Of a stretch of 64,000 nt of DNA, positions 1-64,000 are shown in pieces. The notes beneath the pieces are model-generated. The model worked only from the letters and a program-made list of their open reading frames with translations. It was not told the origin of the DNA and did not search any database. Within the stretch, counting starts at the first letter, position 1. Every line of letters starts with the position of its first letter. The stretch is from Anaerolineales bacterium (GTDB taxonomy: Bacteria; Chloroflexota; Anaerolineae; Anaerolineales; Villigracilaceae). Made by a program: the position numbers and the translations under genes. Where the stretch lies: assembly GCA_035283125.1 (NCBI GenBank), contig DATEUN010000020.1:6092-70091 (forward strand). The letters are read 5' to 3'.

Positions 1-219
1 AATCAAGCGAAAGAAATGGCTGACGCTGCCGGGATCAAATTGGGTGATATCCAAACCATCTACTATTATGATTATGTACCCTCTCCTGCTCAACCGGTTT
101 ACATGGATTATGGGAAGGGTGGCGGTGGAGACATGTCGGCAGCTCGAGCGGAAGTTCCGATCAACCCCGGACAGGTAACCATAACTGCAACAGTAACAAT
201 TGTCTATGCACTAAAGTAA
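1..219 (+). CDS. SIMPL (DUF541) family protein, C-terminal fragment; 5' end outside window
   Basis: The frame is open from base 1 (NQAKE precedes the tracked Met at 16). The tail GIKLGDIQTIYY...INPGQVTITATVTIVYALK resembles the C-terminal pattern of SIMPL/DUF541 proteins. A hairpin terminator follows. Confidence 0.5.
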   Translation, partial: NQAKEMADAAGIKLGDIQTIYYYDYVPSPAQPVYMDYGKGGGGDMSAARAEVPINPGQVTITATVTIVYALK

Positions 220-240
220 ACCTTCTTGAAATCCCATAAA

Positions 241-279
241 CATATCCCGGCAAAACCCCTGTCGGGATATGTTTTTTTT
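241..279 (+). terminator. Rho-independent terminator
   Basis: Stem catatcccggca (241-252) pairs with tgtcgggatatg (260-271) with one G-U pair, followed by a T8 run. Confidence 0.8.
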
Positions 280-374
280 ATTACATGAATTCATGAGCTC
301 CAGACCAGCTAAGGAATAGATTCCGGGATACCAGTATGTGATTGGTATAATCAAAAAAACTCAAGGAGCCTTTC

Positions 375-1265
375 ATGTTAAGAATCGGTTATATCGGCTT
401 GGGGCTGATGGGGAAATCCATGGCCAGAAATATACTCAAGGCAGGTTTTCCGCTTGTGGTTCATAACAGGAGCCATGCGTCGGTTGAAGAATTGTGCGGT
501 GAAGGTGCCATTGAAGCTTCCTCCCCTGCTGATGTTGCACAACAAGTGGATGTGGTCTTTACAAACCTGCCAGACAGCCCGGATGTTGAAACCGTTACTT
601 TGGGTTCAAATGGAATCATTGAAGCTGCCCACCCGGGTATGATCTTTGTTGACAATTCCACCATAAAACCTGCCTCAGCGCGGTTGATCGCCAAAAAACT
701 TGGCGAAAAAGGTGTGCAGAGTCTTGATGCTCCTGTTAGCGGTGGAGACATCGGTGCACGAGATGGAACTTTGACCATTATGGTTGGCGGCTCACAGGAA
801 GCCCTTGCTAAGGTCATGCCTGTATTTCAAGTCATCGGAAAGAAAATTACCCATGTTGGAGAATCAGGAGCTGGTCAAATTGCAAAGGCTGCCAACCAAA
901 TCATGGTGGCTGCCCAAATGGTCGCCATGGGTGAACTGCTTATTTTTGCTCAACAAGCAGGGGCAGATCCTGTAAAAGTCGTGGAAGCCATCAAATCCGG
1001 AGCAGCACAATGCTGGACTCTTGACGTAAAACCGTCCCGGCTCTTTAACGATAACCGGGAGCCAGGATTTAAAGCTTACATGATGGCCAAAGATCTCAAT
1101 ATCGCCACCGATTCAGCGCGTGAATATGGCGTTCCGCTGCCAGCTACTGCTGAAAACTCACAAATATTTAATGCCATGGTTCAAATGGGTTTGGGTGAAT
1201 TGGATAATTCTGCTGTTATCGCTGTCATTGAGACTCTTGCAGGGACAAGATTGATAATCCAATGA
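375..1265 (+). CDS. NAD(P)-dependent beta-hydroxyacid dehydrogenase (3-hydroxyisobutyrate / 2-hydroxy-3-oxopropionate reductase family)
   Basis: N-terminal Rossmann motif IGYIGLGLMGKSMARN, DAPVSGG, and GAGQIAKAANQ, which is typical of the HIBADH/GarR family. SD aaggag lies upstream. Confidence 0.85.
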   Translation: MLRIGYIGLGLMGKSMARNILKAGFPLVVHNRSHASVEELCGEGAIEASSPADVAQQVDVVFTNLPDSPDVETVTLGSNGIIEAAHPGMIFVDNSTIKPASARLIAKKLGEKGVQSLDAPVSGGDIGARDGTLTIMVGGSQEALAKVMPVFQVIGKKITHVGESGAGQIAKAANQIMVAAQMVAMGELLIFAQQAGADPVKVVEAIKSGAAQCWTLDVKPSRLFNDNREPGFKAYMMAKDLNIATDSAREYGVPLPATAENSQIFNAMVQMGLGELDNSAVIAVIETLAGTRLIIQ

Positions 1266-1317
1266 GTTTTTTTCACTATTTCATCAGGATAAATTACAAA
1301 TCATAGATAATTATGAA

Positions 1318-2229
1318 TTAACTTGGTTTCTTGATCTTGTATCCAAAGCGGTTCAGGAAATTCTCGTCATTGCGCCAACCCTTGGCAACCTTTACCCTGA
1401 GCTGCAGGAAGACCTTTCTTCCGCCCATCGATTCGATCTCCTGCCGGGCTGCTGAACCGATCTTTTTCAACATCAATCCCTTCTCACCTATCACGATACC
1501 TTTCTGCGAATCACGCTCGACAAAGAGCGTGGCAGCGATATATGCTCCCACCTCTCCACGTTCGGTAAATTCATCGATGCGAACAGCCAATCCGTGGGGG
1601 ACTTCATCCCGCAGGAAAAAGAGAGCAGCTTCACGAATGAGATCGGCTGCAATTTCACGTTCGTAAAGGTCAGTCAATTGATCCGGAGGAAATTCAGCCT
1701 CACGGACAGGCAATTTTTCAATTAATTTCGAAACCAATTCTGACCGGCTTCCCGGCTGCAGTGCCGAAAACGCAACCACCTCGGCAGATGGCAGTAGATT
1801 GCCATATTTCTCTGATTGCGACCCGATACCCTGGGCTGGATCCAATTTATCAATCTTATTCAAACCGATCACAACGCCCCGTGTTCTTTTCAGTTCTTTC
1901 AAAATGGATGCGATCATCTCATCTTCATCATCCGGATCCTGGCTTCCATCCACAAGCCAGAGGATAAGGTCAACCCCGTTAAGACCTTCTTCGGCTTCCT
2001 GGTTCAGGAACTTACCCAATTTATGTTGTGCCTTATGGATCCCGGGTGAATCCACAAAAATGAGTTGGGCAATTTCTGTTGTCAATATCCCCAACTGACG
2101 ACGGCGTGTTGTTTGAGGGCGGGGAGAAACTGCTGCGACTTTTTGTCCCAACAAAGCATTGATAAGGGTGGATTTTCCAACATTGGGTTTACCAACCAAA
2201 GCAATAAAACCAGATCTAAATTCCGTCAT
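1318..2229 (-). CDS. era: GTPase Era
   Basis: G1 motif GKPNVGKST, SPRPQTTRRR, DSPG and NKID GTPase motifs, plus a C-terminal KH-type region. Confidence 0.95.
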   Translation of the reverse strand: MTEFRSGFIALVGKPNVGKSTLINALLGQKVAAVSPRPQTTRRRQLGILTTEIAQLIFVDSPGIHKAQHKLGKFLNQEAEEGLNGVDLILWLVDGSQDPDDEDEMIASILKELKRTRGVVIGLNKIDKLDPAQGIGSQSEKYGNLLPSAEVVAFSALQPGSRSELVSKLIEKLPVREAEFPPDQLTDLYEREIAADLIREAALFFLRDEVPHGLAVRIDEFTERGEVGAYIAATLFVERDSQKGIVIGEKGLMLKKIGSAARQEIESMGGRKVFLQLRVKVAKGWRNDENFLNRFGYKIKKPS

Positions 2230-2294
2230 TATTCCTACCTCTTGTTAATTTCCATAATCCTCATTGCCAAAACCGTTTTCTTTATTTCATCCAG

Positions 2295-3173
2295 TTAATG
2301 AGATGAGGATTTCCTGTTCATTACGATCACACTGGTGACAATCATCAAACCTCCGAATGCCAGGTTCCAACTTAAAGCTTCATTCAAGAAGACCACTCCC
2401 AATATTACACCCCCAAGAGGAAGAATATAGGTAACCAGGGCTGCGCGGGTGGGTCCAATTTCCTGTAATAAATAATACCAGAGAATAAATGCCAGACCTG
2501 AACCCAGAACACCCAGCCATACGACTGCCAGCCAGGTGATCGGCAAGGAAGGTAATTTGACAGGACTTTCCAGCGCGAAAGATCCTGTACCCATGATGAC
2601 CGTGGCACTCATAAGCGGCATGATCCCGCGCACCAGACCCGACACTCGATCTGTCGTGATACGGGCATACACCATGCTGCCTGCATAAAAGATGGCTGCA
2701 AGAAGCACAGCAGCCTGCCCGAGGAACAAATTGTGTGAGCCTGGTTGAAGATCCTTCATAAGCAGGATGATCACCCCACCAAAACCAATTAATAATCCCA
2801 CGATATTTCCGGGTTTAAAGCCTTCATCATTTAAGAATATTGTAGCTATTAGAAAAGTGAATAACGGTACCGTAGCATTAAGAATGGAAGCGACTGCTGA
2901 ATCGATGCTTAGTTCACCCCAGGTGATCAACCCAAAAGGTATGGCGACATTCGTCAAACCGAGGATCATTAAAGCGATCCACACCGACCGGCTGTGCGGA
3001 AGCCTCGTGCGGGTGACCAGGATGGCGATGATCCCAACCAGGGCACCAAAAAAAGTTCGCAACGCAACCAATGTGATGGGACTTAATTCCCGAATGGCTA
3101 TCTTGATCCAGAGGAAAGATGAGCTCCATATGGCTGCTAGGAGGATAAAGGCGAACCAATGTTTAAATTTCAT
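2295..3173 (-). CDS. EamA/DMT family transporter
   Basis: Polytopic membrane protein of about 10 TM segments with two EamA-like halves. Confidence 0.75.
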   Translation of the reverse strand: MKFKHWFAFILLAAIWSSSFLWIKIAIRELSPITLVALRTFFGALVGIIAILVTRTRLPHSRSVWIALMILGLTNVAIPFGLITWGELSIDSAVASILNATVPLFTFLIATIFLNDEGFKPGNIVGLLIGFGGVIILLMKDLQPGSHNLFLGQAAVLLAAIFYAGSMVYARITTDRVSGLVRGIMPLMSATVIMGTGSFALESPVKLPSLPITWLAVVWLGVLGSGLAFILWYYLLQEIGPTRAALVTYILPLGGVILGVVFLNEALSWNLAFGGLMIVTSVIVMNRKSSSH

Positions 3174-3231
3174 TCAATGTCCTTATTCCATTACTAAATG
3201 CCAAGTTTATCATTTGCATCAATATTGTGGG

Positions 3232-3274
3232 TAAAATAAGAACATCCTGCAGAGATTGATCTTTGCAGGATGTT
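3232..3274 (-). terminator. Rho-independent terminator downstream of pmbA
   Basis: 14-bp stem (3241-3254 / 3261-3274, one mismatch). The minus-strand reading is followed by cuuauuuua. Confidence 0.7.
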
Positions 3275-3292
3275 CTTTATTAATTATTGGAT

Positions 3293-4678
3293 TTAGTATG
3301 AAGAATTGGAGTGGGAGATCTCCAGATCTTTAACAGCCATGAATTTTGGTACAACGATGGCGGTCGGATTCCTGGAACCATAACTTTGTGATGTGTTATA
3401 AGGAACGGTCTCCTTTGAAAGCCAATCAACCTTGTCGCCAAAGATATCCAACAAACTTTGGGTCAGGCGAACATTAAATGGCACAACTACTGATCCATCC
3501 TTCTTCAACAGCAATGCACCAAATCGGGAGCTGGCAGTGATGACTCCCTTGGAAGGGTTGACAATATTCATGTAATGAAGGAAGGGGATATAGAGAAGGT
3601 CATTCTGGCGGGGCATCTTGACAAGATCCTGCAAGGAATCAACGTCTTTCCCACCTTTGCCAATCACAAGACTAAAATGACGGACGGTGTGGCTTGTGGA
3701 TTCAACACTGAACTCATCGGCATCATCCTGTGAATAAATATATCCCTGGAAGACACCACTGGTGAAAAGTGGATACAAATCCCTCACTTTGCCCATAAAA
3801 TCCCGTTTGAACGGGAAAGTTTCCATGGCATTGGTATCATCATTGAGGGTGAATTTTTCGGAAAAGACTTTCTTCCCGACCTGTTCCTCTTTGAGGAATG
3901 AGTACCCCCGTTTCATCAACCCACCATTGAAACCAATATAGTTCATGAAATTGATCATGTCAGCAATTGCTGCAGATCCGAAAACAATCTCATAATTTCC
4001 AAGCGGCAACTGCTGCGGTGAATCATTCAGGTAGCGATCCAGCAGGAAAGATAATTCGCCATGCATCTCACCCGGATCAAGATCTGATTTCCTCCAGGCG
4101 GACTGTTCAGATTGGACTTCCCATTTCAGCCTGGTATGCGCCAAAACCATGCTGATCTGTGCATCGGAGGTTTTAAAATACAATACATGTTCCGAGTGCG
4201 TATTGATGAATGCCTGTGTGGTTGCTCCATTGGAGAAGATACCTGACAGCCTGATCTCTTCCGTTTCCAATCCCTTACTGGCTTCATTAAAGAACGCCAA
4301 CCTTTTTTCGTTGCTGATCTTAGCCAGGTTTTCATCGAAACCGCTTTCGTCCACGAAGGATTCTTTATAGGTTGGTAAGGTCGGTTGATAATTAAGCGGT
4401 TGTGCGTGAACGACAAGCTCTGCAGCTGCATCAATGGCTTTCTTCATCTCATCAACCTTATCAAGGTCTGTGATCAATTCATAGCTGGCGCGTTTCCGGC
4501 CATCATGTGCAGATATCTCCAAACGGATGAGATGTTCATTGGTATTAAGTGATATAGCTGAGTTGGCGAAACGCATCAGGTAGCTATCTTCTTCGTGGTA
4601 TACCAGACTGATATCGTATCCTTTTTCGATAGCATAAGTTCGCAATGCTTTGAGTGTGTTAATGATCTGTTCTTTCAC
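3293..4678 (-). CDS. pmbA: TldE/PmbA family metalloprotease subunit
   Basis: TldD/PmbA-family length and layout without the HExxxH motif. It has a GTG start and lies 2 nt downstream of tldD. Confidence 0.8.
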   Translation of the reverse strand: MKEQIINTLKALRTYAIEKGYDISLVYHEEDSYLMRFANSAISLNTNEHLIRLEISAHDGRKRASYELITDLDKVDEMKKAIDAAAELVVHAQPLNYQPTLPTYKESFVDESGFDENLAKISNEKRLAFFNEASKGLETEEIRLSGIFSNGATTQAFINTHSEHVLYFKTSDAQISMVLAHTRLKWEVQSEQSAWRKSDLDPGEMHGELSFLLDRYLNDSPQQLPLGNYEIVFGSAAIADMINFMNYIGFNGGLMKRGYSFLKEEQVGKKVFSEKFTLNDDTNAMETFPFKRDFMGKVRDLYPLFTSGVFQGYIYSQDDADEFSVESTSHTVRHFSLVIGKGGKDVDSLQDLVKMPRQNDLLYIPFLHYMNIVNPSKGVITASSRFGALLLKKDGSVVVPFNVRLTQSLLDIFGDKVDWLSKETVPYNTSQSYGSRNPTAIVVPKFMAVKDLEISHSNSSY

Positions 4679-4680
4679 GG

Positions 4681-6135
4681 TTATTCTCCTATCCGTACAT
4701 TATCAAATCGGCAGACAGGGACACCGTGACCCAATTGCATGATCTGGTTTGGCTGTCCTTTTCCGCAATTGTCCACATACTTTACTTCCCAGGTGGACTT
4801 ATCCCCTACTGCTGACAGTGAGTTCCAGAATTTTACTGTATCGCCCTTATGGGTTGAGTTCTTCACAACCCTGGTGACCTTACCGTCATCCACCAGCCAG
4901 CCGATCTCTTCACCAAAATGGAATTGCTCCCGATTCGATCCTATTGACCAGCTGCGATCACCATCCAGGATGATACCTTTCTCAGTATTCGCTACAATAT
5001 CATCGAGGGTGCCGTCTGTCCCATAATCAATATTGATATTGGTCATTCGTTCGATGGGTACCCGGTAGAATGAGGTCGCACGATTTGCTCCGCCGCTTCC
5101 CTGGAAAATTGCCTTCCGAGCCCTGGCATTGGCTTCTTCAACCATCTGACGACCGGTTATCGCACCCACAAGAATACCTTTATCAATCAGCAGATTGTTC
5201 TGTGCAGGAACGCCATCATCGTCAAAACCAAAGCTCCCTGGACTGTTGGTCAAGGTGGCATCTGCTCGGGCTGTTAATTTCGGTGAACCGTAACGCAGGG
5301 AACCAAAATCATCCAGCGTGACAAAAGACCCACCTGCATATGCCAATTCATATCCGAGGATACGATCAAGTTCCAAAGCATGCCCGATGGTCTCGTGGGT
5401 TTGCAAGTACATGATGCCCGGTAACAGGATCACTGACCGGTCCTCCTTGGGGCAATCTTCTGCGACAATCACCTCGTTTAATTCCTTGACAATCCTTTCT
5501 GCGTTTTCCTCAAAAAGCTTTGCATCGATGGATTCCCACCCACGGCTGTCTCCGATCCGATCCAAGCGGAATTTTCGTTCGTGAGTTGTACCCTGGCTAT
5601 CCTGGCCATCCACTTCCATCCCGGAGAAGACTTCCGTTATCAACTTCTCGATAAGGCTGCCTTCGGAATCCACAAAAATGATCTGCTTGCGAACAAAAGC
5701 AAGGGAACTGAAACGTTGAAAGACTCCCTTTTTATTCAATTTCTCGTCCAACTCTTTGAGGAATGACACTTTTTCAGCCAAAGGGACATCGAACGGGTTT
5801 ATCTCACAGGGGCTTTCAAATTTTGCCTCAATGATATCTTTTTCCGCCAGGCGGACAGGGAAGGTAATCCGTTCGGCAGCTATTCTGGCATTATCAAAAG
5901 CCTTATCATAGAGGGCTGATAAAGAACTTACATCTGAAGATGCTGAGAAGCCCCACGCACCTTTATACAATACCCGTATACCGATCCCACTTTCACCAGA
6001 CATGGCAGTCGTCTTTAAATTGCCATTCAACATCATAAGGTAATTTTTATCCTCGAATGGATACCAACGGGTATCCACATAGGTGGCACCCCTGGCTTTG
6101 ATCCTTTCGATCTGTTCCTGGATCTCACTTAGCAT
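4681..6135 (-). CDS. tldD: TldD family metalloprotease
   Basis: The HETIGHALELD zinc motif and a GxC-containing C-terminus are typical of TldD. SD ggaga lies upstream. Confidence 0.9.
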   Translation of the reverse strand: MLSEIQEQIERIKARGATYVDTRWYPFEDKNYLMMLNGNLKTTAMSGESGIGIRVLYKGAWGFSASSDVSSLSALYDKAFDNARIAAERITFPVRLAEKDIIEAKFESPCEINPFDVPLAEKVSFLKELDEKLNKKGVFQRFSSLAFVRKQIIFVDSEGSLIEKLITEVFSGMEVDGQDSQGTTHERKFRLDRIGDSRGWESIDAKLFEENAERIVKELNEVIVAEDCPKEDRSVILLPGIMYLQTHETIGHALELDRILGYELAYAGGSFVTLDDFGSLRYGSPKLTARADATLTNSPGSFGFDDDGVPAQNNLLIDKGILVGAITGRQMVEEANARARKAIFQGSGGANRATSFYRVPIERMTNINIDYGTDGTLDDIVANTEKGIILDGDRSWSIGSNREQFHFGEEIGWLVDDGKVTRVVKNSTHKGDTVKFWNSLSAVGDKSTWEVKYVDNCGKGQPNQIMQLGHGVPVCRFDNVRIGE

Positions 6136-6573
6136 TCGTATGTCTCCTTTTTCATGGTTTATCAGTGAAGAAAACTATCAAACTACAATAAAAATCACTA
6201 ATATTGTCGATTCGTTATTTTACCATTTAACGATCTTTTTTATAGCTTCCTCATATAAGCATCAGAAGCTTTCTATAATGTACATTCTGATCAATGTGGC
6301 GGGATAATTCCAAGTCCATACATGAAATTGGTGTCAAAAAAAGGCTCCCATTTACATTCTAATTCCTAAAGACCACCTTGCATACCAATTATAAGTGGGG
6401 GGAGTTTTAAACATGAACTGTTTTCCCTGATGATCACTTACGATCAAACCACTCTAGTGAAAATTACCACCATTGCAAGAATGAACAAAAAAAGGTAATA
6501 TTGGATTACGATGGTGTACATGCATGTCGCTCTGGCTCTGATAGCCTTACCCATGCCTATTACGTCAGTTAAT

Positions 6574-6609
6574 CCCTGACAGGTTAATCTTACCTGTCAG
6601 GGTTTTTTA
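6574..6609 (+). terminator. Rho-independent terminator with no annotated gene upstream
   Basis: Perfect 11-bp stem ccctgacaggt (6574-6584) / acctgtcaggg (6592-6602), followed by T6. Confidence 0.8.
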
Positions 6610-6724
6610 TTGGTTAATATTTAAAGGATCATTTTTATCCTTATACACCAGTAACCACACGAGCTGCAACTAGTGATTACATGAAGTATTGAAACCTGTC
6701 ACTCAAAGAAATTAAGGAGAATGA

Positions 6725-7951
6725 ATGTTAACACCCTGGGAAGATCGATATTCTTTTAGAACAAAAAGAATGGGAAGTTCAGTAATTCGTGAATTGCTGA
6801 AAATTACACAGAAACCTGAGATCATTTCCTTCGCAGGTGGTTTACCCGCACCGGAAGTTTTTCCCCTGGAAGAATTCCAACGCGCGTGTTCTGTTGTGCT
6901 TAAAGAGCAGGGAGCCCAGGCTCTTCAATATGGAACTACGGAAGGCTTTTTAGCCCTGCGTGAGATGATAGCTGAAAACATCGCCCGCTATGCCATTGAG
7001 ATATCACCAGATAATATCATGATCACATCCGGTTCCCAACAAGCCCTTGACCTGATCGGACGATTATTCATTAATAGAGGTGATCGGATCCTGGTTGAAT
7101 CCCCAACTTATCTTGGTGCCCTCCAAGCCTGGAATGCATATGGTGCTGAATATGTATCCGTATCGATGGATGAAGATGGGATGGAAACTGATAAATTGGA
7201 AAAAGCACTCCGTTCAGGAGTTAAATTCATTTACGTTCTACCAAATTTCCAAAATCCAACAGGGGCAACGCTCAGCCTTGAGCGCAGGCATAATTTGATC
7301 AAATTTGCTGACAATTACGGTGTTCCCATCGTGGAAGATGATCCTTATGGTCAACTGCGCTACGAAGGTAACCATATTCGCACTATCCTCGACCTGGATA
7401 GTGAGTTTCATAAAAGAAACGGTGACATTTACAGCGGTAACGTTATTTACATGAGCACATACTCCAAGCTTCTCGCTCCTGGATTAAGGGTAGCATGGGT
7501 GATAGCTCCCCAGGAAGTCATCCGTAAGCTGGTCAATGCCAAACAAGCTGCGGATCTTCATACAGCCACATTGAACCAATTCATAGCCCATGAAATCGGT
7601 AAAACGGGTTTCATTGACCGCCATGTTCATACGATCCGCAAGACTTACATGGAACGACGGGAGATCATGCTTGAAACCATGACCGAGTATTTTCCCGCAG
7701 AAGTGAGTTGGACCCATCCGAAGGGCGGCATGTTCCTGTGGGGAATCATGCCCGAAAACCTCGATGCGGCTGAAGTCCTCAAGGTTGCCATTGAACGCAA
7801 TGTCGCATTTGTTCCTGGATTTGCCTTCCACCCTAACGGGGGAGGAAACAACACGATGAGGTTGAATTTTTCATTTTGCGATCCTGATGCGATCCGGGAA
7901 GGGATCCATAGACTTGGTACAGTCCTAAAAGAACAGATCGCCAGGAAGTAA
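6725..7951 (+). CDS. PLP-dependent class I/II aminotransferase, 2-aminoadipate transaminase (LysN)-like
   Basis: SVIRELLKITQKPEIISFAGGLPAPEVFP, SQQALDL, NFQNPTG, YSKLLAPGLRVAW and RLNFS closely follow the Thermus LysN-type family pattern as I recall it. Confidence 0.85.
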   Translation: MLTPWEDRYSFRTKRMGSSVIRELLKITQKPEIISFAGGLPAPEVFPLEEFQRACSVVLKEQGAQALQYGTTEGFLALREMIAENIARYAIEISPDNIMITSGSQQALDLIGRLFINRGDRILVESPTYLGALQAWNAYGAEYVSVSMDEDGMETDKLEKALRSGVKFIYVLPNFQNPTGATLSLERRHNLIKFADNYGVPIVEDDPYGQLRYEGNHIRTILDLDSEFHKRNGDIYSGNVIYMSTYSKLLAPGLRVAWVIAPQEVIRKLVNAKQAADLHTATLNQFIAHEIGKTGFIDRHVHTIRKTYMERREIMLETMTEYFPAEVSWTHPKGGMFLWGIMPENLDAAEVLKVAIERNVAFVPGFAFHPNGGGNNTMRLNFSFCDPDAIREGIHRLGTVLKEQIARK

Positions 7952-7966
7952 AATAAAAACAATTAG

Positions 7967-8000
7967 AAAAATGACACCTGCAACCAGGTGTCATTTTTCT
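7967..8000. terminator. Bidirectional terminator between convergent aminotransferase and MFS genes
   Basis: aaaaatgacacctg-caac-caggtgtcattttt: perfect stem flanked by an A-run and a T-run. Confidence 0.85.
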
Positions 8001-8026
8001 TTAAGTTCCGGTTAGATATCAATTCA

Positions 8027-9406
8027 TCAAGCTGGCTGAGATTCTCCCACCTTCTCCAGCTGGTCATGGTCCGGCAGGATTGTCTCAACATCACGGATTG
8101 GTTTGAAAAGATACCCTGAAAATCCCACTATGGCAGCCATGATACCTGCGAAGAAAAATAAAAGCCCCATTCCTGAACCAGGTCCAGTCCCAAACAGACC
8201 GCCAAATGTCCGGGCAAGGACAGTATTGCCTTTCATGGCAGGTTCCATGACATAATCAGCAAGCAAACCAGCGATCATTGGGGCAATTGGATTAGTGAAC
8301 CAGGCAATTAATCGTCGGGCAGAGAAAACCCTTCCCTGCAAATCCGGAGCCACCTTCGTCTGCCAGATAGCCTGGTTGGAAGTATTGATCAATGCGCTGA
8401 CGGACATACTTATCAGGAAGAATGGGATCCAAATACTCAGATCCTGACCAATTCCCAAGACTGCAAATGACAATCCAGACAGTCCCCAACCCAATAAAAC
8501 TCCATGGACCTTACGCTTTAACCCTCCCCAAACACTCATCAAAATTCCCCCGATAACTCCTCCGATAGCACCGGCTGTTTGTACCGACCCAAAAATGATG
8601 CTATTTTGCGCAGTTCTGGCGAGGATCATCGGAGCCAGCAAGGTAAAGCCCATACCAGAAAATAAATTTCCGGCAAAGAATATCAGTTGTAAACCAAGGA
8701 GACTTGGGCGCATGAAGATATATTTAAACCCATAAACTGATTCCTTCCACATTGACCCTGATTCCTTCTGACCTTCGACAGTTTTTTCAGGTTGAGGGAC
8801 GTGGACGATCAATAAAGCTCCAATCGCAATAAAGAATGTTACAAGGTCAATCACCATAATCAAGGCAAAGCTATCAAAAGGCGTGGTCATTGGGATTGAA
8901 AGGATGATCCCTGCAAGAAGAGGAGCCAGGACTCCCGGACCAGCATCCAGCAGGGACATCAGCCCATTTGCCCGTCCATACTGCTTCTTGGGTACCATGG
9001 TGCTGATGGCTGCTGAATAAGCTGGCCATTGAAACGTGTTTCCCAATCCATTGATGGCGGCTGAGATATAAAGGTGCCAGAATTGAAGATTCCCAGTGGC
9101 ATACAGGATTAAAATCGCAAGAGTTGGAACGACTGCTGTCAGGTCACTGATCATCATCATTAACTTGCGGTTATTACGATCGACCATCACGCCTGCGATT
9201 GGAGAGAGAAGCAGGAAAGGTGTTATAAAGGCGACCTGCATTCCTGCCATGGCAGTGGCACTACCTGTCTGTTTGTACATCCACAAGGTCATGCCAAAAC
9301 CTGTCATGGAAGAAGCCAGGACGGAGATTATCTGGCCAATCCAAACTACCATAAAGCCGGCCATACCAGATGGCCGGCTTTGTTTATCCGATGAGGTTTC
9401 TGTCAT
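8027..9406 (-). CDS. MFS transporter (EntS/DUF894-like)
   Basis: 12-TM profile with the MFS loop motif VDRNNRKLMM. It starts 6 nt after the stop of the upstream DUF4097 gene. Confidence 0.8.
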   Translation of the reverse strand: MTETSSDKQSRPSGMAGFMVVWIGQIISVLASSMTGFGMTLWMYKQTGSATAMAGMQVAFITPFLLLSPIAGVMVDRNNRKLMMMISDLTAVVPTLAILILYATGNLQFWHLYISAAINGLGNTFQWPAYSAAISTMVPKKQYGRANGLMSLLDAGPGVLAPLLAGIILSIPMTTPFDSFALIMVIDLVTFFIAIGALLIVHVPQPEKTVEGQKESGSMWKESVYGFKYIFMRPSLLGLQLIFFAGNLFSGMGFTLLAPMILARTAQNSIIFGSVQTAGAIGGVIGGILMSVWGGLKRKVHGVLLGWGLSGLSFAVLGIGQDLSIWIPFFLISMSVSALINTSNQAIWQTKVAPDLQGRVFSARRLIAWFTNPIAPMIAGLLADYVMEPAMKGNTVLARTFGGLFGTGPGSGMGLLFFFAGIMAAIVGFSGYLFKPIRDVETILPDHDQLEKVGESQPA

Positions 9407-9412
9407 AGCATG

Positions 9413-10306
9413 TCATCCATTCAGCTGTTCCAATGCCTGCTCGACTGTTAAATCACCATTATCAATTTTCGAAATTATATCTGAAATATTTGCAGGTGAT
9501 TTCCTTTGAATACCTTCAGAAGAGGAGACACTCAAATCACCAGACACGCTATTCATTGTTACCTGCGCACCACCCTGACCGAAAATGACCGATTGCCTGC
9601 CATTGCTCTGGTTGGATCTCTGCACTGGTAAATTGGTACAGAGAGAACCACTGAGGGATTTTAAGGTCATTTCAGCGTCAACCATTTGGGATAATTTCAG
9701 TATGACATCGCCAGATACAGTATTAAATTGAAAAGGTCCTTCTCCCAATTTGGTATCAAGAATGAGATCACCACTGGTCGAATGGAATTTCACCTGGTCG
9801 AGATCTGCATTGGAAAGATTAATATCGCCGGAGACTGTTTTCGACAGTAATGTACCGGTCAGGTCATTTCCAACTATATCGCCACTGACTGATTCAATGT
9901 TAATCTTTCCAGATATTGAATCCAAATGAATATCACCGCTGACAGTTTTGAATTCCGAGTTTCCAGTAATTTCGGAAACTTTGACCTCACTGCTGACTAC
10001 CTTTATATCAATATTGGTTTGCTTTGGAACTTTAACCAGATAATCCACATCGCAGATCGTCATGCCGCGAAGAAGGTTCAAGGCATGATCTTGAAATTTC
10101 GTGGCAACTGAAACAGTTCCATCATCTGATTGCGTACATTCCACACTGGTTTGATCCATATCACCTGAACCAGGTTGTTTTATGGCGAATATATGGATAA
10201 CTTCTTCTTCTGCTGCCTGGATAATCACTGAACCACTGACATTATTCAATTTCAGATTGGCAGGAGAAGATACTTGAAATTTCAAATCAACAGGATCGGT
10301 TAACAT
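9413..10306 (-). CDS. DUF4097 (LiaG/YvlB/LiaX-type beta-helix) protein with C-terminal SHOCT-like helix
   Basis: Repeated VSGD[IV] beta-helix rungs (VSGDIHL, VSGDIVG, VSGDINL, TSGDLIL, VSGDVIL, VSGDLSV). C-terminus is NISDIISKIDNGDLTVEQALEQLNG. Confidence 0.8.
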   Translation of the reverse strand: MLTDPVDLKFQVSSPANLKLNNVSGSVIIQAAEEEVIHIFAIKQPGSGDMDQTSVECTQSDDGTVSVATKFQDHALNLLRGMTICDVDYLVKVPKQTNIDIKVVSSEVKVSEITGNSEFKTVSGDIHLDSISGKINIESVSGDIVGNDLTGTLLSKTVSGDINLSNADLDQVKFHSTSGDLILDTKLGEGPFQFNTVSGDVILKLSQMVDAEMTLKSLSGSLCTNLPVQRSNQSNGRQSVIFGQGGAQVTMNSVSGDLSVSSSEGIQRKSPANISDIISKIDNGDLTVEQALEQLNG

Positions 10307-10349
10307 ATGAATTCCTTATATTAGATTTTTTTTTAAAGGGTAGAACAGT

Positions 10350-10733
10350 TCACTCCACAAAGATCTCTACGTGTTCACCATCCTCTTCATCCATGACATC
10401 AACGATCTTTCCAGACATCCCATTTTGCAAAGCATCCATCACTTCGGACATATCCACCCCCGCAACTTCAGGAGCGAAATGTGCACCTATCTTCATTCCA
10501 GCATCAATGAGGCTGATCGGGATCTGGACGGTAGCCTTGGATCTTCCAGTCGTTGTATCGGTCACTCGCACTCTCAACCAGCGCGCACCGCTTGAGCTCA
10601 TCCCAACTGTTCCTGAACTGGTCGGTTTTTGACTGGTATTAAGGGCTGAAAGCAATTTTGCACCTTCTTCAGCATTAATTTTCCCTTCATCGATCATTTT
10701 CAAGATCTTCATTCTTTCTTCCATGTTGACCAT
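10350..10733 (-). CDS. Small soluble protein with N-terminal YvlB/LiaX-N (SHOCT-like) helix
   Basis: N-terminus is MEERMKILKMIDEGKINAEEGAKLLSAL. The C-terminal module ...VDVMDEEDGEHVEIFVE is paralogous to the next gene. Confidence 0.7.
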   Translation of the reverse strand: MVNMEERMKILKMIDEGKINAEEGAKLLSALNTSQKPTSSGTVGMSSSGARWLRVRVTDTTTGRSKATVQIPISLIDAGMKIGAHFAPEVAGVDMSEVMDALQNGMSGKIVDVMDEEDGEHVEIFVE

Positions 10734-10836
10734 CTTCGACCTCCTTAAGAGATACTGTTTCGATATTTCATTAGATTATTCGACTCTCACTTTTCGAATT
10801 TAAATATATTCCTGCATTTTCAACCATTTTTCATTA

Positions 10837-11475
10837 TCAACCGATAAAAACCTGGACCTTTTCACCGTCATCACCCTCGTCTACATTTACCACCAAGGGA
10901 TCGCTGGATTCGTGCAGGGCATCAATCATTTGATCTATGGGAACATTTTTTATTCCGTCGATGCTATTTCCGAAGTTTCGGAAGAACCAGGATGCCAAAC
11001 CGAGCGGCAACGGAAAGCCAAATCGTATCCTGCGAGGAAACTCACCTGGTTCCTGTTCAATGGAGACAAACAGCCAACGTGATGTTCTTGAGCTCCAACC
11101 CAACATGAGGATGAGAACTCCGAGGATCAATATTGGCAATCCAAGGCAATAGAATGATCCATTGAACCCTGCCAACGGCAGCATATTTCTGAACATGATC
11201 CAGCTTCCGATCGTGGTTATTGCAACCCCGATCCAAAATGGGATCATCCAAAGACTACGGGCTTTATCCATTGTTTTAGATATTCCAGGATCCTGTTCGG
11301 CAGGAGGAGGATCGATTACATCCGGATCCGGGGATGATGAAGCAGCAGGTCTCTGTCCAAACTCATCATTCGATGGTTGTTCATCCAACACCTGCATCAG
11401 GCGAAGTCCTTCCTCTGCGGAGATTTTTTCCTCCTGGATCATCTTCAGTATTTTGGATCGTTCATCAGATGTCAT
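10837..11475 (-). CDS. Membrane protein with N-terminal SHOCT-like helix (paralog of 10350-10733)
   Basis: N-terminus is SDERSKILKMIQEEKISAEEGLRLMQVL, followed by a Pro/Asp-rich linker and 3 predicted TM segments. C-terminus is ...VNVDEGDDGEKVQVFIG. Confidence 0.7.
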   Translation of the reverse strand: MTSDERSKILKMIQEEKISAEEGLRLMQVLDEQPSNDEFGQRPAASSSPDPDVIDPPPAEQDPGISKTMDKARSLWMIPFWIGVAITTIGSWIMFRNMLPLAGFNGSFYCLGLPILILGVLILMLGWSSRTSRWLFVSIEQEPGEFPRRIRFGFPLPLGLASWFFRNFGNSIDGIKNVPIDQMIDALHESSDPLVVNVDEGDDGEKVQVFIG

Positions 11476-11486
11476 TGTTATTCTCC

Positions 11487-12740
11487 TTATTCTTCAAGGG
11501 CAGCGAATAAACTTTCTGCTTCCTCAACACTGATCTTTTTTTCCTGGAGCATTCTAAGAATTGTCAACCGCTCATCGTCGCTAACCTTTGGTGCAGCAGG
11601 TTTCCTACCAGTGGAGAAATTGAAGATCTCAGTACCTCCGACAACTACCCTGCCAGAAGTTCCACGCCTGGCTCGAACCTCAGCTGCACGAACTCTTGCC
11701 TCAGCACGCCGCATTGCAGCTTCCACTTTTGCACTTGTTCGACGTGATATTCCTTCCGTACGCTTGTTCACCTTTTCAATGGCTTTTTGAACTTTCAGGT
11801 TAATTTTTTCGTTGAAATCACCTCTAAAGCCAGGTATTGGCGGGATTGGAGGTATGGGTGGAATCGGAGGAATGGGAGGTATCCCGGCAAAGTCTGACAT
11901 GCCCACACCAAAATCTGCAGCCGAACTCCATCGTTCGGATTTGTTTGTGACAACCAGGTCCCCACCAGCATTCAGGAAAAACTTCGCTGATCCATCACCC
12001 AGTGTTAAATCCTGGGTCGGACTGCCTTCAACAATCTCCACTCCAGGAATATCAACATGGAGAGAATCTTCATCGCCGCTCAATGTTGCCAGGTGCAACT
12101 CTGCATTGGCAGCAACTGGCAGGTGAAGGAGTAAATCTCCATCTGCAGTTACGCGACATTCCAAACCAGATTCAGGTATCAATTTCAATGCTGCATCTCC
12201 AGAAGTTGCTGCATTAATTGAACCTGCGATATTACTTAGAAAGAGATCCCCTTCCACCATTTCAAGGGTTACATTCCCTTCCACATCCCGGAGTGATGCA
12301 TCTCCCGATATGGATTTTGATGAACAATCTCCAGAACCATTATAGAGATTAAAATCACCGCTGACATCTCCCAATTCCACGCTGCCTACAAGCCGCAGCA
12401 TAACATCACCGGAAACATTATCAATGAATAAATTACTGGCTGAATTGATGGTCAAATCTCCAGATATATTCCCCATTTTGACTTCACTCATCATTGCCTG
12501 CAAGCCAACATCCCCGGAGATATCCCCAATTGTAAAGTTTGCCTGCCTTGGAAGGTAAAGGATGAGATCATCATCGCACGAGATCTCGAAAATGTTCTCG
12601 TTTGAGTCCACTACCAATTCTTCACCATTGGTCCTGGCCATGATCTCCGATCGATCCCAGCCTGCAACACGCAGGTCACCTGAGAGGTTTTCCAAGATTA
12701 TCTCGGATTCCGTATTTGCTTGTAAGATTTGCTGTTTCAT
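11487..12740 (-). CDS. DUF4097 beta-helix protein with (IPP)n linker, Arg-rich helix and C-terminal SHOCT-like helix
   Basis: More than 10 xSGD rungs (LSGDLRV, ISGDVGL, ISGDLTI, VSGDVML, VSGDFNL, ISGDASL...). Also IPPIPPIPPIPPIPPIP, RRAEARVRAAEVRARR, and the C-terminus DDERLTILRMLQEKKISVEEAESLFAALEE. Confidence 0.8.
   Translation of the reverse strand: MKQQILQANTESEIILENLSGDLRVAGWDRSEIMARTNGEELVVDSNENIFEISCDDDLILYLPRQANFTIGDISGDVGLQAMMSEVKMGNISGDLTINSASNLFIDNVSGDVMLRLVGSVELGDVSGDFNLYNGSGDCSSKSISGDASLRDVEGNVTLEMVEGDLFLSNIAGSINAATSGDAALKLIPESGLECRVTADGDLLLHLPVAANAELHLATLSGDEDSLHVDIPGVEIVEGSPTQDLTLGDGSAKFFLNAGGDLVVTNKSERWSSAADFGVGMSDFAGIPPIPPIPPIPPIPPIPGFRGDFNEKINLKVQKAIEKVNKRTEGISRRTSAKVEAAMRRAEARVRAAEVRARRGTSGRVVVGGTEIFNFSTGRKPAAPKVSDDERLTILRMLQEKKISVEEAESLFAALEE
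11833..11884 (-). repeat. In-frame 9-nt tandem repeat encoding (IPP)5-6
   Basis: The plus-strand ggNatNggN units (ggtattggc gggattgga ggtatgggt ggaatcgga ggaatggga ggtatc) translate on the minus strand to IPPIPPIPPIPPIPPIP. Confidence 0.9.
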
Positions 12741-12743
12741 TGA

Positions 12744-13127
12744 TCACTCCTCTCCTTCCAACAATCGTCGGGCAACATCCGCTGTGATGGTGCCTTCATC
12801 CAGATCCTGGAGGATCTTGAGGCGCTGCTCTGCAGATATTTCTTCTGTATCATCATCCTTTCCGGGTTCATAGCCCATTGCCCGGATCACTTCATGCAAT
12901 CTATTTCTAATGGTCGGATAAGACAAGTTCAACTCATCCTCCATGCGGTTTATCTTGCCTTCACAGCGAACAAATGTTTCCACAAAATCCAACTGCTCGA
13001 GGGTTAATCCAGGAAATGCTCCATTTGTGAAGCGGCCCTCAATGGTGGTGTCACAAGATGGGCAATACAAACGGGAAACCACAAGTTCACTATCACATAT
13101 GGGGCAGGCACTCAACGATTGTTTCAT
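12744..13127 (-). CDS. DUF2089 family Zn-ribbon/HTH protein with C-terminal SHOCT-like helix
   Basis: CPICDSEL...CPSCDTTIEGRF zinc ribbon and LTLEQLDFVETFVRCEGKINRMEDELNLSYPTIRNRL (DUF2089 HTH-like core). C-terminus is EQRLKILQDLDEGTITADVARRLLEGEE. Confidence 0.8.
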   Translation of the reverse strand: MKQSLSACPICDSELVVSRLYCPSCDTTIEGRFTNGAFPGLTLEQLDFVETFVRCEGKINRMEDELNLSYPTIRNRLHEVIRAMGYEPGKDDDTEEISAEQRLKILQDLDEGTITADVARRLLEGEE

Positions 13128-13374
13128 ACTTCACCTCTTTTTTATCACTATCACCTGGTCCTGCGTTACAGCAAGACCGGGATCAAGATACTTTTCCTTG
13201 AAAAACCCTTATTTGTATTAAAATTATACACAATTATATTGATAAGTCAAGGTTTATTATTCAAATATATTAAAATTCTTATTAATTTTATTTACTATTT
13301 CCTTTGAAAGGTTCATTTTATTGATAATGACACCTCTTGTCATGACAACAAATCAATAATTCCTGACAACAACC

Positions 13375-13404
13375 TTGACAACGAACATATGTTCGTGTTA
13401 TTAT
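13375..13404 (+). promoter_or_regulatory. Putative lexA promoter: -35 TTGACA (13375-13380), -10 TTATTA/TATTAT (13398-13404)
   Basis: Consensus -35 hexamer with an A/T-rich -10 at 17-18 nt spacing, about 40 nt upstream of the lexA ATG. Confidence 0.6.
13382..13395. promoter_or_regulatory. LexA operator (Cheo-type SOS box CGAACATATGTTCG)
   Basis: Perfect 14-bp palindrome matching GAAC-N4-GTTC, located inside the -35/-10 spacer of lexA. Confidence 0.85.
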
Positions 13405-13441
13405 TAGCACAAATGAGCGAATATTTGAAAGGCAGGTAATC

Positions 13442-14161
13442 ATGGTCAGACCTCGAAAGGGAATCAACGAAAGGCATCAGAAGATCCTGGATTATCTTGG
13501 CAGGCGCCAGGAAAAACAAGGCTATCCCCCATCCATTCGTGAGATTGGAGAAGCAACCGGTATTTCTTCGACATCTGTTGTCACCTATTACTTAAAACAA
13601 CTGGAAGAGATGAACCTGATCGAGAGGGACCATAACGTTTCAAGAGGTGTACGACTTACAAACCAGGTTCAAAGGTCTTTCAACAAGGCAGCTCATGCAG
13701 TCAGTGATATTGCCTCAAGTATTCAAGAAATGCTAAGCATACCGGTACTTGGACGTATCGTCGCAGGAGAACCCATATCCACCCCCGCGTCTGATTTTAC
13801 ATACTTTGATGCTGAAAGTAATATCCAGATAGCGCGCAGCCTACTTTCTTCCAAGGAAAAAACAAGTGAGTTATTTGCACTTGAAGTTGAAGGAACATCC
13901 ATGATCGACGCAATGGTTAATGACGGCGATCTTGTCATTATGAAGAAAGCTGAAACTGCAAAAAACGGAGAAATGGTGGCGGTTTGGTTAAAAGCCAGCG
14001 ACCAGACTACATTAAAGTATTTTTACAAGGAACCCAAACGGATCCGTCTTCAACCTGCCAATCCGACCATGGATCCAATCTATGTTGACAGCTCAGCCGA
14101 TCTGATCATTCAGGGTAAGGTGGTTATGGTCATCAGGAAAGTTGATACCCTGGCTGCCTAG
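13442..14161 (+). CDS. lexA: LexA repressor
   Basis: N-terminal winged HTH (PPSIREIGEATGISSTSVVTYYLKQLE), cleavage site VAG|EP, catalytic GTSM and VIMKK, and C-terminal LQPANP. Confidence 0.95.
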   Translation: MVRPRKGINERHQKILDYLGRRQEKQGYPPSIREIGEATGISSTSVVTYYLKQLEEMNLIERDHNVSRGVRLTNQVQRSFNKAAHAVSDIASSIQEMLSIPVLGRIVAGEPISTPASDFTYFDAESNIQIARSLLSSKEKTSELFALEVEGTSMIDAMVNDGDLVIMKKAETAKNGEMVAVWLKASDQTTLKYFYKEPKRIRLQPANPTMDPIYVDSSADLIIQGKVVMVIRKVDTLAA

Positions 14162-14186
14162 TCATCTAAACCCAAATATCGGTGTA

Positions 14187-14220
14187 AGAGTCATCCAGGT
14201 TGGATGACTCTTTATTTATT
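14187..14220 (+). terminator. Rho-independent terminator after lexA
   Basis: agagtcatcca / tggatgactct stem followed by ttatttatt. Confidence 0.7.
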
Positions 14221-14235
14221 ATCTTCGTTGTGATT

Positions 14236-15159
14236 TTATTGTAAGATCACCAGCACTGAATCCATCACCAGCGTAGTTCCATCTGCCATGCTGGTTTCAT
14301 AAACCTCAATCCTGACCAATCCGGGAGTGGGATCTGCCTCTGTTATATCAACCATATCCGAAAATGTCCCGGGATCACCGGGGTTTGCCACCGGGGCCAT
14401 AAAAGAACCCTGGTAGATGACCTGGTCATTGACATCCATAACCCTTACCACAAAGGTAGATTCGAATGGGGAGATGGTGAAACTACCGGAGACATGGAAC
14501 TGATTAGAGATGACACTGCCAGGTAGTGGCTCATTCAAGGTGATATCACGAAACGAGGAACCTTCCGTACCTGTGGTGATGTGCACCAAACGGAAACCAA
14601 ATCCGGGGTAGTATTCAAAAGACCTGGTCATGGACATACTTGGACAACAAAGCCCATCGTTTGGTCCATGAACGAGCATATCCATGGTGATTCGCTTGTT
14701 ATCAAAACTCATTTCATTAACAACAACTCTATCACCCAGGTAATACCCCTGTCCCGGTGAAGCAATTCCTTCAATATTCATTACTGGAACCAGGTATTCA
14801 AATTGCCCTGTCCCACCATGATTTTCAACAAGGATGACAGCAGCATCCTCATTCTCGTCTCCATCCAGATCTGCAAAAACGACCTTATCCAGAAGTGATA
14901 CCCTTAATGTTTCAGCTCCTGTGACATTTTCATATGCTCCATCTAGCAGCAATACCCTGGTAGATCCATCGCCCAGAAGATATTCAATGTTCTTTAATCT
15001 ATCGACTGTCAGGTTTTTTTGTTCGGGAGATAACTGCGTTTCAGTGGATACCAGATTTTCAGGAGATGCAGTTAGACCGGGTTGTGGAAGATTTGGAAAA
15101 CATCCTGTCAACATTAAGAGAAGTATGGAAAAATAAAAAATTGAAAAGCGTGTTTTCAT
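14236..15159 (-). CDS. Lipoprotein with C-terminal Gmad2 immunoglobulin-like domain
   Basis: Signal peptide plus lipobox LLMLTGC. The C-terminal FHVSGSFTISPFESTFVVRVMD...VRIEVYETSMADGT matches the Gmad2 pattern. The start was moved to the ATG at 15159, preceded by GGAGGAGG. Confidence 0.65.
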   Translation of the reverse strand: MKTRFSIFYFSILLLMLTGCFPNLPQPGLTASPENLVSTETQLSPEQKNLTVDRLKNIEYLLGDGSTRVLLLDGAYENVTGAETLRVSLLDKVVFADLDGDENEDAAVILVENHGGTGQFEYLVPVMNIEGIASPGQGYYLGDRVVVNEMSFDNKRITMDMLVHGPNDGLCCPSMSMTRSFEYYPGFGFRLVHITTGTEGSSFRDITLNEPLPGSVISNQFHVSGSFTISPFESTFVVRVMDVNDQVIYQGSFMAPVANPGDPGTFSDMVDITEADPTPGLVRIEVYETSMADGTTLVMDSVLVILQ

Positions 15160-15181
15160 AAATACCTCCTCCAAACAGAGA

Positions 15182-16393
15182 TCAAGGAATCAAAGGATTC
15201 CAGGTTGCACCACCGTCAAGTGTTGTGTAAAACAAATGGTGATCGGATGCATCCGCTGTCAACATCCACCCTGTATTAGCATCCACAAAATCCACCTTGG
15301 CGAGGATTTCCCGAACATCCACATTGGTGGCAATTGATGACCATGATAAGCCGCCATCATGGCTGCTCAACAAGGATGGACCACCGTCCCACACTATAAA
15401 ATCTGAAGGTGATACCAGGCAAATTTCGCCAGTCGAAAGCAATGGTTCCAACGGAGACCAATTCACGCCTCCATCTGATGTATGATAAAAAATGTAAACA
15501 GTATTTGTCCCATAACTTCGAATCGGAAGGATACCATTCGAATCATCGAAAAAGCGGGGAGGCAAGACCACGGTCATGGTTGAAGCGTAACCTTCGGGAA
15601 GCACAATATTCTGCTTTACCCAATCTGCACCACCATTCTGGCTGGCATAAAGGTAAACAAAGCCTTCCATAGGGATGCTTCCCCCGACCCATAAATTCAT
15701 AGAATCAAGGACACCCAACCCACTTTTTTGACCGCTGAAAGGCAGGCTATTAACATCATCTCCCATTCCGGCCTGCATTTCGTATACAGCGGTCCAATTG
15801 TGACCTCCATCATTTGTCGAATAGATATCGACAGCGGAAGAACCAGCTGCAGCACCTCTGCCAACAAGGATGAAACCCAAGCTTGGGTCAATGAAATTAA
15901 TATCTCCTCCACCAAAAGGAACAGGCAACAGCTCCCAATTCTGTCCCCCATCCGTTGTTATAGCAATTGTTCCGTCCTGGAAATTATCAGCAGGGATCAC
16001 AACCCAGCCATTAAGGGGATCAATGAAGAAAACACTAGAGGAGTAACCAAGCCTGGTTACGCCAGGAGGTGTGATGTCGAACCAGGAAGTTCCTCCATTA
16101 TTGGTAATAACAAGTTTATCCTCTGTAGCTCCCCACCCATTCAAGGTATCAAGTATATTAAAAATTAACAACTGGGGTGCATTTACTTCGGTAAAATGCT
16201 GGGATATGCTGGTTAGGTTTACTTCTTCTGTTGCGGTAGGAGAAGATATTGCAAGCAAGGTAGGAGATTGGGTTATCCCAGAAACCTGTATAGTAGGTGT
16301 CAAACTTGCATCCTGGCTTGAACATCCAATTATGGTTGTCATACATACCGTTATGATCAAAATATTTTTCAGGGATCCTTCAATTTTTAGCAT
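15182..16393 (-). CDS. BNR/Asp-box repeat (Ycf48-like beta-propeller) lipoprotein
   Basis: Repeated Asp-box motifs TNNGGTSW, TTDGGQNW, TNDGGHNW, SQNGGADW, TSDGGVNW, SHDGGLSW and TLDGGATW. Lipobox TTIIGC. The start was moved to 16393 (GGAG SD). Confidence 0.75.
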   Translation of the reverse strand: MLKIEGSLKNILIITVCMTTIIGCSSQDASLTPTIQVSGITQSPTLLAISSPTATEEVNLTSISQHFTEVNAPQLLIFNILDTLNGWGATEDKLVITNNGGTSWFDITPPGVTRLGYSSSVFFIDPLNGWVVIPADNFQDGTIAITTDGGQNWELLPVPFGGGDINFIDPSLGFILVGRGAAAGSSAVDIYSTNDGGHNWTAVYEMQAGMGDDVNSLPFSGQKSGLGVLDSMNLWVGGSIPMEGFVYLYASQNGGADWVKQNIVLPEGYASTMTVVLPPRFFDDSNGILPIRSYGTNTVYIFYHTSDGGVNWSPLEPLLSTGEICLVSPSDFIVWDGGPSLLSSHDGGLSWSSIATNVDVREILAKVDFVDANTGWMLTADASDHHLFYTTLDGGATWNPLIP

Positions 16394-16581
16394 GGGAACT
16401 CCACTACATATTTTCAATCCAGGCGAATACTATTATTCGCATCAAATCAACCCACTCCAATATTGTATCTTCTTCGTTAAACCATCCGATGACAGAATTC
16501 TACCACCGGGAGACCAAGCATGGAAACAATGGAGATGCAAGGAAATTATTGATTTGGTCGATTGTTGTATAATGAATTAAG

Positions 16582-18141
16582 ATGAATCCAGGAACCGTGC
16601 CCAGGCAAAATCTCAAGGGTGAAACTGAATCTTTCGACAGCAGCATTACCAACCTGCTCGAGGAAATAGAACTGTCCATTAAATGGGACCGCCCATCCAT
16701 ATTGCTTGCTGTTTACCACTCAGAAGTCATAGGGAGGCAGGCACAGTCTGCTCTCGAGAAACAAATCTTCTCACTTAGGTACAAGGTCACCCACATCAAA
16801 GTGGACAAGGAAAACTTCGATCTGGCCTGGTTTCTCTCTCAATTCGACCAGCATGAGCAGGTCGTTTTCTTTGTATCCGGTTTGAGGTGGGGAGGTGGAC
16901 GAAGCCGGACAAACGCCTATCAGGCATTGAATCTTCGCAGAGAACTATTCGTGAGCCAAAAAATTCGCATGGTGATTTGGTTGAATCCCGGGGAAGCGGT
17001 CAATCTTCCCATCCATGCCCCGGATTTCTGGGCTTTTCGTCATCGTGTGGTCGAATTTACAGATAAATCATCGCACCCAATCAATGAGTCACAAAAGGGA
17101 TACACAAATCCAATCACAAGACACGATCTACTCTCCTGGCGTGACTGGCAGATCAACGAAACAGCAGACAGGATCAATGAGAAGATCAAACTTAGGGAAT
17201 CTCTCCTGGCTGGCATGCCTGTCAGTGATTCATCACTGTTCATGCGAACCGAACTGATGTATACACTTGCTTTCCTTTATTGGAATAAAGGCAGGTTTGA
17301 CAAGGCAGAGAACTACCTGGAACAAGCACTTGTTCTAACGCGTTTCCCGGATGGTATTTCCATGAAATCGAAACTCCAGGTTGCGACAGGAATTCTGTAC
17401 CATGACCAGGGTGATCTTGAGAAAGCCATCCAGCGATACAAAAAAGCTCTTGAAACTAACCGGGATTATTCTCATGGTTGGAATAATCTTGGCAGGGCAT
17501 ACCTGGATTCAGGGCACAGGGAGGAAGCACTTGAAGCTTACAATCGATCTGTCAAGCTCGATCCCAGGAATGCGAACGCCTGGAATAATCTTGGGAATTA
17601 TTACAGGTTGAATGGAGAATTCCAAAAAGGAGTTGATGCTTACAAAAAAGCTTCCAGGTTCGAATCCCTTCTTGATATCCCATTGATCAATATCGCATCT
17701 GCATATCTTGATCTTGGACAACCAGATAAAGCCATCCGGGCATTAAAAAAAGCAAACCGAAGTGATCCATCCAATGTTGTTACCCTTATGAAACTGGGTA
17801 ATATTTACCATGGCATGAATCGATTCAAAGATGCCAGGACTGCATACAGCAATGCGAACAAAGAAGATCCTTCTTATTTCCCTGCATACATCGGTTTGAT
17901 CGCATGCGATATAGCAATGAAAAAACCTCGATCAGCCAAGAAACACATCTCCCAGGCGCTTCCTTTCCTTGCAAACCAAAATGAATTGCTGCAGGCAGAA
18001 TTTGAAACACAACGAGGAGATGACGAGAAGGCTGGCAAACTGTTAAAGAGAGCATTACAGAAAAACCTTACCACGATCCAGGAAGTTGATCGAAACCCTT
18101 TTCTATATTCGTTGCGAGAACATGACCTTTCATCTACTTAG
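16582..18141 (+). CDS. TPR-repeat protein with ~140-aa N-terminal module shared with 22623-26141
   Basis: TPR units (YWNKGRFDKAENYLEQAL, GDLEKAIQRYKKALETN, GHREEALEAYNRSVKLDP, GEFQKGVDAYKKA...). N-terminal residues about 24-160 are paralogous to the second TPR gene. Confidence 0.8.
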   Translation: MNPGTVPRQNLKGETESFDSSITNLLEEIELSIKWDRPSILLAVYHSEVIGRQAQSALEKQIFSLRYKVTHIKVDKENFDLAWFLSQFDQHEQVVFFVSGLRWGGGRSRTNAYQALNLRRELFVSQKIRMVIWLNPGEAVNLPIHAPDFWAFRHRVVEFTDKSSHPINESQKGYTNPITRHDLLSWRDWQINETADRINEKIKLRESLLAGMPVSDSSLFMRTELMYTLAFLYWNKGRFDKAENYLEQALVLTRFPDGISMKSKLQVATGILYHDQGDLEKAIQRYKKALETNRDYSHGWNNLGRAYLDSGHREEALEAYNRSVKLDPRNANAWNNLGNYYRLNGEFQKGVDAYKKASRFESLLDIPLINIASAYLDLGQPDKAIRALKKANRSDPSNVVTLMKLGNIYHGMNRFKDARTAYSNANKEDPSYFPAYIGLIACDIAMKKPRSAKKHISQALPFLANQNELLQAEFETQRGDDEKAGKLLKRALQKNLTTIQEVDRNPFLYSLREHDLSST

Positions 18142-18195
18142 TTAATAAAGAGAATTTATGATCCAATTGGGATTTTTAAAACAACACGAGGGTTA

Positions 18196-20370
18196 ATGAA
18201 TTTTTACCAGGCTGCCACAAGCATCTTCATGCTGGGAATGACCATCATAATTGCATGGTCCACATTTAAAAAGAGACATGCACGCTGTTCGGCACCTTTG
18301 ATGTCATTCTCCATCGGCCTGGCAGCCTGGGCCATACTTTACGCCCTCAGTTCAATAATTACCCAGAAATATGTGTATACCTGGCTGGGGATCATGTACC
18401 TGGTCGCTAACCTGACCCGCCTATCATTATTCGTTTTTGCAATCAATTATTCTGACACAGCCAATTGGTTGAACAAGCGAACGCTTGCCATTCTCCTGAT
18501 AGAACCTTTCACAACTCTTGGTATTCTTCTAACCAATCCCTGGCATGGTTTCTTTTTTGCACGGATCACGCGGGAAATCCTGGGAAGAACGGTATCGTTT
18601 GGACCGTGGTTCTGGATCACGACCGTATATAATTTTTGCCTGCTATTAGCCACGATCCTGATCCTTGGTCAAACCTACCTGAAACCATCCAGGACCAATC
18701 GAAGCGTATCCGGGTTACTATTTCTTGGCATGTTGGCTCCCTTGGTTCTATATATCGCGACCATGGCAGGTTCCGAAATCATTCCCGGCGCCGACCTCTC
18801 CCCTATCATTTTCTTGGTACCGAGCCTGACCATCATCATAGGCCTGCTTCGAAATGATCTTCTTGATTATTCCATTCAATCACGAGACAGGGTCATTGAA
18901 GTCATGAACGACGGCTGGATGGTTCTGGATGAAAATAACAATGTGATCGATATCAATCCGTTTGCAGAAACCTTGATTGGACGTACACGTCAGCAAGTAT
19001 TTGGCTTGCCTGTCAAATCAGTACTATCAGAATGGTCCAACCTGCTCAACATCGTGGATAATCCAACCATTGTGTTGGACACTAACTTCAGTGTTGAGAT
19101 CAATAACTCCTGGCGGTATATCAACATGCGGGTTCTACCGATCATTAACAATGGAAATGAAACCAGCGGTCATGTTATCAACTGGCGGGACATGACCGAT
19201 CAAAAGAAAGTTGAAGATTCGCGTAAACAAACCAGGGATGACCAGTTCTTATTAATTCGCGGACTGGCCAACGCAGCCAGTGAAGCGCCTGACCTGGAAT
19301 ATTTCTTTTCAGAATCCATATACCTGGTTATGTCCATTTTCCAAAGCCAGACACTTTGTTTGTTCCTCTTGGATGATGAAATGAAGGAGGGAGATCCATT
19401 CCGATTATCCCTTGTCCACCAGGTTGGATTGAACCCCATGACAGCCCGAAACCTATTGCACTTGAAGATTGAAGAAAGCCTGCCGGGTTCTTTGTACCAT
19501 GCAGTCCTGGAACGAAAAGGCACTTACATTTCCCCAAACATGGAAGTGGACCGATCCATCCCGGATGAGATCAAAGACCTGGGACCAGGTTCATTGATCA
19601 TTTCTGCCTTAAGATCAAACAACCAATTATTGGGGATGGTTTGCCAGGTACGAAGAATACCTGGAGACTATTCAACGGAAGACAGAATGCGTTTCCAATT
19701 TGTTATCGATGATATATCAAACTTCATCTACAATGACCGCCAACGTCAGTTGGCGATTGGCCTGGCTGAAAGGTCCCGGCTGGTTCGTGATCTGCATGAT
19801 TCTGTGACGCAGAAACTTTATGGTCTTCTTGCATTGACAGAAGCAGCCCAGGCAGGGCTGGAAATGGGATCAATGGAAATGAGCAAGAAAGTCCTCACAC
19901 CAATTGGTGAACATGCCAGGCAGGCATTGAAGGAAATGAGGTTATTCCTTTATGAATTGAGTCCATCCAACCTTAAGAAAGATGGATTGATAGCAACATT
20001 GAACCAGCGTTTGGATGCCGTTGAAGGAAGAGCTGATATGAAACGGAAGATCATATCGGATGATGACATTTACCTTACCAACGAACAACAGGTGGCATTC
20101 TATTACATCGCCCAGGAAGCATTGAACAATACGCTAAGGCACGCCCATGCCAAATCCGTACAGATATCCTTGAAACAAACTGAAAATGACATTATCATGG
20201 AGATTGAAGATGATGGCATCGGTTTTGATACCACCAAACAAGAGAAAGGTGGAATAGGGAGCCGAAGCATGCAGGAACGCAGTGAACAAATCGGTGCGAA
20301 ACTCGAAATATTTTCAAAACCCGGAGAAGGAACGAGGGTAGTCCTTAAAATGAAGAAGAATGGAGGATAA
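18196..20370 (+). CDS. Sensor histidine kinase: N-terminal 7TM region, PAS, GAF-like, HisKA_3, HATPase_c
   Basis: About 7 TM segments, a PAS-like DRVIEVMNDGWMVLDENNNVIDINPFAE, H-box LVRDLHDSVTQKLYGL (NarX/LiaS type), N-box EALNNTLRHA, and DDGIGF...GGIGSRSMQER. Confidence 0.9.
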   Translation: MNFYQAATSIFMLGMTIIIAWSTFKKRHARCSAPLMSFSIGLAAWAILYALSSIITQKYVYTWLGIMYLVANLTRLSLFVFAINYSDTANWLNKRTLAILLIEPFTTLGILLTNPWHGFFFARITREILGRTVSFGPWFWITTVYNFCLLLATILILGQTYLKPSRTNRSVSGLLFLGMLAPLVLYIATMAGSEIIPGADLSPIIFLVPSLTIIIGLLRNDLLDYSIQSRDRVIEVMNDGWMVLDENNNVIDINPFAETLIGRTRQQVFGLPVKSVLSEWSNLLNIVDNPTIVLDTNFSVEINNSWRYINMRVLPIINNGNETSGHVINWRDMTDQKKVEDSRKQTRDDQFLLIRGLANAASEAPDLEYFFSESIYLVMSIFQSQTLCLFLLDDEMKEGDPFRLSLVHQVGLNPMTARNLLHLKIEESLPGSLYHAVLERKGTYISPNMEVDRSIPDEIKDLGPGSLIISALRSNNQLLGMVCQVRRIPGDYSTEDRMRFQFVIDDISNFIYNDRQRQLAIGLAERSRLVRDLHDSVTQKLYGLLALTEAAQAGLEMGSMEMSKKVLTPIGEHARQALKEMRLFLYELSPSNLKKDGLIATLNQRLDAVEGRADMKRKIISDDDIYLTNEQQVAFYYIAQEALNNTLRHAHAKSVQISLKQTENDIIMEIEDDGIGFDTTKQEKGGIGSRSMQERSEQIGAKLEIFSKPGEGTRVVLKMKKNGG

Positions 20371-20371
20371 C

Positions 20372-21040
20372 ATGGAGAAAATTCGAATACTGATCGTGGA
20401 TGACATGACAGTTATCCGGGAAGGATTGATGGCAATTCTATCCTTTTTCCCTGACCTTGAAGTGGTTGGACAGGCAGAAGATGGTTTGGAAGCGGTGGAA
20501 AAAGCCAGGGAATTGAAACCAGATGTTATCCTGCTGGACCTGGTAATGCCCAAGCAAAATGGATTGAAGACCATCCCCCAGCTGCTTGAGATCAAGCCAA
20601 AACCAAATATCCTGGTAGTTACATCTTTTGCAGAAGACGAACTTGTGTTTCCGGCAATCAAAGCAGGTGCACTTGGCTACCTGCTCAAGGATTTCGAGCG
20701 GGATAACCTGGTCCAATCGATCCGCGATGTGAACAGAGGCCAGGCGTCACTGGCTCCATCAATTGCCCTGAAGGTCATCCAGGAATTCAACAATCCTGAA
20801 GAAGCTTCCCTTCCCCAGGATGCCTTAACTTCAAGAGAATTGGATACGCTGCGCCTGATCGCACGAGGCTACAGCAACCAGGAAATCGCCAATGAGCTTG
20901 TTATCCAGGAACGGACTGTAGCCAAATATGTGAGCTCCATTTTAACCAAGATTCACGTGGAGAATCGAACCAAGGCTGCCCTCTATGCGCTGCGGCAAGG
21001 CATTTCTGAACTTGAGGTAAATCCAAAACTGGATCAATAA
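20372..21040 (+). CDS. NarL/FixJ (LuxR-type) response regulator
   Basis: REC domain with canonical residues (IVDD, ILLDLVMP, VVTSF, YLLKD) and LuxR HTH (LTSRELDTLRLIARGYSNQEIANEL). ATG 20372 is preceded by GGAGGA; the tracked start at 20360 lies inside the SD. Confidence 0.95.
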   Translation: MEKIRILIVDDMTVIREGLMAILSFFPDLEVVGQAEDGLEAVEKARELKPDVILLDLVMPKQNGLKTIPQLLEIKPKPNILVVTSFAEDELVFPAIKAGALGYLLKDFERDNLVQSIRDVNRGQASLAPSIALKVIQEFNNPEEASLPQDALTSRELDTLRLIARGYSNQEIANELVIQERTVAKYVSSILTKIHVENRTKAALYALRQGISELEVNPKLDQ

Positions 21041-21060
21041 TCCAACTTAAAAATCTCTCG

Positions 21061-21104
21061 GAAAGCATCCCGGATATAAACACAGGGATGCTTTCTTGTT
21101 TTTC
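21061..21104 (+). terminator. Rho-independent terminator after the response regulator
   Basis: gaaagcatccc / gggatgctttc 11-bp stem followed by ttgtttttc. Confidence 0.8.
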
Positions 21105-21113
21105 TGTAAATAG

Positions 21114-21151
21114 TGGTCATTCTTGACCAATAAAAAGAACCCGGATGGTCA
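21114..21151. promoter_or_regulatory. Candidate operator: TGGTCA-N4-TGACCA palindrome plus a third TGGTCA half-site
   Basis: TGGTCA at 21114-21119, TGACCA at 21124-21129, TGGTCA at 21146-21151. It lies between the RR terminator and the AAA+ gene. Confidence 0.3.
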
Positions 21152-21308
21152 AATTCTGCCAATCCAGCCTCTCTAGAAAGGCATATTTCCTTCATTTCCC
21201 CCCAGCCCATAGATAGATATACTGATTTCAGGCACCACCGTAGGAATGAAACGGTGATGGATCATTTAATGATTATCGAAAAAAGGATCTCGTCTCTCAG
21301 CACCATTT

Positions 21309-22601
21309 ATGGATCGACTTGAGGAAGAAATGATCGATTTTGAATACATCACAGCAAAGGATTTTGACAGGGCATGGCTGAATTTTGAACTGGACCTGCC
21401 TCTCAAACCCGGGAAGGATGGGAAAGACAATCCATTCTATATCAATCGACCCGGCAATCCGATTGCTGAGCTTGAAGATGCTTTACTTTCGCCCTTCTAT
21501 CAACCACCTAAATTCTTCTTCTCAGGGCATCGTGGTTGTGGAAAATCGACTGAATTGCTGCACCTGATGAGTAATCCGGATATCCAGAGTAAATTCTGGA
21601 CCATAAATTTCAGCATTCGTGACGAAGCGGACATCATTGACCTGGATTTTAGAGATATTCTCTTATCCATAGGCGGGCGAATGTTCCGTGAATACAAAAA
21701 AAATGGAGGGAAATTACCGGAGCAGTTACTCAAAGAATTGAATACCTGGCGCGGGAAATTAGAAGAAGAGATTAAAACCATCAAAGGGATGCCAGTTGCC
21801 CTCGAGTTGGAAGGTGGAATAGAAGCCTTCTTTGTTCAAACTGGATTAAAGATGAAAATGGAACCGAAGACCCGTAAAGAGATCCGTCAGGTCTTCGAAA
21901 GGGATATCACAGGTCTGATCGCTGTAATCAACAACATCGCCATGGCAATTTATGGAAAAGAGAAACGAATTCCCCTGATTCTTATCGACGACCTGGATAA
22001 ACCGGAACTTCAAAAAGCCCGCGAGATCTTCCATGATCATAGGGAGATCATGATGCAGCCAAATTGCGCCATTGTTTATACGGTTTCGAGCGCCTTGTTT
22101 TACAACAAGAACTTTGACTCAATCCGAGACAGGGCAATATTCCTTCCCAATATCGAACTGCATCCAAGGTTAAAACCCAATGTCAATAACGACCAGGGTT
22201 ATAAAACCATGAAGAATTTTATCACCCAAAGAATGGCGCCAGAATTGATCGAACCCTCTGCAATAAACCAGGCCATAACCTACAGCGGTGGCGTTTTCAG
22301 GGAGCTTGCTCGTATCATGCGCACGGCTATCGGTCAGGCACGTCGCCGAAAAACCATCCGTATAGAAATGGAAGACGTGGAATATGCAGCCACCGAAATG
22401 AGAAATGAATACCGTCGTATCCTTGAAAAAGAGGACATAGCCATCCTTAAGAAGGTACAGGTCACCAACCAACTGGAATACAGCGAACGACTGACCCCCC
22501 TGCTTCAATTGTTGGCCATGCTGGAATATCGTAACGGTGAAAACTGGTGCGATGTTCACCCAGTTCTTCGCAAGATTTTGAACAATGATGGTTCCCTGTA
22601 A
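21309..22601 (+). CDS. ORC/Cdc6-like AAA+ (STAND-related) P-loop ATPase
   Basis: Walker A GHRGCGKST (21525-21551), Walker B LILIDDLDK, sensor-1-like strand AIVYTVSS, and a lid helix GGVFRELARIMRTA resembling the Cdc6/ORC GDAR motif. An alternative start at 21330 has a better SD (GAGGA). Confidence 0.75.
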   Translation: MDRLEEEMIDFEYITAKDFDRAWLNFELDLPLKPGKDGKDNPFYINRPGNPIAELEDALLSPFYQPPKFFFSGHRGCGKSTELLHLMSNPDIQSKFWTINFSIRDEADIIDLDFRDILLSIGGRMFREYKKNGGKLPEQLLKELNTWRGKLEEEIKTIKGMPVALELEGGIEAFFVQTGLKMKMEPKTRKEIRQVFERDITGLIAVINNIAMAIYGKEKRIPLILIDDLDKPELQKAREIFHDHREIMMQPNCAIVYTVSSALFYNKNFDSIRDRAIFLPNIELHPRLKPNVNNDQGYKTMKNFITQRMAPELIEPSAINQAITYSGGVFRELARIMRTAIGQARRRKTIRIEMEDVEYAATEMRNEYRRILEKEDIAILKKVQVTNQLEYSERLTPLLQLLAMLEYRNGENWCDVHPVLRKILNNDGSL

Positions 22602-22622
22602 GAATCGAAAGGGTAGAAGTAG

Positions 22623-25600
22623 ATGAAAATAAAACCCACGAATGCTGTAGCAATCGACAACAATAAACTCGATGATCGGGTTGATATTCTATTCAGGGAA
22701 TTAGAGCTTGCAATTCGATGGAAACGTCCTTCCATCCTGTTGGCTGTTTTTAGCTCCACCAACAACCATGGTGACATAAAAACGATCCTAAAGAATCGCC
22801 TGCATGGAGTCGGACAGGATGTTCACTCATTAAGGCTTGATGATGAAATTTCTTCAGATCTCCCCAATTATTTAACCAACCTTCCAAACCTTGATCAAAA
22901 GGTTATCTTTGTAGAAGGGTTTAATGGGGGTGGAAGAGAAAAGAACATCGAAGCTTACCGCTACTTGAATATCAGCAGGGATTATTTCATTAATCGAAAG
23001 GTAAGAGTTGTTTTCTGGTTGACATCAGAAGAAGCCAATGACCTGGCTCGATATTCACCTGAATTCTGGGGGTTCAGGCATCGAGTGGTCGAGTTTCTCG
23101 ATTTGCACGATCCGAAGCAATCACCTTTGCACTCGCTTGGTACTGTCTGGCAGGGAATTGGCGAATTTTCCAATGGAATGGATGAGGTCGATGAAAAGAT
23201 CTCTTTGAGAAATTCGATCCTGGCAGACCTTCCCGATATGGACGAATCCACTTCAGCACGAGCAAACCTGTTTATATCCCTGGGAGTTCTTTACTGGCGC
23301 AAGGGAGAGATGGAAAAAGCGATTGGGAATTCCAAAAAAGCTCTCGAACTTGCTTCAAAATTGGACAATAAATGGTTTGAAGCTTTTTGTTACAACTCCA
23401 TGGCACTCATCCATGCGAACACAGGCAAAGTGAGCGAATCAATTGAAGCGTTGGAACATGCCGTTGAATTGGTACCTGACCAATATTTTCCGTTGAACAA
23501 TCTTGGCAACCTATTCAGCGAACTCGATCGATTTGATGAAGCGATGGTCGCTTTTCGAACAGTCATACAGAGGAATCCCCGAGATCCAATGAGCCTTAAT
23601 GGAATGGGTACTGTATATTACAGGCAAGGCAAAACCAAGGAAGCCTATCGGAATTTCACCCAAGCAATCCAGGCAGCCCCTACGTTCGCTCATCCATGGA
23701 TCGGTCTTGGAAATATCTATAACAGCCAAAACCAGACCGAAGCTGCCATTTCTGCATATCAGAAAGCCATTGATCTAGATCGACACCTGGCATTACCGTG
23801 GATCAATATTGGGAGTCTTTTCGAAAAGCTAAACCGCCTTGATGATGCCGCTCAAGCATTTCAAAATGCTTTCGACCTTGATCCCACCAATCCTGTCACC
23901 TGGAATGCACAGGGAAAGATCTATATGAATACAGGTTGTTTTGATGAAGCTGTCTGTGCATTTGAAAAATCCATTGACCTGGACCATGGAAATGGGTGGT
24001 CATATGTCAACCTGGCACAAACATATGTTTGTAAAGGTAAATACGACGAAGCCATAAAACTCTACCATCAAAGCATCCGTCTTTTTAAAACCAGAACTGA
24101 GAAGGCGATCACATGGAGCAAACTTGGGAATATCTACCAGTTAAAGAATGATATTCAGAATGCCATCGCAGCCAAGAAAATTGCCCTTGAACTCGACCCC
24201 GATAATGAACATCTCAAGAATGAGCTCTTTGAGATCCATAATTCATTGAAATCATCCAGCGAACCAGGAGATCCAAATTCATACCCATTACCTGAGATGG
24301 AACATATAGCGTTAGGTAGATTCCTGCAAGGATCAACCCTGGTAAATCAAGGGCTCAATGGTTCAATAAATATTGGACCGGAAGTTACTTATCCGCAGGA
24401 CAGCTCGCCAAATTCAGCCTTTACCTGGAATGAAATAGGGAATAAACATTTAAATAAAATGGAACTTGGAAAGGCAAAAAGAGCCTACCAAAAAGCCATT
24501 GAACTTGATGAACATTACGGATGGCCTTATGCCAATCTTGCTTCGATCTCGGTGAAGCAGGAAAGATTTGAGAAGGCACTTCCCTTGTACCATCAGAGCC
24601 TTCGCCATTTAAAAACAAGATGGGAGAAAGCTGTCATCTGGAACCGGCTTGGAAATATCTACCGAAAACAAAATGATTTTAAAAAGGCGATTCAAGCCCA
24701 TCGGAAAGCTTTGGAGCTTGACCCGAAAAATATCCCTGCACTGCAGGATCTAGTTCGTATCCACAACGACCTGGAACAAGTCAGGGATACGATATCACAA
24801 TTAGCCAACAGCCTGGATAAAGCTGTTGCCTGGGATATGCTGGGAAATGCTTACCTTTCATTAAGTGATTATGAATCTTCCGTAGATGCTTTCCAGCATG
24901 CCGTTGATCTTGCTCCTAATGATTTTGCTTATCGCTTTGACCTGGAGGAAGCTCGGAAAGCATGCGATAATCAACTAAATCGGTCGAGGAAACATAAGAA
25001 GTCATCCGGAAACACCTGGATCCAGAAGCTTCTTCAAGCTTTGCAGGGAAAGGATATTTTTCCATCATTACGAATTTCCCATCCAGGACCTCTGGGTGAG
25101 TTGATAGACCTGGATCCTGGTTATAGTGAAAACAAGGATATTCAAATTGAAAAGAAGGGACAAGGTAAGCCATCGTCTGGTTTTCCCATTGGCGGACCTT
25201 CAACAAACAAATCCAACCCTTTAAGCAAGACAAACATCTCTGCCGATGAATCCCAGGAAGGGTCATTCTCAATACCTCCTTTTCTCCAGAAATTAACTTC
25301 CGGGGTTCAGGATTTGTGGCGAATGAGCGGCAAAACCGATGAGTTCCCTGCTACAAAGGTAGGTACAAACCCGAATCGGGAGCATAAATTAATCTCGAAT
25401 TTTCATGATGCAGAACTTGTCACCATCGGATCAGGTCTGGGTCAGGGTCAGATCATGCTTTCTCCGGGAACATCACCACGTCAATCTGCCAATAACATGG
25501 TACCGGTTTATGGTAAGTCAAACAAACTAGTTTCTGTATCAAAGCCAACGGTGGGAGATACCGTGATGAAAACCCCTCCCTGGGAACAGAAGATTGATCC

Positions 25601-26141
25601 AATAAGAGTTGAACGGGATATACTCCGTTACCAGACAGTCACCAGCATCAACCCTCAGAATGCACGTGCATGGTATACCCTTGGTGACTTATATCGATCG
25701 GTTGGCAGGTTGGAAGAATCAGTTTCAGCTCTTGAGAAGGCTGCAAGTATAGACCCGAGCAAGGAAGTGTACTTATATCATCTCGGTAAGGCATATGCTG
25801 CCCAATTCAGAATCGATGATGCAATTGAAACTTTCAAGAAAGTGATTGCAATCAATCCACAGTATTCCCTGGCGCACGCTACCCTGGCTGGTTTTTACCA
25901 TACCCTCGGAAAAAAACGGGAATACCGCCAACACATGTCAATTGCTAGGGAAGCCATCAAAGACGAAAATGATTACAACCGAGCCTGCCTGGAAGCATTA
26001 TGCGGAAATGCAGAGGATTCCGTAGCCCTTCTAAAAACAGCATTGCAGGAAAAACAGGTGACCATGGAATGGGTTGCACGGGACCCGGATTTTGATGGCA
26101 TCCGCAACGAACAAATCTTTATTGATCTTGTGAAAAATTGA
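22623..26141 (+). CDS. Large TPR-repeat protein (1172 aa) with shared N-terminal module and long disordered linker
   Basis: More than 15 TPR units (e.g. GKTKEAYRNFTQAIQAAP, NQTEAAISAYQKAIDLD, GRLEESVSALEKAASIDP). N-terminal residues about 22-160 are paralogous to 16582-18141. Confidence 0.85.
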   Translation: MKIKPTNAVAIDNNKLDDRVDILFRELELAIRWKRPSILLAVFSSTNNHGDIKTILKNRLHGVGQDVHSLRLDDEISSDLPNYLTNLPNLDQKVIFVEGFNGGGREKNIEAYRYLNISRDYFINRKVRVVFWLTSEEANDLARYSPEFWGFRHRVVEFLDLHDPKQSPLHSLGTVWQGIGEFSNGMDEVDEKISLRNSILADLPDMDESTSARANLFISLGVLYWRKGEMEKAIGNSKKALELASKLDNKWFEAFCYNSMALIHANTGKVSESIEALEHAVELVPDQYFPLNNLGNLFSELDRFDEAMVAFRTVIQRNPRDPMSLNGMGTVYYRQGKTKEAYRNFTQAIQAAPTFAHPWIGLGNIYNSQNQTEAAISAYQKAIDLDRHLALPWINIGSLFEKLNRLDDAAQAFQNAFDLDPTNPVTWNAQGKIYMNTGCFDEAVCAFEKSIDLDHGNGWSYVNLAQTYVCKGKYDEAIKLYHQSIRLFKTRTEKAITWSKLGNIYQLKNDIQNAIAAKKIALELDPDNEHLKNELFEIHNSLKSSSEPGDPNSYPLPEMEHIALGRFLQGSTLVNQGLNGSINIGPEVTYPQDSSPNSAFTWNEIGNKHLNKMELGKAKRAYQKAIELDEHYGWPYANLASISVKQERFEKALPLYHQSLRHLKTRWEKAVIWNRLGNIYRKQNDFKKAIQAHRKALELDPKNIPALQDLVRIHNDLEQVRDTISQLANSLDKAVAWDMLGNAYLSLSDYESSVDAFQHAVDLAPNDFAYRFDLEEARKACDNQLNRSRKHKKSSGNTWIQKLLQALQGKDIFPSLRISHPGPLGELIDLDPGYSENKDIQIEKKGQGKPSSGFPIGGPSTNKSNPLSKTNISADESQEGSFSIPPFLQKLTSGVQDLWRMSGKTDEFPATKVGTNPNREHKLISNFHDAELVTIGSGLGQGQIMLSPGTSPRQSANNMVPVYGKSNKLVSVSKPTVGDTVMKTPPWEQKIDPIRVERDILRYQTVTSINPQNARAWYTLGDLYRSVGRLEESVSALEKAASIDPSKEVYLYHLGKAYAAQFRIDDAIETFKKVIAINPQYSLAHATLAGFYHTLGKKREYRQHMSIAREAIKDENDYNRACLEALCGNAEDSVALLKTALQEKQVTMEWVARDPDFDGIRNEQIFIDLVKN

Positions 26142-26178
26142 AAACGCAACCAAACCCTCTCGTAGAGAGGGGAAAAAA

Positions 26179-26218
26179 GAGAAACAGGCTTCGAAAGTTG
26201 GAAGCCTGTTTCTCTTTT
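26179..26218 (+). terminator. Rho-independent terminator after the large TPR gene
   Basis: Perfect 14-bp stem gagaaacaggcttc / gaagcctgtttctc followed by tttt. Confidence 0.85.
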
Positions 26219-26390
26219 AATATAATATTTTAGTGATTTTCATAAGGTTTTATATATGACTGGTATCTAGGATATTCGTATTACAATAAATATTAGGTTT
26301 GGCTCTTATCCGATTAGGAATCATTTTGTTTTAATAAGCCGGATGGAATATTTCATTGTGGGTTTTCCATTATAAAGGAGTTGATCATTT

Positions 26391-26639
26391 ATGCCAGCAA
26401 TAGGTTGGATAGAAGTTAATGATATGTATTGTAAAGGCTGCGAATTGTGCATTTCAGTCTGCCCCCAGGAAGTTCTCAAATTGAACATGGAGCACCTGAC
26501 GCCAAAAGGATTCCATCCAGCATACCTATACAAGGATGGTTGCACAGGGTGTGCGATCTGCTCGATCATATGCCCGGATGCCGCCATAACGGTTTATCGT
26601 GAAGTAAAAAAGAAATCCCCAGCATTGGAAGGAGCATGA
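26391..26639 (+). CDS. 2-oxoacid:ferredoxin oxidoreductase delta subunit (2x[4Fe-4S] ferredoxin)
   Basis: Two cluster motifs, CKGCELCISVCP and CTGCAICSIICP. It is the first gene of the four-gene OFOR operon. SD aaggag. Confidence 0.85.
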   Translation: MPAIGWIEVNDMYCKGCELCISVCPQEVLKLNMEHLTPKGFHPAYLYKDGCTGCAICSIICPDAAITVYREVKKKSPALEGA

Positions 26640-26640
26640 G

Positions 26641-27765
26641 ATGGCTCGTGAATTGCTGAAGGGCAATGTAGCCATGGCTGAAGCAGCAGTTAGAGTCGGG
26701 CTGGAAGCCTATTTTGGATATCCCATAACACCTCAAACCGAACTATTAGAGCACCTTTCTGCCCGATTACCTGAATTAGGCAGAACATTTGTACAGGCTG
26801 AAAGCGAGGTTGCAGCAATCAACATGGTATATGGAGCTGCATGCACGGGTACCCGGGTCATGACATCGTCATCCAGCCCTGGGATTTCCTTGATGCAGGA
26901 AGGTATCTCGTATATTGCCGGGACAGAATTACCAGCGGTATTGATCAACGTAATGCGTGGCGGACCCGGATTAGGGAATATTGCCCCCTCCCAATCTGAC
27001 TACAACCAAGCTGTAAAGGGGGGAGGTCATGGAGATTACAATCTGATTGTTCTTGCTCCATCCACTGTTCAGGAAGCGATCGACCTGGTAGTTTTGTCTT
27101 TTGACCTTGCTGAAAAATACCGGATGATAACGATGATGTTGGCAGATGGCTCCATCGGCCAGATGATGGAACCGGCTGAATTACCGCAAATGCGACCAGT
27201 AGTAAGGAAGGATTGGGATTGGGCTGTAACAGGAGCAAAGGATCGGGACAGACGAATTCTATCCTCCATCTATATCAATCCTCCATTGGAGGAAGAAACC
27301 AATATTCGATTAATGAAAAGATGGCAGGAAGTTGAAGCCAATGAAGTTCGATATAAAGAATACTACCTGGATGATGCGGATTTCGTAGTCATCGGGTTTG
27401 GTACTTCGGGAAGAGTGGCTTTATCCGCCGTGCGAGCAGCACGGGCTGAAGGAATCAAAGTCGGATTACTGCGTCCAATAAGCCTGAACCCATTTCCATT
27501 TGCTCTAGTTGAAGAACTGGCTGAAAAGGCAAGCGCATTCCTTGTTGTTGAAATGAACAGCGGGCAGATGCTGGAAGATATCCGCCTTGCCACAAAGGGA
27601 CGCATCCCGGTAGAATTCTACGCACGCCTGGGAGGAATTGTTCCCTTCCCTGATGAAGTTCTGTCTGAAATTCACCGCATAGCCACAACCAAGCTGAATA
27701 CCAAAATTCATCCAAGAGATGCCTGGCTGGCTAGATTTACGGCACAGAACGGAGGTGGATCATGA
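26641..27765 (+). CDS. 2-oxoacid (2-oxoglutarate/2-oxoisovalerate-type):ferredoxin oxidoreductase alpha subunit
   Basis: [27 protein letters not shown] and [15 protein letters not shown] are typical of KorA/VorB. Substrate specificity cannot be assigned from sequence alone. Confidence 0.85.
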
Positions 27766-28544
27766 CAAATGAAATCGCCATTGCTGAAAATATAGTTTAC
27801 TCACGACCAAAAAGCCTGACAGAAGTCCATAATCACTATTGTCCTGGCTGCACCCACGGCATTGCACATCGACTAATCGCCGAAGTATTGGACGAGATGG
27901 GCATTCGTGATAAAACCATCGGAGTGGCACCGGTAGGTTGTTCGGTGTTTGCCTATAATTATTTTGATTGTGATTTTGTTGAGGCAGCTCACGGACGTGC
28001 CCCTGCCATGGCAACCGGGATCAAAAGGGTCCTTCCTGATCGGGCTGTATTCACTTACCAGGGAGATGGTGACCTGGCTTCGATTGGCATGGCAGAGATC
28101 ATGCATGCAGCTGCCAGAGGTGAAAATATTTCGGTTATATTCATCAACAACGCCATATATGGCATGACTGGCGGTCAGATGGCTCCAACCACACTACCAG
28201 GACAAAAAACAACATCATCGCCCACTGGAAGGGATGTGGAAACCGCCGGGTACCCCATCCGCATGGCCGAGATTCTGGCAAACATGGATGGCGCAGGTTA
28301 CATAGTTCGAAGGAGCCTGCATGATCCCAAGAATATCCGTCTATCCAAGAAAGCCATTCGGACTGCATTTGAAACACAGATGCATGGTCTTGGTTTTTCC
28401 CTTGTGGAACTGCTTTCCACGTGCCCAACCAACTGGGGTTTTACACCTGTTGAATCGTTGACCTGGCTTCAGGAGCACATGATACCGGTCTTTCCATTGG
28501 GTGATTTCAAAGTCTCCGAACACCTGGCAGCCATAAAACTTTAG
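27762..28544 (+). CDS. 2-oxoacid:ferredoxin oxidoreductase beta subunit (TPP-binding)
   Basis: CPGCTHG, the GDGD...NN TPP motif ([11 protein letters not shown]...[13 protein letters not shown]), and a 4-nt overlap with the alpha subunit. Confidence 0.9.
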
Positions 28545-28557
28545 ATCTGGAGTCAAC

Positions 28558-29127
28558 ATGCAAAAAGAAATACTAATAGCAGGGTTCGGTGGTCAGGGTG
28601 TTCTTTTTGCCGGGCAGGTAATGGCGTATGCAGCCATGGATACCGGAAAAGAGGTCACCTGGATCCCATCTTATGGCCCTGAAATGCGCGGCGGTACCGC
28701 CAATTGCACTGTTGTGATCGCTGACGAAGAGATCGGTTCACCCCTGGTGTTGAATCCCCCGGCAGTTATTGCCTTGAACCTCCCTTCTTTCGACAAATAC
28801 GAAGAGCTGGTGCAACCGGGAGGTGTACTGATCGTAAACAAGTCCATGGTAGACAGAGGTGCTTCCCGAAGTGACATCACCACCATATTTGTTCCCGGTA
28901 ATGAAATGGCTGAGGAGATTGGTGATCGTCGTCTCCTCAACATGGTGATGGTTGGAGCTTTGTTAGCCTGCCTTCTTGAATTGAACATCAGCGATATTAC
29001 GACTGCATTGAATGCTCATCTTCCTGAAAGACACAAAAAATTACTTCCCGAGAATGAAACTGCCCTTCAAAAAGGTTTTCGTTTTGCAAAGGAAGAGCTT
29101 AAAAAACAAGAATCCATAAGTTTATAG
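28558..29127 (+). CDS. 2-oxoacid:ferredoxin oxidoreductase gamma subunit
   Basis: IAGFGGQGVLFAGQV...YGPEMRGGTANCTV is a gamma-subunit signature. Confidence 0.9.
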   Translation: MQKEILIAGFGGQGVLFAGQVMAYAAMDTGKEVTWIPSYGPEMRGGTANCTVVIADEEIGSPLVLNPPAVIALNLPSFDKYEELVQPGGVLIVNKSMVDRGASRSDITTIFVPGNEMAEEIGDRRLLNMVMVGALLACLLELNISDITTALNAHLPERHKKLLPENETALQKGFRFAKEELKKQESISL

Positions 29128-29152
29128 GTTCCCCTCCTTCTGATTAATTTTC

Positions 29153-29186
29153 ACCTGTCAGAAAAAACATCTGGCAGGTTTTCTTA
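29153..29186 (+). terminator. Rho-independent terminator after the OFOR operon
   Basis: acctgtcag / ctggcaggt stem (one G-U pair) followed by tttctt. Confidence 0.6.
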
Positions 29187-29255
29187 TTCCATGGAAAGAT
29201 TCTCCCAACACGGATCACCCACGAAAACCTGAAATAATACTATAATGCCAACATT

Positions 29256-30188
29256 ATGAATTTCCTGATCACCGGAGCTGCCGGTTTTCTTGGCTCAGCA
29301 TTAGCCAACCAATTAGTGCGGGAAGGACACCAGGTGCGAGGATTGGATGACCTATCCACTGGCGACCCAGCTTCGTTATCACCGGATGTTCATTTCACCA
29401 GGGGGGATGTTAATGATCGACCAAAATTATGGACTTTGCTTCAAGAAATCGATTGTGTATATCACATGGCTGCCCGGGTTTCAGTCCAGGAGTCGATCTT
29501 ATATCCAAGGGAATACAACGCTGTTAACGTGGGAGGAACCGTAAGCCTGATGGAAGCCATGCGGGATGTGGGAGTTCGCCGGGTCATCCTGGCATCATCC
29601 GGTGCAATTTATGGAAACCAGGAAACACAACCACTGGTTGAGAATTTGATTCCCTCCCCCAGCTCGCCCTACGCCGTATCCAAGCTGGCTGCAGAGTATT
29701 ACATCCGTACGATCGGAACACTCTGGGGAATCGAAACAGCCTGCCTGCGGATCTTTAACGCTTATGGTCCCGGTCAACGCATACCTGCATCTCACCCGCC
29801 GATCGTACCACATACCCTCAGGCAGGCCATCCAGAACGGTACTTTAATCGTTCATGGCGACGGCCAACAAACCCGTGATTATATATACGTGGATGATGTT
29901 ACCAGTGCCATGGTGGCTGCAGCAACAGCTCCCAATATCAACGGAATGGTCATCAATGTTGGCAGTGGTGTGGAGACAAGTGTACGAGACCTGATCGACC
30001 GGGTTATTGATGCAACTGGAAGCAATGCAAATATCATTTACAATCAAAAAATAACCGGGGGCGTTTCCAATATGCGCGCAGACCTGACCCTGGCGTCCAA
30101 GAAACTCAACTTTAGACCATCAATATCATTGGAAGATGGGCTGCGTTTAACGTTGAAAAGGGATCTCCGTCTGCAACCAGTTCAATGA
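29256..30188 (+). CDS. NAD-dependent sugar-nucleotide epimerase/dehydratase (GalE-like SDR)
   Basis: ITGAAGFLGSAL Rossmann motif and the YxxxK motif (YAVSKLAAE). Confidence 0.85.
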   Translation: MNFLITGAAGFLGSALANQLVREGHQVRGLDDLSTGDPASLSPDVHFTRGDVNDRPKLWTLLQEIDCVYHMAARVSVQESILYPREYNAVNVGGTVSLMEAMRDVGVRRVILASSGAIYGNQETQPLVENLIPSPSSPYAVSKLAAEYYIRTIGTLWGIETACLRIFNAYGPGQRIPASHPPIVPHTLRQAIQNGTLIVHGDGQQTRDYIYVDDVTSAMVAAATAPNINGMVINVGSGVETSVRDLIDRVIDATGSNANIIYNQKITGGVSNMRADLTLASKKLNFRPSISLEDGLRLTLKRDLRLQPVQ

Positions 30189-30769
30189 CTTCCCCTGTTC
30201 CCATTCTAGCAAAAGAATTTTTTGATCGGTCAACCCTGGTGGTTGCCCGCGAACTGCTCGGCATGCGTCTTGTACGGAACCTGAACGGGAATAGGGTTTC
30301 CGGAATCATCATAGAAACAGAAGCATATATTGGAGAAACAGATCTAGGGTGCCATGCCAAGGCAGGTATGACAGCACGGACAAAAGTATTGTATGGTCCA
30401 CCTGGTCATGCATATGTTTACTTTACATACGGGCATCATTGGATGCTGAATACAGTTACTGAAAAAGCCGGATTTCCAGCAGCCGTTCTTCTGCGTGCCA
30501 TTCAACCCATGGAGGGGACCGAGATCATAAACACCAATCGGCAGGGGCGCGATACGAAAGGACCCGGCAAGTTAACCCAGGCATTACAGATCACCAAAGA
30601 TTTCAACAATATCGATCTTTGTTCGGTTTATTCCGGGTTATGGATCGAGAAAGGAAAATCTATTCCTGATGAAAACGTGACCATTGGGCCTCGAGTGGGT
30701 TTATATACTGTACCTGAACCCTGGAGATCCAAACCTTGGAATTTCCAGGTTAAACAAAATCGCCAATAA
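30185..30769 (+). CDS. DNA-3-methyladenine glycosylase (Mpg/AAG family)
   Basis: ARELLGMRLV...GIIIETEAYIGETDLGCHA...YFTYGHHWMLN...GPGKLTQAL is the AAG-family pattern. It overlaps the epimerase gene by 4 nt. Confidence 0.9.
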   Translation: MTSPVPILAKEFFDRSTLVVARELLGMRLVRNLNGNRVSGIIIETEAYIGETDLGCHAKAGMTARTKVLYGPPGHAYVYFTYGHHWMLNTVTEKAGFPAAVLLRAIQPMEGTEIINTNRQGRDTKGPGKLTQALQITKDFNNIDLCSVYSGLWIEKGKSIPDENVTIGPRVGLYTVPEPWRSKPWNFQVKQNRQ

Positions 30770-30842
30770 AGGCATATATATTTAATTGTGTTGGATGAGT
30801 GCACTGAAAAGAGGGCTCATCACAACATTTGTGGAGGTAAAA

Positions 30843-31634
30843 ATGGGATTGTTGGATGGAAAAATAGCACTCATATTTGGACTTGCCAACCATCGTTCAG
30901 TTGCCTGGGGTATTGCGCAAGCCATGCATGCCCAGGGAGCTACCATTGGATTAAGTTATGCTGGAGAAGCCCTCGAGCGGAGAGTCAAACCCCTGGCAGA
31001 ATCCATCGGCTGTACTTTCCTGGAAGAGTGCGATGTGAGCAACGATGAGGCTATCCAGCGCGTTGCAGACAAAGCAGCCAGTGAATTTGGGCAAGTGGAC
31101 ATACTTGTTCACTCGATCGCATTTGCCAATCGGGAAGAATTGACTGGTCCTTATTACAACACCAGCCGGGAAGGGTTCCATTTAGCCCTGGACATCAGTG
31201 CATATTCGCTGGTTGCCCTTGCACACGCATTTCAACCGATCATGCCGAGGGGAGGCAGCATGGTATGCATGACCTATTATGGAGCAACCAAAGTTGCACC
31301 CCATTACAATGTCATGGGTGTTGCCAAAGCTGCCTTGGAAGCCTCAACGCGTTACCTTGCATATGATCTTGGTCCCCAAGGCGTCAGAGTAAATGCAATC
31401 TCCTTTGGACCGATCCGAACTCTTGCAGCAGCAGGTGTAAGTGGTTTCAAGGACATGCTGAGGGAATTTGCAAACCTCTCCCCACTGGGTGAGAATATTT
31501 CTGTTGAAGATGTAGGCAATGCAGCAGTTTTTCTATGTTCAGACCTGGCATCCCGCACCACTGGAGAAATTCTCTACGTGGATTCAGGGTACAACATCAT
31601 GGGGGTGGCATCTCCCGAGGAAAAAACGGAGTAG
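30843..31634 (+). CDS. fabI: Enoyl-ACP reductase FabI
   Basis: [26 protein letters not shown], the YxxMxxxK region ([12 protein letters not shown]) and [14 protein letters not shown] 30843 is preceded by GGAGG. Confidence 0.9.
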
Positions 31635-31652
31635 AAGTGATAAAATAGCTTC

Positions 31653-32069
31653 ATGTTTAAACGAAATACAATTCAGGAATCAGCCCCAGCAATCAAGGCA
31701 GTTGAACGTGTTACTTCTGTCCTTGGAAATGGGATCATATGGCAGGGTACTTTATCTGGTTCCGGGGGTGTTCGCATTGAAGGGATCTTTGAAGGTGAGT
31801 TGAATCTCACTGGCATGCTTGTTGTCAGCGAAACCGGACGGGTTACCTGCAAGGAAATCCACGCCGAGACTGTCGTTGTGGCTGGTTCTGTAAAGGGAAA
31901 CATCACTGCAGAAAAAGTAGAAATTCGTTCAACAGGTCGAATTTGGGGAGATGTGGTTACAGTTTCTTTTGCCACCGAGGAAGGTTCTTTCCTGCGCGGC
32001 CAGATTCGGGTGGAAGAGAAACTAGGTGTTTCCACTCCAGATGAATCAAAATCTCCTGAAATAAATTAA
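31653..32069 (+). CDS. Bactofilin family cytoskeletal protein
   Basis: DUF583-type beta-helix: GTLSGSGGVRIEGIFEGEL...VVVAGSVKGNITAEKVEIRSTGRIWGDV. Confidence 0.85.
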   Translation: MFKRNTIQESAPAIKAVERVTSVLGNGIIWQGTLSGSGGVRIEGIFEGELNLTGMLVVSETGRVTCKEIHAETVVVAGSVKGNITAEKVEIRSTGRIWGDVVTVSFATEEGSFLRGQIRVEEKLGVSTPDESKSPEIN

Positions 32070-32072
32070 CCA

Positions 32073-33254
32073 ATGAATAAGATCCCATCACTTTTTCCAA
32101 TGTCATCACCAGACCTGGGAGATGCGGAGCGCGAAGCTGTCCAAGATGTTCTCCATACGCCCAATCTAAGCATGGGTCCAAGGATAGACCAATTCGAATC
32201 AGCCATATGCCGCTTTACAGGCAGTAAGAATGCCATAGCCGTTAACTCGGGAACATCGGGATTGCATTTATGCGTACGGGCATCAGATATTAAGAGCAGT
32301 GACTATGTCATTACATCACCATTCTCATTCGTTGCTTCCACCAATGTGATCCTCTTTGAAAATGCAATTCCCATCTATGTTGATATCGATCCCATTACTG
32401 GAAATATCGATACCAACCTGTTGAGATCTGCTGTAAACGATCTGATAACCGGTGGAAAGGTTGCAGAAAATTGGCTCCCCCGAAAAGGAGGATTTCCTGG
32501 TGGAAATTTGAAAGCCATTCTGCCGATCGATGTTTTTGGTCAACCAGCAGATCTTGATCCAATCATGGAGATTGCCAGACATCAAGGGTTGAAAGTGATA
32601 GAGGACTCATGTGAAGCACTTGGCGCAGAATATAAGGGACGCAAAGCTGGATCAATTGGAGATTTTGGTGTTTTTGCCTTCTACCCCAATAAACAGATAA
32701 CGACTGGCGAAGGCGGTGTTGTCGTTACAGATGATGACAATGCAGCAGATCTTATGCGGTCCTTGCGAAACCAGGGGCGGGCTGTTGGAGACACCTGGCT
32801 TCAACATACACACCTTGGATATAACTACAGGATGGACGAGATGTCTGCAGCACTGGGAAATGTTCAGCTATCGAGGATCGAAGAGTTATTATCCAAGCGT
32901 GAGCAGGTGGCTGCCTGGTACACTGAACGCCTTTCAGAAATACCAGGGATTGAAACTCAGAGTATTCATTCGAATACAACCCGTATGTCATGGTTTGTTT
33001 ATGTCATCCGATTTGCTGAAGGAATAAACAGGGATGAGATCGCCAGCAAGATAGAAAAATCGGGAGTCCCAGCCCGCCCATATTTTGTTCCCATCCACCT
33101 ACAGCCATACATGGTAGACCGGTTTAGTTACCAGGCAGGTGACTTCCCGTCCACTGAAGATCTTGGTAATCGCAGCCTGGCAATCCCCTTTTCTGGGATC
33201 ATGACGGAATCCCAGGTTGAGGAAATCTGCCGCATTATTCATTCTTCGCTATAA
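32073..33254 (+). CDS. DegT/DnrJ/EryC1/StrS family sugar aminotransferase
   Basis: AVNSGTSGLHL, EDSCEALGA, FAFYPNKQITTGEGG (PLP lysine) and NYRMDEMSAALG. Confidence 0.9.
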   Translation: MNKIPSLFPMSSPDLGDAEREAVQDVLHTPNLSMGPRIDQFESAICRFTGSKNAIAVNSGTSGLHLCVRASDIKSSDYVITSPFSFVASTNVILFENAIPIYVDIDPITGNIDTNLLRSAVNDLITGGKVAENWLPRKGGFPGGNLKAILPIDVFGQPADLDPIMEIARHQGLKVIEDSCEALGAEYKGRKAGSIGDFGVFAFYPNKQITTGEGGVVVTDDDNAADLMRSLRNQGRAVGDTWLQHTHLGYNYRMDEMSAALGNVQLSRIEELLSKREQVAAWYTERLSEIPGIETQSIHSNTTRMSWFVYVIRFAEGINRDEIASKIEKSGVPARPYFVPIHLQPYMVDRFSYQAGDFPSTEDLGNRSLAIPFSGIMTESQVEEICRIIHSSL

Positions 33255-33262
33255 GTTTAACC

Positions 33263-34177
33263 TTGGAACAAAAGAGCTTCTACCCACTAAAAAGAAAAGG
33301 ATATACTTTTCATGGAATCCTTATTCTAATCCTGCTTGCAATACTGTCTGTCAGTATCTGGCAGGCTGTAGTTTATGGTCAGGGAAGCGGGATGATCCTT
33401 TGGGCTATAGCCGCATTAATTACCATAATCCCACTACCTTTCCTGGTTTACAGGCTCTACTCTTTATATAGAGGTTTTTATTTACTGAGCCGGGAAACCC
33501 TGACAATACGATGGGGGCTTAGGCTGGAAAGGATAGCAGTTTCAGATATCGAGTGGATCCGATCTGCACAAGACCTGACCCATCCTTTGCGTTTACCAAT
33601 ATTTGCCACGGCTGGTGCAATACTGGGATATCAAACCCACCCGGATCTGGGAAATGTTGAATTCCTGGCTGCTGATAAGGGAAACTTGATTCTGGTTGCC
33701 TCCGCCCATAGGGTTTTTGCCATTTCACCCAGGGATCCAGTCAATTTTGTGGAGGAGTTCCAAAGAACAATCGAAATGGGAAGTCTTACGCCAATTCCAT
33801 CCCAATCAATTTATCCATCATTTGTGGTCAGCCAGGCATGGAACAATAACACCACCAGGGTCTTATGGACAGCAGGATTGATCTTGAATGCAGGAATACT
33901 TGTGTGGGTCAGTTTCCTGGTTCCCAAGTTGTCAGAGATACCACTTGGTTTCATTTCACCAGGTATTCCAAGAAATATCGTTCCAGGTGTCCAGCTTTTC
34001 CTGCTACCCATCATCAGTATTCTATTCTTCTTCACAAGCTGGCTGACGGGAGTGTATTTCTACAGGCGATCTCCGTCCAGAACTCTTGCGTTCCTTACAT
34101 GGGGATTTGCTGATTTTTCTTCAGTTTTATTTGTTCTTGCGATTCTTTTTATCATTACATCACCAGTTTCGATCTAA
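33263..34177 (+). CDS. Membrane protein with bacterial PH (bPH)-like domain
   Basis: TTG start; TM hairpin followed by LLSRETLTIRWGLRLERIAVSDIEWIR; further TM segments at the C-terminus. Confidence 0.55.
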   Translation: MEQKSFYPLKRKGYTFHGILILILLAILSVSIWQAVVYGQGSGMILWAIAALITIIPLPFLVYRLYSLYRGFYLLSRETLTIRWGLRLERIAVSDIEWIRSAQDLTHPLRLPIFATAGAILGYQTHPDLGNVEFLAADKGNLILVASAHRVFAISPRDPVNFVEEFQRTIEMGSLTPIPSQSIYPSFVVSQAWNNNTTRVLWTAGLILNAGILVWVSFLVPKLSEIPLGFISPGIPRNIVPGVQLFLLPIISILFFFTSWLTGVYFYRRSPSRTLAFLTWGFADFSSVLFVLAILFIITSPVSI

Positions 34178-34217
34178 GCTATACAAATAAATCAAAATTT
34201 CAAACCTGAGGATTGTT

Positions 34218-35024
34218 TTGACATACCAATTGTTATTCGGATTTCTGCTGGCAGTAATTGTCGCTTCCATGGCGTGGTACTTTAACAGCCTCTCGAAAAG
34301 CGGTGCACTTGGAGCTGTTTTAATCGGAACGGTCATCTTTGGTCTGGGAGGATGGAAGTGGGCTATTATCCTCCTTACCTTTTTCATTTCATCGAGTATG
34401 TTATCCCGTATGTTTTCGAACAGGAAGACAGGCTTGAGTGAAAAATTTGAAAAAGGCAGCCAGAGGGACATGAGCCAGGTGTTAGCCAATGGCGGTATCG
34501 CCGCCATCTTTACCATCATGCACTTTTTTTTTCCTTCGGAATCCTGGCCTTGGACAGGTTTTATCGCCTCAATGGCTGCGGTAAATGCAGACACCTGGGC
34601 TACTGAATTGGGAGTACTAAATCCCGGTCCACCAAGGTTAATGACAAATTTCAAGAAGGTTGAAAAAGGGACAAGCGGTGCCATCTCATTGGTTGGTACT
34701 TTAGCCTCGTTTTTAGGGGCGAGCCTGGTTGCCATTATTGCCATTTTTCTAATGCCGGTAGATGATCCTATTCTCTTATATTGCATTATCTCAATTTCCG
34801 GAATATTAGGTTCTGGATTTGACTCTTTGCTTGGCAGCACAATACAAGCCATTTATCGTTGCCCTGCCTGCAATAAAGAAACGGAACGCCATCCACTACA
34901 CAGCTGCGGAACAGAAACCACTTTAATACGGGGATTGAAATGGTTGAACAATGACCTGGTCAACGCTGGCTGTGCCTTTGCAGGTCCATTTTTTGCTCTT
35001 TTATTCCTCTGGATCGTTCGATAA
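34218..35024 (+). CDS. DUF92 (TMEM19-like) integral membrane protein
   Basis: SGALGAVLIGTVIFGLGGWKW, KGSQRDMSQVLANGG, NADTWATELG and GTSGAISL are DUF92 hallmarks. Near the C-terminus there is a Cys-rich insert, CPACNKETERHPLHSCG. Confidence 0.8.
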   Translation: MTYQLLFGFLLAVIVASMAWYFNSLSKSGALGAVLIGTVIFGLGGWKWAIILLTFFISSSMLSRMFSNRKTGLSEKFEKGSQRDMSQVLANGGIAAIFTIMHFFFPSESWPWTGFIASMAAVNADTWATELGVLNPGPPRLMTNFKKVEKGTSGAISLVGTLASFLGASLVAIIAIFLMPVDDPILLYCIISISGILGSGFDSLLGSTIQAIYRCPACNKETERHPLHSCGTETTLIRGLKWLNNDLVNAGCAFAGPFFALLFLWIVR

Positions 35025-35160
35025 AATGGTTATGGAGGACTTAGCGGAAAAACAAATTCATCCATTAAAAATCAAATTTATAGCATATAATCAGGAAGTT
35101 CAAAAATTGAATCATGTTGATCAATTATCAATTATGAAAATTTAATTTCAAGGAGTTATC

Positions 35161-35502
35161 ATGTCTGAAAACGAAAAAGTAGTAGAAATCCTTATGTTCC
35201 ACGATCCTGATGCTGTTTCACGCCTTACCCTGTGGACCAATATCATTGCCTGGGTTGTCCTGGTGGTTTCACTGATCGCATCAATCTCCAACGGTTACAA
35301 TTCACTTACCAGCAATTGGGCAAGTATTTTGGAACCATCCATCCCTGCCATGATGAAGGTCGGGTTCCTCGCCCAGATCGTGCAGGATTCCTTAACAGGT
35401 GTGGTTTTCTTCCTGGTTCTGCGGGGAGTATCGGTAGGGTTAAATCTTCTGCGTGACCTGTTCTACGGAAACATCGACGAGGATTTTGAAGAAGACGACT
35501 AG
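35161..35502 (+). CDS. Small 2-TM membrane protein with acidic tail, unknown function
   Basis: Good SD (aaggag), two hydrophobic segments and a C-terminal DEDFEEDD. A terminator follows. Confidence 0.55.
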   Translation: MSENEKVVEILMFHDPDAVSRLTLWTNIIAWVVLVVSLIASISNGYNSLTSNWASILEPSIPAMMKVGFLAQIVQDSLTGVVFFLVLRGVSVGLNLLRDLFYGNIDEDFEEDD

Positions 35503-35521
35503 ATCCATAATCTGATAACCG

Positions 35522-35577
35522 AAAAAGACCATCCTGACGCCTTAACTCCCGTGCGTTGAAGATGGTCTTTTTTATAT
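35522..35577. terminator. Bidirectional terminator between convergent genes
   Basis: aaaagaccatc (35523-35533) / gatggtctttt (35561-35571) with an internal acgc/gcgt helix. It is flanked by an A-run and a T-run. Confidence 0.7.
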
Positions 35578-35609
35578 TTCTTTTAAGCCATTCAATATAA
35601 ACGTAACGG

Positions 35610-36170
35610 TCAACCACTTAGGTGACCAATCACTATCCGGAGACCGATAAAGATCAATACCAATCCCCCGACGATCTCCATTTGTTTTCCGAATTTTCTT
35701 CCCAGGATGGTACCAAGCTTTAGACCTACCAGGGAAAGCAATCCAGTAACCAGACCTATTATCACCGCTGGGTACCAGATATTCACATCAATTAATGCCA
35801 GGCTGAATCCGACTGCCAATGCATCGATACTGACGGCGACTGAAAGAAGCAGCATAGTCCACCCACGGGATGGGTCTCGTGATCGTGAAGAGTTCACTCC
35901 GTCGAAGCCTGACCGAATCATTCTGCCACCCACAAAAACCAACAAAGCAAAGGCAACCCAATGATCAAAGCTTTCAATAAACCTGACAAGGTTTAAACCT
36001 GCGAACCAACCTGCTATCGGTAAAAGGAATTGAAATAAACCAAAATGGAAAATTAATCTAAACCTTGGCCGGATTCCTTCACATTGACCATCCGCCCCAA
36101 TACCCAGGCTTACAGCAAAAGCATCCATAGCCATGCTGATGGCAATTAATAGAACCTCGAGAGAATTCAA
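35610..36170 (-). CDS. mntP: Manganese efflux pump MntP
   Basis: LLIAISMAMDAFAVSLG and SIDALAVG duplicated DUF204 motifs, 6 TM segments, and a TTG start abutting the upstream stop. Confidence 0.85.
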   Translation of the reverse strand: MNSLEVLLIAISMAMDAFAVSLGIGADGQCEGIRPRFRLIFHFGLFQFLLPIAGWFAGLNLVRFIESFDHWVAFALLVFVGGRMIRSGFDGVNSSRSRDPSRGWTMLLLSVAVSIDALAVGFSLALIDVNIWYPAVIIGLVTGLLSLVGLKLGTILGRKFGKQMEIVGGLVLIFIGLRIVIGHLSG

Positions 36171-37883
36171 TTAACCACTCCAGATCTTGAAATCTTCGAG
36201 ATTCGATCCCCCAATGAATTCCCTTAAAAGCGAATTATCAGGAATCAGGTCTGTTTCCACCGGCTCAAACCATTCAAGGAACGCAAGAAGCCTTTTTGCT
36301 TCGATATACTCCTGTTTTCCGTATGGCACCTGCCTGAGAAGAGGTTCTGCCAGACGGACCATTGCTGACAGTTCGTATACAAGTGCAGAGTTGAACATCA
36401 CATCTGCATTTTCCTGGAAAGGAAAAATATGTTTGGCTTCTCCCCTCCCAACCGACTCCCAGCGATTGATGGTCTCCGCTGCAGAATACCCTCGCTGGTT
36501 TGCATCGCGAACTATCCTGCGGATCAAGCGAGTATCAGTTGTGGAAACCCGGTTATGCCTATCAAGGTTGATCTGTGTGAGGCAGGACACATAGATGCGA
36601 AAAGCCAGCTTTCTTAATGGTTCAGGGATCAACCCTGGGTTCAACCCATGGATACCCTCAAGGATGATGATCTGGTCCTTGTTCAATTGAATCAGATCAC
36701 CTTCCATCTGGCGTCCATTAATAAAATCATAGCGGGGCAGTTGAACTGGATCTCCTGATATCAGCTTGGTTAATTTTTCAGCCAACTGTTCCAAATTCAA
36801 TGTTTCTAGTGCTTCAAAATCGATCTCGCCATTTTCCCCTATTGGTGACTTATCTCTATCTACAAAGAAATTGTCAAGTTCTAGTGCAAACGGGGATATT
36901 CCCAACGCAAGCAACTGAACTGCCAATCTTCTTGAAAAAGTCGTTTTCCCTGATGAAGATGGCCCTGAAACAAGGATCAACCTAACTGGTTCTTCCCGCA
37001 TGAAAATCTGCCTGGCGATGGAAGCGATATTCTGTTCATGTAATGCTTCTGAAACAAGGATAACTTCCCTTGTTCTTCCAGCGCAGGTGGCATCATTGAG
37101 TGCGCCGACATTATCGATTCCAAGCCTTTCCAACCATTCCCCATATTGCCTGAACATAGATAGTAGTTTTGGATAACCAGGAAGCGGAAGAAGCTGAGTA
37201 GGATGACTACGCTGAGGAAAGCGCAATGTGAATCCACCATCTGCTTTACTCAGATCAAAACAGGAAAGGTAACCTGTACTTGGTACCATGTAACCATGAT
37301 GGTAGTCCATATACCCGGAAAGTTGGTAAAGGGTCACATAATCTTTATGCCGGTGTGCCAAAAGTCTTACTTTGTCAGGATAATCCATTTTTTCAAAATA
37401 TGCCCTGGCTTCATCAAGAGGAAGGATCTTGCGAATAAATGGAAGATCCTCCAGTACATACTGCAGCATCAGATTATTAAGTTCCTGAAGTTCAGCTTCA
37501 TCCAATGGAATTCTTCCAATTACATGGCAGTAATATCCACCGGATGCGACCGAATGATCGATAAGCAATCTGCCGGTAGGGAATAAATGGGAGAATGCAA
37601 CTTCCAATAAGAATGTCAATGATCTACGATATATACGGGCGCCATCCTGGTCTGCCCTTGTTACAGGAGAGATTTCAGATTCCCTTTCGATCCGGTGAGT
37701 TAATTCATGCAATTCGGAATTAACGATCGCAGCGACATAGGGGACATCTCCTTCTTTTTGAGCTGACTCCAGAAATTCTCCGACTGTTGTTCCCCTGGGA
37801 CCTTTCAGAACCCTTCCATCTGGAAAGTGAACTTCCACGAACTCGCTTGGTTCAACCTGTTCAATCAATACTTGATTTGTCAT
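36171..37883 (-). CDS. TGS-domain / uridine-kinase-family nucleoside kinase fusion protein
   Basis: N-terminal TGS-like VHFPDGRVLKGPRGTTVGEFL...AAIVNSELHEL and central P-loop VSGPSSSGKTTFSRRL with a Udk/PRK-like core (ILEGIHGLNP). Confidence 0.7.
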   Translation of the reverse strand: MTNQVLIEQVEPSEFVEVHFPDGRVLKGPRGTTVGEFLESAQKEGDVPYVAAIVNSELHELTHRIERESEISPVTRADQDGARIYRRSLTFLLEVAFSHLFPTGRLLIDHSVASGGYYCHVIGRIPLDEAELQELNNLMLQYVLEDLPFIRKILPLDEARAYFEKMDYPDKVRLLAHRHKDYVTLYQLSGYMDYHHGYMVPSTGYLSCFDLSKADGGFTLRFPQRSHPTQLLPLPGYPKLLSMFRQYGEWLERLGIDNVGALNDATCAGRTREVILVSEALHEQNIASIARQIFMREEPVRLILVSGPSSSGKTTFSRRLAVQLLALGISPFALELDNFFVDRDKSPIGENGEIDFEALETLNLEQLAEKLTKLISGDPVQLPRYDFINGRQMEGDLIQLNKDQIIILEGIHGLNPGLIPEPLRKLAFRIYVSCLTQINLDRHNRVSTTDTRLIRRIVRDANQRGYSAAETINRWESVGRGEAKHIFPFQENADVMFNSALVYELSAMVRLAEPLLRQVPYGKQEYIEAKRLLAFLEWFEPVETDLIPDNSLLREFIGGSNLEDFKIWSG

Positions 37884-38953
37884 AACTTTGCCAATAGTTT
37901 CCCTGGTTGGCGGGAATAATCACTAACCGCCTGCTTTCCATCAACAAGATCCTGCAAGGTCGTATTCAACAAGTGGTTTATTGGTGTTGGTATTCCCGCT
38001 CTCTGTCCAGCTCTAACCACTGCTCCATTCAAATAATCGACTTCAATTTTTTTTCTTCCAGCATGAAGATCAATATGAAACGATGGCATTTTAGCTCCCC
38101 TGCCCGACCCTACCATCTTCACAAGAATTGGTCGGACGATAAATCCTGGTAAATAGCGGACAGCAAATGTAAGCAACGGTACGGGTACTTTTGGTAGTTT
38201 GACAGGATGGATTCCCTGGGCATCCATAACACGAAGAGCTTCACGCAGCATACCCATTTCCATTGCAAATAGACTGCGGTTTCTAAAAATCTCAGCGGGA
38301 GTCATATCCAGGATGGCAGAAGTTGCACTTCCCATCAAGTTGGTCAACATTTTTGACCATTTCATATCCAATCCATTTTCAAACAAAACTGCATTCAAGT
38401 TGGCTTCGTTCATAGCCTTGAAAAGTTTTTCGGTCAGTGGAATCAATTCTGGATCACAATCGGTGGCAATTCCCACTCCGCGCAATTTTTCAAGAACAAT
38501 ATTTCCAACTCCTGATCTGCCAACCGATGCTGTAATGGTTCCCGTCAAGACTTTTCCGCTTCCTAATGTTGCTCGCAGCTTGCCTTCATTTTCGACACCA
38601 TTCTGAAGGCATAAGACCGGGGGCATCTTCTCAACATAGGGTTTCATTCCATCCAGCACTGTGTCTGTATCGAATGATTTCAAAGCGAAGATGGCTGCAT
38701 CAAAAGGTCCATGCTCGAGTGCCTCTTTCAAGGAAGATGAACAATAGAAACTCGAGGATGGCAATCCAATTGGTTGATCCAAACCCCAGCGGTCATCAAG
38801 ACTTAAATCCAGTTTCATACCCCGGCTGTTTAATTCTGCAGCAGCAGCTGGCTGCTCCAGGAACACAACCCTGTGTCCAGCCAATGCCAACGAACCACCC
38901 ATGTATGTCCCTATTGCCCCGGCTCCGAAAGTCAGGATCGATAGTTTATCCAA
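37880..38953 (-). CDS. 2-dehydropantoate 2-reductase (ApbA/PanE family)
   Basis: ILTFGAGAIGTYMGGSL Rossmann motif and a C-terminal KMPSFHIDLHAGRKKIEVDYLNGAV typical of the ketopantoate reductase family. Confidence 0.8.
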   Translation of the reverse strand: MDKLSILTFGAGAIGTYMGGSLALAGHRVVFLEQPAAAAELNSRGMKLDLSLDDRWGLDQPIGLPSSSFYCSSSLKEALEHGPFDAAIFALKSFDTDTVLDGMKPYVEKMPPVLCLQNGVENEGKLRATLGSGKVLTGTITASVGRSGVGNIVLEKLRGVGIATDCDPELIPLTEKLFKAMNEANLNAVLFENGLDMKWSKMLTNLMGSATSAILDMTPAEIFRNRSLFAMEMGMLREALRVMDAQGIHPVKLPKVPVPLLTFAVRYLPGFIVRPILVKMVGSGRGAKMPSFHIDLHAGRKKIEVDYLNGAVVRAGQRAGIPTPINHLLNTTLQDLVDGKQAVSDYSRQPGKLLAKL

Positions 38954-39044
38954 TTTCTACCTCCAAGTACAGAAGCATTGATTTAGAAGAAAACCATTAT
39001 AAATGCTTGCTTGCAGATTGGTCAGCGAATTCCTGAGGTTATTG

Positions 39045-39695
39045 TCATTGAGCGTCTTTCCAATGAGCATGGTCATTTATGGTTTCAACCTGCCATCGAT
39101 GCCAGGCAGGAAAATAAATTAAGTCGGCAAACCCGGTATTCACGAACCGGAACCTGGTCCCAGAATAGTTGGGTTGAGGTGTAATTCCCATTATTGAATA
39201 CAATACCTGGTTGAGTAGCCCACCATGTGAAACCACCAGGTATTTCCCTGGTTCCCGTCTTAACAATTCATGCAAACATCGTCCTGCACGAAGATATAGC
39301 TCCCAATCTCCTTCCCCTGTTGAACCGAATGATCGGTAGATATTTGAAAACTCGGGCTGGGGAAATTTTCGATTGCCTTCCTCGTGGGTTAACCCTGCCA
39401 GATCTCCATTATCGCGCTCCATCCACAAATCATTTGATTCCAATGGAATATTAAATGACGAAGCGATCATTTCGGCAGTCTGGTAAGCCCGAGACAAAGG
39501 ACTGGTGATGATCAAATCGAAGATCACTTTTTCATCCTGCCAGCGTTTGATCAGTGCTGTAACCTGTGCTTGGCCTTTCCTGGTCAATGGAAAATCAGAT
39601 TGACCCTGGAAATATCCATTTGCATTTCCTACTGATTCACCATGACGGAGGAAGGTAATTAAATAAGGTTTTTGATCTTCTTTCATAAGCTGCAT
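39045..39695 (-). CDS. Histidine phosphatase (phosphoglycerate mutase) family protein
   Basis: FLRHGESVGN catalytic RHG motif and VVSHGG. Confidence 0.85.
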   Translation of the reverse strand: MQLMKEDQKPYLITFLRHGESVGNANGYFQGQSDFPLTRKGQAQVTALIKRWQDEKVIFDLIITSPLSRAYQTAEMIASSFNIPLESNDLWMERDNGDLAGLTHEEGNRKFPQPEFSNIYRSFGSTGEGDWELYLRAGRCLHELLRREPGKYLVVSHGGLLNQVLYSIMGITPQPNYSGTRFRFVNTGFADLIYFPAWHRWQVETINDHAHWKDAQ

Positions 39696-39896
39696 TATTT
39701 TACCAGAGTGAATCGAATTATGATCTTAAAACCTTGCATATGGACATATATAAATTCCATCTCGCTAATAATTATTATTAAGACAAATATAATACTTATT
39801 TAATGGTATCTACATAATTTCAAACTATATTATCTCTTGAAGGTGAAGGTTTATGCTTATTGCCGACAAAACCATCGAACAAATTGGAGAGAAAAA

Positions 39897-40295
39897 ATGA
39901 AAATAGCTGTTATAACAAACGGGAGTGATACCATCAGTCAACACTTTGGAAGGGCAACACATTATCTGGTTGCAACCATTGAAAATGACCAAATCATAAA
40001 CAGAGAGCTTCGAGAGAAGATCAACCATTATCAATTACAGGATGTTCCCCATGACCATGATCAACCCGGTCAGAAACATGGCATGGGTAAGCAATCCCAT
40101 GAAAAACATTTACAGATGACCGAACCAATACAGGATTGTGAAGTCCTGATCTGCAGAGGTATGGGATTGGGTGCCTTTGAAAGTGTGAAAACCAGAGGGA
40201 TCCGTCCGATACTGACAGATATAAAGATGGTTGATGATGCCCTCCAGGCTTTCATAAAAGGAGAATTGGTTAACCGGGTTGATCTACTTCATTGA
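39897..40295 (+). CDS. NifB/NifX-type (dinitrogenase FeMo-cofactor biosynthesis domain) protein
   Basis: MKIAVITNGSDTISQHFGRATHYLV...VLICRGMGLGAFESVKTRGIRP. ATG 39897 is preceded by GGAGAG. Confidence 0.7.
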   Translation: MKIAVITNGSDTISQHFGRATHYLVATIENDQIINRELREKINHYQLQDVPHDHDQPGQKHGMGKQSHEKHLQMTEPIQDCEVLICRGMGLGAFESVKTRGIRPILTDIKMVDDALQAFIKGELVNRVDLLH

Positions 40296-40390
40296 TCAGA
40301 AAGAACAATCTAATGTCAGGCAGGGAAAGAACCTTTCGTTTAAAAAACGAAAATATTTTCGAACTGCCATTAGACCTTCATTAAAGTAAA

Positions 40391-41314
40391 TCAATCATTA
40401 AGCCAATTCCGGGCTCCTGAAAGGAAAGCCTTTCCTTCCATAATTTTTTTCCCTGCAGGTTGTACGGCATCCAAGACCAGGCAACCATTTATTGTAGTAA
40501 TGGCAGGATTTCCATTGATCTCCCTCCTAAGTCCCACAGGTTCCCCACTATGTTCTTCATGGGCAGCATGAACTTTTAAGAAATTCTCATTGAAAAGAAG
40601 GAATGTTCCCGGCCACGGATTATAAGCACGAACTTTCCTGGCAAGAATTTCTGCTGGCTGACCCGGATCCAATAAACCTTCTTCTTTCTTTAACATGGGG
40701 GCATATGTCGCCTGTTTATCATCCTGCGGTTCAGGCACAATTTCTCCAGCCAGGTATCCTGGTAGAGTTTGCATTATTAATTTCCCACCCAAATCTGCCA
40801 ACTTCATAGAAAGACTACCACCGGTTTCTTCAGGATCAATCCTTATAGCAGCCTGAGCAAGGATCGGACCTGTGTCCACACCTGCATCCATTTTCATGAT
40901 CGTTATTCCTGAATTTTCATCACCAGCAAGGATACATGCCTGGATTGGAGCAGCACCACGCCACCTGGGAAGAAGGGAAGCATGGATGTTTACACAACCG
41001 AATGGGGCTAATTCGAGGATACTCTTCCGCAAGATCTGACCATAAGCAGCCACCACGATCAGATCCGGGTCAACATCCGTAATTTGCTCAAGGAACATTG
41101 GATCATTCACCTTCACAGGTTGAAAAACCGGGATATTTAGTTCCAGTGCTTTCACCTTGACTGGAGGTGATTGAAGGATCCTTCCCCGCCCAGATGGCCT
41201 ATCCGGTTGGGTAACAACAGCCACGACCCGGGATCGCAATGAAAGCTGCCCTAATGCTGGAGCTGCGAAATCGGGAGATCCCATGAAAAGTATGCGCGCC
41301 TGGGTGATCTTCAT
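40391..41314 (-). CDS. fmt: Methionyl-tRNA formyltransferase
   Basis: ILFMGSPDFAAP, HASLLPRWRGAAPIQ and GITIMKMDAGVDTGPIL. Confidence 0.95.
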   Translation of the reverse strand: MKITQARILFMGSPDFAAPALGQLSLRSRVVAVVTQPDRPSGRGRILQSPPVKVKALELNIPVFQPVKVNDPMFLEQITDVDPDLIVVAAYGQILRKSILELAPFGCVNIHASLLPRWRGAAPIQACILAGDENSGITIMKMDAGVDTGPILAQAAIRIDPEETGGSLSMKLADLGGKLIMQTLPGYLAGEIVPEPQDDKQATYAPMLKKEEGLLDPGQPAEILARKVRAYNPWPGTFLLFNENFLKVHAAHEEHSGEPVGLRREINGNPAITTINGCLVLDAVQPAGKKIMEGKAFLSGARNWLND

Positions 41315-41399
41315 CTAGTTAATTCTAGCATAACCGGAAGATGGCAATCAGAAAAAGACTATAATTATCCCGGTACTTGGAGAAACGGAGGAGGTTTTC

Positions 41400-42773
41400 T
41401 TGTTCATCATCATCAGTGATCTTCACCTGGTGGACGGAAGTTCTGGCAAATCGATCACTTCAGGAGCATTTAAGTTATTTGCAGACAGGGTCACAGAACT
41501 GGCAACCAGTGCATCATGGCGAAGTAATGGGCGTTACATACCCATTGAAAGCATCGATATCCTTTTATTGGGCGATATTCTTGATCCGCTCCATTCAACC
41601 TTATGGTTCAAGACTTCCACAACACATCCCGAACAAGTTCGACCGTGGTCAGATTCCAGTACACCAGCGTATTCAGCCAAGCTTGCTGAAATAACGAAAA
41701 GCATTCTCAAGCATAATGAAGCTTCATTAAAAATCCTTCGTTATTTATCAGAAGGCAGGATCGTCCGACTGCCTCCCGCAGATCAACGAGGCCGCATGGT
41801 AAAAGACAGCGAGGAACGGATTCCTGTTCCTGTGCGGATCCATTACATGGTAGGAAATCATGATTGGTATTATCACCTACCAGGTCAACAATACAATAAT
41901 ATCAGGGCTGAAATTGTTTCAACCTTTGGGTTATCCAATCCGATCACTCCTTTCCCCCATGAAGTTGAAGAATCAAAGGATCTACAAAAATTGTTTTCCC
42001 GTTACAAGTTATATGCCCAACATGGCGATATGTATGATCCGCTTAATTTTGACCCCGACCTGGGACGTGATCACGCCACCATTGGGGATGCTTTTACGAT
42101 GGAATTGGTGAACAGATTTCCTGTTGAGCTCGACCAGCAGTTGGGCGATAAAATCAATCCCAATTTTCTGGAAAGTTTGCACGATCTTTACAACGTGCGA
42201 CCAACCCTGGTTGCCCCACTCTGGATCAGCAGCCAGCTCAGGCAAAATAATGTTCCCGAAAAGGAACAAAAAAAGATCAAAGAGATCTGGGATGATATCG
42301 GAAGAGACTTCCTGAAACTGGATATCGTATGTGCGGCTGATGAACGTTTTAAATTCGATGCTGCAGATGCCATGCAATTGCTTATTAACCTTACCAGCAG
42401 GACATCTTTCAAGACAATAGATGATATCGTTTTTTGGGCCAGGGAAAAATTGTGGACAGGAAATGTCACCTTCTCAGAATATGCATTGAAAGAATCTGCC
42501 TTCCTTGACAGAACAGCCCAATTCATCGTCTACGGACACACTCACCGACATGAGATTGTACCGTTGGATTCGCACCCTGCATTCAGGAAGGAAGCAACCA
42601 ACCAGGTTTACATCAACAGCGGCACCTGGCATAATTACTATGACCTGGCTGTTTTCAAACCAAGGGAACAAAAATTCATTCCCTACCAGGTTTTAACCTA
42701 CCTGGCTTTTTTCAAGGACGGACAACGTGGGGGACGTCGTTTTGAAACATGGTCAGGTTCTTTCTCGGAGTGA
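41400..42773 (+). CDS. Long (457 aa) calcineurin-like metallophosphoesterase
   Basis: DLHL, GDILD, GNHDWY, HGDMYD and YGHTHRHE motifs in canonical order. TTG start preceded by GGAGGAGG. Confidence 0.75.
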   Translation: MFIIISDLHLVDGSSGKSITSGAFKLFADRVTELATSASWRSNGRYIPIESIDILLLGDILDPLHSTLWFKTSTTHPEQVRPWSDSSTPAYSAKLAEITKSILKHNEASLKILRYLSEGRIVRLPPADQRGRMVKDSEERIPVPVRIHYMVGNHDWYYHLPGQQYNNIRAEIVSTFGLSNPITPFPHEVEESKDLQKLFSRYKLYAQHGDMYDPLNFDPDLGRDHATIGDAFTMELVNRFPVELDQQLGDKINPNFLESLHDLYNVRPTLVAPLWISSQLRQNNVPEKEQKKIKEIWDDIGRDFLKLDIVCAADERFKFDAADAMQLLINLTSRTSFKTIDDIVFWAREKLWTGNVTFSEYALKESAFLDRTAQFIVYGHTHRHEIVPLDSHPAFRKEATNQVYINSGTWHNYYDLAVFKPREQKFIPYQVLTYLAFFKDGQRGGRRFETWSGSFSE

Positions 42774-42776
42774 TGC

Positions 42777-43067
42777 ATGGCTGAATTCATTTATTTGATC
42801 CACCCTATGCGAGATGAGTTCTTTGACAATCCAAGCGAAAATGAAGTGGTTGCCATGCAGGAACATTATAATTATTTAAAAGCAGGTGTAAAATCCGGGC
42901 AGGTGGTGATTGCCGGACCTTGCATGGATAATTCCTTTGGGCTGGTGATCTTCAAAGCTGAAAATGAAAATGCTGCCAATGCATTCATGATGGCTGATCC
43001 TTCCATAAAGAAAAATATAATGATCGCTGAGCTACATCCATTTAAGGTCTCCCTTATTCAGCAGTAA
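42777..43067 (+). CDS. YciI family protein
   Basis: The ~95-aa size, FIYLIHP...EHYNYL...VVIAGP...FKAENENAANAFMMADP and ELHPFK match the YciI-like pattern. Confidence 0.75.
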   Translation: MAEFIYLIHPMRDEFFDNPSENEVVAMQEHYNYLKAGVKSGQVVIAGPCMDNSFGLVIFKAENENAANAFMMADPSIKKNIMIAELHPFKVSLIQQ

Positions 43068-43387
43068 TGAACAGAAAATATGGATTTCGTTTATATAAAC
43101 CTTTGCTCTGGAGTGCAGAGGCAAATAATTTTATGCTATTTTGACAGTATCGGATCTTTTCATTGAATAATTAAATCTGTTTTTCCTTACAAGAAAATCA
43201 ATATCTCCAATTATCATTATTTTATAAGTTGTTTATATAATATTCTTTGATAATATATAATATGTCCTTTGATAATTAGGACTTAACGAATCCTAATTTT
43301 GAGAAATGGATGAATTACATGAACCTTGAAATCTATTTGTCAATACACAACCAAGTTCACTTCTGAGAATTGCTTTTTGGAGACATT

Positions 43388-45742
43388 ATGAAATCTATTC
43401 AAGCCTTCCTATTAATTTTTCTTTTTCTGGTTCTTACCGCTTGTGGTCCTGTTCCTTCGATCACCAATGTTATTACCAGCACACAAACTTCGACTGTGGA
43501 GCTTCCCACACCACTTCCGCCAGAACCGGCTTTTGATTTTCCAGCAACTGATGGCGAAATTGCATTCTCTTCTGAACGAGATGGTCTCTGGCAGGTCATG
43601 CTGATGAATGCAGATGGGTCCAGGCAGACAAGTCTGACAGAAAAATTCGGAGAGTACAGCTACCCAGCATGGTCTCCAGATGGTATGCATCTTGCTATGC
43701 GAATAGACTTTGGCACAGGCAGTGGAATCGCAATCATGGATATGACAGAGATTGGTGGGATCCTTGAGGGAAACCAACCAGCGGCTGTTACGGATGTATT
43801 CAGTGATGCACCTGATTGGTCACCGGACGGCAGTCAATTGGTTTTCATATCATCCGGTGATTTTGGGTGGGATCTTAATCGTTATTCTGTTTCCACCTCA
43901 GCATTTTTCCAGGTGCCAGGATTATCTCCCTGGACACGAGATCCCAAATGGTCACCTGATGGGCAGCAGATCGTTTTCAGTGCCGATCCGGAAAACAGCG
44001 GCAACTCCGATATCTATCTCATCAACGTGGATGGATCTGGACTGACACAATTAACATCAAACCCATTTTATGAAGGTAGTCCTGCCTGGTCGCCTGATGG
44101 TCAGCGGATCGTCTTTACAGCCAATGCCAATGACAATAAAGATCTCTATATCATGACCAAGGATGGAAATAACCTTACCCGGTTGACAAGCGACCCTGCT
44201 GATGAATTCGATCCAGCCTGGTCTCCAGATGGTTCCCGGATTGCCTTTGTATCAACCCGCAACGATAATAACGACGGAAACTACGAAATATACATGATCA
44301 ATTCCGATGGCAGTGGAGAAATGCGTCTAACCAATAATACTTATACTGATCGTTGGCCGGATTGGCGACCAGGGTCGTCTGCAATAGGACAAGGGGTATG
44401 TCGGTCAGAAGCAACCTTTTCTGCTGATGTCACCATTCCAGCAGGAACACGCTTCCCTTCACCAACCAGTTCCACAAAGATCTGGCGTTTAGAAAACAGC
44501 GGAGAATGTACATTCACTCCCGATGCATACCGCCTGCGATTCACTGCAGGAGAGCTGATGGGAGCACCTGTATCCATTCCCATGCCGGGAGCCATTCAAC
44601 CCGGAGCGAGCTTTGAAATCAGCGCACCGTTTGCTGCACCAATTTCCGCAGGAATTCACACCGGCATATGGCAGCTCCTGGATTCTTCGGGCATCCCAGT
44701 GCCTGGATCGGATGGGAACCCGATCGAGGTATCAATAAATCTTGAAGTTGTTGAGAATAACCAGAGTATCCTTCCTGCACCACTTTATTTCCTTCGTGGA
44801 GAAGGAAGCACAAGCCAGATCTGGAGAATGGACAACAATGGATTGACACTCACACAACTGACCCAGGAATCAGGGGGTGTATCAACTTTTGATATTAACC
44901 CGATTGACAATACCCTGGCATATATCGTTGATCGACAACTCATCCGGTTTGATCCCTCTACGGGAAATCGTGAGATACTGGCTCAGGGAGCGGAGAACAG
45001 CCCCCCAAGGAAACCTCTTTTTTCACCGGATGGCAAATTCCTAGCATATTCCATGGGTGGGATCCACCTCATTGATCTCACCATTATGAATGACCAACTC
45101 GTACTCCCTGACAACCACAACACTTCCCCTTCAGAATTTCGAACCTACAGCCCAAGGTCCTGGTCACCGGATGGTCAAAAGTTATCCCTCTACATAGGGT
45201 ATTATGAATGGGGTGGAAGCGGTATCCTCTCCGTTGCAGATGGAATTCTGCTTTCTGAATTTGATCATGCTGACACCCAGACCTGGAGCAGCAACAGCAT
45301 GGTTTTATTCTCCGCCCATGCCACTGAACCGGGCATGATGAGTACCAACCCGGGGTTGTACAGCATAAACGCAATCGTGGGAGCTGCCGAGCAAACCCTG
45401 ATCAGTGAACAATATACCTGGTGGCCATATGAAAACAGTAACGGCAACCTGATCTTCTTCCAGGGAGACCCGGATCCATCTGCACCTGGAAAGTACAACC
45501 TCTCACTCTTATCCGGAACTGGATTAGGAGTTCCCTGGCAAATAGTATGGCCAAACATGCTGCAACTTACAGCGAATGGTTTTCCAGAAGCTGCATGGTC
45601 AGCAGATGGCAGCTCCCTCGTGGTCAGGTTGATCCATTTGCCAACCAGAACCAGCGAAGTCTTATTTCTTAGTCTGGATGGATCGCCTCCAGCATACCTC
45701 ATACAGGATGCATGGAACATCCATTTTGGGATGAACCCTTAA
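43388..45742 (+). CDS. Lipoprotein with TolB-like PD40 beta-propeller repeats and a central NBR1-like Ig domain
   Basis: Lipobox VLTACG. Repeated PD40 units (PAWSPDG, PDWSPDG, PKWSPDG, PAWSPDGQRIVF, PAWSPDGSRIAF). Central region is FSADVTIPAGTRF...KIWRLENSGECTF. Confidence 0.8.
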   Translation: MKSIQAFLLIFLFLVLTACGPVPSITNVITSTQTSTVELPTPLPPEPAFDFPATDGEIAFSSERDGLWQVMLMNADGSRQTSLTEKFGEYSYPAWSPDGMHLAMRIDFGTGSGIAIMDMTEIGGILEGNQPAAVTDVFSDAPDWSPDGSQLVFISSGDFGWDLNRYSVSTSAFFQVPGLSPWTRDPKWSPDGQQIVFSADPENSGNSDIYLINVDGSGLTQLTSNPFYEGSPAWSPDGQRIVFTANANDNKDLYIMTKDGNNLTRLTSDPADEFDPAWSPDGSRIAFVSTRNDNNDGNYEIYMINSDGSGEMRLTNNTYTDRWPDWRPGSSAIGQGVCRSEATFSADVTIPAGTRFPSPTSSTKIWRLENSGECTFTPDAYRLRFTAGELMGAPVSIPMPGAIQPGASFEISAPFAAPISAGIHTGIWQLLDSSGIPVPGSDGNPIEVSINLEVVENNQSILPAPLYFLRGEGSTSQIWRMDNNGLTLTQLTQESGGVSTFDINPIDNTLAYIVDRQLIRFDPSTGNREILAQGAENSPPRKPLFSPDGKFLAYSMGGIHLIDLTIMNDQLVLPDNHNTSPSEFRTYSPRSWSPDGQKLSLYIGYYEWGGSGILSVADGILLSEFDHADTQTWSSNSMVLFSAHATEPGMMSTNPGLYSINAIVGAAEQTLISEQYTWWPYENSNGNLIFFQGDPDPSAPGKYNLSLLSGTGLGVPWQIVWPNMLQLTANGFPEAAWSADGSSLVVRLIHLPTRTSEVLFLSLDGSPPAYLIQDAWNIHFGMNP

Positions 45743-45844
45743 TCCTGGATCCAGAATTAAGTACATAATGAAGAGATAAAAATCTTTTACAATATAAAGA
45801 CAGGGAACAGGGAGTCATTCAAGAATCAGAAACAAGGAGCTGTG

Positions 45845-46822
45845 ATGGATATTTTGGAATCGGGAATTGGGGAATTAATCCAACCATTTGACATGGATGA
45901 ATTCCGTGAATGGAATCGCACTCAAAAAAGTCGGAAATTGGTAGATAAACGGATGAGTGAGTCAGAAGCCATTAACCGTTTCGTCCAGGATGGCTGCTAT
46001 ATTGGTACTGAACTTTATGGAACCGTGCGTGCCCCGATGAGCCTTGCCCGTGAAGTCATCCGCCAGGGAAAAAAAGATCTACGGGTATGCGGGCAAGGAG
46101 TCCTTGAACTGGATCTGTGGCTTGCGGCTGGTCTGGTAAAGAAACTTGATATTACCTATATCGGTCTGGAAGTGTACGGTATTCCCCCAAGCCTTCGCAG
46201 GGCAGTTGAAAGCGGACAAGTCGAGACATGCGTGGAATGGTCGAATGCTTCGATCACCTGGCGTATGAAAGCCACTGCCATGGGTGTTCCATTTTTGCCG
46301 GCACGATCCATGCTGGGAACAGACATGCTCAAACACAGTGCTGCCAAGGTCGTTGAGGATCCTTTCACCGGGATCAAGGTTGCCCTGCTTCCGGCTCTTG
46401 TACTTGATGTTGCCCTCATCCATGTTCAAAGAGCAGATAAATATGGAAACTGCCAGATAGAGGGTATATCTGGATTTGCAGTTGAAATGTCACGAGCTTG
46501 CAAGCGGTTGATCATCAGTGCAGAAGAGATCATCCCAACTGAAGAAATTCGGAAATATCCTGACCGTACTATCATCCCTTACTTCCTGGTTGATGCAGTT
46601 GTCCATGCTCCCTTCGGGTCTTACCCTGGTGAAATGGCATACATGTATGGAAGAGACGAAAAAGGGATCAAGGAATGGGTTGATATGAGTTCCACTGAGG
46701 AAGGTGCGAAAAAATACCTGGAGAAATATGTACACTCCGTACCTGATCATGCTGGGTACCTCAACCTGATCGGGGATAAGCTGCTCAAAGAAGCTGTAAA
46801 GAATCGGGAAAGGAGGGAGTGA
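45845..46822 (+). CDS. CoA-transferase subunit A (glutaconate CoA-transferase-like)
   Basis: Family-I CoA transferase alpha-type sequence, 4-nt overlap with subunit B, SD aaggag. Confidence 0.75.
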   Translation: MDILESGIGELIQPFDMDEFREWNRTQKSRKLVDKRMSESEAINRFVQDGCYIGTELYGTVRAPMSLAREVIRQGKKDLRVCGQGVLELDLWLAAGLVKKLDITYIGLEVYGIPPSLRRAVESGQVETCVEWSNASITWRMKATAMGVPFLPARSMLGTDMLKHSAAKVVEDPFTGIKVALLPALVLDVALIHVQRADKYGNCQIEGISGFAVEMSRACKRLIISAEEIIPTEEIRKYPDRTIIPYFLVDAVVHAPFGSYPGEMAYMYGRDEKGIKEWVDMSSTEEGAKKYLEKYVHSVPDHAGYLNLIGDKLLKEAVKNRERRE

Positions 46823-47589
46823 TGACAGAACCCAATTATTCCAAAACCGAATTAATGATCTGCGTGGCTGCCAGGCTATTTGAGGATGGTACGACCTGCT
46901 TTATTGGCACAGGGGTACCCATGCTGGCTGCCATGCTGGCATCGAAGACCACGGCACCAAACCTGGTTCCAGTGTTTGAATTCGGTGGAACCGGAGCGAT
47001 CCTGGAAGAGCTTCCTCGCGCTGTTGGAGAAGCCCGAACATTTCACAAGGGAATCTCAGCACTTGGCATTTGCGACACAATGGAAACAGCCCAGCGTGGT
47101 TTCATCGATTATGGATTCCTGGGAGGTGCCCAGATCGATCCTTATGGTAATTTAAACACTGTTGTTATTGGCAATCATGACCATCCCAAGGTGAGGCTAC
47201 CGGGAAGCGGTGGCGGAAATGATGTTGGATCGTTTTGCTGGAAAACGATTACGATCATTCAGCATGATACCCGTCGATTTGTTCCCAAAGTCGATTTCCT
47301 GACAACACCGGGTTTTTTAAGCGGACCTGGCTCGCGAGAAGAAGCAGGGCTTCCCCCCGGAACAGGCCCGATCTTAGTCGTTTCAACCCTGGCTTTGATG
47401 GATTTTGAACCAGGAACCTGCCGCATGCGACTAAAGAGTGTATTCCCGGATGTTTCGATAGATGAAGTGATCGACAATACAGGATTTGAACTGGTAATAC
47501 CAGACATGGTTGACAATATTAAACCGCCCACTCCTGAAGAACTTCGTTTGCTTCGGGAGGAGATCGACCCACTTAAATTCTATATATAA
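46819..47589 (+). CDS. CoA-transferase subunit B
   Basis: FEFGGTGA, LPGSGGGNDV (SENG-like catalytic region variant). It is paired with subunit A. Confidence 0.75.
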   Translation: MMTEPNYSKTELMICVAARLFEDGTTCFIGTGVPMLAAMLASKTTAPNLVPVFEFGGTGAILEELPRAVGEARTFHKGISALGICDTMETAQRGFIDYGFLGGAQIDPYGNLNTVVIGNHDHPKVRLPGSGGGNDVGSFCWKTITIIQHDTRRFVPKVDFLTTPGFLSGPGSREEAGLPPGTGPILVVSTLALMDFEPGTCRMRLKSVFPDVSIDEVIDNTGFELVIPDMVDNIKPPTPEELRLLREEIDPLKFYI

Positions 47590-47637
47590 AAAAAAAATTA
47601 CCATCATCACTTCCAAGATGTATGGTTCAGTTAAATA

Positions 47638-48555
47638 ATGGATATTGTCACCGGTTCTTTTGGATATATTGGAAAATACATTACCCGCCGCCTGCTTGCT
47701 ACAGGCAGGCAGGTTCGGACCATAACCACGCATCCCAATAAACCAAATCCTTTTGGCAGCCAGGTACAGGCATTCCCCTACGAGTTTAATCGACCTTCTG
47801 AATTACTGCGATCATTTGACGGGGTGGACACGCTTTATAACACCTACTGGATCCGGTTTCCACACGATGACCAGACATTCGAAAGTGCATTAGCCAACAC
47901 CCGGGTACTGTTCGAGTGTGCCAGGAAAGCGGGGGTGTCCAAGATCGTTCAGATCAGTGTGACCCATGCCTCCCCCCGCTCGGATCTCCCGTACTACCAG
48001 GGTAAAGGCATCCAGGAAAAGATGCTGACTGATCTCGACATACCACATGTGATTGTCCGACCAACCCTTGTCTTTGGACAGGAAGATATCCTGGTGAATA
48101 ATATCGCCTGGTTGATCCGTAAATTTCCGATCTTTCCAGTTTTCGGTGATGGTAATTATCGGGTTCAGCCGGTTTATGTAGAAGACTTGGCTCAAATTGC
48201 TGTCAACCTAGCTGATGCACCCAGCGGTACTGTCGTTGATGCTATTGGACCGGAAATCCATTCCTTCAAAGATTTCCTAGAATTGATCGCTGATACCCTT
48301 TCAAGGCGAACAAGGTTAATTCATGTACCAGCATCCATCGGGATTCTCATGGGCAAAATAATTGGTCCTTTTGTTGGAGATAATATCCTTACAAAGAATG
48401 AATTAAGAGGTCTGATGGAGGAATACCTCGTATCCAGGAATACTCCCAATGGGGAGACCCGTTTTTCCGAGTGGCTGCAGATCAACAGAGACACGGTTGG
48501 AACCGTTTATACATCCGAAATTGGCAGGCATTTCGATTGGAAACCAGGCAGGTGA
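47638..48555 (+). CDS. NAD(P)H-binding atypical SDR (NmrA/NDUFA9-like)
   Basis: VTGSFGYIGKYITRRL Rossmann motif and RPTLVFG. Confidence 0.75.
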   Translation: MDIVTGSFGYIGKYITRRLLATGRQVRTITTHPNKPNPFGSQVQAFPYEFNRPSELLRSFDGVDTLYNTYWIRFPHDDQTFESALANTRVLFECARKAGVSKIVQISVTHASPRSDLPYYQGKGIQEKMLTDLDIPHVIVRPTLVFGQEDILVNNIAWLIRKFPIFPVFGDGNYRVQPVYVEDLAQIAVNLADAPSGTVVDAIGPEIHSFKDFLELIADTLSRRTRLIHVPASIGILMGKIIGPFVGDNILTKNELRGLMEEYLVSRNTPNGETRFSEWLQINRDTVGTVYTSEIGRHFDWKPGR

Positions 48556-48722
48556 ATTTTCTTATACTGTGCTGACCAGGGAGAATTAATAATTCCATTC
48601 TCGCAAAGAAACGGGGAAAGGCACTCATACAATGTATAATCAAGTAAATTGATCCTTACAATTTTCTCGTGAAGTGACTAAGAGATTCCTGTTCAGAATC
48701 AGTGTATGAAAGAAACCAGACA

Positions 48723-49943
48723 ATGACAAGAATATTTCAAGATAAGCATATCATCCTGGGAGTAACCGGTTCTATTGCATGTTACAAGGCTGCTGACCTT
48801 GCATCAAAGCTATCTCAAGCAGGTGCCATCGTGGATGTAATCCTCACACAAGGTGCCGAGAAATTCGTAAGCTCATTGACTTTTCAATCGGTGACCGGAC
48901 GAAAAGCATTTACCGAAAACGATCTGTGGGGAGGTCAGGCACATGTACTTCATGTTGGACTTGGACACACAGCCGATCTGCTGGTCATAGCCCCCTGTAC
49001 GGCAAATACTATCGCCAAACTGGCAGGAGGGATTGCAAACAACCTATTGACAATAACAGCCCTGGCTGCTGAATGCCCGATCTTAATTGCACCTGCTATG
49101 GATGCGGGTATGTACTCCCACCCCGCCACACATGAGAATGTATCAATCCTCGCCAAGAGAGGTATCCAATTTGCAGGTCCTGGTGAAGGTCGGATGGCCT
49201 CCGGGCTCATAGGATTGGGGCGAATGCTTGAGCCTGAAGACTTGTTCGGGCACATCCGCAAAGTGCTTGGGAAAAATGGTTCACTTTCAGGCAGGCAGGT
49301 AGTGGTTACTGCCGGAGGAACACAAGAACCCATTGATCCTGTTCGATATATCAGCAATCGCTCTTCCGGCAAACAAGGATATTCTTTGGCACAAGCTGCC
49401 ATCGATGAAGGCGCTACGGTTACTCTGATCAGCACTCCAACAGCTCTTCATCCTCCGATAGGTGCGATCTTCATTAAAGTTCAAACTGCACAGGAAATGC
49501 TGAAAGCTGTACTTGATAACCTGGCTGGAAAAGACGCCCTGATTATGGCAGCTGCTGTCGCTGATTTCAAACCACAAATATCATCCAACAAGAAAATAAA
49601 GAAACGGGATGGATTCCCTCCTCTCATGCTTGAACCCACGGTGGATATTCTTGCAGCACTTAACTCAAAAGAAAATTCAGCGCAACGGCCCAGAGTTCTT
49701 GTAGGTTTTGCAGCAGAAAGCCAGGACCTGTTTAATAATGCCCGTGAAAAATTACAATCCAAAAATCTGGATATGATCGCAGCTAATGATATTTCAGCTT
49801 CCGATTCCGGCTTTTCCGTGGACAACAACAAGGTGACCCTTTTATATCCTGATGGGAATAGCAAAGAATTACCCCTTCAAAGTAAGGCGGAAATTGCAGA
49901 AGCCATTATCTCCAGCATAGCAGGTATGATGGGAGATCATTGA
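48723..49943 (+). CDS. coaBC: Bifunctional phosphopantothenoylcysteine decarboxylase / phosphopantothenate-cysteine ligase
   Basis: ILGVTGSIACYKA, APCTANTIAKLAGGIA, TAGGTQEPIDPVRYISNRSSGK and AAAVADF. The start is uncertain (GTG 48702 or ATG 48723). Confidence 0.9.
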   Translation: MTRIFQDKHIILGVTGSIACYKAADLASKLSQAGAIVDVILTQGAEKFVSSLTFQSVTGRKAFTENDLWGGQAHVLHVGLGHTADLLVIAPCTANTIAKLAGGIANNLLTITALAAECPILIAPAMDAGMYSHPATHENVSILAKRGIQFAGPGEGRMASGLIGLGRMLEPEDLFGHIRKVLGKNGSLSGRQVVVTAGGTQEPIDPVRYISNRSSGKQGYSLAQAAIDEGATVTLISTPTALHPPIGAIFIKVQTAQEMLKAVLDNLAGKDALIMAAAVADFKPQISSNKKIKKRDGFPPLMLEPTVDILAALNSKENSAQRPRVLVGFAAESQDLFNNAREKLQSKNLDMIAANDISASDSGFSVDNNKVTLLYPDGNSKELPLQSKAEIAEAIISSIAGMMGDH

Positions 49944-50674
49944 CCCGGATCCTGGTAATATCTGATATTCACGCCAACCTGATGGCGCTTGAAGCTGTCC
50001 TGGCTGATGCGGGAGAGGTAACCAATACATGGTGCCTGGGTGACCTGGTTGGCTATGGACCTGACCCAAATGAATGTATTTCATTGATCAGGGAACTGCC
50101 CAATCTTGTGTGCCTGATGGGGAACCATGACCTGGCATCCATCGGTGGGTTGGGATTGGAAACATTCAATGGCGATGCCCACAGGTCCATGCTGTGGCAG
50201 AGGAGTGCACTTTTACAGGATAACAAGGATTTCCTGAAAAGTCTTCCCAATATGATCAAGGTTAGTGAAAGAGTAACATTGACGCATGGAAGTCCCCGTG
50301 ACCCGACCTGGGAATACATCATGGATTCGGAGATTGCCAAACAAAACCTTCCCTATCTTGATACAACCTGGTGTTTTTTTGGACATACCCATTACCCTGC
50401 CATATATTTCTGGCCACCGGGGAATGATGAACCCATCCACGAAATTCCAGAAATCAATAAAATTCATTCACTGACTGGAAGTACGTTTCTAAATCCTGGT
50501 TCCGTTGGACAACCACGAGACCGGGACCCGCGGGCATCTTATTGCATTTTTGATCCTGAAAATCAAACATGGTTTCCACAGCGTGTAACCTATGATATTA
50601 AACAGGTGCAGGAACGTATTCTTAATGCTGGGCTTCCACCCTATCATGCAGATCGACTTGAGAACGGTTGGTAA
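49940..50674 (+). CDS. Metallophosphoesterase family protein (YfcE/ApaH-like)
   Basis: ISDIHAN, LGDLVGYG, GNHD and FGHTH. TTG start overlapping the coaBC stop by 4 nt. Confidence 0.8.
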   Translation: MTRILVISDIHANLMALEAVLADAGEVTNTWCLGDLVGYGPDPNECISLIRELPNLVCLMGNHDLASIGGLGLETFNGDAHRSMLWQRSALLQDNKDFLKSLPNMIKVSERVTLTHGSPRDPTWEYIMDSEIAKQNLPYLDTTWCFFGHTHYPAIYFWPPGNDEPIHEIPEINKIHSLTGSTFLNPGSVGQPRDRDPRASYCIFDPENQTWFPQRVTYDIKQVQERILNAGLPPYHADRLENGW

Positions 50675-50755
50675 GGTGAGTAAAACGGGAACAATCCATT
50701 GGAAACCGACGTCTTCATTAAGACAACCAATCATCCACTCCAAGGAGGAGAACAG

Positions 50756-51697
50756 ATGAAGAAAATCGCTTTTTTTAGTTTATTAATCTTAATGATCACG
50801 CTATCCGCCTGTGGACTGAAGGCAGCTTCAGTCAGCCAAAATTCAGGTGTTCCAGAGGTTTCAGTTGGGGAAGGGTTGGGGATGGAGTCTGCACCTGTGG
50901 ATTCTTATGCACCATCCGCTGCAATGGATAGGGGATTGGGAAACATTGATTCCTCCAAGAACCAAATCCAGGAACGTATGGTGATCCAAAATGTTGATCT
51001 CTCCATCGTTGTTCCAGACCCCGAAATAAAAATGACCGAGATCGGCAAAATGGCCGTTGAAATGGGTGGTTTTGTAGTTTCCTCAAACCTGTATCAAAAT
51101 GAGCGTTCCAATGGATCGTCTATACCTGAAGGCAGCATAACCATCCGCATTCCTGCGGAAATCCTTGATGAAGCATTGGATGAAATCAAAGCCGACGTTG
51201 TCGAAGTCCGCAACCAAAACCGAATCGGCCAGGATGTCACACAGGATTATATCGATCTGAACTCACAACTGCATTCCCTTCAAGCTGCTGCCGCTCAGCT
51301 GGAAGAAATCATGAAGAAAGCAGAGAAGACTGATGACGTTCTCAATGTTTTCACCCAACTGCAGTATTACAACCAGCAAATCGATATGATCAAGGGACAG
51401 ATCCAATATTACGAACAGGCATCTGCACTTTCAGCTGTGTCCATCACCTTGATCGCAGAAGCCACCATTCAACCAATTGAAATTGGTGGATGGAAACCGG
51501 AAGGAGTTGTCCGGGATGCAATTCAGAGCTTGATCGAATTCTGGCAGGGTTTTGTAGATTTCATGATCAACTTCTTCCTTTTGGTTGTGCCAATCTTGAT
51601 CACTATCCTGATCCCCATGTACCTTGTTTACCTAGTAGTGCGAGCAATACTCAAGAAACGAAAAACCGGGAAAAAGGTTACACCACCTTCTGAATAG
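50756..51697 (+). CDS. DUF4349 domain lipoprotein
   Basis: Lipobox TLSACG, a coiled-coil core (DVTQDYIDLNSQLHSLQAAAAQLEEIM) and a C-terminal TM segment. ATG 50756 is preceded by AAGGAGGAG. Confidence 0.7.
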   Translation: MKKIAFFSLLILMITLSACGLKAASVSQNSGVPEVSVGEGLGMESAPVDSYAPSAAMDRGLGNIDSSKNQIQERMVIQNVDLSIVVPDPEIKMTEIGKMAVEMGGFVVSSNLYQNERSNGSSIPEGSITIRIPAEILDEALDEIKADVVEVRNQNRIGQDVTQDYIDLNSQLHSLQAAAAQLEEIMKKAEKTDDVLNVFTQLQYYNQQIDMIKGQIQYYEQASALSAVSITLIAEATIQPIEIGGWKPEGVVRDAIQSLIEFWQGFVDFMINFFLLVVPILITILIPMYLVYLVVRAILKKRKTGKKVTPPSE

Positions 51698-51720
51698 ACC
51701 TTTCACTCATATGTAATTCA

Positions 51721-51760
51721 AAAGACTCTGATGGGTTGTACCCATCAGAGTCTTTTCGTT
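51721..51760 (+). terminator. Rho-independent terminator
   Basis: Perfect 15-bp stem aaagactctgatggg / cccatcagagtcttt followed by tcgtt. Confidence 0.75.
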
Positions 51761-51848
51761 CATCAACTCCTTGAAGATTGACCTGTATTCTCACCAGTTA
51801 ATAATCCCCCCCCATTTTAATTATTTGAAGTGCATTTATAATATTAAT

Positions 51849-52580
51849 ATGGATAAACTGAGGCAGGATGCAAAATCGTTATTTGGCATCCAACTCCAGA
51901 ATTGGCAAATTACAGCCCTGGAGACGTACACAAAGGAGTTATTGGAGTGGAGCGGTAAATTCAACCTTACCGCCATCCGGGATGAAAATGGCATCCACAC
52001 CAAACATTTTCTGGATTCATTTTCCTGTATCCAAGCCTGGAAAAACAAACCCCCAACAAGTCTGATCGATATTGGGACTGGTGCCGGATTTCCTGGTATT
52101 CCCTTGAAGATCCTCTATCCGCGTTTACAACTCACCCTGGTGGAATCAGTAGGAAAGAAAGCAGATTTCTGCCGACACATCGTTGAACGATTGAATTTGA
52201 CTGAGGTGGAAGTCATCCATGCACGGGCTGAAGATGTCGGACATCTGAAAAACCATCGTGAATCCTATGAATTGGCGATAGCCCGTGCTGTTGCCCGTCT
52301 CCCTGTACTTGTTGAATACCTTCTACCCCTGGTCAAGGTTGGCGGATATATCCTGGCTCAAAAAGGAGATACAGGACCTGCTGAAGCTCATTCTGCAGAA
52401 TTTGCCATTAATCTTTTAGGAGGGCATATCAGGCAGTTACTACCCATTACCCTCCCCGGTGTTGTCGAGGAACGGTACCTGATTGTGATTGACAAAATCG
52501 CCACAACACCTCCTGGTTACCCCCGTAAAGCTGGCATCCCTACCAAAGATCCTCTGAAACGAAAAGCGATCTTAAATTAA
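51849..52580 (+). CDS. rsmG: 16S rRNA (guanine527-N7)-methyltransferase RsmG
   Basis: NLTAIRDENGIHTKHFLDS and the SAM motif IDIGTGAGFPGIPLKI. The start is set at ATG 51849. Confidence 0.9.
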   Translation: MDKLRQDAKSLFGIQLQNWQITALETYTKELLEWSGKFNLTAIRDENGIHTKHFLDSFSCIQAWKNKPPTSLIDIGTGAGFPGIPLKILYPRLQLTLVESVGKKADFCRHIVERLNLTEVEVIHARAEDVGHLKNHRESYELAIARAVARLPVLVEYLLPLVKVGGYILAQKGDTGPAEAHSAEFAINLLGGHIRQLLPITLPGVVEERYLIVIDKIATTPPGYPRKAGIPTKDPLKRKAILN

Positions 52581-52649
52581 CTGATAAAAGCCATAGAATT
52601 ATTAAAACCCCAAAAAATGGATATTCTATTTCGTGAATGGGTGATTTGT

Positions 52650-53012
52650 TTAACATCCCTCAACAACCAGCTCGATCTTATCGGGTTTATTCGGTATCAT
52701 GCATAGAAATTCGAAGGTGGCCTCACCAGTATTCTGATAAGAATGATGAACACCTTCCGGAATGAAGACAACATCTCCCTGTTTTACATGATGAACAACA
52801 TCACCGATCTGAACTTTAGCTTTCCCATTTAGAACATACTGCTCATGTTCGACAGTATTGGTATGAAGAGGCATCCCTCCCCCAGGCTGTATGACAAATT
52901 TTCGCATGGCAAAATTAGGACCTTCCTCGGATGAAATTAATACCTGAATGGAGGTATCCACACCTGCAGACACATTCTGAGCTTGCACTTCATTGACATT
53001 CTTTACAGACAT
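52650..53012 (-). CDS. Cupin domain protein
   Basis: GGGMPLHTNTVEHEQYVL...GDVVFIPEGVHHSYQN is a two-motif cupin signature. Confidence 0.8.
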   Translation of the reverse strand: MSVKNVNEVQAQNVSAGVDTSIQVLISSEEGPNFAMRKFVIQPGGGMPLHTNTVEHEQYVLNGKAKVQIGDVVHHVKQGDVVFIPEGVHHSYQNTGEATFEFLCMIPNKPDKIELVVEGC

Positions 53013-53014
53013 CC

Positions 53015-54229
53015 TTACTCCTTTGGTTCCATCCCAGACACCTGACCGGCGTTAATCGTCCAACAAGCTGCATTGGCAACAAATTCGGAATCAAATGGTG
53101 CCAGGTCTGTCGTAGTGAGCATGGACTGCTCACAATTGCTTAAATGCTTCAAAAGATCGTTTCTTCGATGTCCATCCAACTCTGCCATCACTTCATCAAG
53201 AAGGATGACAGGCCATTGACCTGTACGGTCATGCATCCACTGCACTTCGGCAAGCTTTAAAGCCAGGAGAGCTGTACGAATCTGACCTCTTGATCCATAA
53301 TCACCAAGATCAAGTCGGTTTACCAGGAACCTTATATCATCCCGATGAGGTCCGATCGTGGTCATGCCCCTGCTAATTTCTTCTGCCCGGATATGTTTCA
53401 AGCGGGAAAGGAATCCTTCCCGGATCTCATCCAGGGTCAATTTACTGCGGTCGACCCGGGTATCCATTGGAAGCGATATCTGCCCATCCATTCCCGGCAT
53501 GGGTTCAAACGCTGGATGATAATCAAGGTGGAGAACCTCTATATCATTGGTCAACCCCTGGTGATAAGACCTGGAAATCTCCTCCAGGTCGATCAATGCC
53601 TGGATGCGCTCCTTAATGATGACTGCCCCGCTGCGACTTATGATCTCATCCCAGTAGACAAGCTGTTCAGGATCACCCCGGCGTTCACTAAGCAATTTCA
53701 ATAATGCATTTCTTTGTGTAACTGCCTGGGAATATTCGCTCAACGCCCTGGCATACCCTGGTTCTGATTGAGCAATGGAAAGGTTTATGTACCTGCGTCT
53801 CTCATCAGGTCCACCTTCGATGATCCGGGACATCTGAGGAACAAACACAACAGCATTGAAATGACCAATCACTTCCACCAGTGGGCGTTTGACACCATCC
53901 AAAAGAATCTCTTTGCGCAGCCGCTTTCCGTTATACCCAGTCGGCTCAAGGATCAATCGAGCCTCCATCCTATGTGATCTGTCTCCACGTTTATAATCAG
54001 CAACCAGCCTGCCAACTGCAATTTGTTCACGTGCAGCGATAAAGTTGACCATTTGTCTATCGGAATGGGTTTGGAATGATGTGAATGCTGTTAAAAAGTA
54101 GACAGCTTCAAGGAGATTCGTTTTCCCCTGGGCATTGTTCCCGACCAGCAAAACAGCCCGCCGGGGTATTTCGATATCCAGGCGGGAATAGTTGCGAAAA
54201 TTGGTGAGAGACAAATGGGTCAGATACAT
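53015..54229 (-). CDS. recF: DNA replication and repair protein RecF
   Basis: MYLTHLSLTNFRNY, Walker A GNNAQGKTNLLEA, signature SRGQIRTALLALKLAE, and Walker B ILLDEVMAELD. Confidence 0.95.
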   Translation of the reverse strand: MYLTHLSLTNFRNYSRLDIEIPRRAVLLVGNNAQGKTNLLEAVYFLTAFTSFQTHSDRQMVNFIAAREQIAVGRLVADYKRGDRSHRMEARLILEPTGYNGKRLRKEILLDGVKRPLVEVIGHFNAVVFVPQMSRIIEGGPDERRRYINLSIAQSEPGYARALSEYSQAVTQRNALLKLLSERRGDPEQLVYWDEIISRSGAVIIKERIQALIDLEEISRSYHQGLTNDIEVLHLDYHPAFEPMPGMDGQISLPMDTRVDRSKLTLDEIREGFLSRLKHIRAEEISRGMTTIGPHRDDIRFLVNRLDLGDYGSRGQIRTALLALKLAEVQWMHDRTGQWPVILLDEVMAELDGHRRNDLLKHLSNCEQSMLTTTDLAPFDSEFVANAACWTINAGQVSGMEPKE

Positions 54230-54268
54230 GGCACCTGGTTCATAGTTATACCTGTGGTGAAATAAAGA

Positions 54269-54781
54269 TCAAACATTATCGAAATAATCTTCATCCGGTT
54301 CTGGTTTCCAAATCCTGGTTGCCCTGTCTGTGAAAACGATCCCATCAAGGTGATCTATCTCATGTTGGAATATTCTGGCGAGCCATCCTTCCGCTTTAAC
54401 CCTGACTCGATTTCCCTGGCGATTAAAGCCTTTCACGGATACTTTATAGGCTCGATCAATTTCCCCGAGTAAACCAGGTAAGGACAAACAACCCTCAACA
54501 CCCATTATTTTTTCATCATCAAGAATTTTCATCTCAGGGTTTACCATTGTGAATAGTTTTTTGGGCGCATCCATATCATCTTCGTTGGTCGTGTATTCCA
54601 CAACGATAATGCGCTGGGAAATTCCAACTTGAGGGGCAGCAAGACCAACACCTGGAGCTTCACGCATGGTTTCGACCATGTTGTCGATCAATTCCCTTGT
54701 TTCATCATCAATCTTCGTTACAGGTTGAGCTTTCCGTCTCAACACCGGATCAGGTATCGTTTTAATTTCCAGTAATGCCAT
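54269..54781 (-). CDS. def: Peptide deformylase
   Basis: GVGLAAPQVG, EGCLSLPG and QHEIDHLDG motifs. Confidence 0.95.
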   Translation of the reverse strand: MALLEIKTIPDPVLRRKAQPVTKIDDETRELIDNMVETMREAPGVGLAAPQVGISQRIIVVEYTTNEDDMDAPKKLFTMVNPEMKILDDEKIMGVEGCLSLPGLLGEIDRAYKVSVKGFNRQGNRVRVKAEGWLARIFQHEIDHLDGIVFTDRATRIWKPEPDEDYFDNV

Positions 54782-54833
54782 ATGATCTGTTCCGTTTAAT
54801 TATTAGATATGTTCCACTTATGCTCAGCAAACG

Positions 54834-56552
54834 CTATTGTACATCATGTTCATCAGACCATGGTTGATCTTCCGCATTCAAAGTTCCAGGGTTGGTAAGT
54901 GGATCGTTATGATAAACGGCAAACCAATCGGCAAGTCGATCCCTCTCCACCTTGTTTTCAGATTCCGTTTTCCTGGCGACCATGGCCATCCTCACCAAAT
55001 CGATATCCTTCTGAACGGTAACAGGATCGGCAACATTCTCGAAGACCAGTTCTGATCCTCCAACCGTGATGTAGACATTTCCATAATTAAACAGCACCTG
55101 CATCAATCCAACTCGCTTGTATTCTGTACTGAGGATATTGTCCAATGGTGCCACCTGGTGTTCCTCCCTGCCCAATGGTCGTTTCTTGATATCAAAAACC
55201 TGGTCCTGGGTGACCTGGTAGATATCATTTCTCCAATCCATGTAATTATATAACCACCACCCAAGCACTCCAACCAGGACTGCCGCCATGCCAGCAACAA
55301 GTGAATTCAAGTTGATCGGAAGAATCATCCCTTCGTTTCCACTTAAGGGAACAAAGATGAACTGGTAAAGAAGCATCGCCAACAACATTAATCCAAGCAT
55401 AGCGGGAATCCAGGTGGATCTGAAAAGAACCAGCCAATGTTTTCGATACGTGATGGTGCCATTATGCTCCAGCCGGGTTTTGAAGATGTCGGAAAACCAG
55501 ACCTGGATCCACCCAGGTTTTACCGTTGATTTAACAGCACTACCAGATTCCGCTTCTTTTGGTATCTCATCCCCAGCCAAGCCCAATTTTTTACGCATGA
55601 TCGCCTGCATGGCTTCATTGTCATTCTTTCGCATTCTGTCTCGTGAACGAACCCAATGTTCTTCAACCAGCGAAGCAGCATGGTTTGGGCGGCGAACATG
55701 ATAGAACTTGATCTGTCCAACGAATGTTTTCACAACCACATCCCCAAAATCAAGCCAGCGCCCAATAATGCTTGTTTCTACTCCAACCGATAAGATCGTT
55801 TCCAGCGGCGCTTCCTGCCGGCTATCATAAAATCCGATCACTTTTTCCAGCCAGATCACTCGTTTATTTGTCACCATATAGTAATCATTTGCCCAATTGA
55901 TCCTGGCAAGGATCATCCACAGGACCGTGATTCCCAGCAATAAAAATGCCAGGGTTAAGGCAAGCTTGTTATCTGTCGATGAATAGTAAAAGAATAGATA
56001 AACAGGACCGATCAATAGGATCAAAGGCGGTATCAATGACTTCCAAAGAAGTATGGGGTGCTTGCGTGCCAGGAAGTAAACAACTTCTCCTGGCGGCAAC
56101 CATTTGAAATGGATCTTATTTAATAAAATATGGTTATTCCTGGCAGCTTCAAAGTTGGCTTTTACAGGGTCAACCCGGGAGAACAATTCGGAGGCGTTCT
56201 GGCGATTAAGAACAAGAAATATGGAATCTTCCAGCGTAGAAGCTGTCAATGAATATGTGTTCTCATCAAACAGTAATTCTTCCCCGACATGATCTGCTTC
56301 ATTAAGCATGTATTGCTTTTCTGTTCCCCCTTCCCGATTGGAAGTCACCCGCAAACCTCCGGAGTAGACCATGTAGAATTTACTACCCGTAGACCCCTGT
56401 TTTACCAGGATCCTACCGGCAGGATATGGCATGACCTGGAGGTAGCTGGCGGTTAGTTGAAGTTCTTCGTCTGAAAGTCCACGAAAAAGGTGGCTTCTTT
56501 TAATGAACTGGATGATATCGGATGTCTGAATATCTGGTTTTGGAAGTGCCAT
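54834..56552 (-). CDS. Cyclic-nucleotide-binding domain fused to a YdbT-like double bPH membrane protein
   Basis: N-terminal cNMP-binding fold (LFRGLSDEELQ...GSKFYMVYSGGLRV), then two TM hairpins, each followed by a bPH-like segment (YYMVTNKRVIWLEK..., IYQVTQDQVFDIKK...). Confidence 0.7.
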   Translation of the reverse strand: MALPKPDIQTSDIIQFIKRSHLFRGLSDEELQLTASYLQVMPYPAGRILVKQGSTGSKFYMVYSGGLRVTSNREGGTEKQYMLNEADHVGEELLFDENTYSLTASTLEDSIFLVLNRQNASELFSRVDPVKANFEAARNNHILLNKIHFKWLPPGEVVYFLARKHPILLWKSLIPPLILLIGPVYLFFYYSSTDNKLALTLAFLLLGITVLWMILARINWANDYYMVTNKRVIWLEKVIGFYDSRQEAPLETILSVGVETSIIGRWLDFGDVVVKTFVGQIKFYHVRRPNHAASLVEEHWVRSRDRMRKNDNEAMQAIMRKKLGLAGDEIPKEAESGSAVKSTVKPGWIQVWFSDIFKTRLEHNGTITYRKHWLVLFRSTWIPAMLGLMLLAMLLYQFIFVPLSGNEGMILPINLNSLVAGMAAVLVGVLGWWLYNYMDWRNDIYQVTQDQVFDIKKRPLGREEHQVAPLDNILSTEYKRVGLMQVLFNYGNVYITVGGSELVFENVADPVTVQKDIDLVRMAMVARKTESENKVERDRLADWFAVYHNDPLTNPGTLNAEDQPWSDEHDVQ

Positions 56553-56576
56553 GCGTTAATTTTAGCATGGAACGAT

Positions 56577-57077
56577 CTAATAGCGCACTATAGTGCAGCC
56601 GTATGGTTGGGTTTCTGTAATTTCAGGAGTTTTTCCATCGAGGATTGCATTAATTGCATCCACTACAAAAAGCTGGCTGGCTTCTCTGCGACGAAAGGTC
56701 AGGTCATCAAATGCTCCTTGATATTCCAAACACCCTTTCTTATCGAAAAGAAAACAATGAGGTGTGGTCTTTGCGTCCATCAGGTCAGCTGCTTTCTGAT
56801 CTTTATCCCAAAGAATGGGTTTTAATCTCCGCAGATCAGCAATTTCCCTGAGCATACCCAAGGACTCGTTTCGGTTTGAAGCGATCCTGACTATTTTCAC
56901 CGAATCATGCCAGGACTGCTTATTTTTTTCCAATTCCTGATCCGCCCTTTCAGATTGTGGACATTCAGCAGACCAAAAAACCAGCAACAAAGGTTTACCA
57001 ATGAATTCTGTGAGGGAGAGATTGCCATCAAATAGATCCGGAAGTGTAATTTTCGATACCTGGTCAAAGATTCGCAT
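56577..57077 (-). CDS. Thioredoxin-fold (redoxin/TlpA-like) protein with CPQS motif
   Basis: GKPLLLVFWSAECPQSERA at the position of the Trx-fold active site. Confidence 0.65.
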   Translation of the reverse strand: MRIFDQVSKITLPDLFDGNLSLTEFIGKPLLLVFWSAECPQSERADQELEKNKQSWHDSVKIVRIASNRNESLGMLREIADLRRLKPILWDKDQKAADLMDAKTTPHCFLFDKKGCLEYQGAFDDLTFRRREASQLFVVDAINAILDGKTPEITETQPYGCTIVRY

Positions 57078-57226
57078 AGTTTGATTATACCAACCTGATC
57101 AATCATTAAAGGATCGTTATCGGGTAGAATTGACTGGCACCATGCTTAAACTATTTCCTTCGACAACAATACCTGCCAGGAAATAATCCTGGATCGAAGC
57201 GACAAAAGTAGGAGATTTGGGATAAC

Positions 57227-58237
57227 ATGAAACGCTGGCATTTCTGGCTGGGTCTGGTCATCAGCGCTTTTTTCCTGTATTGGGCATTCAGCAAGATCGA
57301 ATGGCTCGATTTTTGGGCTTCCATCCGTGATGCCAATTATCTCTGGTTGATACCGGGCATAGCTGTATACTTCATCGGGGTGTGGATCAGAGCCTGGCGT
57401 TGGCATTACCTTCTTTCACCTATTAAAAAAATTCCAACCAAAACCATGTTCCCCATCACCACGATCGGATATATGGGCAACAATATCTACCCCGCCCGAG
57501 CTGGAGAGGTGCTGCGTGCAGTCATTCTTAAGCGCAGGGAGGGTATATCCGTTTCTGCTTCATTGGCATCAATCATTGTTGAACGTATCTTTGATGGCGT
57601 GGTCATGCTGGCATTTGTGTTCATCAACCTGCCGGAATTAGCCAAACTGGCAGGTTCTGAATCTGGTTTTGTGGGAAACATCCAATCCCTGGCATTGTGG
57701 GGAACTGCAGCCTTCATGGGAGCACTGATCATCTTTCTCCTGGCAGCCATGTTTCCAATTGTGACGATGAAGATCGGATTATGGGCAATCAATCATTTCT
57801 TGCCAGGTAAGATACGTGAAAACAGTTCCTCCATCCTGGAGAAATTTCTGGAAGGGTTGGCATCATTAAGGTCGCCTTTTAACATCCTGATGGTATTCCT
57901 CACCTCCGTCGTGATCTGGTTGTTGGAAACTGGAAAATACTGGTTTGTCATGCAAGCTTTCCCATTCGAGGTGAATTTCTTTACACTCATGCTTTTGAAT
58001 GGTATTGCCAACCTGGCGACGACGATCCCTTCCGCGCCTGGATACATTGGCACCTGGGAAGCTGTAACAAAAGCTGTACTTGTAGCTTTCAACGTACCCG
58101 AGGGTACAGCCCTGGGATACGCAGTTGTATTACATGTTGCATTATGGCTTCCGATCACACTTCTCGGAGCATATTACCTCGCCCGTGAAGGTATCAAGTG
58201 GAGTGACAGCTTAAGAAAAGAAACTAAACCCCTGTAG
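57227..58237 (+). CDS. UPF0104 / lysylphosphatidylglycerol-synthase-TM-like (flippase-like) membrane protein
   Basis: About 8 TM segments; RAWRWHYLL and NIYPARAGEVLRAVILKR are typical of this family. Confidence 0.7.
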   Translation: MKRWHFWLGLVISAFFLYWAFSKIEWLDFWASIRDANYLWLIPGIAVYFIGVWIRAWRWHYLLSPIKKIPTKTMFPITTIGYMGNNIYPARAGEVLRAVILKRREGISVSASLASIIVERIFDGVVMLAFVFINLPELAKLAGSESGFVGNIQSLALWGTAAFMGALIIFLLAAMFPIVTMKIGLWAINHFLPGKIRENSSSILEKFLEGLASLRSPFNILMVFLTSVVIWLLETGKYWFVMQAFPFEVNFFTLMLLNGIANLATTIPSAPGYIGTWEAVTKAVLVAFNVPEGTALGYAVVLHVALWLPITLLGAYYLAREGIKWSDSLRKETKPL

Positions 58238-58297
58238 ACGTGATCTTATATTTATGATAAGGATTGAGAAACCCTTAAAAGATAATCGGAGTAAATC

Positions 58298-59596
58298 ATG
58301 AAAGTTGCGATCGTTGGAGCTGGTTTCGGAGGTATGGCAGCCGCTTTTGACCTGGCAAAAACCGGTCACGATGTCACCATTTTTGAAGCAGAAGAACATC
58401 CCGGAGGGTTGGCGGCAGGATTCAAGGAGCCTGGCTGGGACTGGTCTGTGGAAAAGTTTTACCACCATTGGTTCGCCAGTGATAAACATATGCTTGGATT
58501 GGTGGAAGAACTGGGGTGGTCAGACAAGGTGGTCTTTCCAAGGCCTTATACGGTTATGTTTTATAAAGGAAAATGGTATCCCTTCGATTCCATATTAAAA
58601 GCAATCCTCTTCCCAGGATTAGGGTGGGGATTTAACAAAGTCCGGTTTGGGCTGGTGGGTTTGTTTTTAAGGTTGACCAATCAATGGAGATCTCTTGAAA
58701 AATATACTGTCGATGAGTGGATGCGGAAATGGGCTGGCGAGAAAGTCTACCGCATGATGTGGGAACCGCTTGTCATCGGAAAATTTGGTGAAAATTATTA
58801 TAAAAAAGTCAACATGGCTTGGATGTGGGCACGACTTAAGGCACGAACGACCCGATTGGGAACTTTTGAAGGTGGTTTCCAAAACTTTGCCAATATGTTT
58901 GCAGAAAGATTATCTGAGATGGGTGTAAGTTTCAATTATCAAACACGGATCAAAACCATTTCTCAATCTGATGATGGGGAATCGGTTAGGATCGAGAGTG
59001 ATAGATCAACCAGCGATTTCGACCGGGTACTGGTCACTTCTTCTCCTGCCAGCCTGGCCAGGCTGGCACCTTCCCTTCCGGGAAATTACCTTGATAAGAT
59101 ACTTGCCCTTAAGAGTATGGCTGCACTTGTTATGGTCTTCTCGCTCAAACGGCAACTATCAAACCAGGGGTATTACTGGTTCAACTTACCCAAGAATGCT
59201 GGTTTTCCATGCCTGGCACTTGTAGAACATACCAATTATGTCTCGCCAGAGCATTTTGGGGGTGACCATATTGTTTATATGGGCGATTATCTTGAGCCAA
59301 GCCATGAATATTTTGAGAAAAGTCATGACGAACTGCGCGAACTCTTTATTCCCGGTTTGAAAAGAATAAATCCCGAATTTCAAATTGATTGGATCAATAA
59401 AACCTGGTTATTCTCAACGAAATACGCCCAGCCTGTTCCATTAGTCAATCACTCCAGGAATATTCCATCAATTCAAACTCCCATGAAAGGATTATGTTTT
59501 GCCAGCATGAGCCAGGTTTATCCATGGGATCGTGGTACGAATTTTGCTGTGGAGATCGGAAGAAAAGCAGCCAAGTTGATGATGGAGGAATCATAA
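58298..59596 (+). CDS. FAD/NAD(P)-dependent amine-oxidase/phytoene-desaturase-like oxidoreductase
   Basis: N-terminal dinucleotide motif KVAIVGAGFGGMAAA...FEAEEHPGG. Confidence 0.75.
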   Translation: MKVAIVGAGFGGMAAAFDLAKTGHDVTIFEAEEHPGGLAAGFKEPGWDWSVEKFYHHWFASDKHMLGLVEELGWSDKVVFPRPYTVMFYKGKWYPFDSILKAILFPGLGWGFNKVRFGLVGLFLRLTNQWRSLEKYTVDEWMRKWAGEKVYRMMWEPLVIGKFGENYYKKVNMAWMWARLKARTTRLGTFEGGFQNFANMFAERLSEMGVSFNYQTRIKTISQSDDGESVRIESDRSTSDFDRVLVTSSPASLARLAPSLPGNYLDKILALKSMAALVMVFSLKRQLSNQGYYWFNLPKNAGFPCLALVEHTNYVSPEHFGGDHIVYMGDYLEPSHEYFEKSHDELRELFIPGLKRINPEFQIDWINKTWLFSTKYAQPVPLVNHSRNIPSIQTPMKGLCFASMSQVYPWDRGTNFAVEIGRKAAKLMMEES

Positions 59597-59752
59597 CTTT
59601 CCTGGATTTTTCATCAAAATAACAAATCTTTTGGATAAATTATTTATGGAATTATTCATCCAAAATTCAACTCGTAAGGTAAAATATGAACATAAATTGT
59701 CCCCCGGCGGTATTCGCCGGGCTAATGGTCATCGCCCATACAGGAGGATATC

Positions 59753-60178
59753 ATGTACAGTACAGTGATTATTGTCGGAAATGTTGGTCGCGATCCGGAA
59801 ATGCGTTATACACCTTCCGGCCAGGCAGTCACCAGTTTTTCGGTGGCGACCAATCGTCAATATACCAATAATAATGGTGAATCTATCAAAGAGACAACCT
59901 GGTTCAAAGTGTCTGCCTGGGGTAAACAAGCAGAGACATGCAACCAGTACCTGCGAAAAGGAAGTAAGGTATTGGTGGAAGGTCGTCTTACTGCTGATCC
60001 AACAACTGGTGGTCCAAGGATCTGGAAAGCCCAGGATGGCAGCCCAAGAGCATCATTTGAGATCAGCGCTGGAACAGTCCGGTTCCTGTCATCACGTTCA
60101 GAGGCAGATAGCGGGTCATCCTTGGCTGATGATGATGCTCCATACACTGATGCGGGTGATGATGACATTCCCTTCTAG
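59753..60178 (+). CDS. ssb: Single-stranded DNA-binding protein
   Basis: OB-fold IIVGNVGRDPEMRYTPSGQAVTSFSVA...TWFKVSAWGKQAE...KGSKVLVEGRL and an acidic tip DDDIPF. SD aggagga. Confidence 0.95.
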   Translation: MYSTVIIVGNVGRDPEMRYTPSGQAVTSFSVATNRQYTNNNGESIKETTWFKVSAWGKQAETCNQYLRKGSKVLVEGRLTADPTTGGPRIWKAQDGSPRASFEISAGTVRFLSSRSEADSGSSLADDDAPYTDAGDDDIPF

Positions 60179-60195
60179 AAACTAAAGAGGTTTCC

Positions 60196-60525
60196 ATGAG
60201 CAATCAAGGAACACCCCAATCGCCAACCCTGGAAGCCAATCCGGACTTAAAGATTACGTATGCCAACCTGGCACGGATCGCTCATTCCCCGGCAGACATC
60301 ATCATTGATTTCGCTCACTTGCTTCCAGGGGAAGTGAAAGCCCAGATCGGCGCTCGAATACTATTATCTCCCATCAGTGCCAAACTGTTGCACCGAGCCC
60401 TCGGTGAGAACCTGGCACGTTTCGAGGCTGCTTATGGATCCATTCAAATACCGGTGAACACAACATTGGCTGATAACCTGTTCAGGCCTCACCAACCACC
60501 TCCCGAACCTCCTGAAGAGGAATAA
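60196..60525 (+). CDS. DUF3467 domain protein
   Basis: YANLARIAHSPADIIIDF...RILLSPISAKLLHRALGENLARFEAAYGSI matches the DUF3467 pattern. It begins 17 nt after ssb. Confidence 0.7.
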   Translation: MSNQGTPQSPTLEANPDLKITYANLARIAHSPADIIIDFAHLLPGEVKAQIGARILLSPISAKLLHRALGENLARFEAAYGSIQIPVNTTLADNLFRPHQPPPEPPEEE

Positions 60526-60597
60526 TTAGAAACCGGGTGTGAGATCGATAAGGTCCCACACCCTTATTTGATATATCATCCACTCGAGGGCCAAACC

Positions 60598-61254
60598 ATG
60601 GAAAAACTGGAAGAGATCGCGGACAAGATCCGTCTGACATTTGACAATCATACCCAGGCTCGTGACAATGCACTTACCCAATCCCGCCAGCTGATCCGGT
60701 TTTGCTCTCAGGCTATCAGGGCTGTTCACCGTGAAGAAACTGACGTGATGAATGAGCACCTTATGGAAGCCGGGATTTTGGCAGATGCACTCACCACCGG
60801 GTTGAATGATTATCCCAACCTTTATCACACAGGATACACGCAGGATGCTCTCAAAGAGTATGCAGAAGCAAGAATAACTTGTGCCTTGATCATGGGTGAA
60901 CCTCTTCCCTCGCCAGAAGAGATCAATGTAATTCATTCCACCTGGCTGAAAGGTCTATCTGAAGTTGTCGGTGAATTACGAAGACGATGCCTAGACGTTT
61001 TGAGGAAGGGAAATTCTGGAGAGGCTGAACGCCTGCTCGTGTTGATGGATGATATTTTTTCCGTGTTGGTGACGATGGACTATCCGGATGCGATTACCAA
61101 TGGACTCAGACGTCAAACAGATATTGCACGCAGTATCATCGAACGAACACGAGGTGACCTTACCTTTAGCCTTCAAGGAGAAAACCTGGCAAATGCAATT
61201 TCCAAGCTCAGCCTTCAATTATTGAATGATGAGCAAGACGGGAATAAACCTTGA
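60598..61254 (+). CDS. Translin/TRAX (C3PO-like) family protein
   Basis: Helical protein with YTQDALKEYAEA, GLSEVVGELRRRCLD and GLRRQTDIARSIIERTRGDL, which follow the archaeal/bacterial translin-family pattern. The start is set at ATG 60598. Confidence 0.65.
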   Translation: MEKLEEIADKIRLTFDNHTQARDNALTQSRQLIRFCSQAIRAVHREETDVMNEHLMEAGILADALTTGLNDYPNLYHTGYTQDALKEYAEARITCALIMGEPLPSPEEINVIHSTWLKGLSEVVGELRRRCLDVLRKGNSGEAERLLVLMDDIFSVLVTMDYPDAITNGLRRQTDIARSIIERTRGDLTFSLQGENLANAISKLSLQLLNDEQDGNKP

Positions 61255-61351
61255 AAGAGCGGAAATCAAAGCAGTTGTCATTCTCATCGAATAATTTGCT
61301 TATTTTCAATTCAATTTCCATAATAACTATCCAGATGTCATTCCCGGAAAT

Positions 61352-61768
61352 ATGAATATCTACTTTGCATGCTCAATAACAGGAGGGAGAGAATACCAAG
61401 CCATCTACCAGGCAATTACGAATTTCCTGTTGACTTCGGGTCATATTGTTCCTACAGCACACCTGGCAGACCAGGATGTGGTCGATCTTGAGAAGGTTGT
61501 GGACGCAAGGGAAGTCTATACAAGGGATATAGACTGGATCGAAGCATGCGATCTGCTTGTCGCCGAGGTCAGCACGCCATCTCATGGTGTTGGATATGAA
61601 ATTGGGTACGCTCTCACCCTGGGCAAACCTGTTTTTTGCCTTTACAAGAAGGGAATCAAAGTTTCAAAAATGATCACCGGAAATCCGAATCCACATCTTT
61701 ACGTGGTTTCTTACCTCGATGAATACGAGGCTATTTCTCACCTTACCAGTTTTCTTGAGAAATATTAG
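61352..61768 (+). CDS. 2'-deoxynucleoside 5'-phosphate N-hydrolase (DNPH1/Rcl)-like, nucleoside 2-deoxyribosyltransferase superfamily
   Basis: IYFACSITGGRE, DIDWIEACDLLVAEVSTPSHGVGYEIGYALTLGKPVFCLY closely parallels the mammalian DNPH1 motifs (YFCGSIRGGRE, VVAEVTQPSLGVGYELG). Confidence 0.8.
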   Translation: MNIYFACSITGGREYQAIYQAITNFLLTSGHIVPTAHLADQDVVDLEKVVDAREVYTRDIDWIEACDLLVAEVSTPSHGVGYEIGYALTLGKPVFCLYKKGIKVSKMITGNPNPHLYVVSYLDEYEAISHLTSFLEKY

Positions 61769-61910
61769 TCATACTTGTGAACTTTATCACTAATTTGTAT
61801 GACATTGGTCTCTTTTGCAAAATCCCCTGTTGAGATACTATTTAGCTGGAGACGGATATGAGACACCTCCAACATGTGCATATGCACTACTGTCTCCTCC
61901 TTTGGCGAAC

Positions 61911-61948
61911 GCCTCCGCTTGGTATCCACCACGCGGAGGCTGTTTTTA
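61911..61948 (+). terminator. Rho-independent terminator about 140 nt downstream of the DNPH1-like gene
   Basis: gcctccgc (61911-61918) / gcggaggc (61933-61940) followed by tgttttta. Confidence 0.65.
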
Positions 61949-61965
61949 ACCAGAGGTTTTTGTGC

Positions 61966-63060
61966 TTATGCTGGGTTGTCCCTATTGTGTTGACCTGTTT
62001 CCTTGACAATGGGGAAGGTAATGGTGAATACAGCTCCGCCGTCTTCGGGAGAATCAACACAGATCTGTCCTCGATGTAGATCAACGATCGATTTCACAAT
62101 CGATAATCCCAATCCCGATCCATTAACCTTGGTGGAGATATTACTTCCCCGGAAGAATTTTTCAAAGATATGTGGTTGATCACCAACAGGGATCCCAGGG
62201 CCATCATCGGATACTTGAAATATCAATTGCCCGAATTCAACTTTTAAAGATGCAAGTATCTTTCCATTTTCAGGAGAATATTTTAACGCGTTACCCAACA
62301 AATTATCGATCAATTGACGAATCCGCAGTGGATTGCCATGCATAGCTGGTACATTCCCTGCAATTGATTTGTCCAGATCGATCGCTTTCCCCTCAATTTG
62401 AAGTTTATAACTCTCCAAAGCCTCATCCAGGATATTGTCAAATTGAAGGTTATCAACAAAGCCTGAAGCGCCAGCTTCTATCCTCCCCAGCTCTAATAAA
62501 TCGTTGATCAAAGCAGTGATTGTCCCCACGCTCGATTGAACACTGCGAATAAATTCCTTTTGTTTCTCATTAAGCGGACCAACCCGTTCCAGGAGATCCA
62601 CGTAACCGGTTATTGCGGTGAGTGGTGAACGCAGGTCATGAGAAACCGTATTTACAAAATCATTTTTCATCCGATCGATCTTTTTCAAATGGGTGATATT
62701 CTGGAGAGTTACAGAAACACCCACTCCGGGAATAGGAGCGCATTGCGCCATGAAAACCCTGTTATCCTCAAAATATAACTCACGATCAGCACTGGGATTT
62801 TCATGCTGCATTGAAATTAATTCCTTAAGATCCTCATTTTCGATAAGGGTGAAGATGTTTTTCCCTTCAACCTCTTTTTCCTGAACAGCAAATAATTGCC
62901 TTGCTGCCGGATTTATATAATTAATGGATTCGTTGGAATCCAATACAATGAGACCGACCTCAATATGGTTAACTATTTTCTCCAGCTTCTCAGATCGACG
63001 CAGACCTTTATGCAATTTATCCATACCTTGCCTTACTTTTCTCCTGGTCAAATCTCGCAA
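61966..63060 (-). CDS. PAS-domain sensor histidine kinase (HisKA + HATPase_c), cytoplasmic
   Basis: H-box FVNTVSHDLRSPLTAI, N-box GNALKYSP, DDGPGIP and GSGLGLSIVKSI. No TM segments. Confidence 0.9.
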   Translation of the reverse strand: MRDLTRRKVRQGMDKLHKGLRRSEKLEKIVNHIEVGLIVLDSNESINYINPAARQLFAVQEKEVEGKNIFTLIENEDLKELISMQHENPSADRELYFEDNRVFMAQCAPIPGVGVSVTLQNITHLKKIDRMKNDFVNTVSHDLRSPLTAITGYVDLLERVGPLNEKQKEFIRSVQSSVGTITALINDLLELGRIEAGASGFVDNLQFDNILDEALESYKLQIEGKAIDLDKSIAGNVPAMHGNPLRIRQLIDNLLGNALKYSPENGKILASLKVEFGQLIFQVSDDGPGIPVGDQPHIFEKFFRGSNISTKVNGSGLGLSIVKSIVDLHRGQICVDSPEDGGAVFTITFPIVKETGQHNRDNPA

Positions 63061-63235
63061 AGCTAATAACCCATTAACAACATAGTCAGATCAGTTCAAG
63101 CCAATTTTCTACGATTACATAACTGATCCAAGAATTGAAATTTGATAGATGATAGCTGTTTTTTACAATTTCCATTGTTAATTCGAACCACCCCAAAAAT
63201 TAATATTACTTTTCGCGTTTTTTTCCTTGTGCAAT

Positions 63236-64000
63236 TTATGAGGGGGAATCCTGCAATCTTGTCAACACTAAGGCAGTCATTTCGGCTATGAATTCTCCCA
63301 TCTTCATTTTGTTCTTCTCGAAAGGAACATTCCCGTTTCTTACAAGAACAATTAATCCATTAACTTTATTCATTGCTTTAATGGGAATCACTGCTGCTGC
63401 CTGCCCAAGGTTGGCAATTTTGAATCTTTTAAGAGAGACTCCATTTAACGCAAGGCTTTCTCCCGACATTGCAACCAGTGTGCTGATCCCATCATCCATC
63501 GTGGTACCTAATTTTTTAATCCATAATTCCGGCAAGTGCCATTCAGCTGCAAGCCGGTAAGTTCCATACTCGAAATCATAGGCATATATCCAACCCAAAT
63601 CAGAAGCGCATAAATGGGATGCACCTTCCAGCACTCTAGCCATCAATTCTTTTTGATCCCTTATGGAAAGCATTGACTTGCAGAAAGCAAGAAGTATTTT
63701 CAATTCCTGGATATTTTTTTTGGAATTCTGTATCGTTTCCTTCAGCTCCATGTTCAACCCATTAGAATCACGGATGGAACGAGACTTCAGGAGGCAGCGT
63801 TCGACCACTGCCACAATTTCCGTATCCCTTGCAGGCCAAATGATATAATCTTCAGCGCCTACTCTAATTGCTTGAAGAATATCCTTCTCCTGCCCTTCTC
63901 TGGCTACCACGATGCAGCTTGCCTGGATCCCCTGTGAAGAGGCGGCAACCAATAGATCCTTCGCACTTAACCCCGGCATGTTTATATTAACAAGTATCAC
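63236..64000 (-). CDS. Receiver-like domain (degenerate) plus GAF domain protein; 5' end outside window
   Basis: The ORF runs off the window edge. The REC-like segment VILVNINMPG...CIVVARE...DYIIWPA is followed by a GAF-like region (ILLAFCKSMLSIRDQKELM...GWIYAYD...AAVIPIKA). Confidence 0.7.
   Translation of the reverse strand: MILVNINMPGLSAKDLLVAASSQGIQASCIVVAREGQEKDILQAIRVGAEDYIIWPARDTEIVAVVERCLLKSRSIRDSNGLNMELKETIQNSKKNIQELKILLAFCKSMLSIRDQKELMARVLEGASHLCASDLGWIYAYDFEYGTYRLAAEWHLPELWIKKLGTTMDDGISTLVAMSGESLALNGVSLKRFKIANLGQAAAVIPIKAMNKVNGLIVLVRNGNVPFEKNKMKMGEFIAEMTALVLTRLQDSPS

Follow-up and report, generated by a model that had tools for sequence, protein, structure and literature searches.

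The five genes at positions 16,582-26,141 of the window (the whole stretch of Anaerolineales DNA that was analysed, 64,000 nucleotides in length) did not come together by chance; they form a conserved, apparently vertically inherited signalling cluster of the Anaerolineales. Its ancient core consists of two genes, one encoding an AAA+ ATPase and one encoding a protein with a characteristic N-terminal module (N-module), which in the window is followed by TPRs. The window holds an atypical, reduced form of the cluster, from which a MraZ paralog has been lost and in which one condensed TPR protein is found as against two or three elsewhere. With about even confidence, we read the cluster as a nucleotide switch of a split, STAND-like kind that a two-component system controls and that may be tied to the cell envelope.

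Gene organization of the cluster

The first-pass annotation placed five open reading frames in this region, all on the plus strand, and the ORF list bears out their coordinates (Table 1). Its assignments of TPR, 7TM, PAS, kinase and NarL-type domains stand, with a HisKA_7TM match of 1.5e-35 (Pfam) in the kinase accompanied by PAS, HisKA_3 and HATPase_c domains, while the GAF domain is marginal only (E 0.019, below the cutoff, with similarly weak matches in orthologs). The regulator consists of Response_reg and GerE domains and is NarL-like in appearance. Since HisKA_3, HATPase_c, receiver and GerE domains all exceed their Pfam cutoffs and the two genes adjoin, with an 11-nt overlap between the kinase stop and the regulator start, the pair classes as a NarL-type system. 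The ATPase had been described as a 430-aa product; the corresponding frame (21309-22601) is present, but the most likely start is the ATG at 21330, which is preceded by the ribosome-binding site GAGGA, agrees with the starts of homologs and gives a protein of 423 aa.

Table 1. Positions of genes and other features of the cluster in the window.
Feature	Position	Strand	Basis or remark
TPR1, U-type (upstream) N-module protein	16582-18141	+	ORF list; 519 aa
TPR1 N-module	about 16582-17076	+	paralogous to TPR2 N-module
TPR1 TPR array	about residues 215-500	+	TPR domain matches
Sensor histidine kinase, HisKA_7TM-PAS-marginal GAF-HisKA_3-HATPase_c	18196-20370	+	724 aa; domain searches
NarL-family response regulator, receiver + GerE helix-turn-helix	20360-21040	+	226 aa; domain searches
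Intrinsic terminator 3' of regulator, 12-bp stem then UUGUUUUU	21060-21104	+	folding versus shuffles
Candidate operator of ATPase operon, perfect 16-bp palindrome TGGTCATTCTTGACCA	21114-21129	.	motif scan, cross-species conservation
Promoter/leader of ATPase operon, conserved	21130-21329	+	alignment of window, L090 and L001
AAA+ ATPase, unnamed ORC/Cdc6-STAND-like family	21330-22601	+	mechanical ORF from 21309
TPR2, D-type (downstream) N-module protein	22623-26141	+	1172 aa; N-module + three TPR blocks
TPR2 N-module	22623-23117	+	AF2 model, paralogy to TPR1
Hairpin after TPR2, weak terminator candidate	26155-26171	.	A-run, no U-tract on + strand

Two terminators had also been proposed. The first, after the regulator gene, is strong (-20.2 kcal/mol, z -5.3), with an equally good fold in 0 of 200 shuffles, and it separates the operon of the two-component system from that of the ATPase. 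The second, after TPR2, does not hold up, as its hairpin is followed on the plus strand by an A-run rather than a T-run.

Conservation across genomes

A genome scan with a profile of 12 closer sequences places the ATPase on at least 560 contigs of species-representative genomes, and the best 80 of these, almost all from Anaerolineales, supply the species-level loci on which the following counts are based. A D-type N-module gene lies directly 3' of the ATPase gene in 72 of the 80 loci, and the overlap between its start and the stop of the ATPase gene measures 8 nt in 32 loci, 4 nt in 11 and 11 nt in 9, an arrangement that suggests translational coupling. The U-type N-module gene, kinase and regulator occur together in 37 of 48 loci, with the U-type gene directly before the kinase, and this adjacency persists down to an ATPase identity of about 65%, with the outer flanks changing. 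Kinase orthologs are likewise present in 37/48 Anaerolineales loci, and a second, paralogous regulator in 17 of the 48 relatives. Co-localisation of the five genes across genomes, on which the original proposal had been staked beforehand, is thus observed in many Anaerolineales species.

Beyond this range, the ATPase gene followed by an N-module gene is retained in all five of the distant loci sampled, at 26-35% ATPase identity. Because these distant pairs and 11 of the 48 Anaerolineales loci lack the two-component system, the latter lies outside the ancestral core of the cluster. Several relatives carry parts of the cluster in a single chain: P0155 joins the ATPase, the N-module and TPRs and has a kinase-regulator-regulator set directly upstream, P0214 and P0264 each join an N-module to the ATPase, and P0139 is a single-chain NTPase-TPR protein. 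The idea of a 'split STAND' protein, put forward from the window sequence, gains support from the fusions P0155, P0214 and P0264 and from the persistence of the two-gene pair in the distant loci.

The genes flanking the cluster in the window are the same as in the close relative L001, and comparison of the two loci illustrates the unequal constraint on the components. The ATPase is 82% identical, close to the level of core metabolic enzymes (84-89% for the Por enzymes), and the regulator 87%; the corresponding values are 61% for the kinase and 54-55% for the TPR proteins. The arrangement was at first not recognised as a described system, and neither the literature searched nor PADLOC, Pfam, NCBIfam or PHROGs gave a prior description of it; nor is the ATPase/N-module family mentioned in the Kaur/Aravind papers on conflict systems (Kaur et al., 2020, PMC7159879; Kaur et al., 2021, PMC8195603) or in a 2026 survey of STAND proteins.

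An ORC/Cdc6-like ATPase

Intact Walker A (GHRGCGKST) and Walker B (LILIDDLDK) motifs, as previously noted, can be read directly from the ATPase sequence, and 47 family members agree throughout at G66, G71 and K72 and almost throughout at D221. The AF2 model (pLDDT 92) comprises an AAA+ P-loop base, a helical lid and a winged helix, that is, the nucleotide-binding domain, lid and winged helix of the NOD architecture, together with a large helical insert at about residues 107-211; conservation is high in the C-terminal winged-helix region. The top fold match is an archaeal Orc1/Cdc6 protein (2qby_A, E 1e-7), with further matches to TnsC, RdrA, Apaf-1 and RuvBL. The description of the ATPase as Cdc6/ORC-like, with neither repeats nor an effector domain, agrees with this fold match and with a chain that ends after the winged helix.

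Sequence models place the family less readily. Searches of Pfam and NCBIfam give no match that reaches the cutoff, the window protein matching only AAA_14 (20 bits versus a cutoff of 27), and sub-threshold matches among the 47 members are to AAA_16 (32 members), nSTAND5 (5), NACHT (3) and also KAP. The ORC/Cdc6 models TIGR02928 and PF24389 match 11 and 5 of the 47 members weakly and the window ATPase not at all, and searching PDB sequences with the ATPase or the N-module, singly or as profiles, returns P-loop noise only. The family is nevertheless large, with 2500 clusters at 50% identity. A scan of viral contigs found no relatives, and PHROGs gave no meaningful match, only a weak one to a MuB-like transposition protein.

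The N-module, a predicted pseudo-ATPase

TPR1 and TPR2 both show strong TPR matches from about residue 215 onward, which in TPR2 fall into three blocks (about residues 212-530, 603-805 and 987-1172) with a C-terminal TPR_END_plus domain. The paralogy claimed for their first ~230 residues is evident (BLASTP 4e-58 overall; E 3e-29 for the N-module alone against the other protein), but the N-module proper spans about 165 aa and the similarity then continues through a linker into the TPRs. U-type and D-type copies form separate clades, and some U-type orthologs are stand-alone proteins of 142-180 aa.

The N-module had been considered a possible output domain of uncharacterised type. Its AF2 model (pLDDT 80) instead contains an AAA+-like αβα core, with 30 PDB matches at E ≤ 1e-3, of which those listed are AAA+ cores (Orc2 and Orc3 at the top, then ClpC, Rpt, DnaC, RuvB and Hda; TMq 0.43-0.55). 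The TM-scores of the fold matches are modest, at 0.45-0.55. Neither a GxxxxGK[ST] motif nor a Walker B motif of the form hhhhD[DE] is present in the 30 to 41 aligned sequences; strand β1 reads RPSILLAVY and is followed by xSxxxR, β3 reads VFFVxGL, and W149, R152, H153 and R154 are invariant, the last three in an FRHR motif between β4 and β5. Because both Walker motifs are missing, the modelled N-module is a catalytically dead, degenerate AAA+-like core, a predicted pseudo-ATPase, and it most likely serves as the interface to the ATPase. A Pfam search of 30 N-modules gave no match, and no fusion context beyond those of the cluster was found. Recent duplication of the ATPase core as the origin of the N-module is ruled out, since profile-profile comparison of the two is not significant (probability 1.4%).

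A palindromic candidate operator and the loss of mraZ

The palindrome 5' of the ATPase operon is the single match within the window, with a degenerate second copy near 21146, and has the cross-species consensus TGGTCATTWATGACCA. It is found 5' of the mraZ-like gene of relatives in 33 of 66 loci and 5' of the ATPase gene in 21 of 82, compared with an expectation of 0.03 per 300-bp window in both cases. In the alignment of the window with L090 and L001 the palindrome is invariant, and the promoter/leader that follows contains further conserved blocks, including GATATACT; an Rfam search of the region gave no match. Taken from the window alone, 30 of 100 shuffles yield at least one palindrome match at one mismatch or fewer, and it is the positional conservation across species that excludes a chance match.

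The palindrome is also distributed with the regulator, being present in 25 of 40 loci with the cluster regulator and in 1 of 10 without it, in plain locus counts that ignore kinship among loci; the remaining 15 of the 40 regulator-bearing loci have no recognisable palindrome. NarL/HisKA_3 two-component systems with palindromic GerE-type operators are known, the DosR/DevR-type boxes being an example. The cluster resembles these systems in its overlapping genes for a HisKA_3 kinase and a receiver-GerE regulator and in the perfect 16-bp palindrome, a putative operator, in the neighbouring promoter, and differs from them in the HisKA_7TM input and in an operon that opens with an N-module protein. 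To judge from the sequence, TGGTCATTWATGACCA is most likely the site through which the NarL-type regulator governs ATPase-operon transcription. The two-component system, suggested earlier as a transcriptional output, would then probably act instead as an input to the ATPase operon.

In relatives, the ATPase operon opens with an mraZ-like gene in 64 of 75 loci; this gene is distinct from the canonical mraZ-rsmH pair, which in at least one relative (L045) lies elsewhere. The ATPase operon of the window is not MraZ-led. A pseudogene was rejected, as the 269-bp spacer holds no MraZ remnant, and the deletion is shared with L090, the closest relative; the window has undergone a clean loss of the mraZ paralog, placed at 21130-21329 because the stretch that serves here as promoter/leader of the ATPase operon corresponds by homology to the mraZ-like promoter of L001. 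A GH25+SH3b muramidase gene follows the mraZ-like gene within the ATPase operon in 20 loci (a quarter), and an Mrr-type nuclease gene lies upstream in 16. The GH25, Mrr, Y1 transposase and 450-aa membrane protein genes of relatives are all absent from the whole window, and a literature search on MraZ in Anaerolineae found nothing relevant. The relatives' operons are similar to MraZ-led dcw operons in having a MraZ-family gene first, followed in the 20 loci by a peptidoglycan hydrolase gene, but the cluster MraZ is a paralog and has been lost from the window and L090.

A proposed split STAND-like switch

According to the reading that we put forward, a STAND/NLR-type switch would be divided over two or three polypeptides. 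The N-module would dock on the ATPase in the manner of a neighbouring protomer, as Orc2/Orc3 do beside Orc1, with the FRHR motif at the AAA+ arginine-finger position, where it may contribute to the ATPase site, and ATP binding and hydrolysis would gate the assembly or release of the TPR scaffolds. TPR1 would provide a second N-module paralog from its operon with the 7TM-PAS kinase and the NarL-type regulator, the latter switching the ATPase operon via TGGTCATTWATGACCA. The most likely output would be remodelling of the cell envelope, of division or of filaments, a weak inference drawn because relatives head the ATPase operon with a MraZ paralog and a quarter of them also carry GH25-SH3b. The link to the cell wall is indirect and comes from relatives, the window having neither MraZ nor GH25. 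Other findings, too, weigh against the reading: the modest TM-scores of the N-module fold matches, the non-significant profile comparison of N-module and ATPase, the strong terminator between the two operons, the loci devoid of a two-component system, the regulator-bearing loci devoid of a palindrome, and the conflict-type modules to which some distant family members are fused (EAD8 with PNP_UDP_1 next to a NACHT gene, and AAA_21/AAA_15).

If the N-module is indeed a docking, dead AAA+ protomer, STAND/NLR switches could be built in trans via a pseudo-ATPase adaptor, which would bear on the evolution of NLR-like proteins from ORC/Cdc6-like ancestors. Neither the ATPase nor the N-module family has a Pfam or NCBIfam model, and with names for them, thousands of 'hypothetical' proteins could be annotated. 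For the Anaerolineales, which are filamentous, abundant in digesters and sediments and have almost no genetics, the cluster, under strong constraint there and linked to a MraZ paralog and a muramidase, offers a testable circuit for filament growth or division, running from kinase to regulator, palindrome and ATPase operon.

Compared with STAND NTPases (NLR-like proteins, MalT, AfsR, Apaf-1 and Avs), the cluster ATPase is likewise an ORC/Cdc6-clade P-loop NTPase with base, lid and winged helix and is associated with TPR arrays, in a single chain in P0155 and P0139, and the relative P0332 carries EAD8 and a nucleosidase effector. Unlike STAND proteins, the NTPase and TPR sensor of the window are encoded by separate genes, fusion being confined to rare relatives, and a dead AAA+-like domain takes the position, between NTPase and TPRs, of the helical arm of STAND proteins. 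The window ATPase is above the cutoff for no curated model (NACHT, NB-ARC, AAA_16 or nSTAND), and the cluster has no effector domain and appears vertically inherited and strongly constrained rather than patchy. A different precedent is provided by iSTAND and iSTAND2, which are parts of MoxR-vWA ternary systems (Kaur et al., 2020, PMC7159879; Kaur et al., 2021, PMC8195603). In these too, which occur in multicellular bacteria, Chloroflexi among them, an inactive NTPase-like scaffold accompanies an active AAA+ ATPase, but the cluster has no MoxR or vWA partner, its inactive module is a short α/β core alone, and its active partner is ORC/STAND-like rather than MoxR.

The likeness to ORC-Cdc6 can be taken further. 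Orc1/Cdc6 and Orc2/Orc3 are the best structural matches of the ATPase and the N-module, respectively, and ORC also joins one active AAA+ subunit to catalytically degenerate AAA+-like partners. The proteins could form an ORC-like hetero-oligomer of one active Cdc6/ORC subunit and two dead, TPR-bearing AAA+-like paralogs, ATP-gated and under kinase/NarL control, that governs septation or the cell wall in filamentous Anaerolineales, a specific assembly that we consider doubtful; in that event, the ATPase/pseudo-AAA+ pair beneath it would constitute a widespread, unnamed class of split STAND-like switch. The identities are only 10-15% and the TM-scores 0.45-0.55; the ATPase has its helical insert, the N-module lacks a lid and winged helix and is fused to TPRs, replication genes are not linked to the cluster, and no match to an ORC/Cdc6 model exceeds the cutoff.

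Alternatively, the cluster might be a STAND/NLR-type anti-phage or conflict system, in which invader proteins would be detected by the TPR arms, the ATPase would form oligomers, and the cell would be killed or arrested by an effector encoded nearby or elsewhere. The ATPase does lie in the ORC/STAND neighbourhood, with its sub-threshold AAA_16, NACHT, nSTAND5 and KAP matches; P0332, whose neighbours include NACHT and PNP genes, combines the ATPase with EAD8 and PNP_UDP_1, AAA_21/AAA_15 is the fusion partner in P0210, and the GH25-SH3b lysin and Mrr-like nuclease of relatives are candidate effectors. Anaerolineae are filamentous bacteria. STAND-type conflict systems, for their part, are reported to be enriched in multicellular bacteria (Kaur et al., 2020, PMC7159879). 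We nevertheless regard defence as unlikely and do not favour it. PADLOC gives no system-level match, only generic TPR matches, with none below E 0.01 for the ATPase or N-modules, and the window contains no recognisable effector, as had been noted at the outset. The breadth of the ATPase among Anaerolineales, the flanks shared with L001 and the lack of viral-contig relatives and of meaningful PHROG matches also argue against defence, as does a degree of conservation like that of core enzymes and unlike that of patchy, fast-evolving defence genes.

Similarly improbable is the reading of the cluster as two independent, merely syntenic units, namely an ordinary two-component system (TPR1, kinase and regulator) and a separate ATPase-TPR2 pair, with no cross-talk. 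The strong terminator in between, the distant pairs and the 11 of 48 Anaerolineales loci that lack the two-component system, and the synteny of the flanks too in the close relative are all consistent with separate units. Against this, the rare N-module of the ATPase's partner recurs in the gene that heads the two-component operon and was found in no other fusion context, and the units remain adjacent across 37 of the 48 species, as far out as about 65% ATPase identity, while their outer flanks differ. Furthermore, the ATPase-operon palindrome co-occurs with the cluster regulator, and the fused P0155 locus retains its kinase-regulator-regulator set directly upstream.

STAND winged helices make interdomain contacts rather than binding DNA. 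Less probable still is a DNA-directed ORC-like factor, the winged helix of which would bind DNA, possibly the palindrome, in the control of replication, the chromosome or transcription with the TPR proteins as accessories, for which the DNA-bound Orc1/Cdc6, TnsC and RuvBL among the top fold matches, the highly conserved winged-helix region and the weak MuB-like PHROG match can be cited; against it, besides the role of STAND winged helices, the 80 loci contain no linked replication genes, and the palindrome tracks the NarL-type regulator rather than the ATPase, a gene common to all loci.

Gene content and conservation of the cluster

ORF calling recovered, on the plus strand and at the same positions, all five genes that the first-pass annotation had proposed, although the most likely start of the ATPase is the ATG at 21330, which yields 423 residues, as among its homologs, and not the 430 given there. 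The domain assignments stood for the TPR arrays found by Pfam and NCBIfam in both the 519- and the 1172-residue protein (TPR1 and TPR2), for the kinase (HisKA_7TM, PAS, HisKA_3 and HATPase_c) and for the NarL-type regulator (receiver and GerE), with only the GAF domain of the kinase being marginal (E 0.019). The ATPase carries the Walker A motif GHRGCGKST and the Walker B motif LILIDDLDK. TPR1 and TPR2 are indeed paralogous at their N-termini, aligning from residue ~7 on (4e-58), and the first ~165 residues, hereafter the N-module, are sufficient for a match (E 3e-29). Of two suggested terminators, the hairpin following the regulator is convincing, but that following TPR2 lacks a U-tract on the plus strand and is weak.

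When one genome was scanned for each GTDB species, at least 560 contigs proved to encode a relative of the ATPase, and the best 80 of these, almost all from Anaerolineales, were analysed by ORF calling and phmmer searches with the window proteins as queries. An N-module gene lies immediately 3' of the ATPase gene in 72 of 80 loci, a MraZ-family gene no more than 2.6 kb upstream in 64 of 75, and an upstream-type (U-type, as in TPR1) N-module gene with kinase and regulator in 37 of 48; an additional paralogous regulator is found in 17 of the 48, and the MraZ paralog is also present in all 37 loci having kinase, regulator and U-type gene. Since homologs co-localise in this way, as the first-pass proposal had demanded, the cluster is real. 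The downstream-type (D-type, as in TPR2) N-module gene usually starts before the ATPase gene has ended, the overlap being 8 nt in 32 loci, 4 nt in 11 and 11 nt in 9. U-type and D-type N-modules form distinct clades and therefore derive from an old duplication of which both copies were retained, and the occurrence in some loci of a bare upstream N-module of 142-180 residues identifies it as an independent domain. Two or three TPR genes in a row are the rule among relatives; the window and the loci L001, L003 and L010 have a single condensed protein, in which the N-module is retained together with the conserved C-terminal TPR_END_plus domain.

Two unnamed families in a proposed split nucleotide switch

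The ATPase belongs to a large family, with 2500 clusters (50% identity) at E <= 1e-3 and 228 at E <= 1e-30 in an exhaustive search, nearly all ~410-440 residues long. More than 1300 close relatives share 70-92% identity, and those named by organism come from Chloroflexi/Anaerolineales metagenome-assembled genomes. No Pfam or NCBIfam model matches the window ATPase above its cutoff, with sub-threshold matches among family members to AAA_16, AAA_22, KAP, ATPase_2, ORC-CDC6-like, NACHT and the 'Sll1717 family', and the N-module has no match in Pfam, PADLOC, PHROG or PDB sequence searches. These are two unnamed protein families, and no description of the cluster was found in the literature searched. 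The cluster belongs with ORC/STAND-type AAA+ signalling and includes, besides the two families, a testable regulatory circuit.

In the AF2 model of the ATPase (pLDDT 92, pTM 0.90) an AAA+ base is accompanied by a large helical insert (~107-211), a lid whose 'GGVFRE' resembles a sensor 2, and a winged helix at the C-terminus; among PDB folds the model comes closest to archaeal Orc1/Cdc6, ahead of eukaryotic ORC/Cdc6, TnsC, RuvBL, RdrA and Apaf-1. The N-module is predicted as a five-stranded α/β domain (pLDDT 80) whose closest PDB folds are AAA+ cores, headed by Orc2 and Orc3, which are degenerate subunits of ORC; its alignments contain neither a Walker A motif nor the Walker B acid. The predicted fold, at moderate TM-scores, points to a pseudo-AAA+ domain. 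W149, R152, H153 and R154 are invariant ('APDFWAFRHRV') and lie between β4 and β5. The arginine finger of AAA+ proteins sits between these strands, and the FRHR motif may play that part.

The Anaerolineales loci that diverge most (56-60% identity) retain nothing but the ATPase/N-module pair. In all five contexts sampled at 26-35% ATPase identity, the next gene, which adjoins the ATPase stop or overlaps it, begins with the N-module (E 1e-14 to 1e-26), usually with TPRs after it, and kinase, regulator and MraZ are absent from all five; the only one of these distant clusters with a named source is from Zixibacteria. Rosetta-stone fusions join the same parts, as N-module+ATPase in P0214 and P0264 and as ATPase+N-module+TPR in P0155, whose locus keeps kinase-regulator-regulator upstream. 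By these comparisons the pair is the ancestral core.

The cluster is best explained as a split STAND-like nucleotide switch, as first suggested, in which the ORC/Cdc6-type ATPase would act with TPR scaffolds via a pseudo-AAA+ docking domain. The original interpretation is thus borne out in part, but both outputs envisaged there are reassigned: the N-module is predicted to be a coupling domain, and the two-component system, lacking in the five distant contexts, is probably a lineage-specific input.

A role in defence is unlikely for the window cluster. Distant members of the family include P0332, fused to EAD8+PNP_UDP_1 and encoded beside NACHT and PNP genes, and P0210, fused to an AAA_21/AAA_15 ATPase, which shows that the family at large has been drawn into conflict-type systems. 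However, the ATPase and regulator of the window are conserved relative to the close relative L001 (82% and 87% identity) to the same extent as LexA (80%) and Por subunits (84-89%), flanking genes are common to both loci, the cluster gives no PADLOC or PHROG signal, and a scan of viral contigs turned up no relative. Divergence from L001 is faster in the TPR proteins (54-55%) and in the kinase (61%).

A candidate operator and a reduced variant

A perfect palindrome lies between regulator and ATPase, with a degenerate second copy nearby. Of 66 loci, 33 have the element, of consensus TGGTCATTWATGACCA, ~145-155 bp ahead of the mraZ-like gene, and 21 of 82 have a second copy ~100-160 bp ahead of the ATPase, against a background of 0.03 matches per 300 bp; the position of the element upstream of the mraZ-like/ATPase operon is conserved in dozens of Anaerolineales species. 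It is present in 25 of 40 loci with the cluster regulator versus 1 of 10 without (Fisher p 0.004, in a test that ignores phylogeny). Such a palindrome suits a dimeric GerE-type regulator, and the element fits a putative operator of the cluster regulator, through which the ATPase/N-module unit would have been put under the 7TM-PAS kinase and NarL-type regulator in Anaerolineales.

The window contains the five genes but is not the full system, as typical components such as the MraZ paralog are missing. Its regulator-ATPase spacer, and that of L090, which at 92% identity in the ATPase is its closest relative, align to the regulator-mraZ-like spacer of L001 with the same operator and promoter blocks. 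The window spacer holds no MraZ remnant, and the paralog was therefore cleanly deleted in the window/L090 lineage; the retained blocks, as aligned, would now drive the ATPase directly. This paralog differs from the canonical mraZ-rsmH pair, found elsewhere in L045. One subclade (20 loci) has a GH25 muramidase with SH3b domains between MraZ paralog and ATPase, a position suggestive of a link to the cell wall; no homolog is present in the window. Because MraZ paralog and muramidase are the usual companions of the cluster, the switch is plausibly linked to the cell envelope or division.

Coordinates of features in the window and in related loci
Feature	Locus	Coordinates	Description
Terminator 3' of regulator	window	21060-21104	hairpin, -20.2 kcal/mol, z -5.3
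Perfect palindrome	window	21114-21129	TGGTCATTCTTGACCA, 16 bp; ten nt beyond the terminator; sole such site in window
Degenerate palindrome copy	window	near 21146-21162	
TPR2	window	22623-26141	three TPR blocks; repeat-poor linkers ~530-600 and ~800-985; C-terminal TPR_END_plus
Spacer compared	window	21041-21329	regulator to ATPase
Spacer compared	L001	9197-10000	compared with the window spacer
GH25 muramidase	L054	8396-9919	
GH25 muramidase	L029	8847-9980	
P0332	L089	8001-10679	
Mrr-like/Y1-like gene	L067	3522-4373	
Mrr-like/Y1-like gene	L020	2905-3450	
Mrr-like/Y1-like gene	L088	2620-3991	distant fused locus
~450-residue protein	L015	7281-8633	
DUF2089/toastrack group	window	10837-13127	minus strand
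LexA gene	window	13442-14161	

Other neighbours recur. An Mrr-like nuclease (16 loci) and an IS200/Y1 transposase-like gene (12 loci) are found a short way 5' of the U-type N-module gene, also in the distant fused locus L088. Behind the TPR genes, 20 loci encode a conserved ~450-residue protein with hydrophobic, membrane-spanning-looking stretches, which has no Pfam match and no copy in the window. Upstream of the window cluster, a DUF2089 protein (zinc ribbon and HTH) and two SHOCT-like/DUF4097 'toastrack' proteins are followed by a LexA gene.
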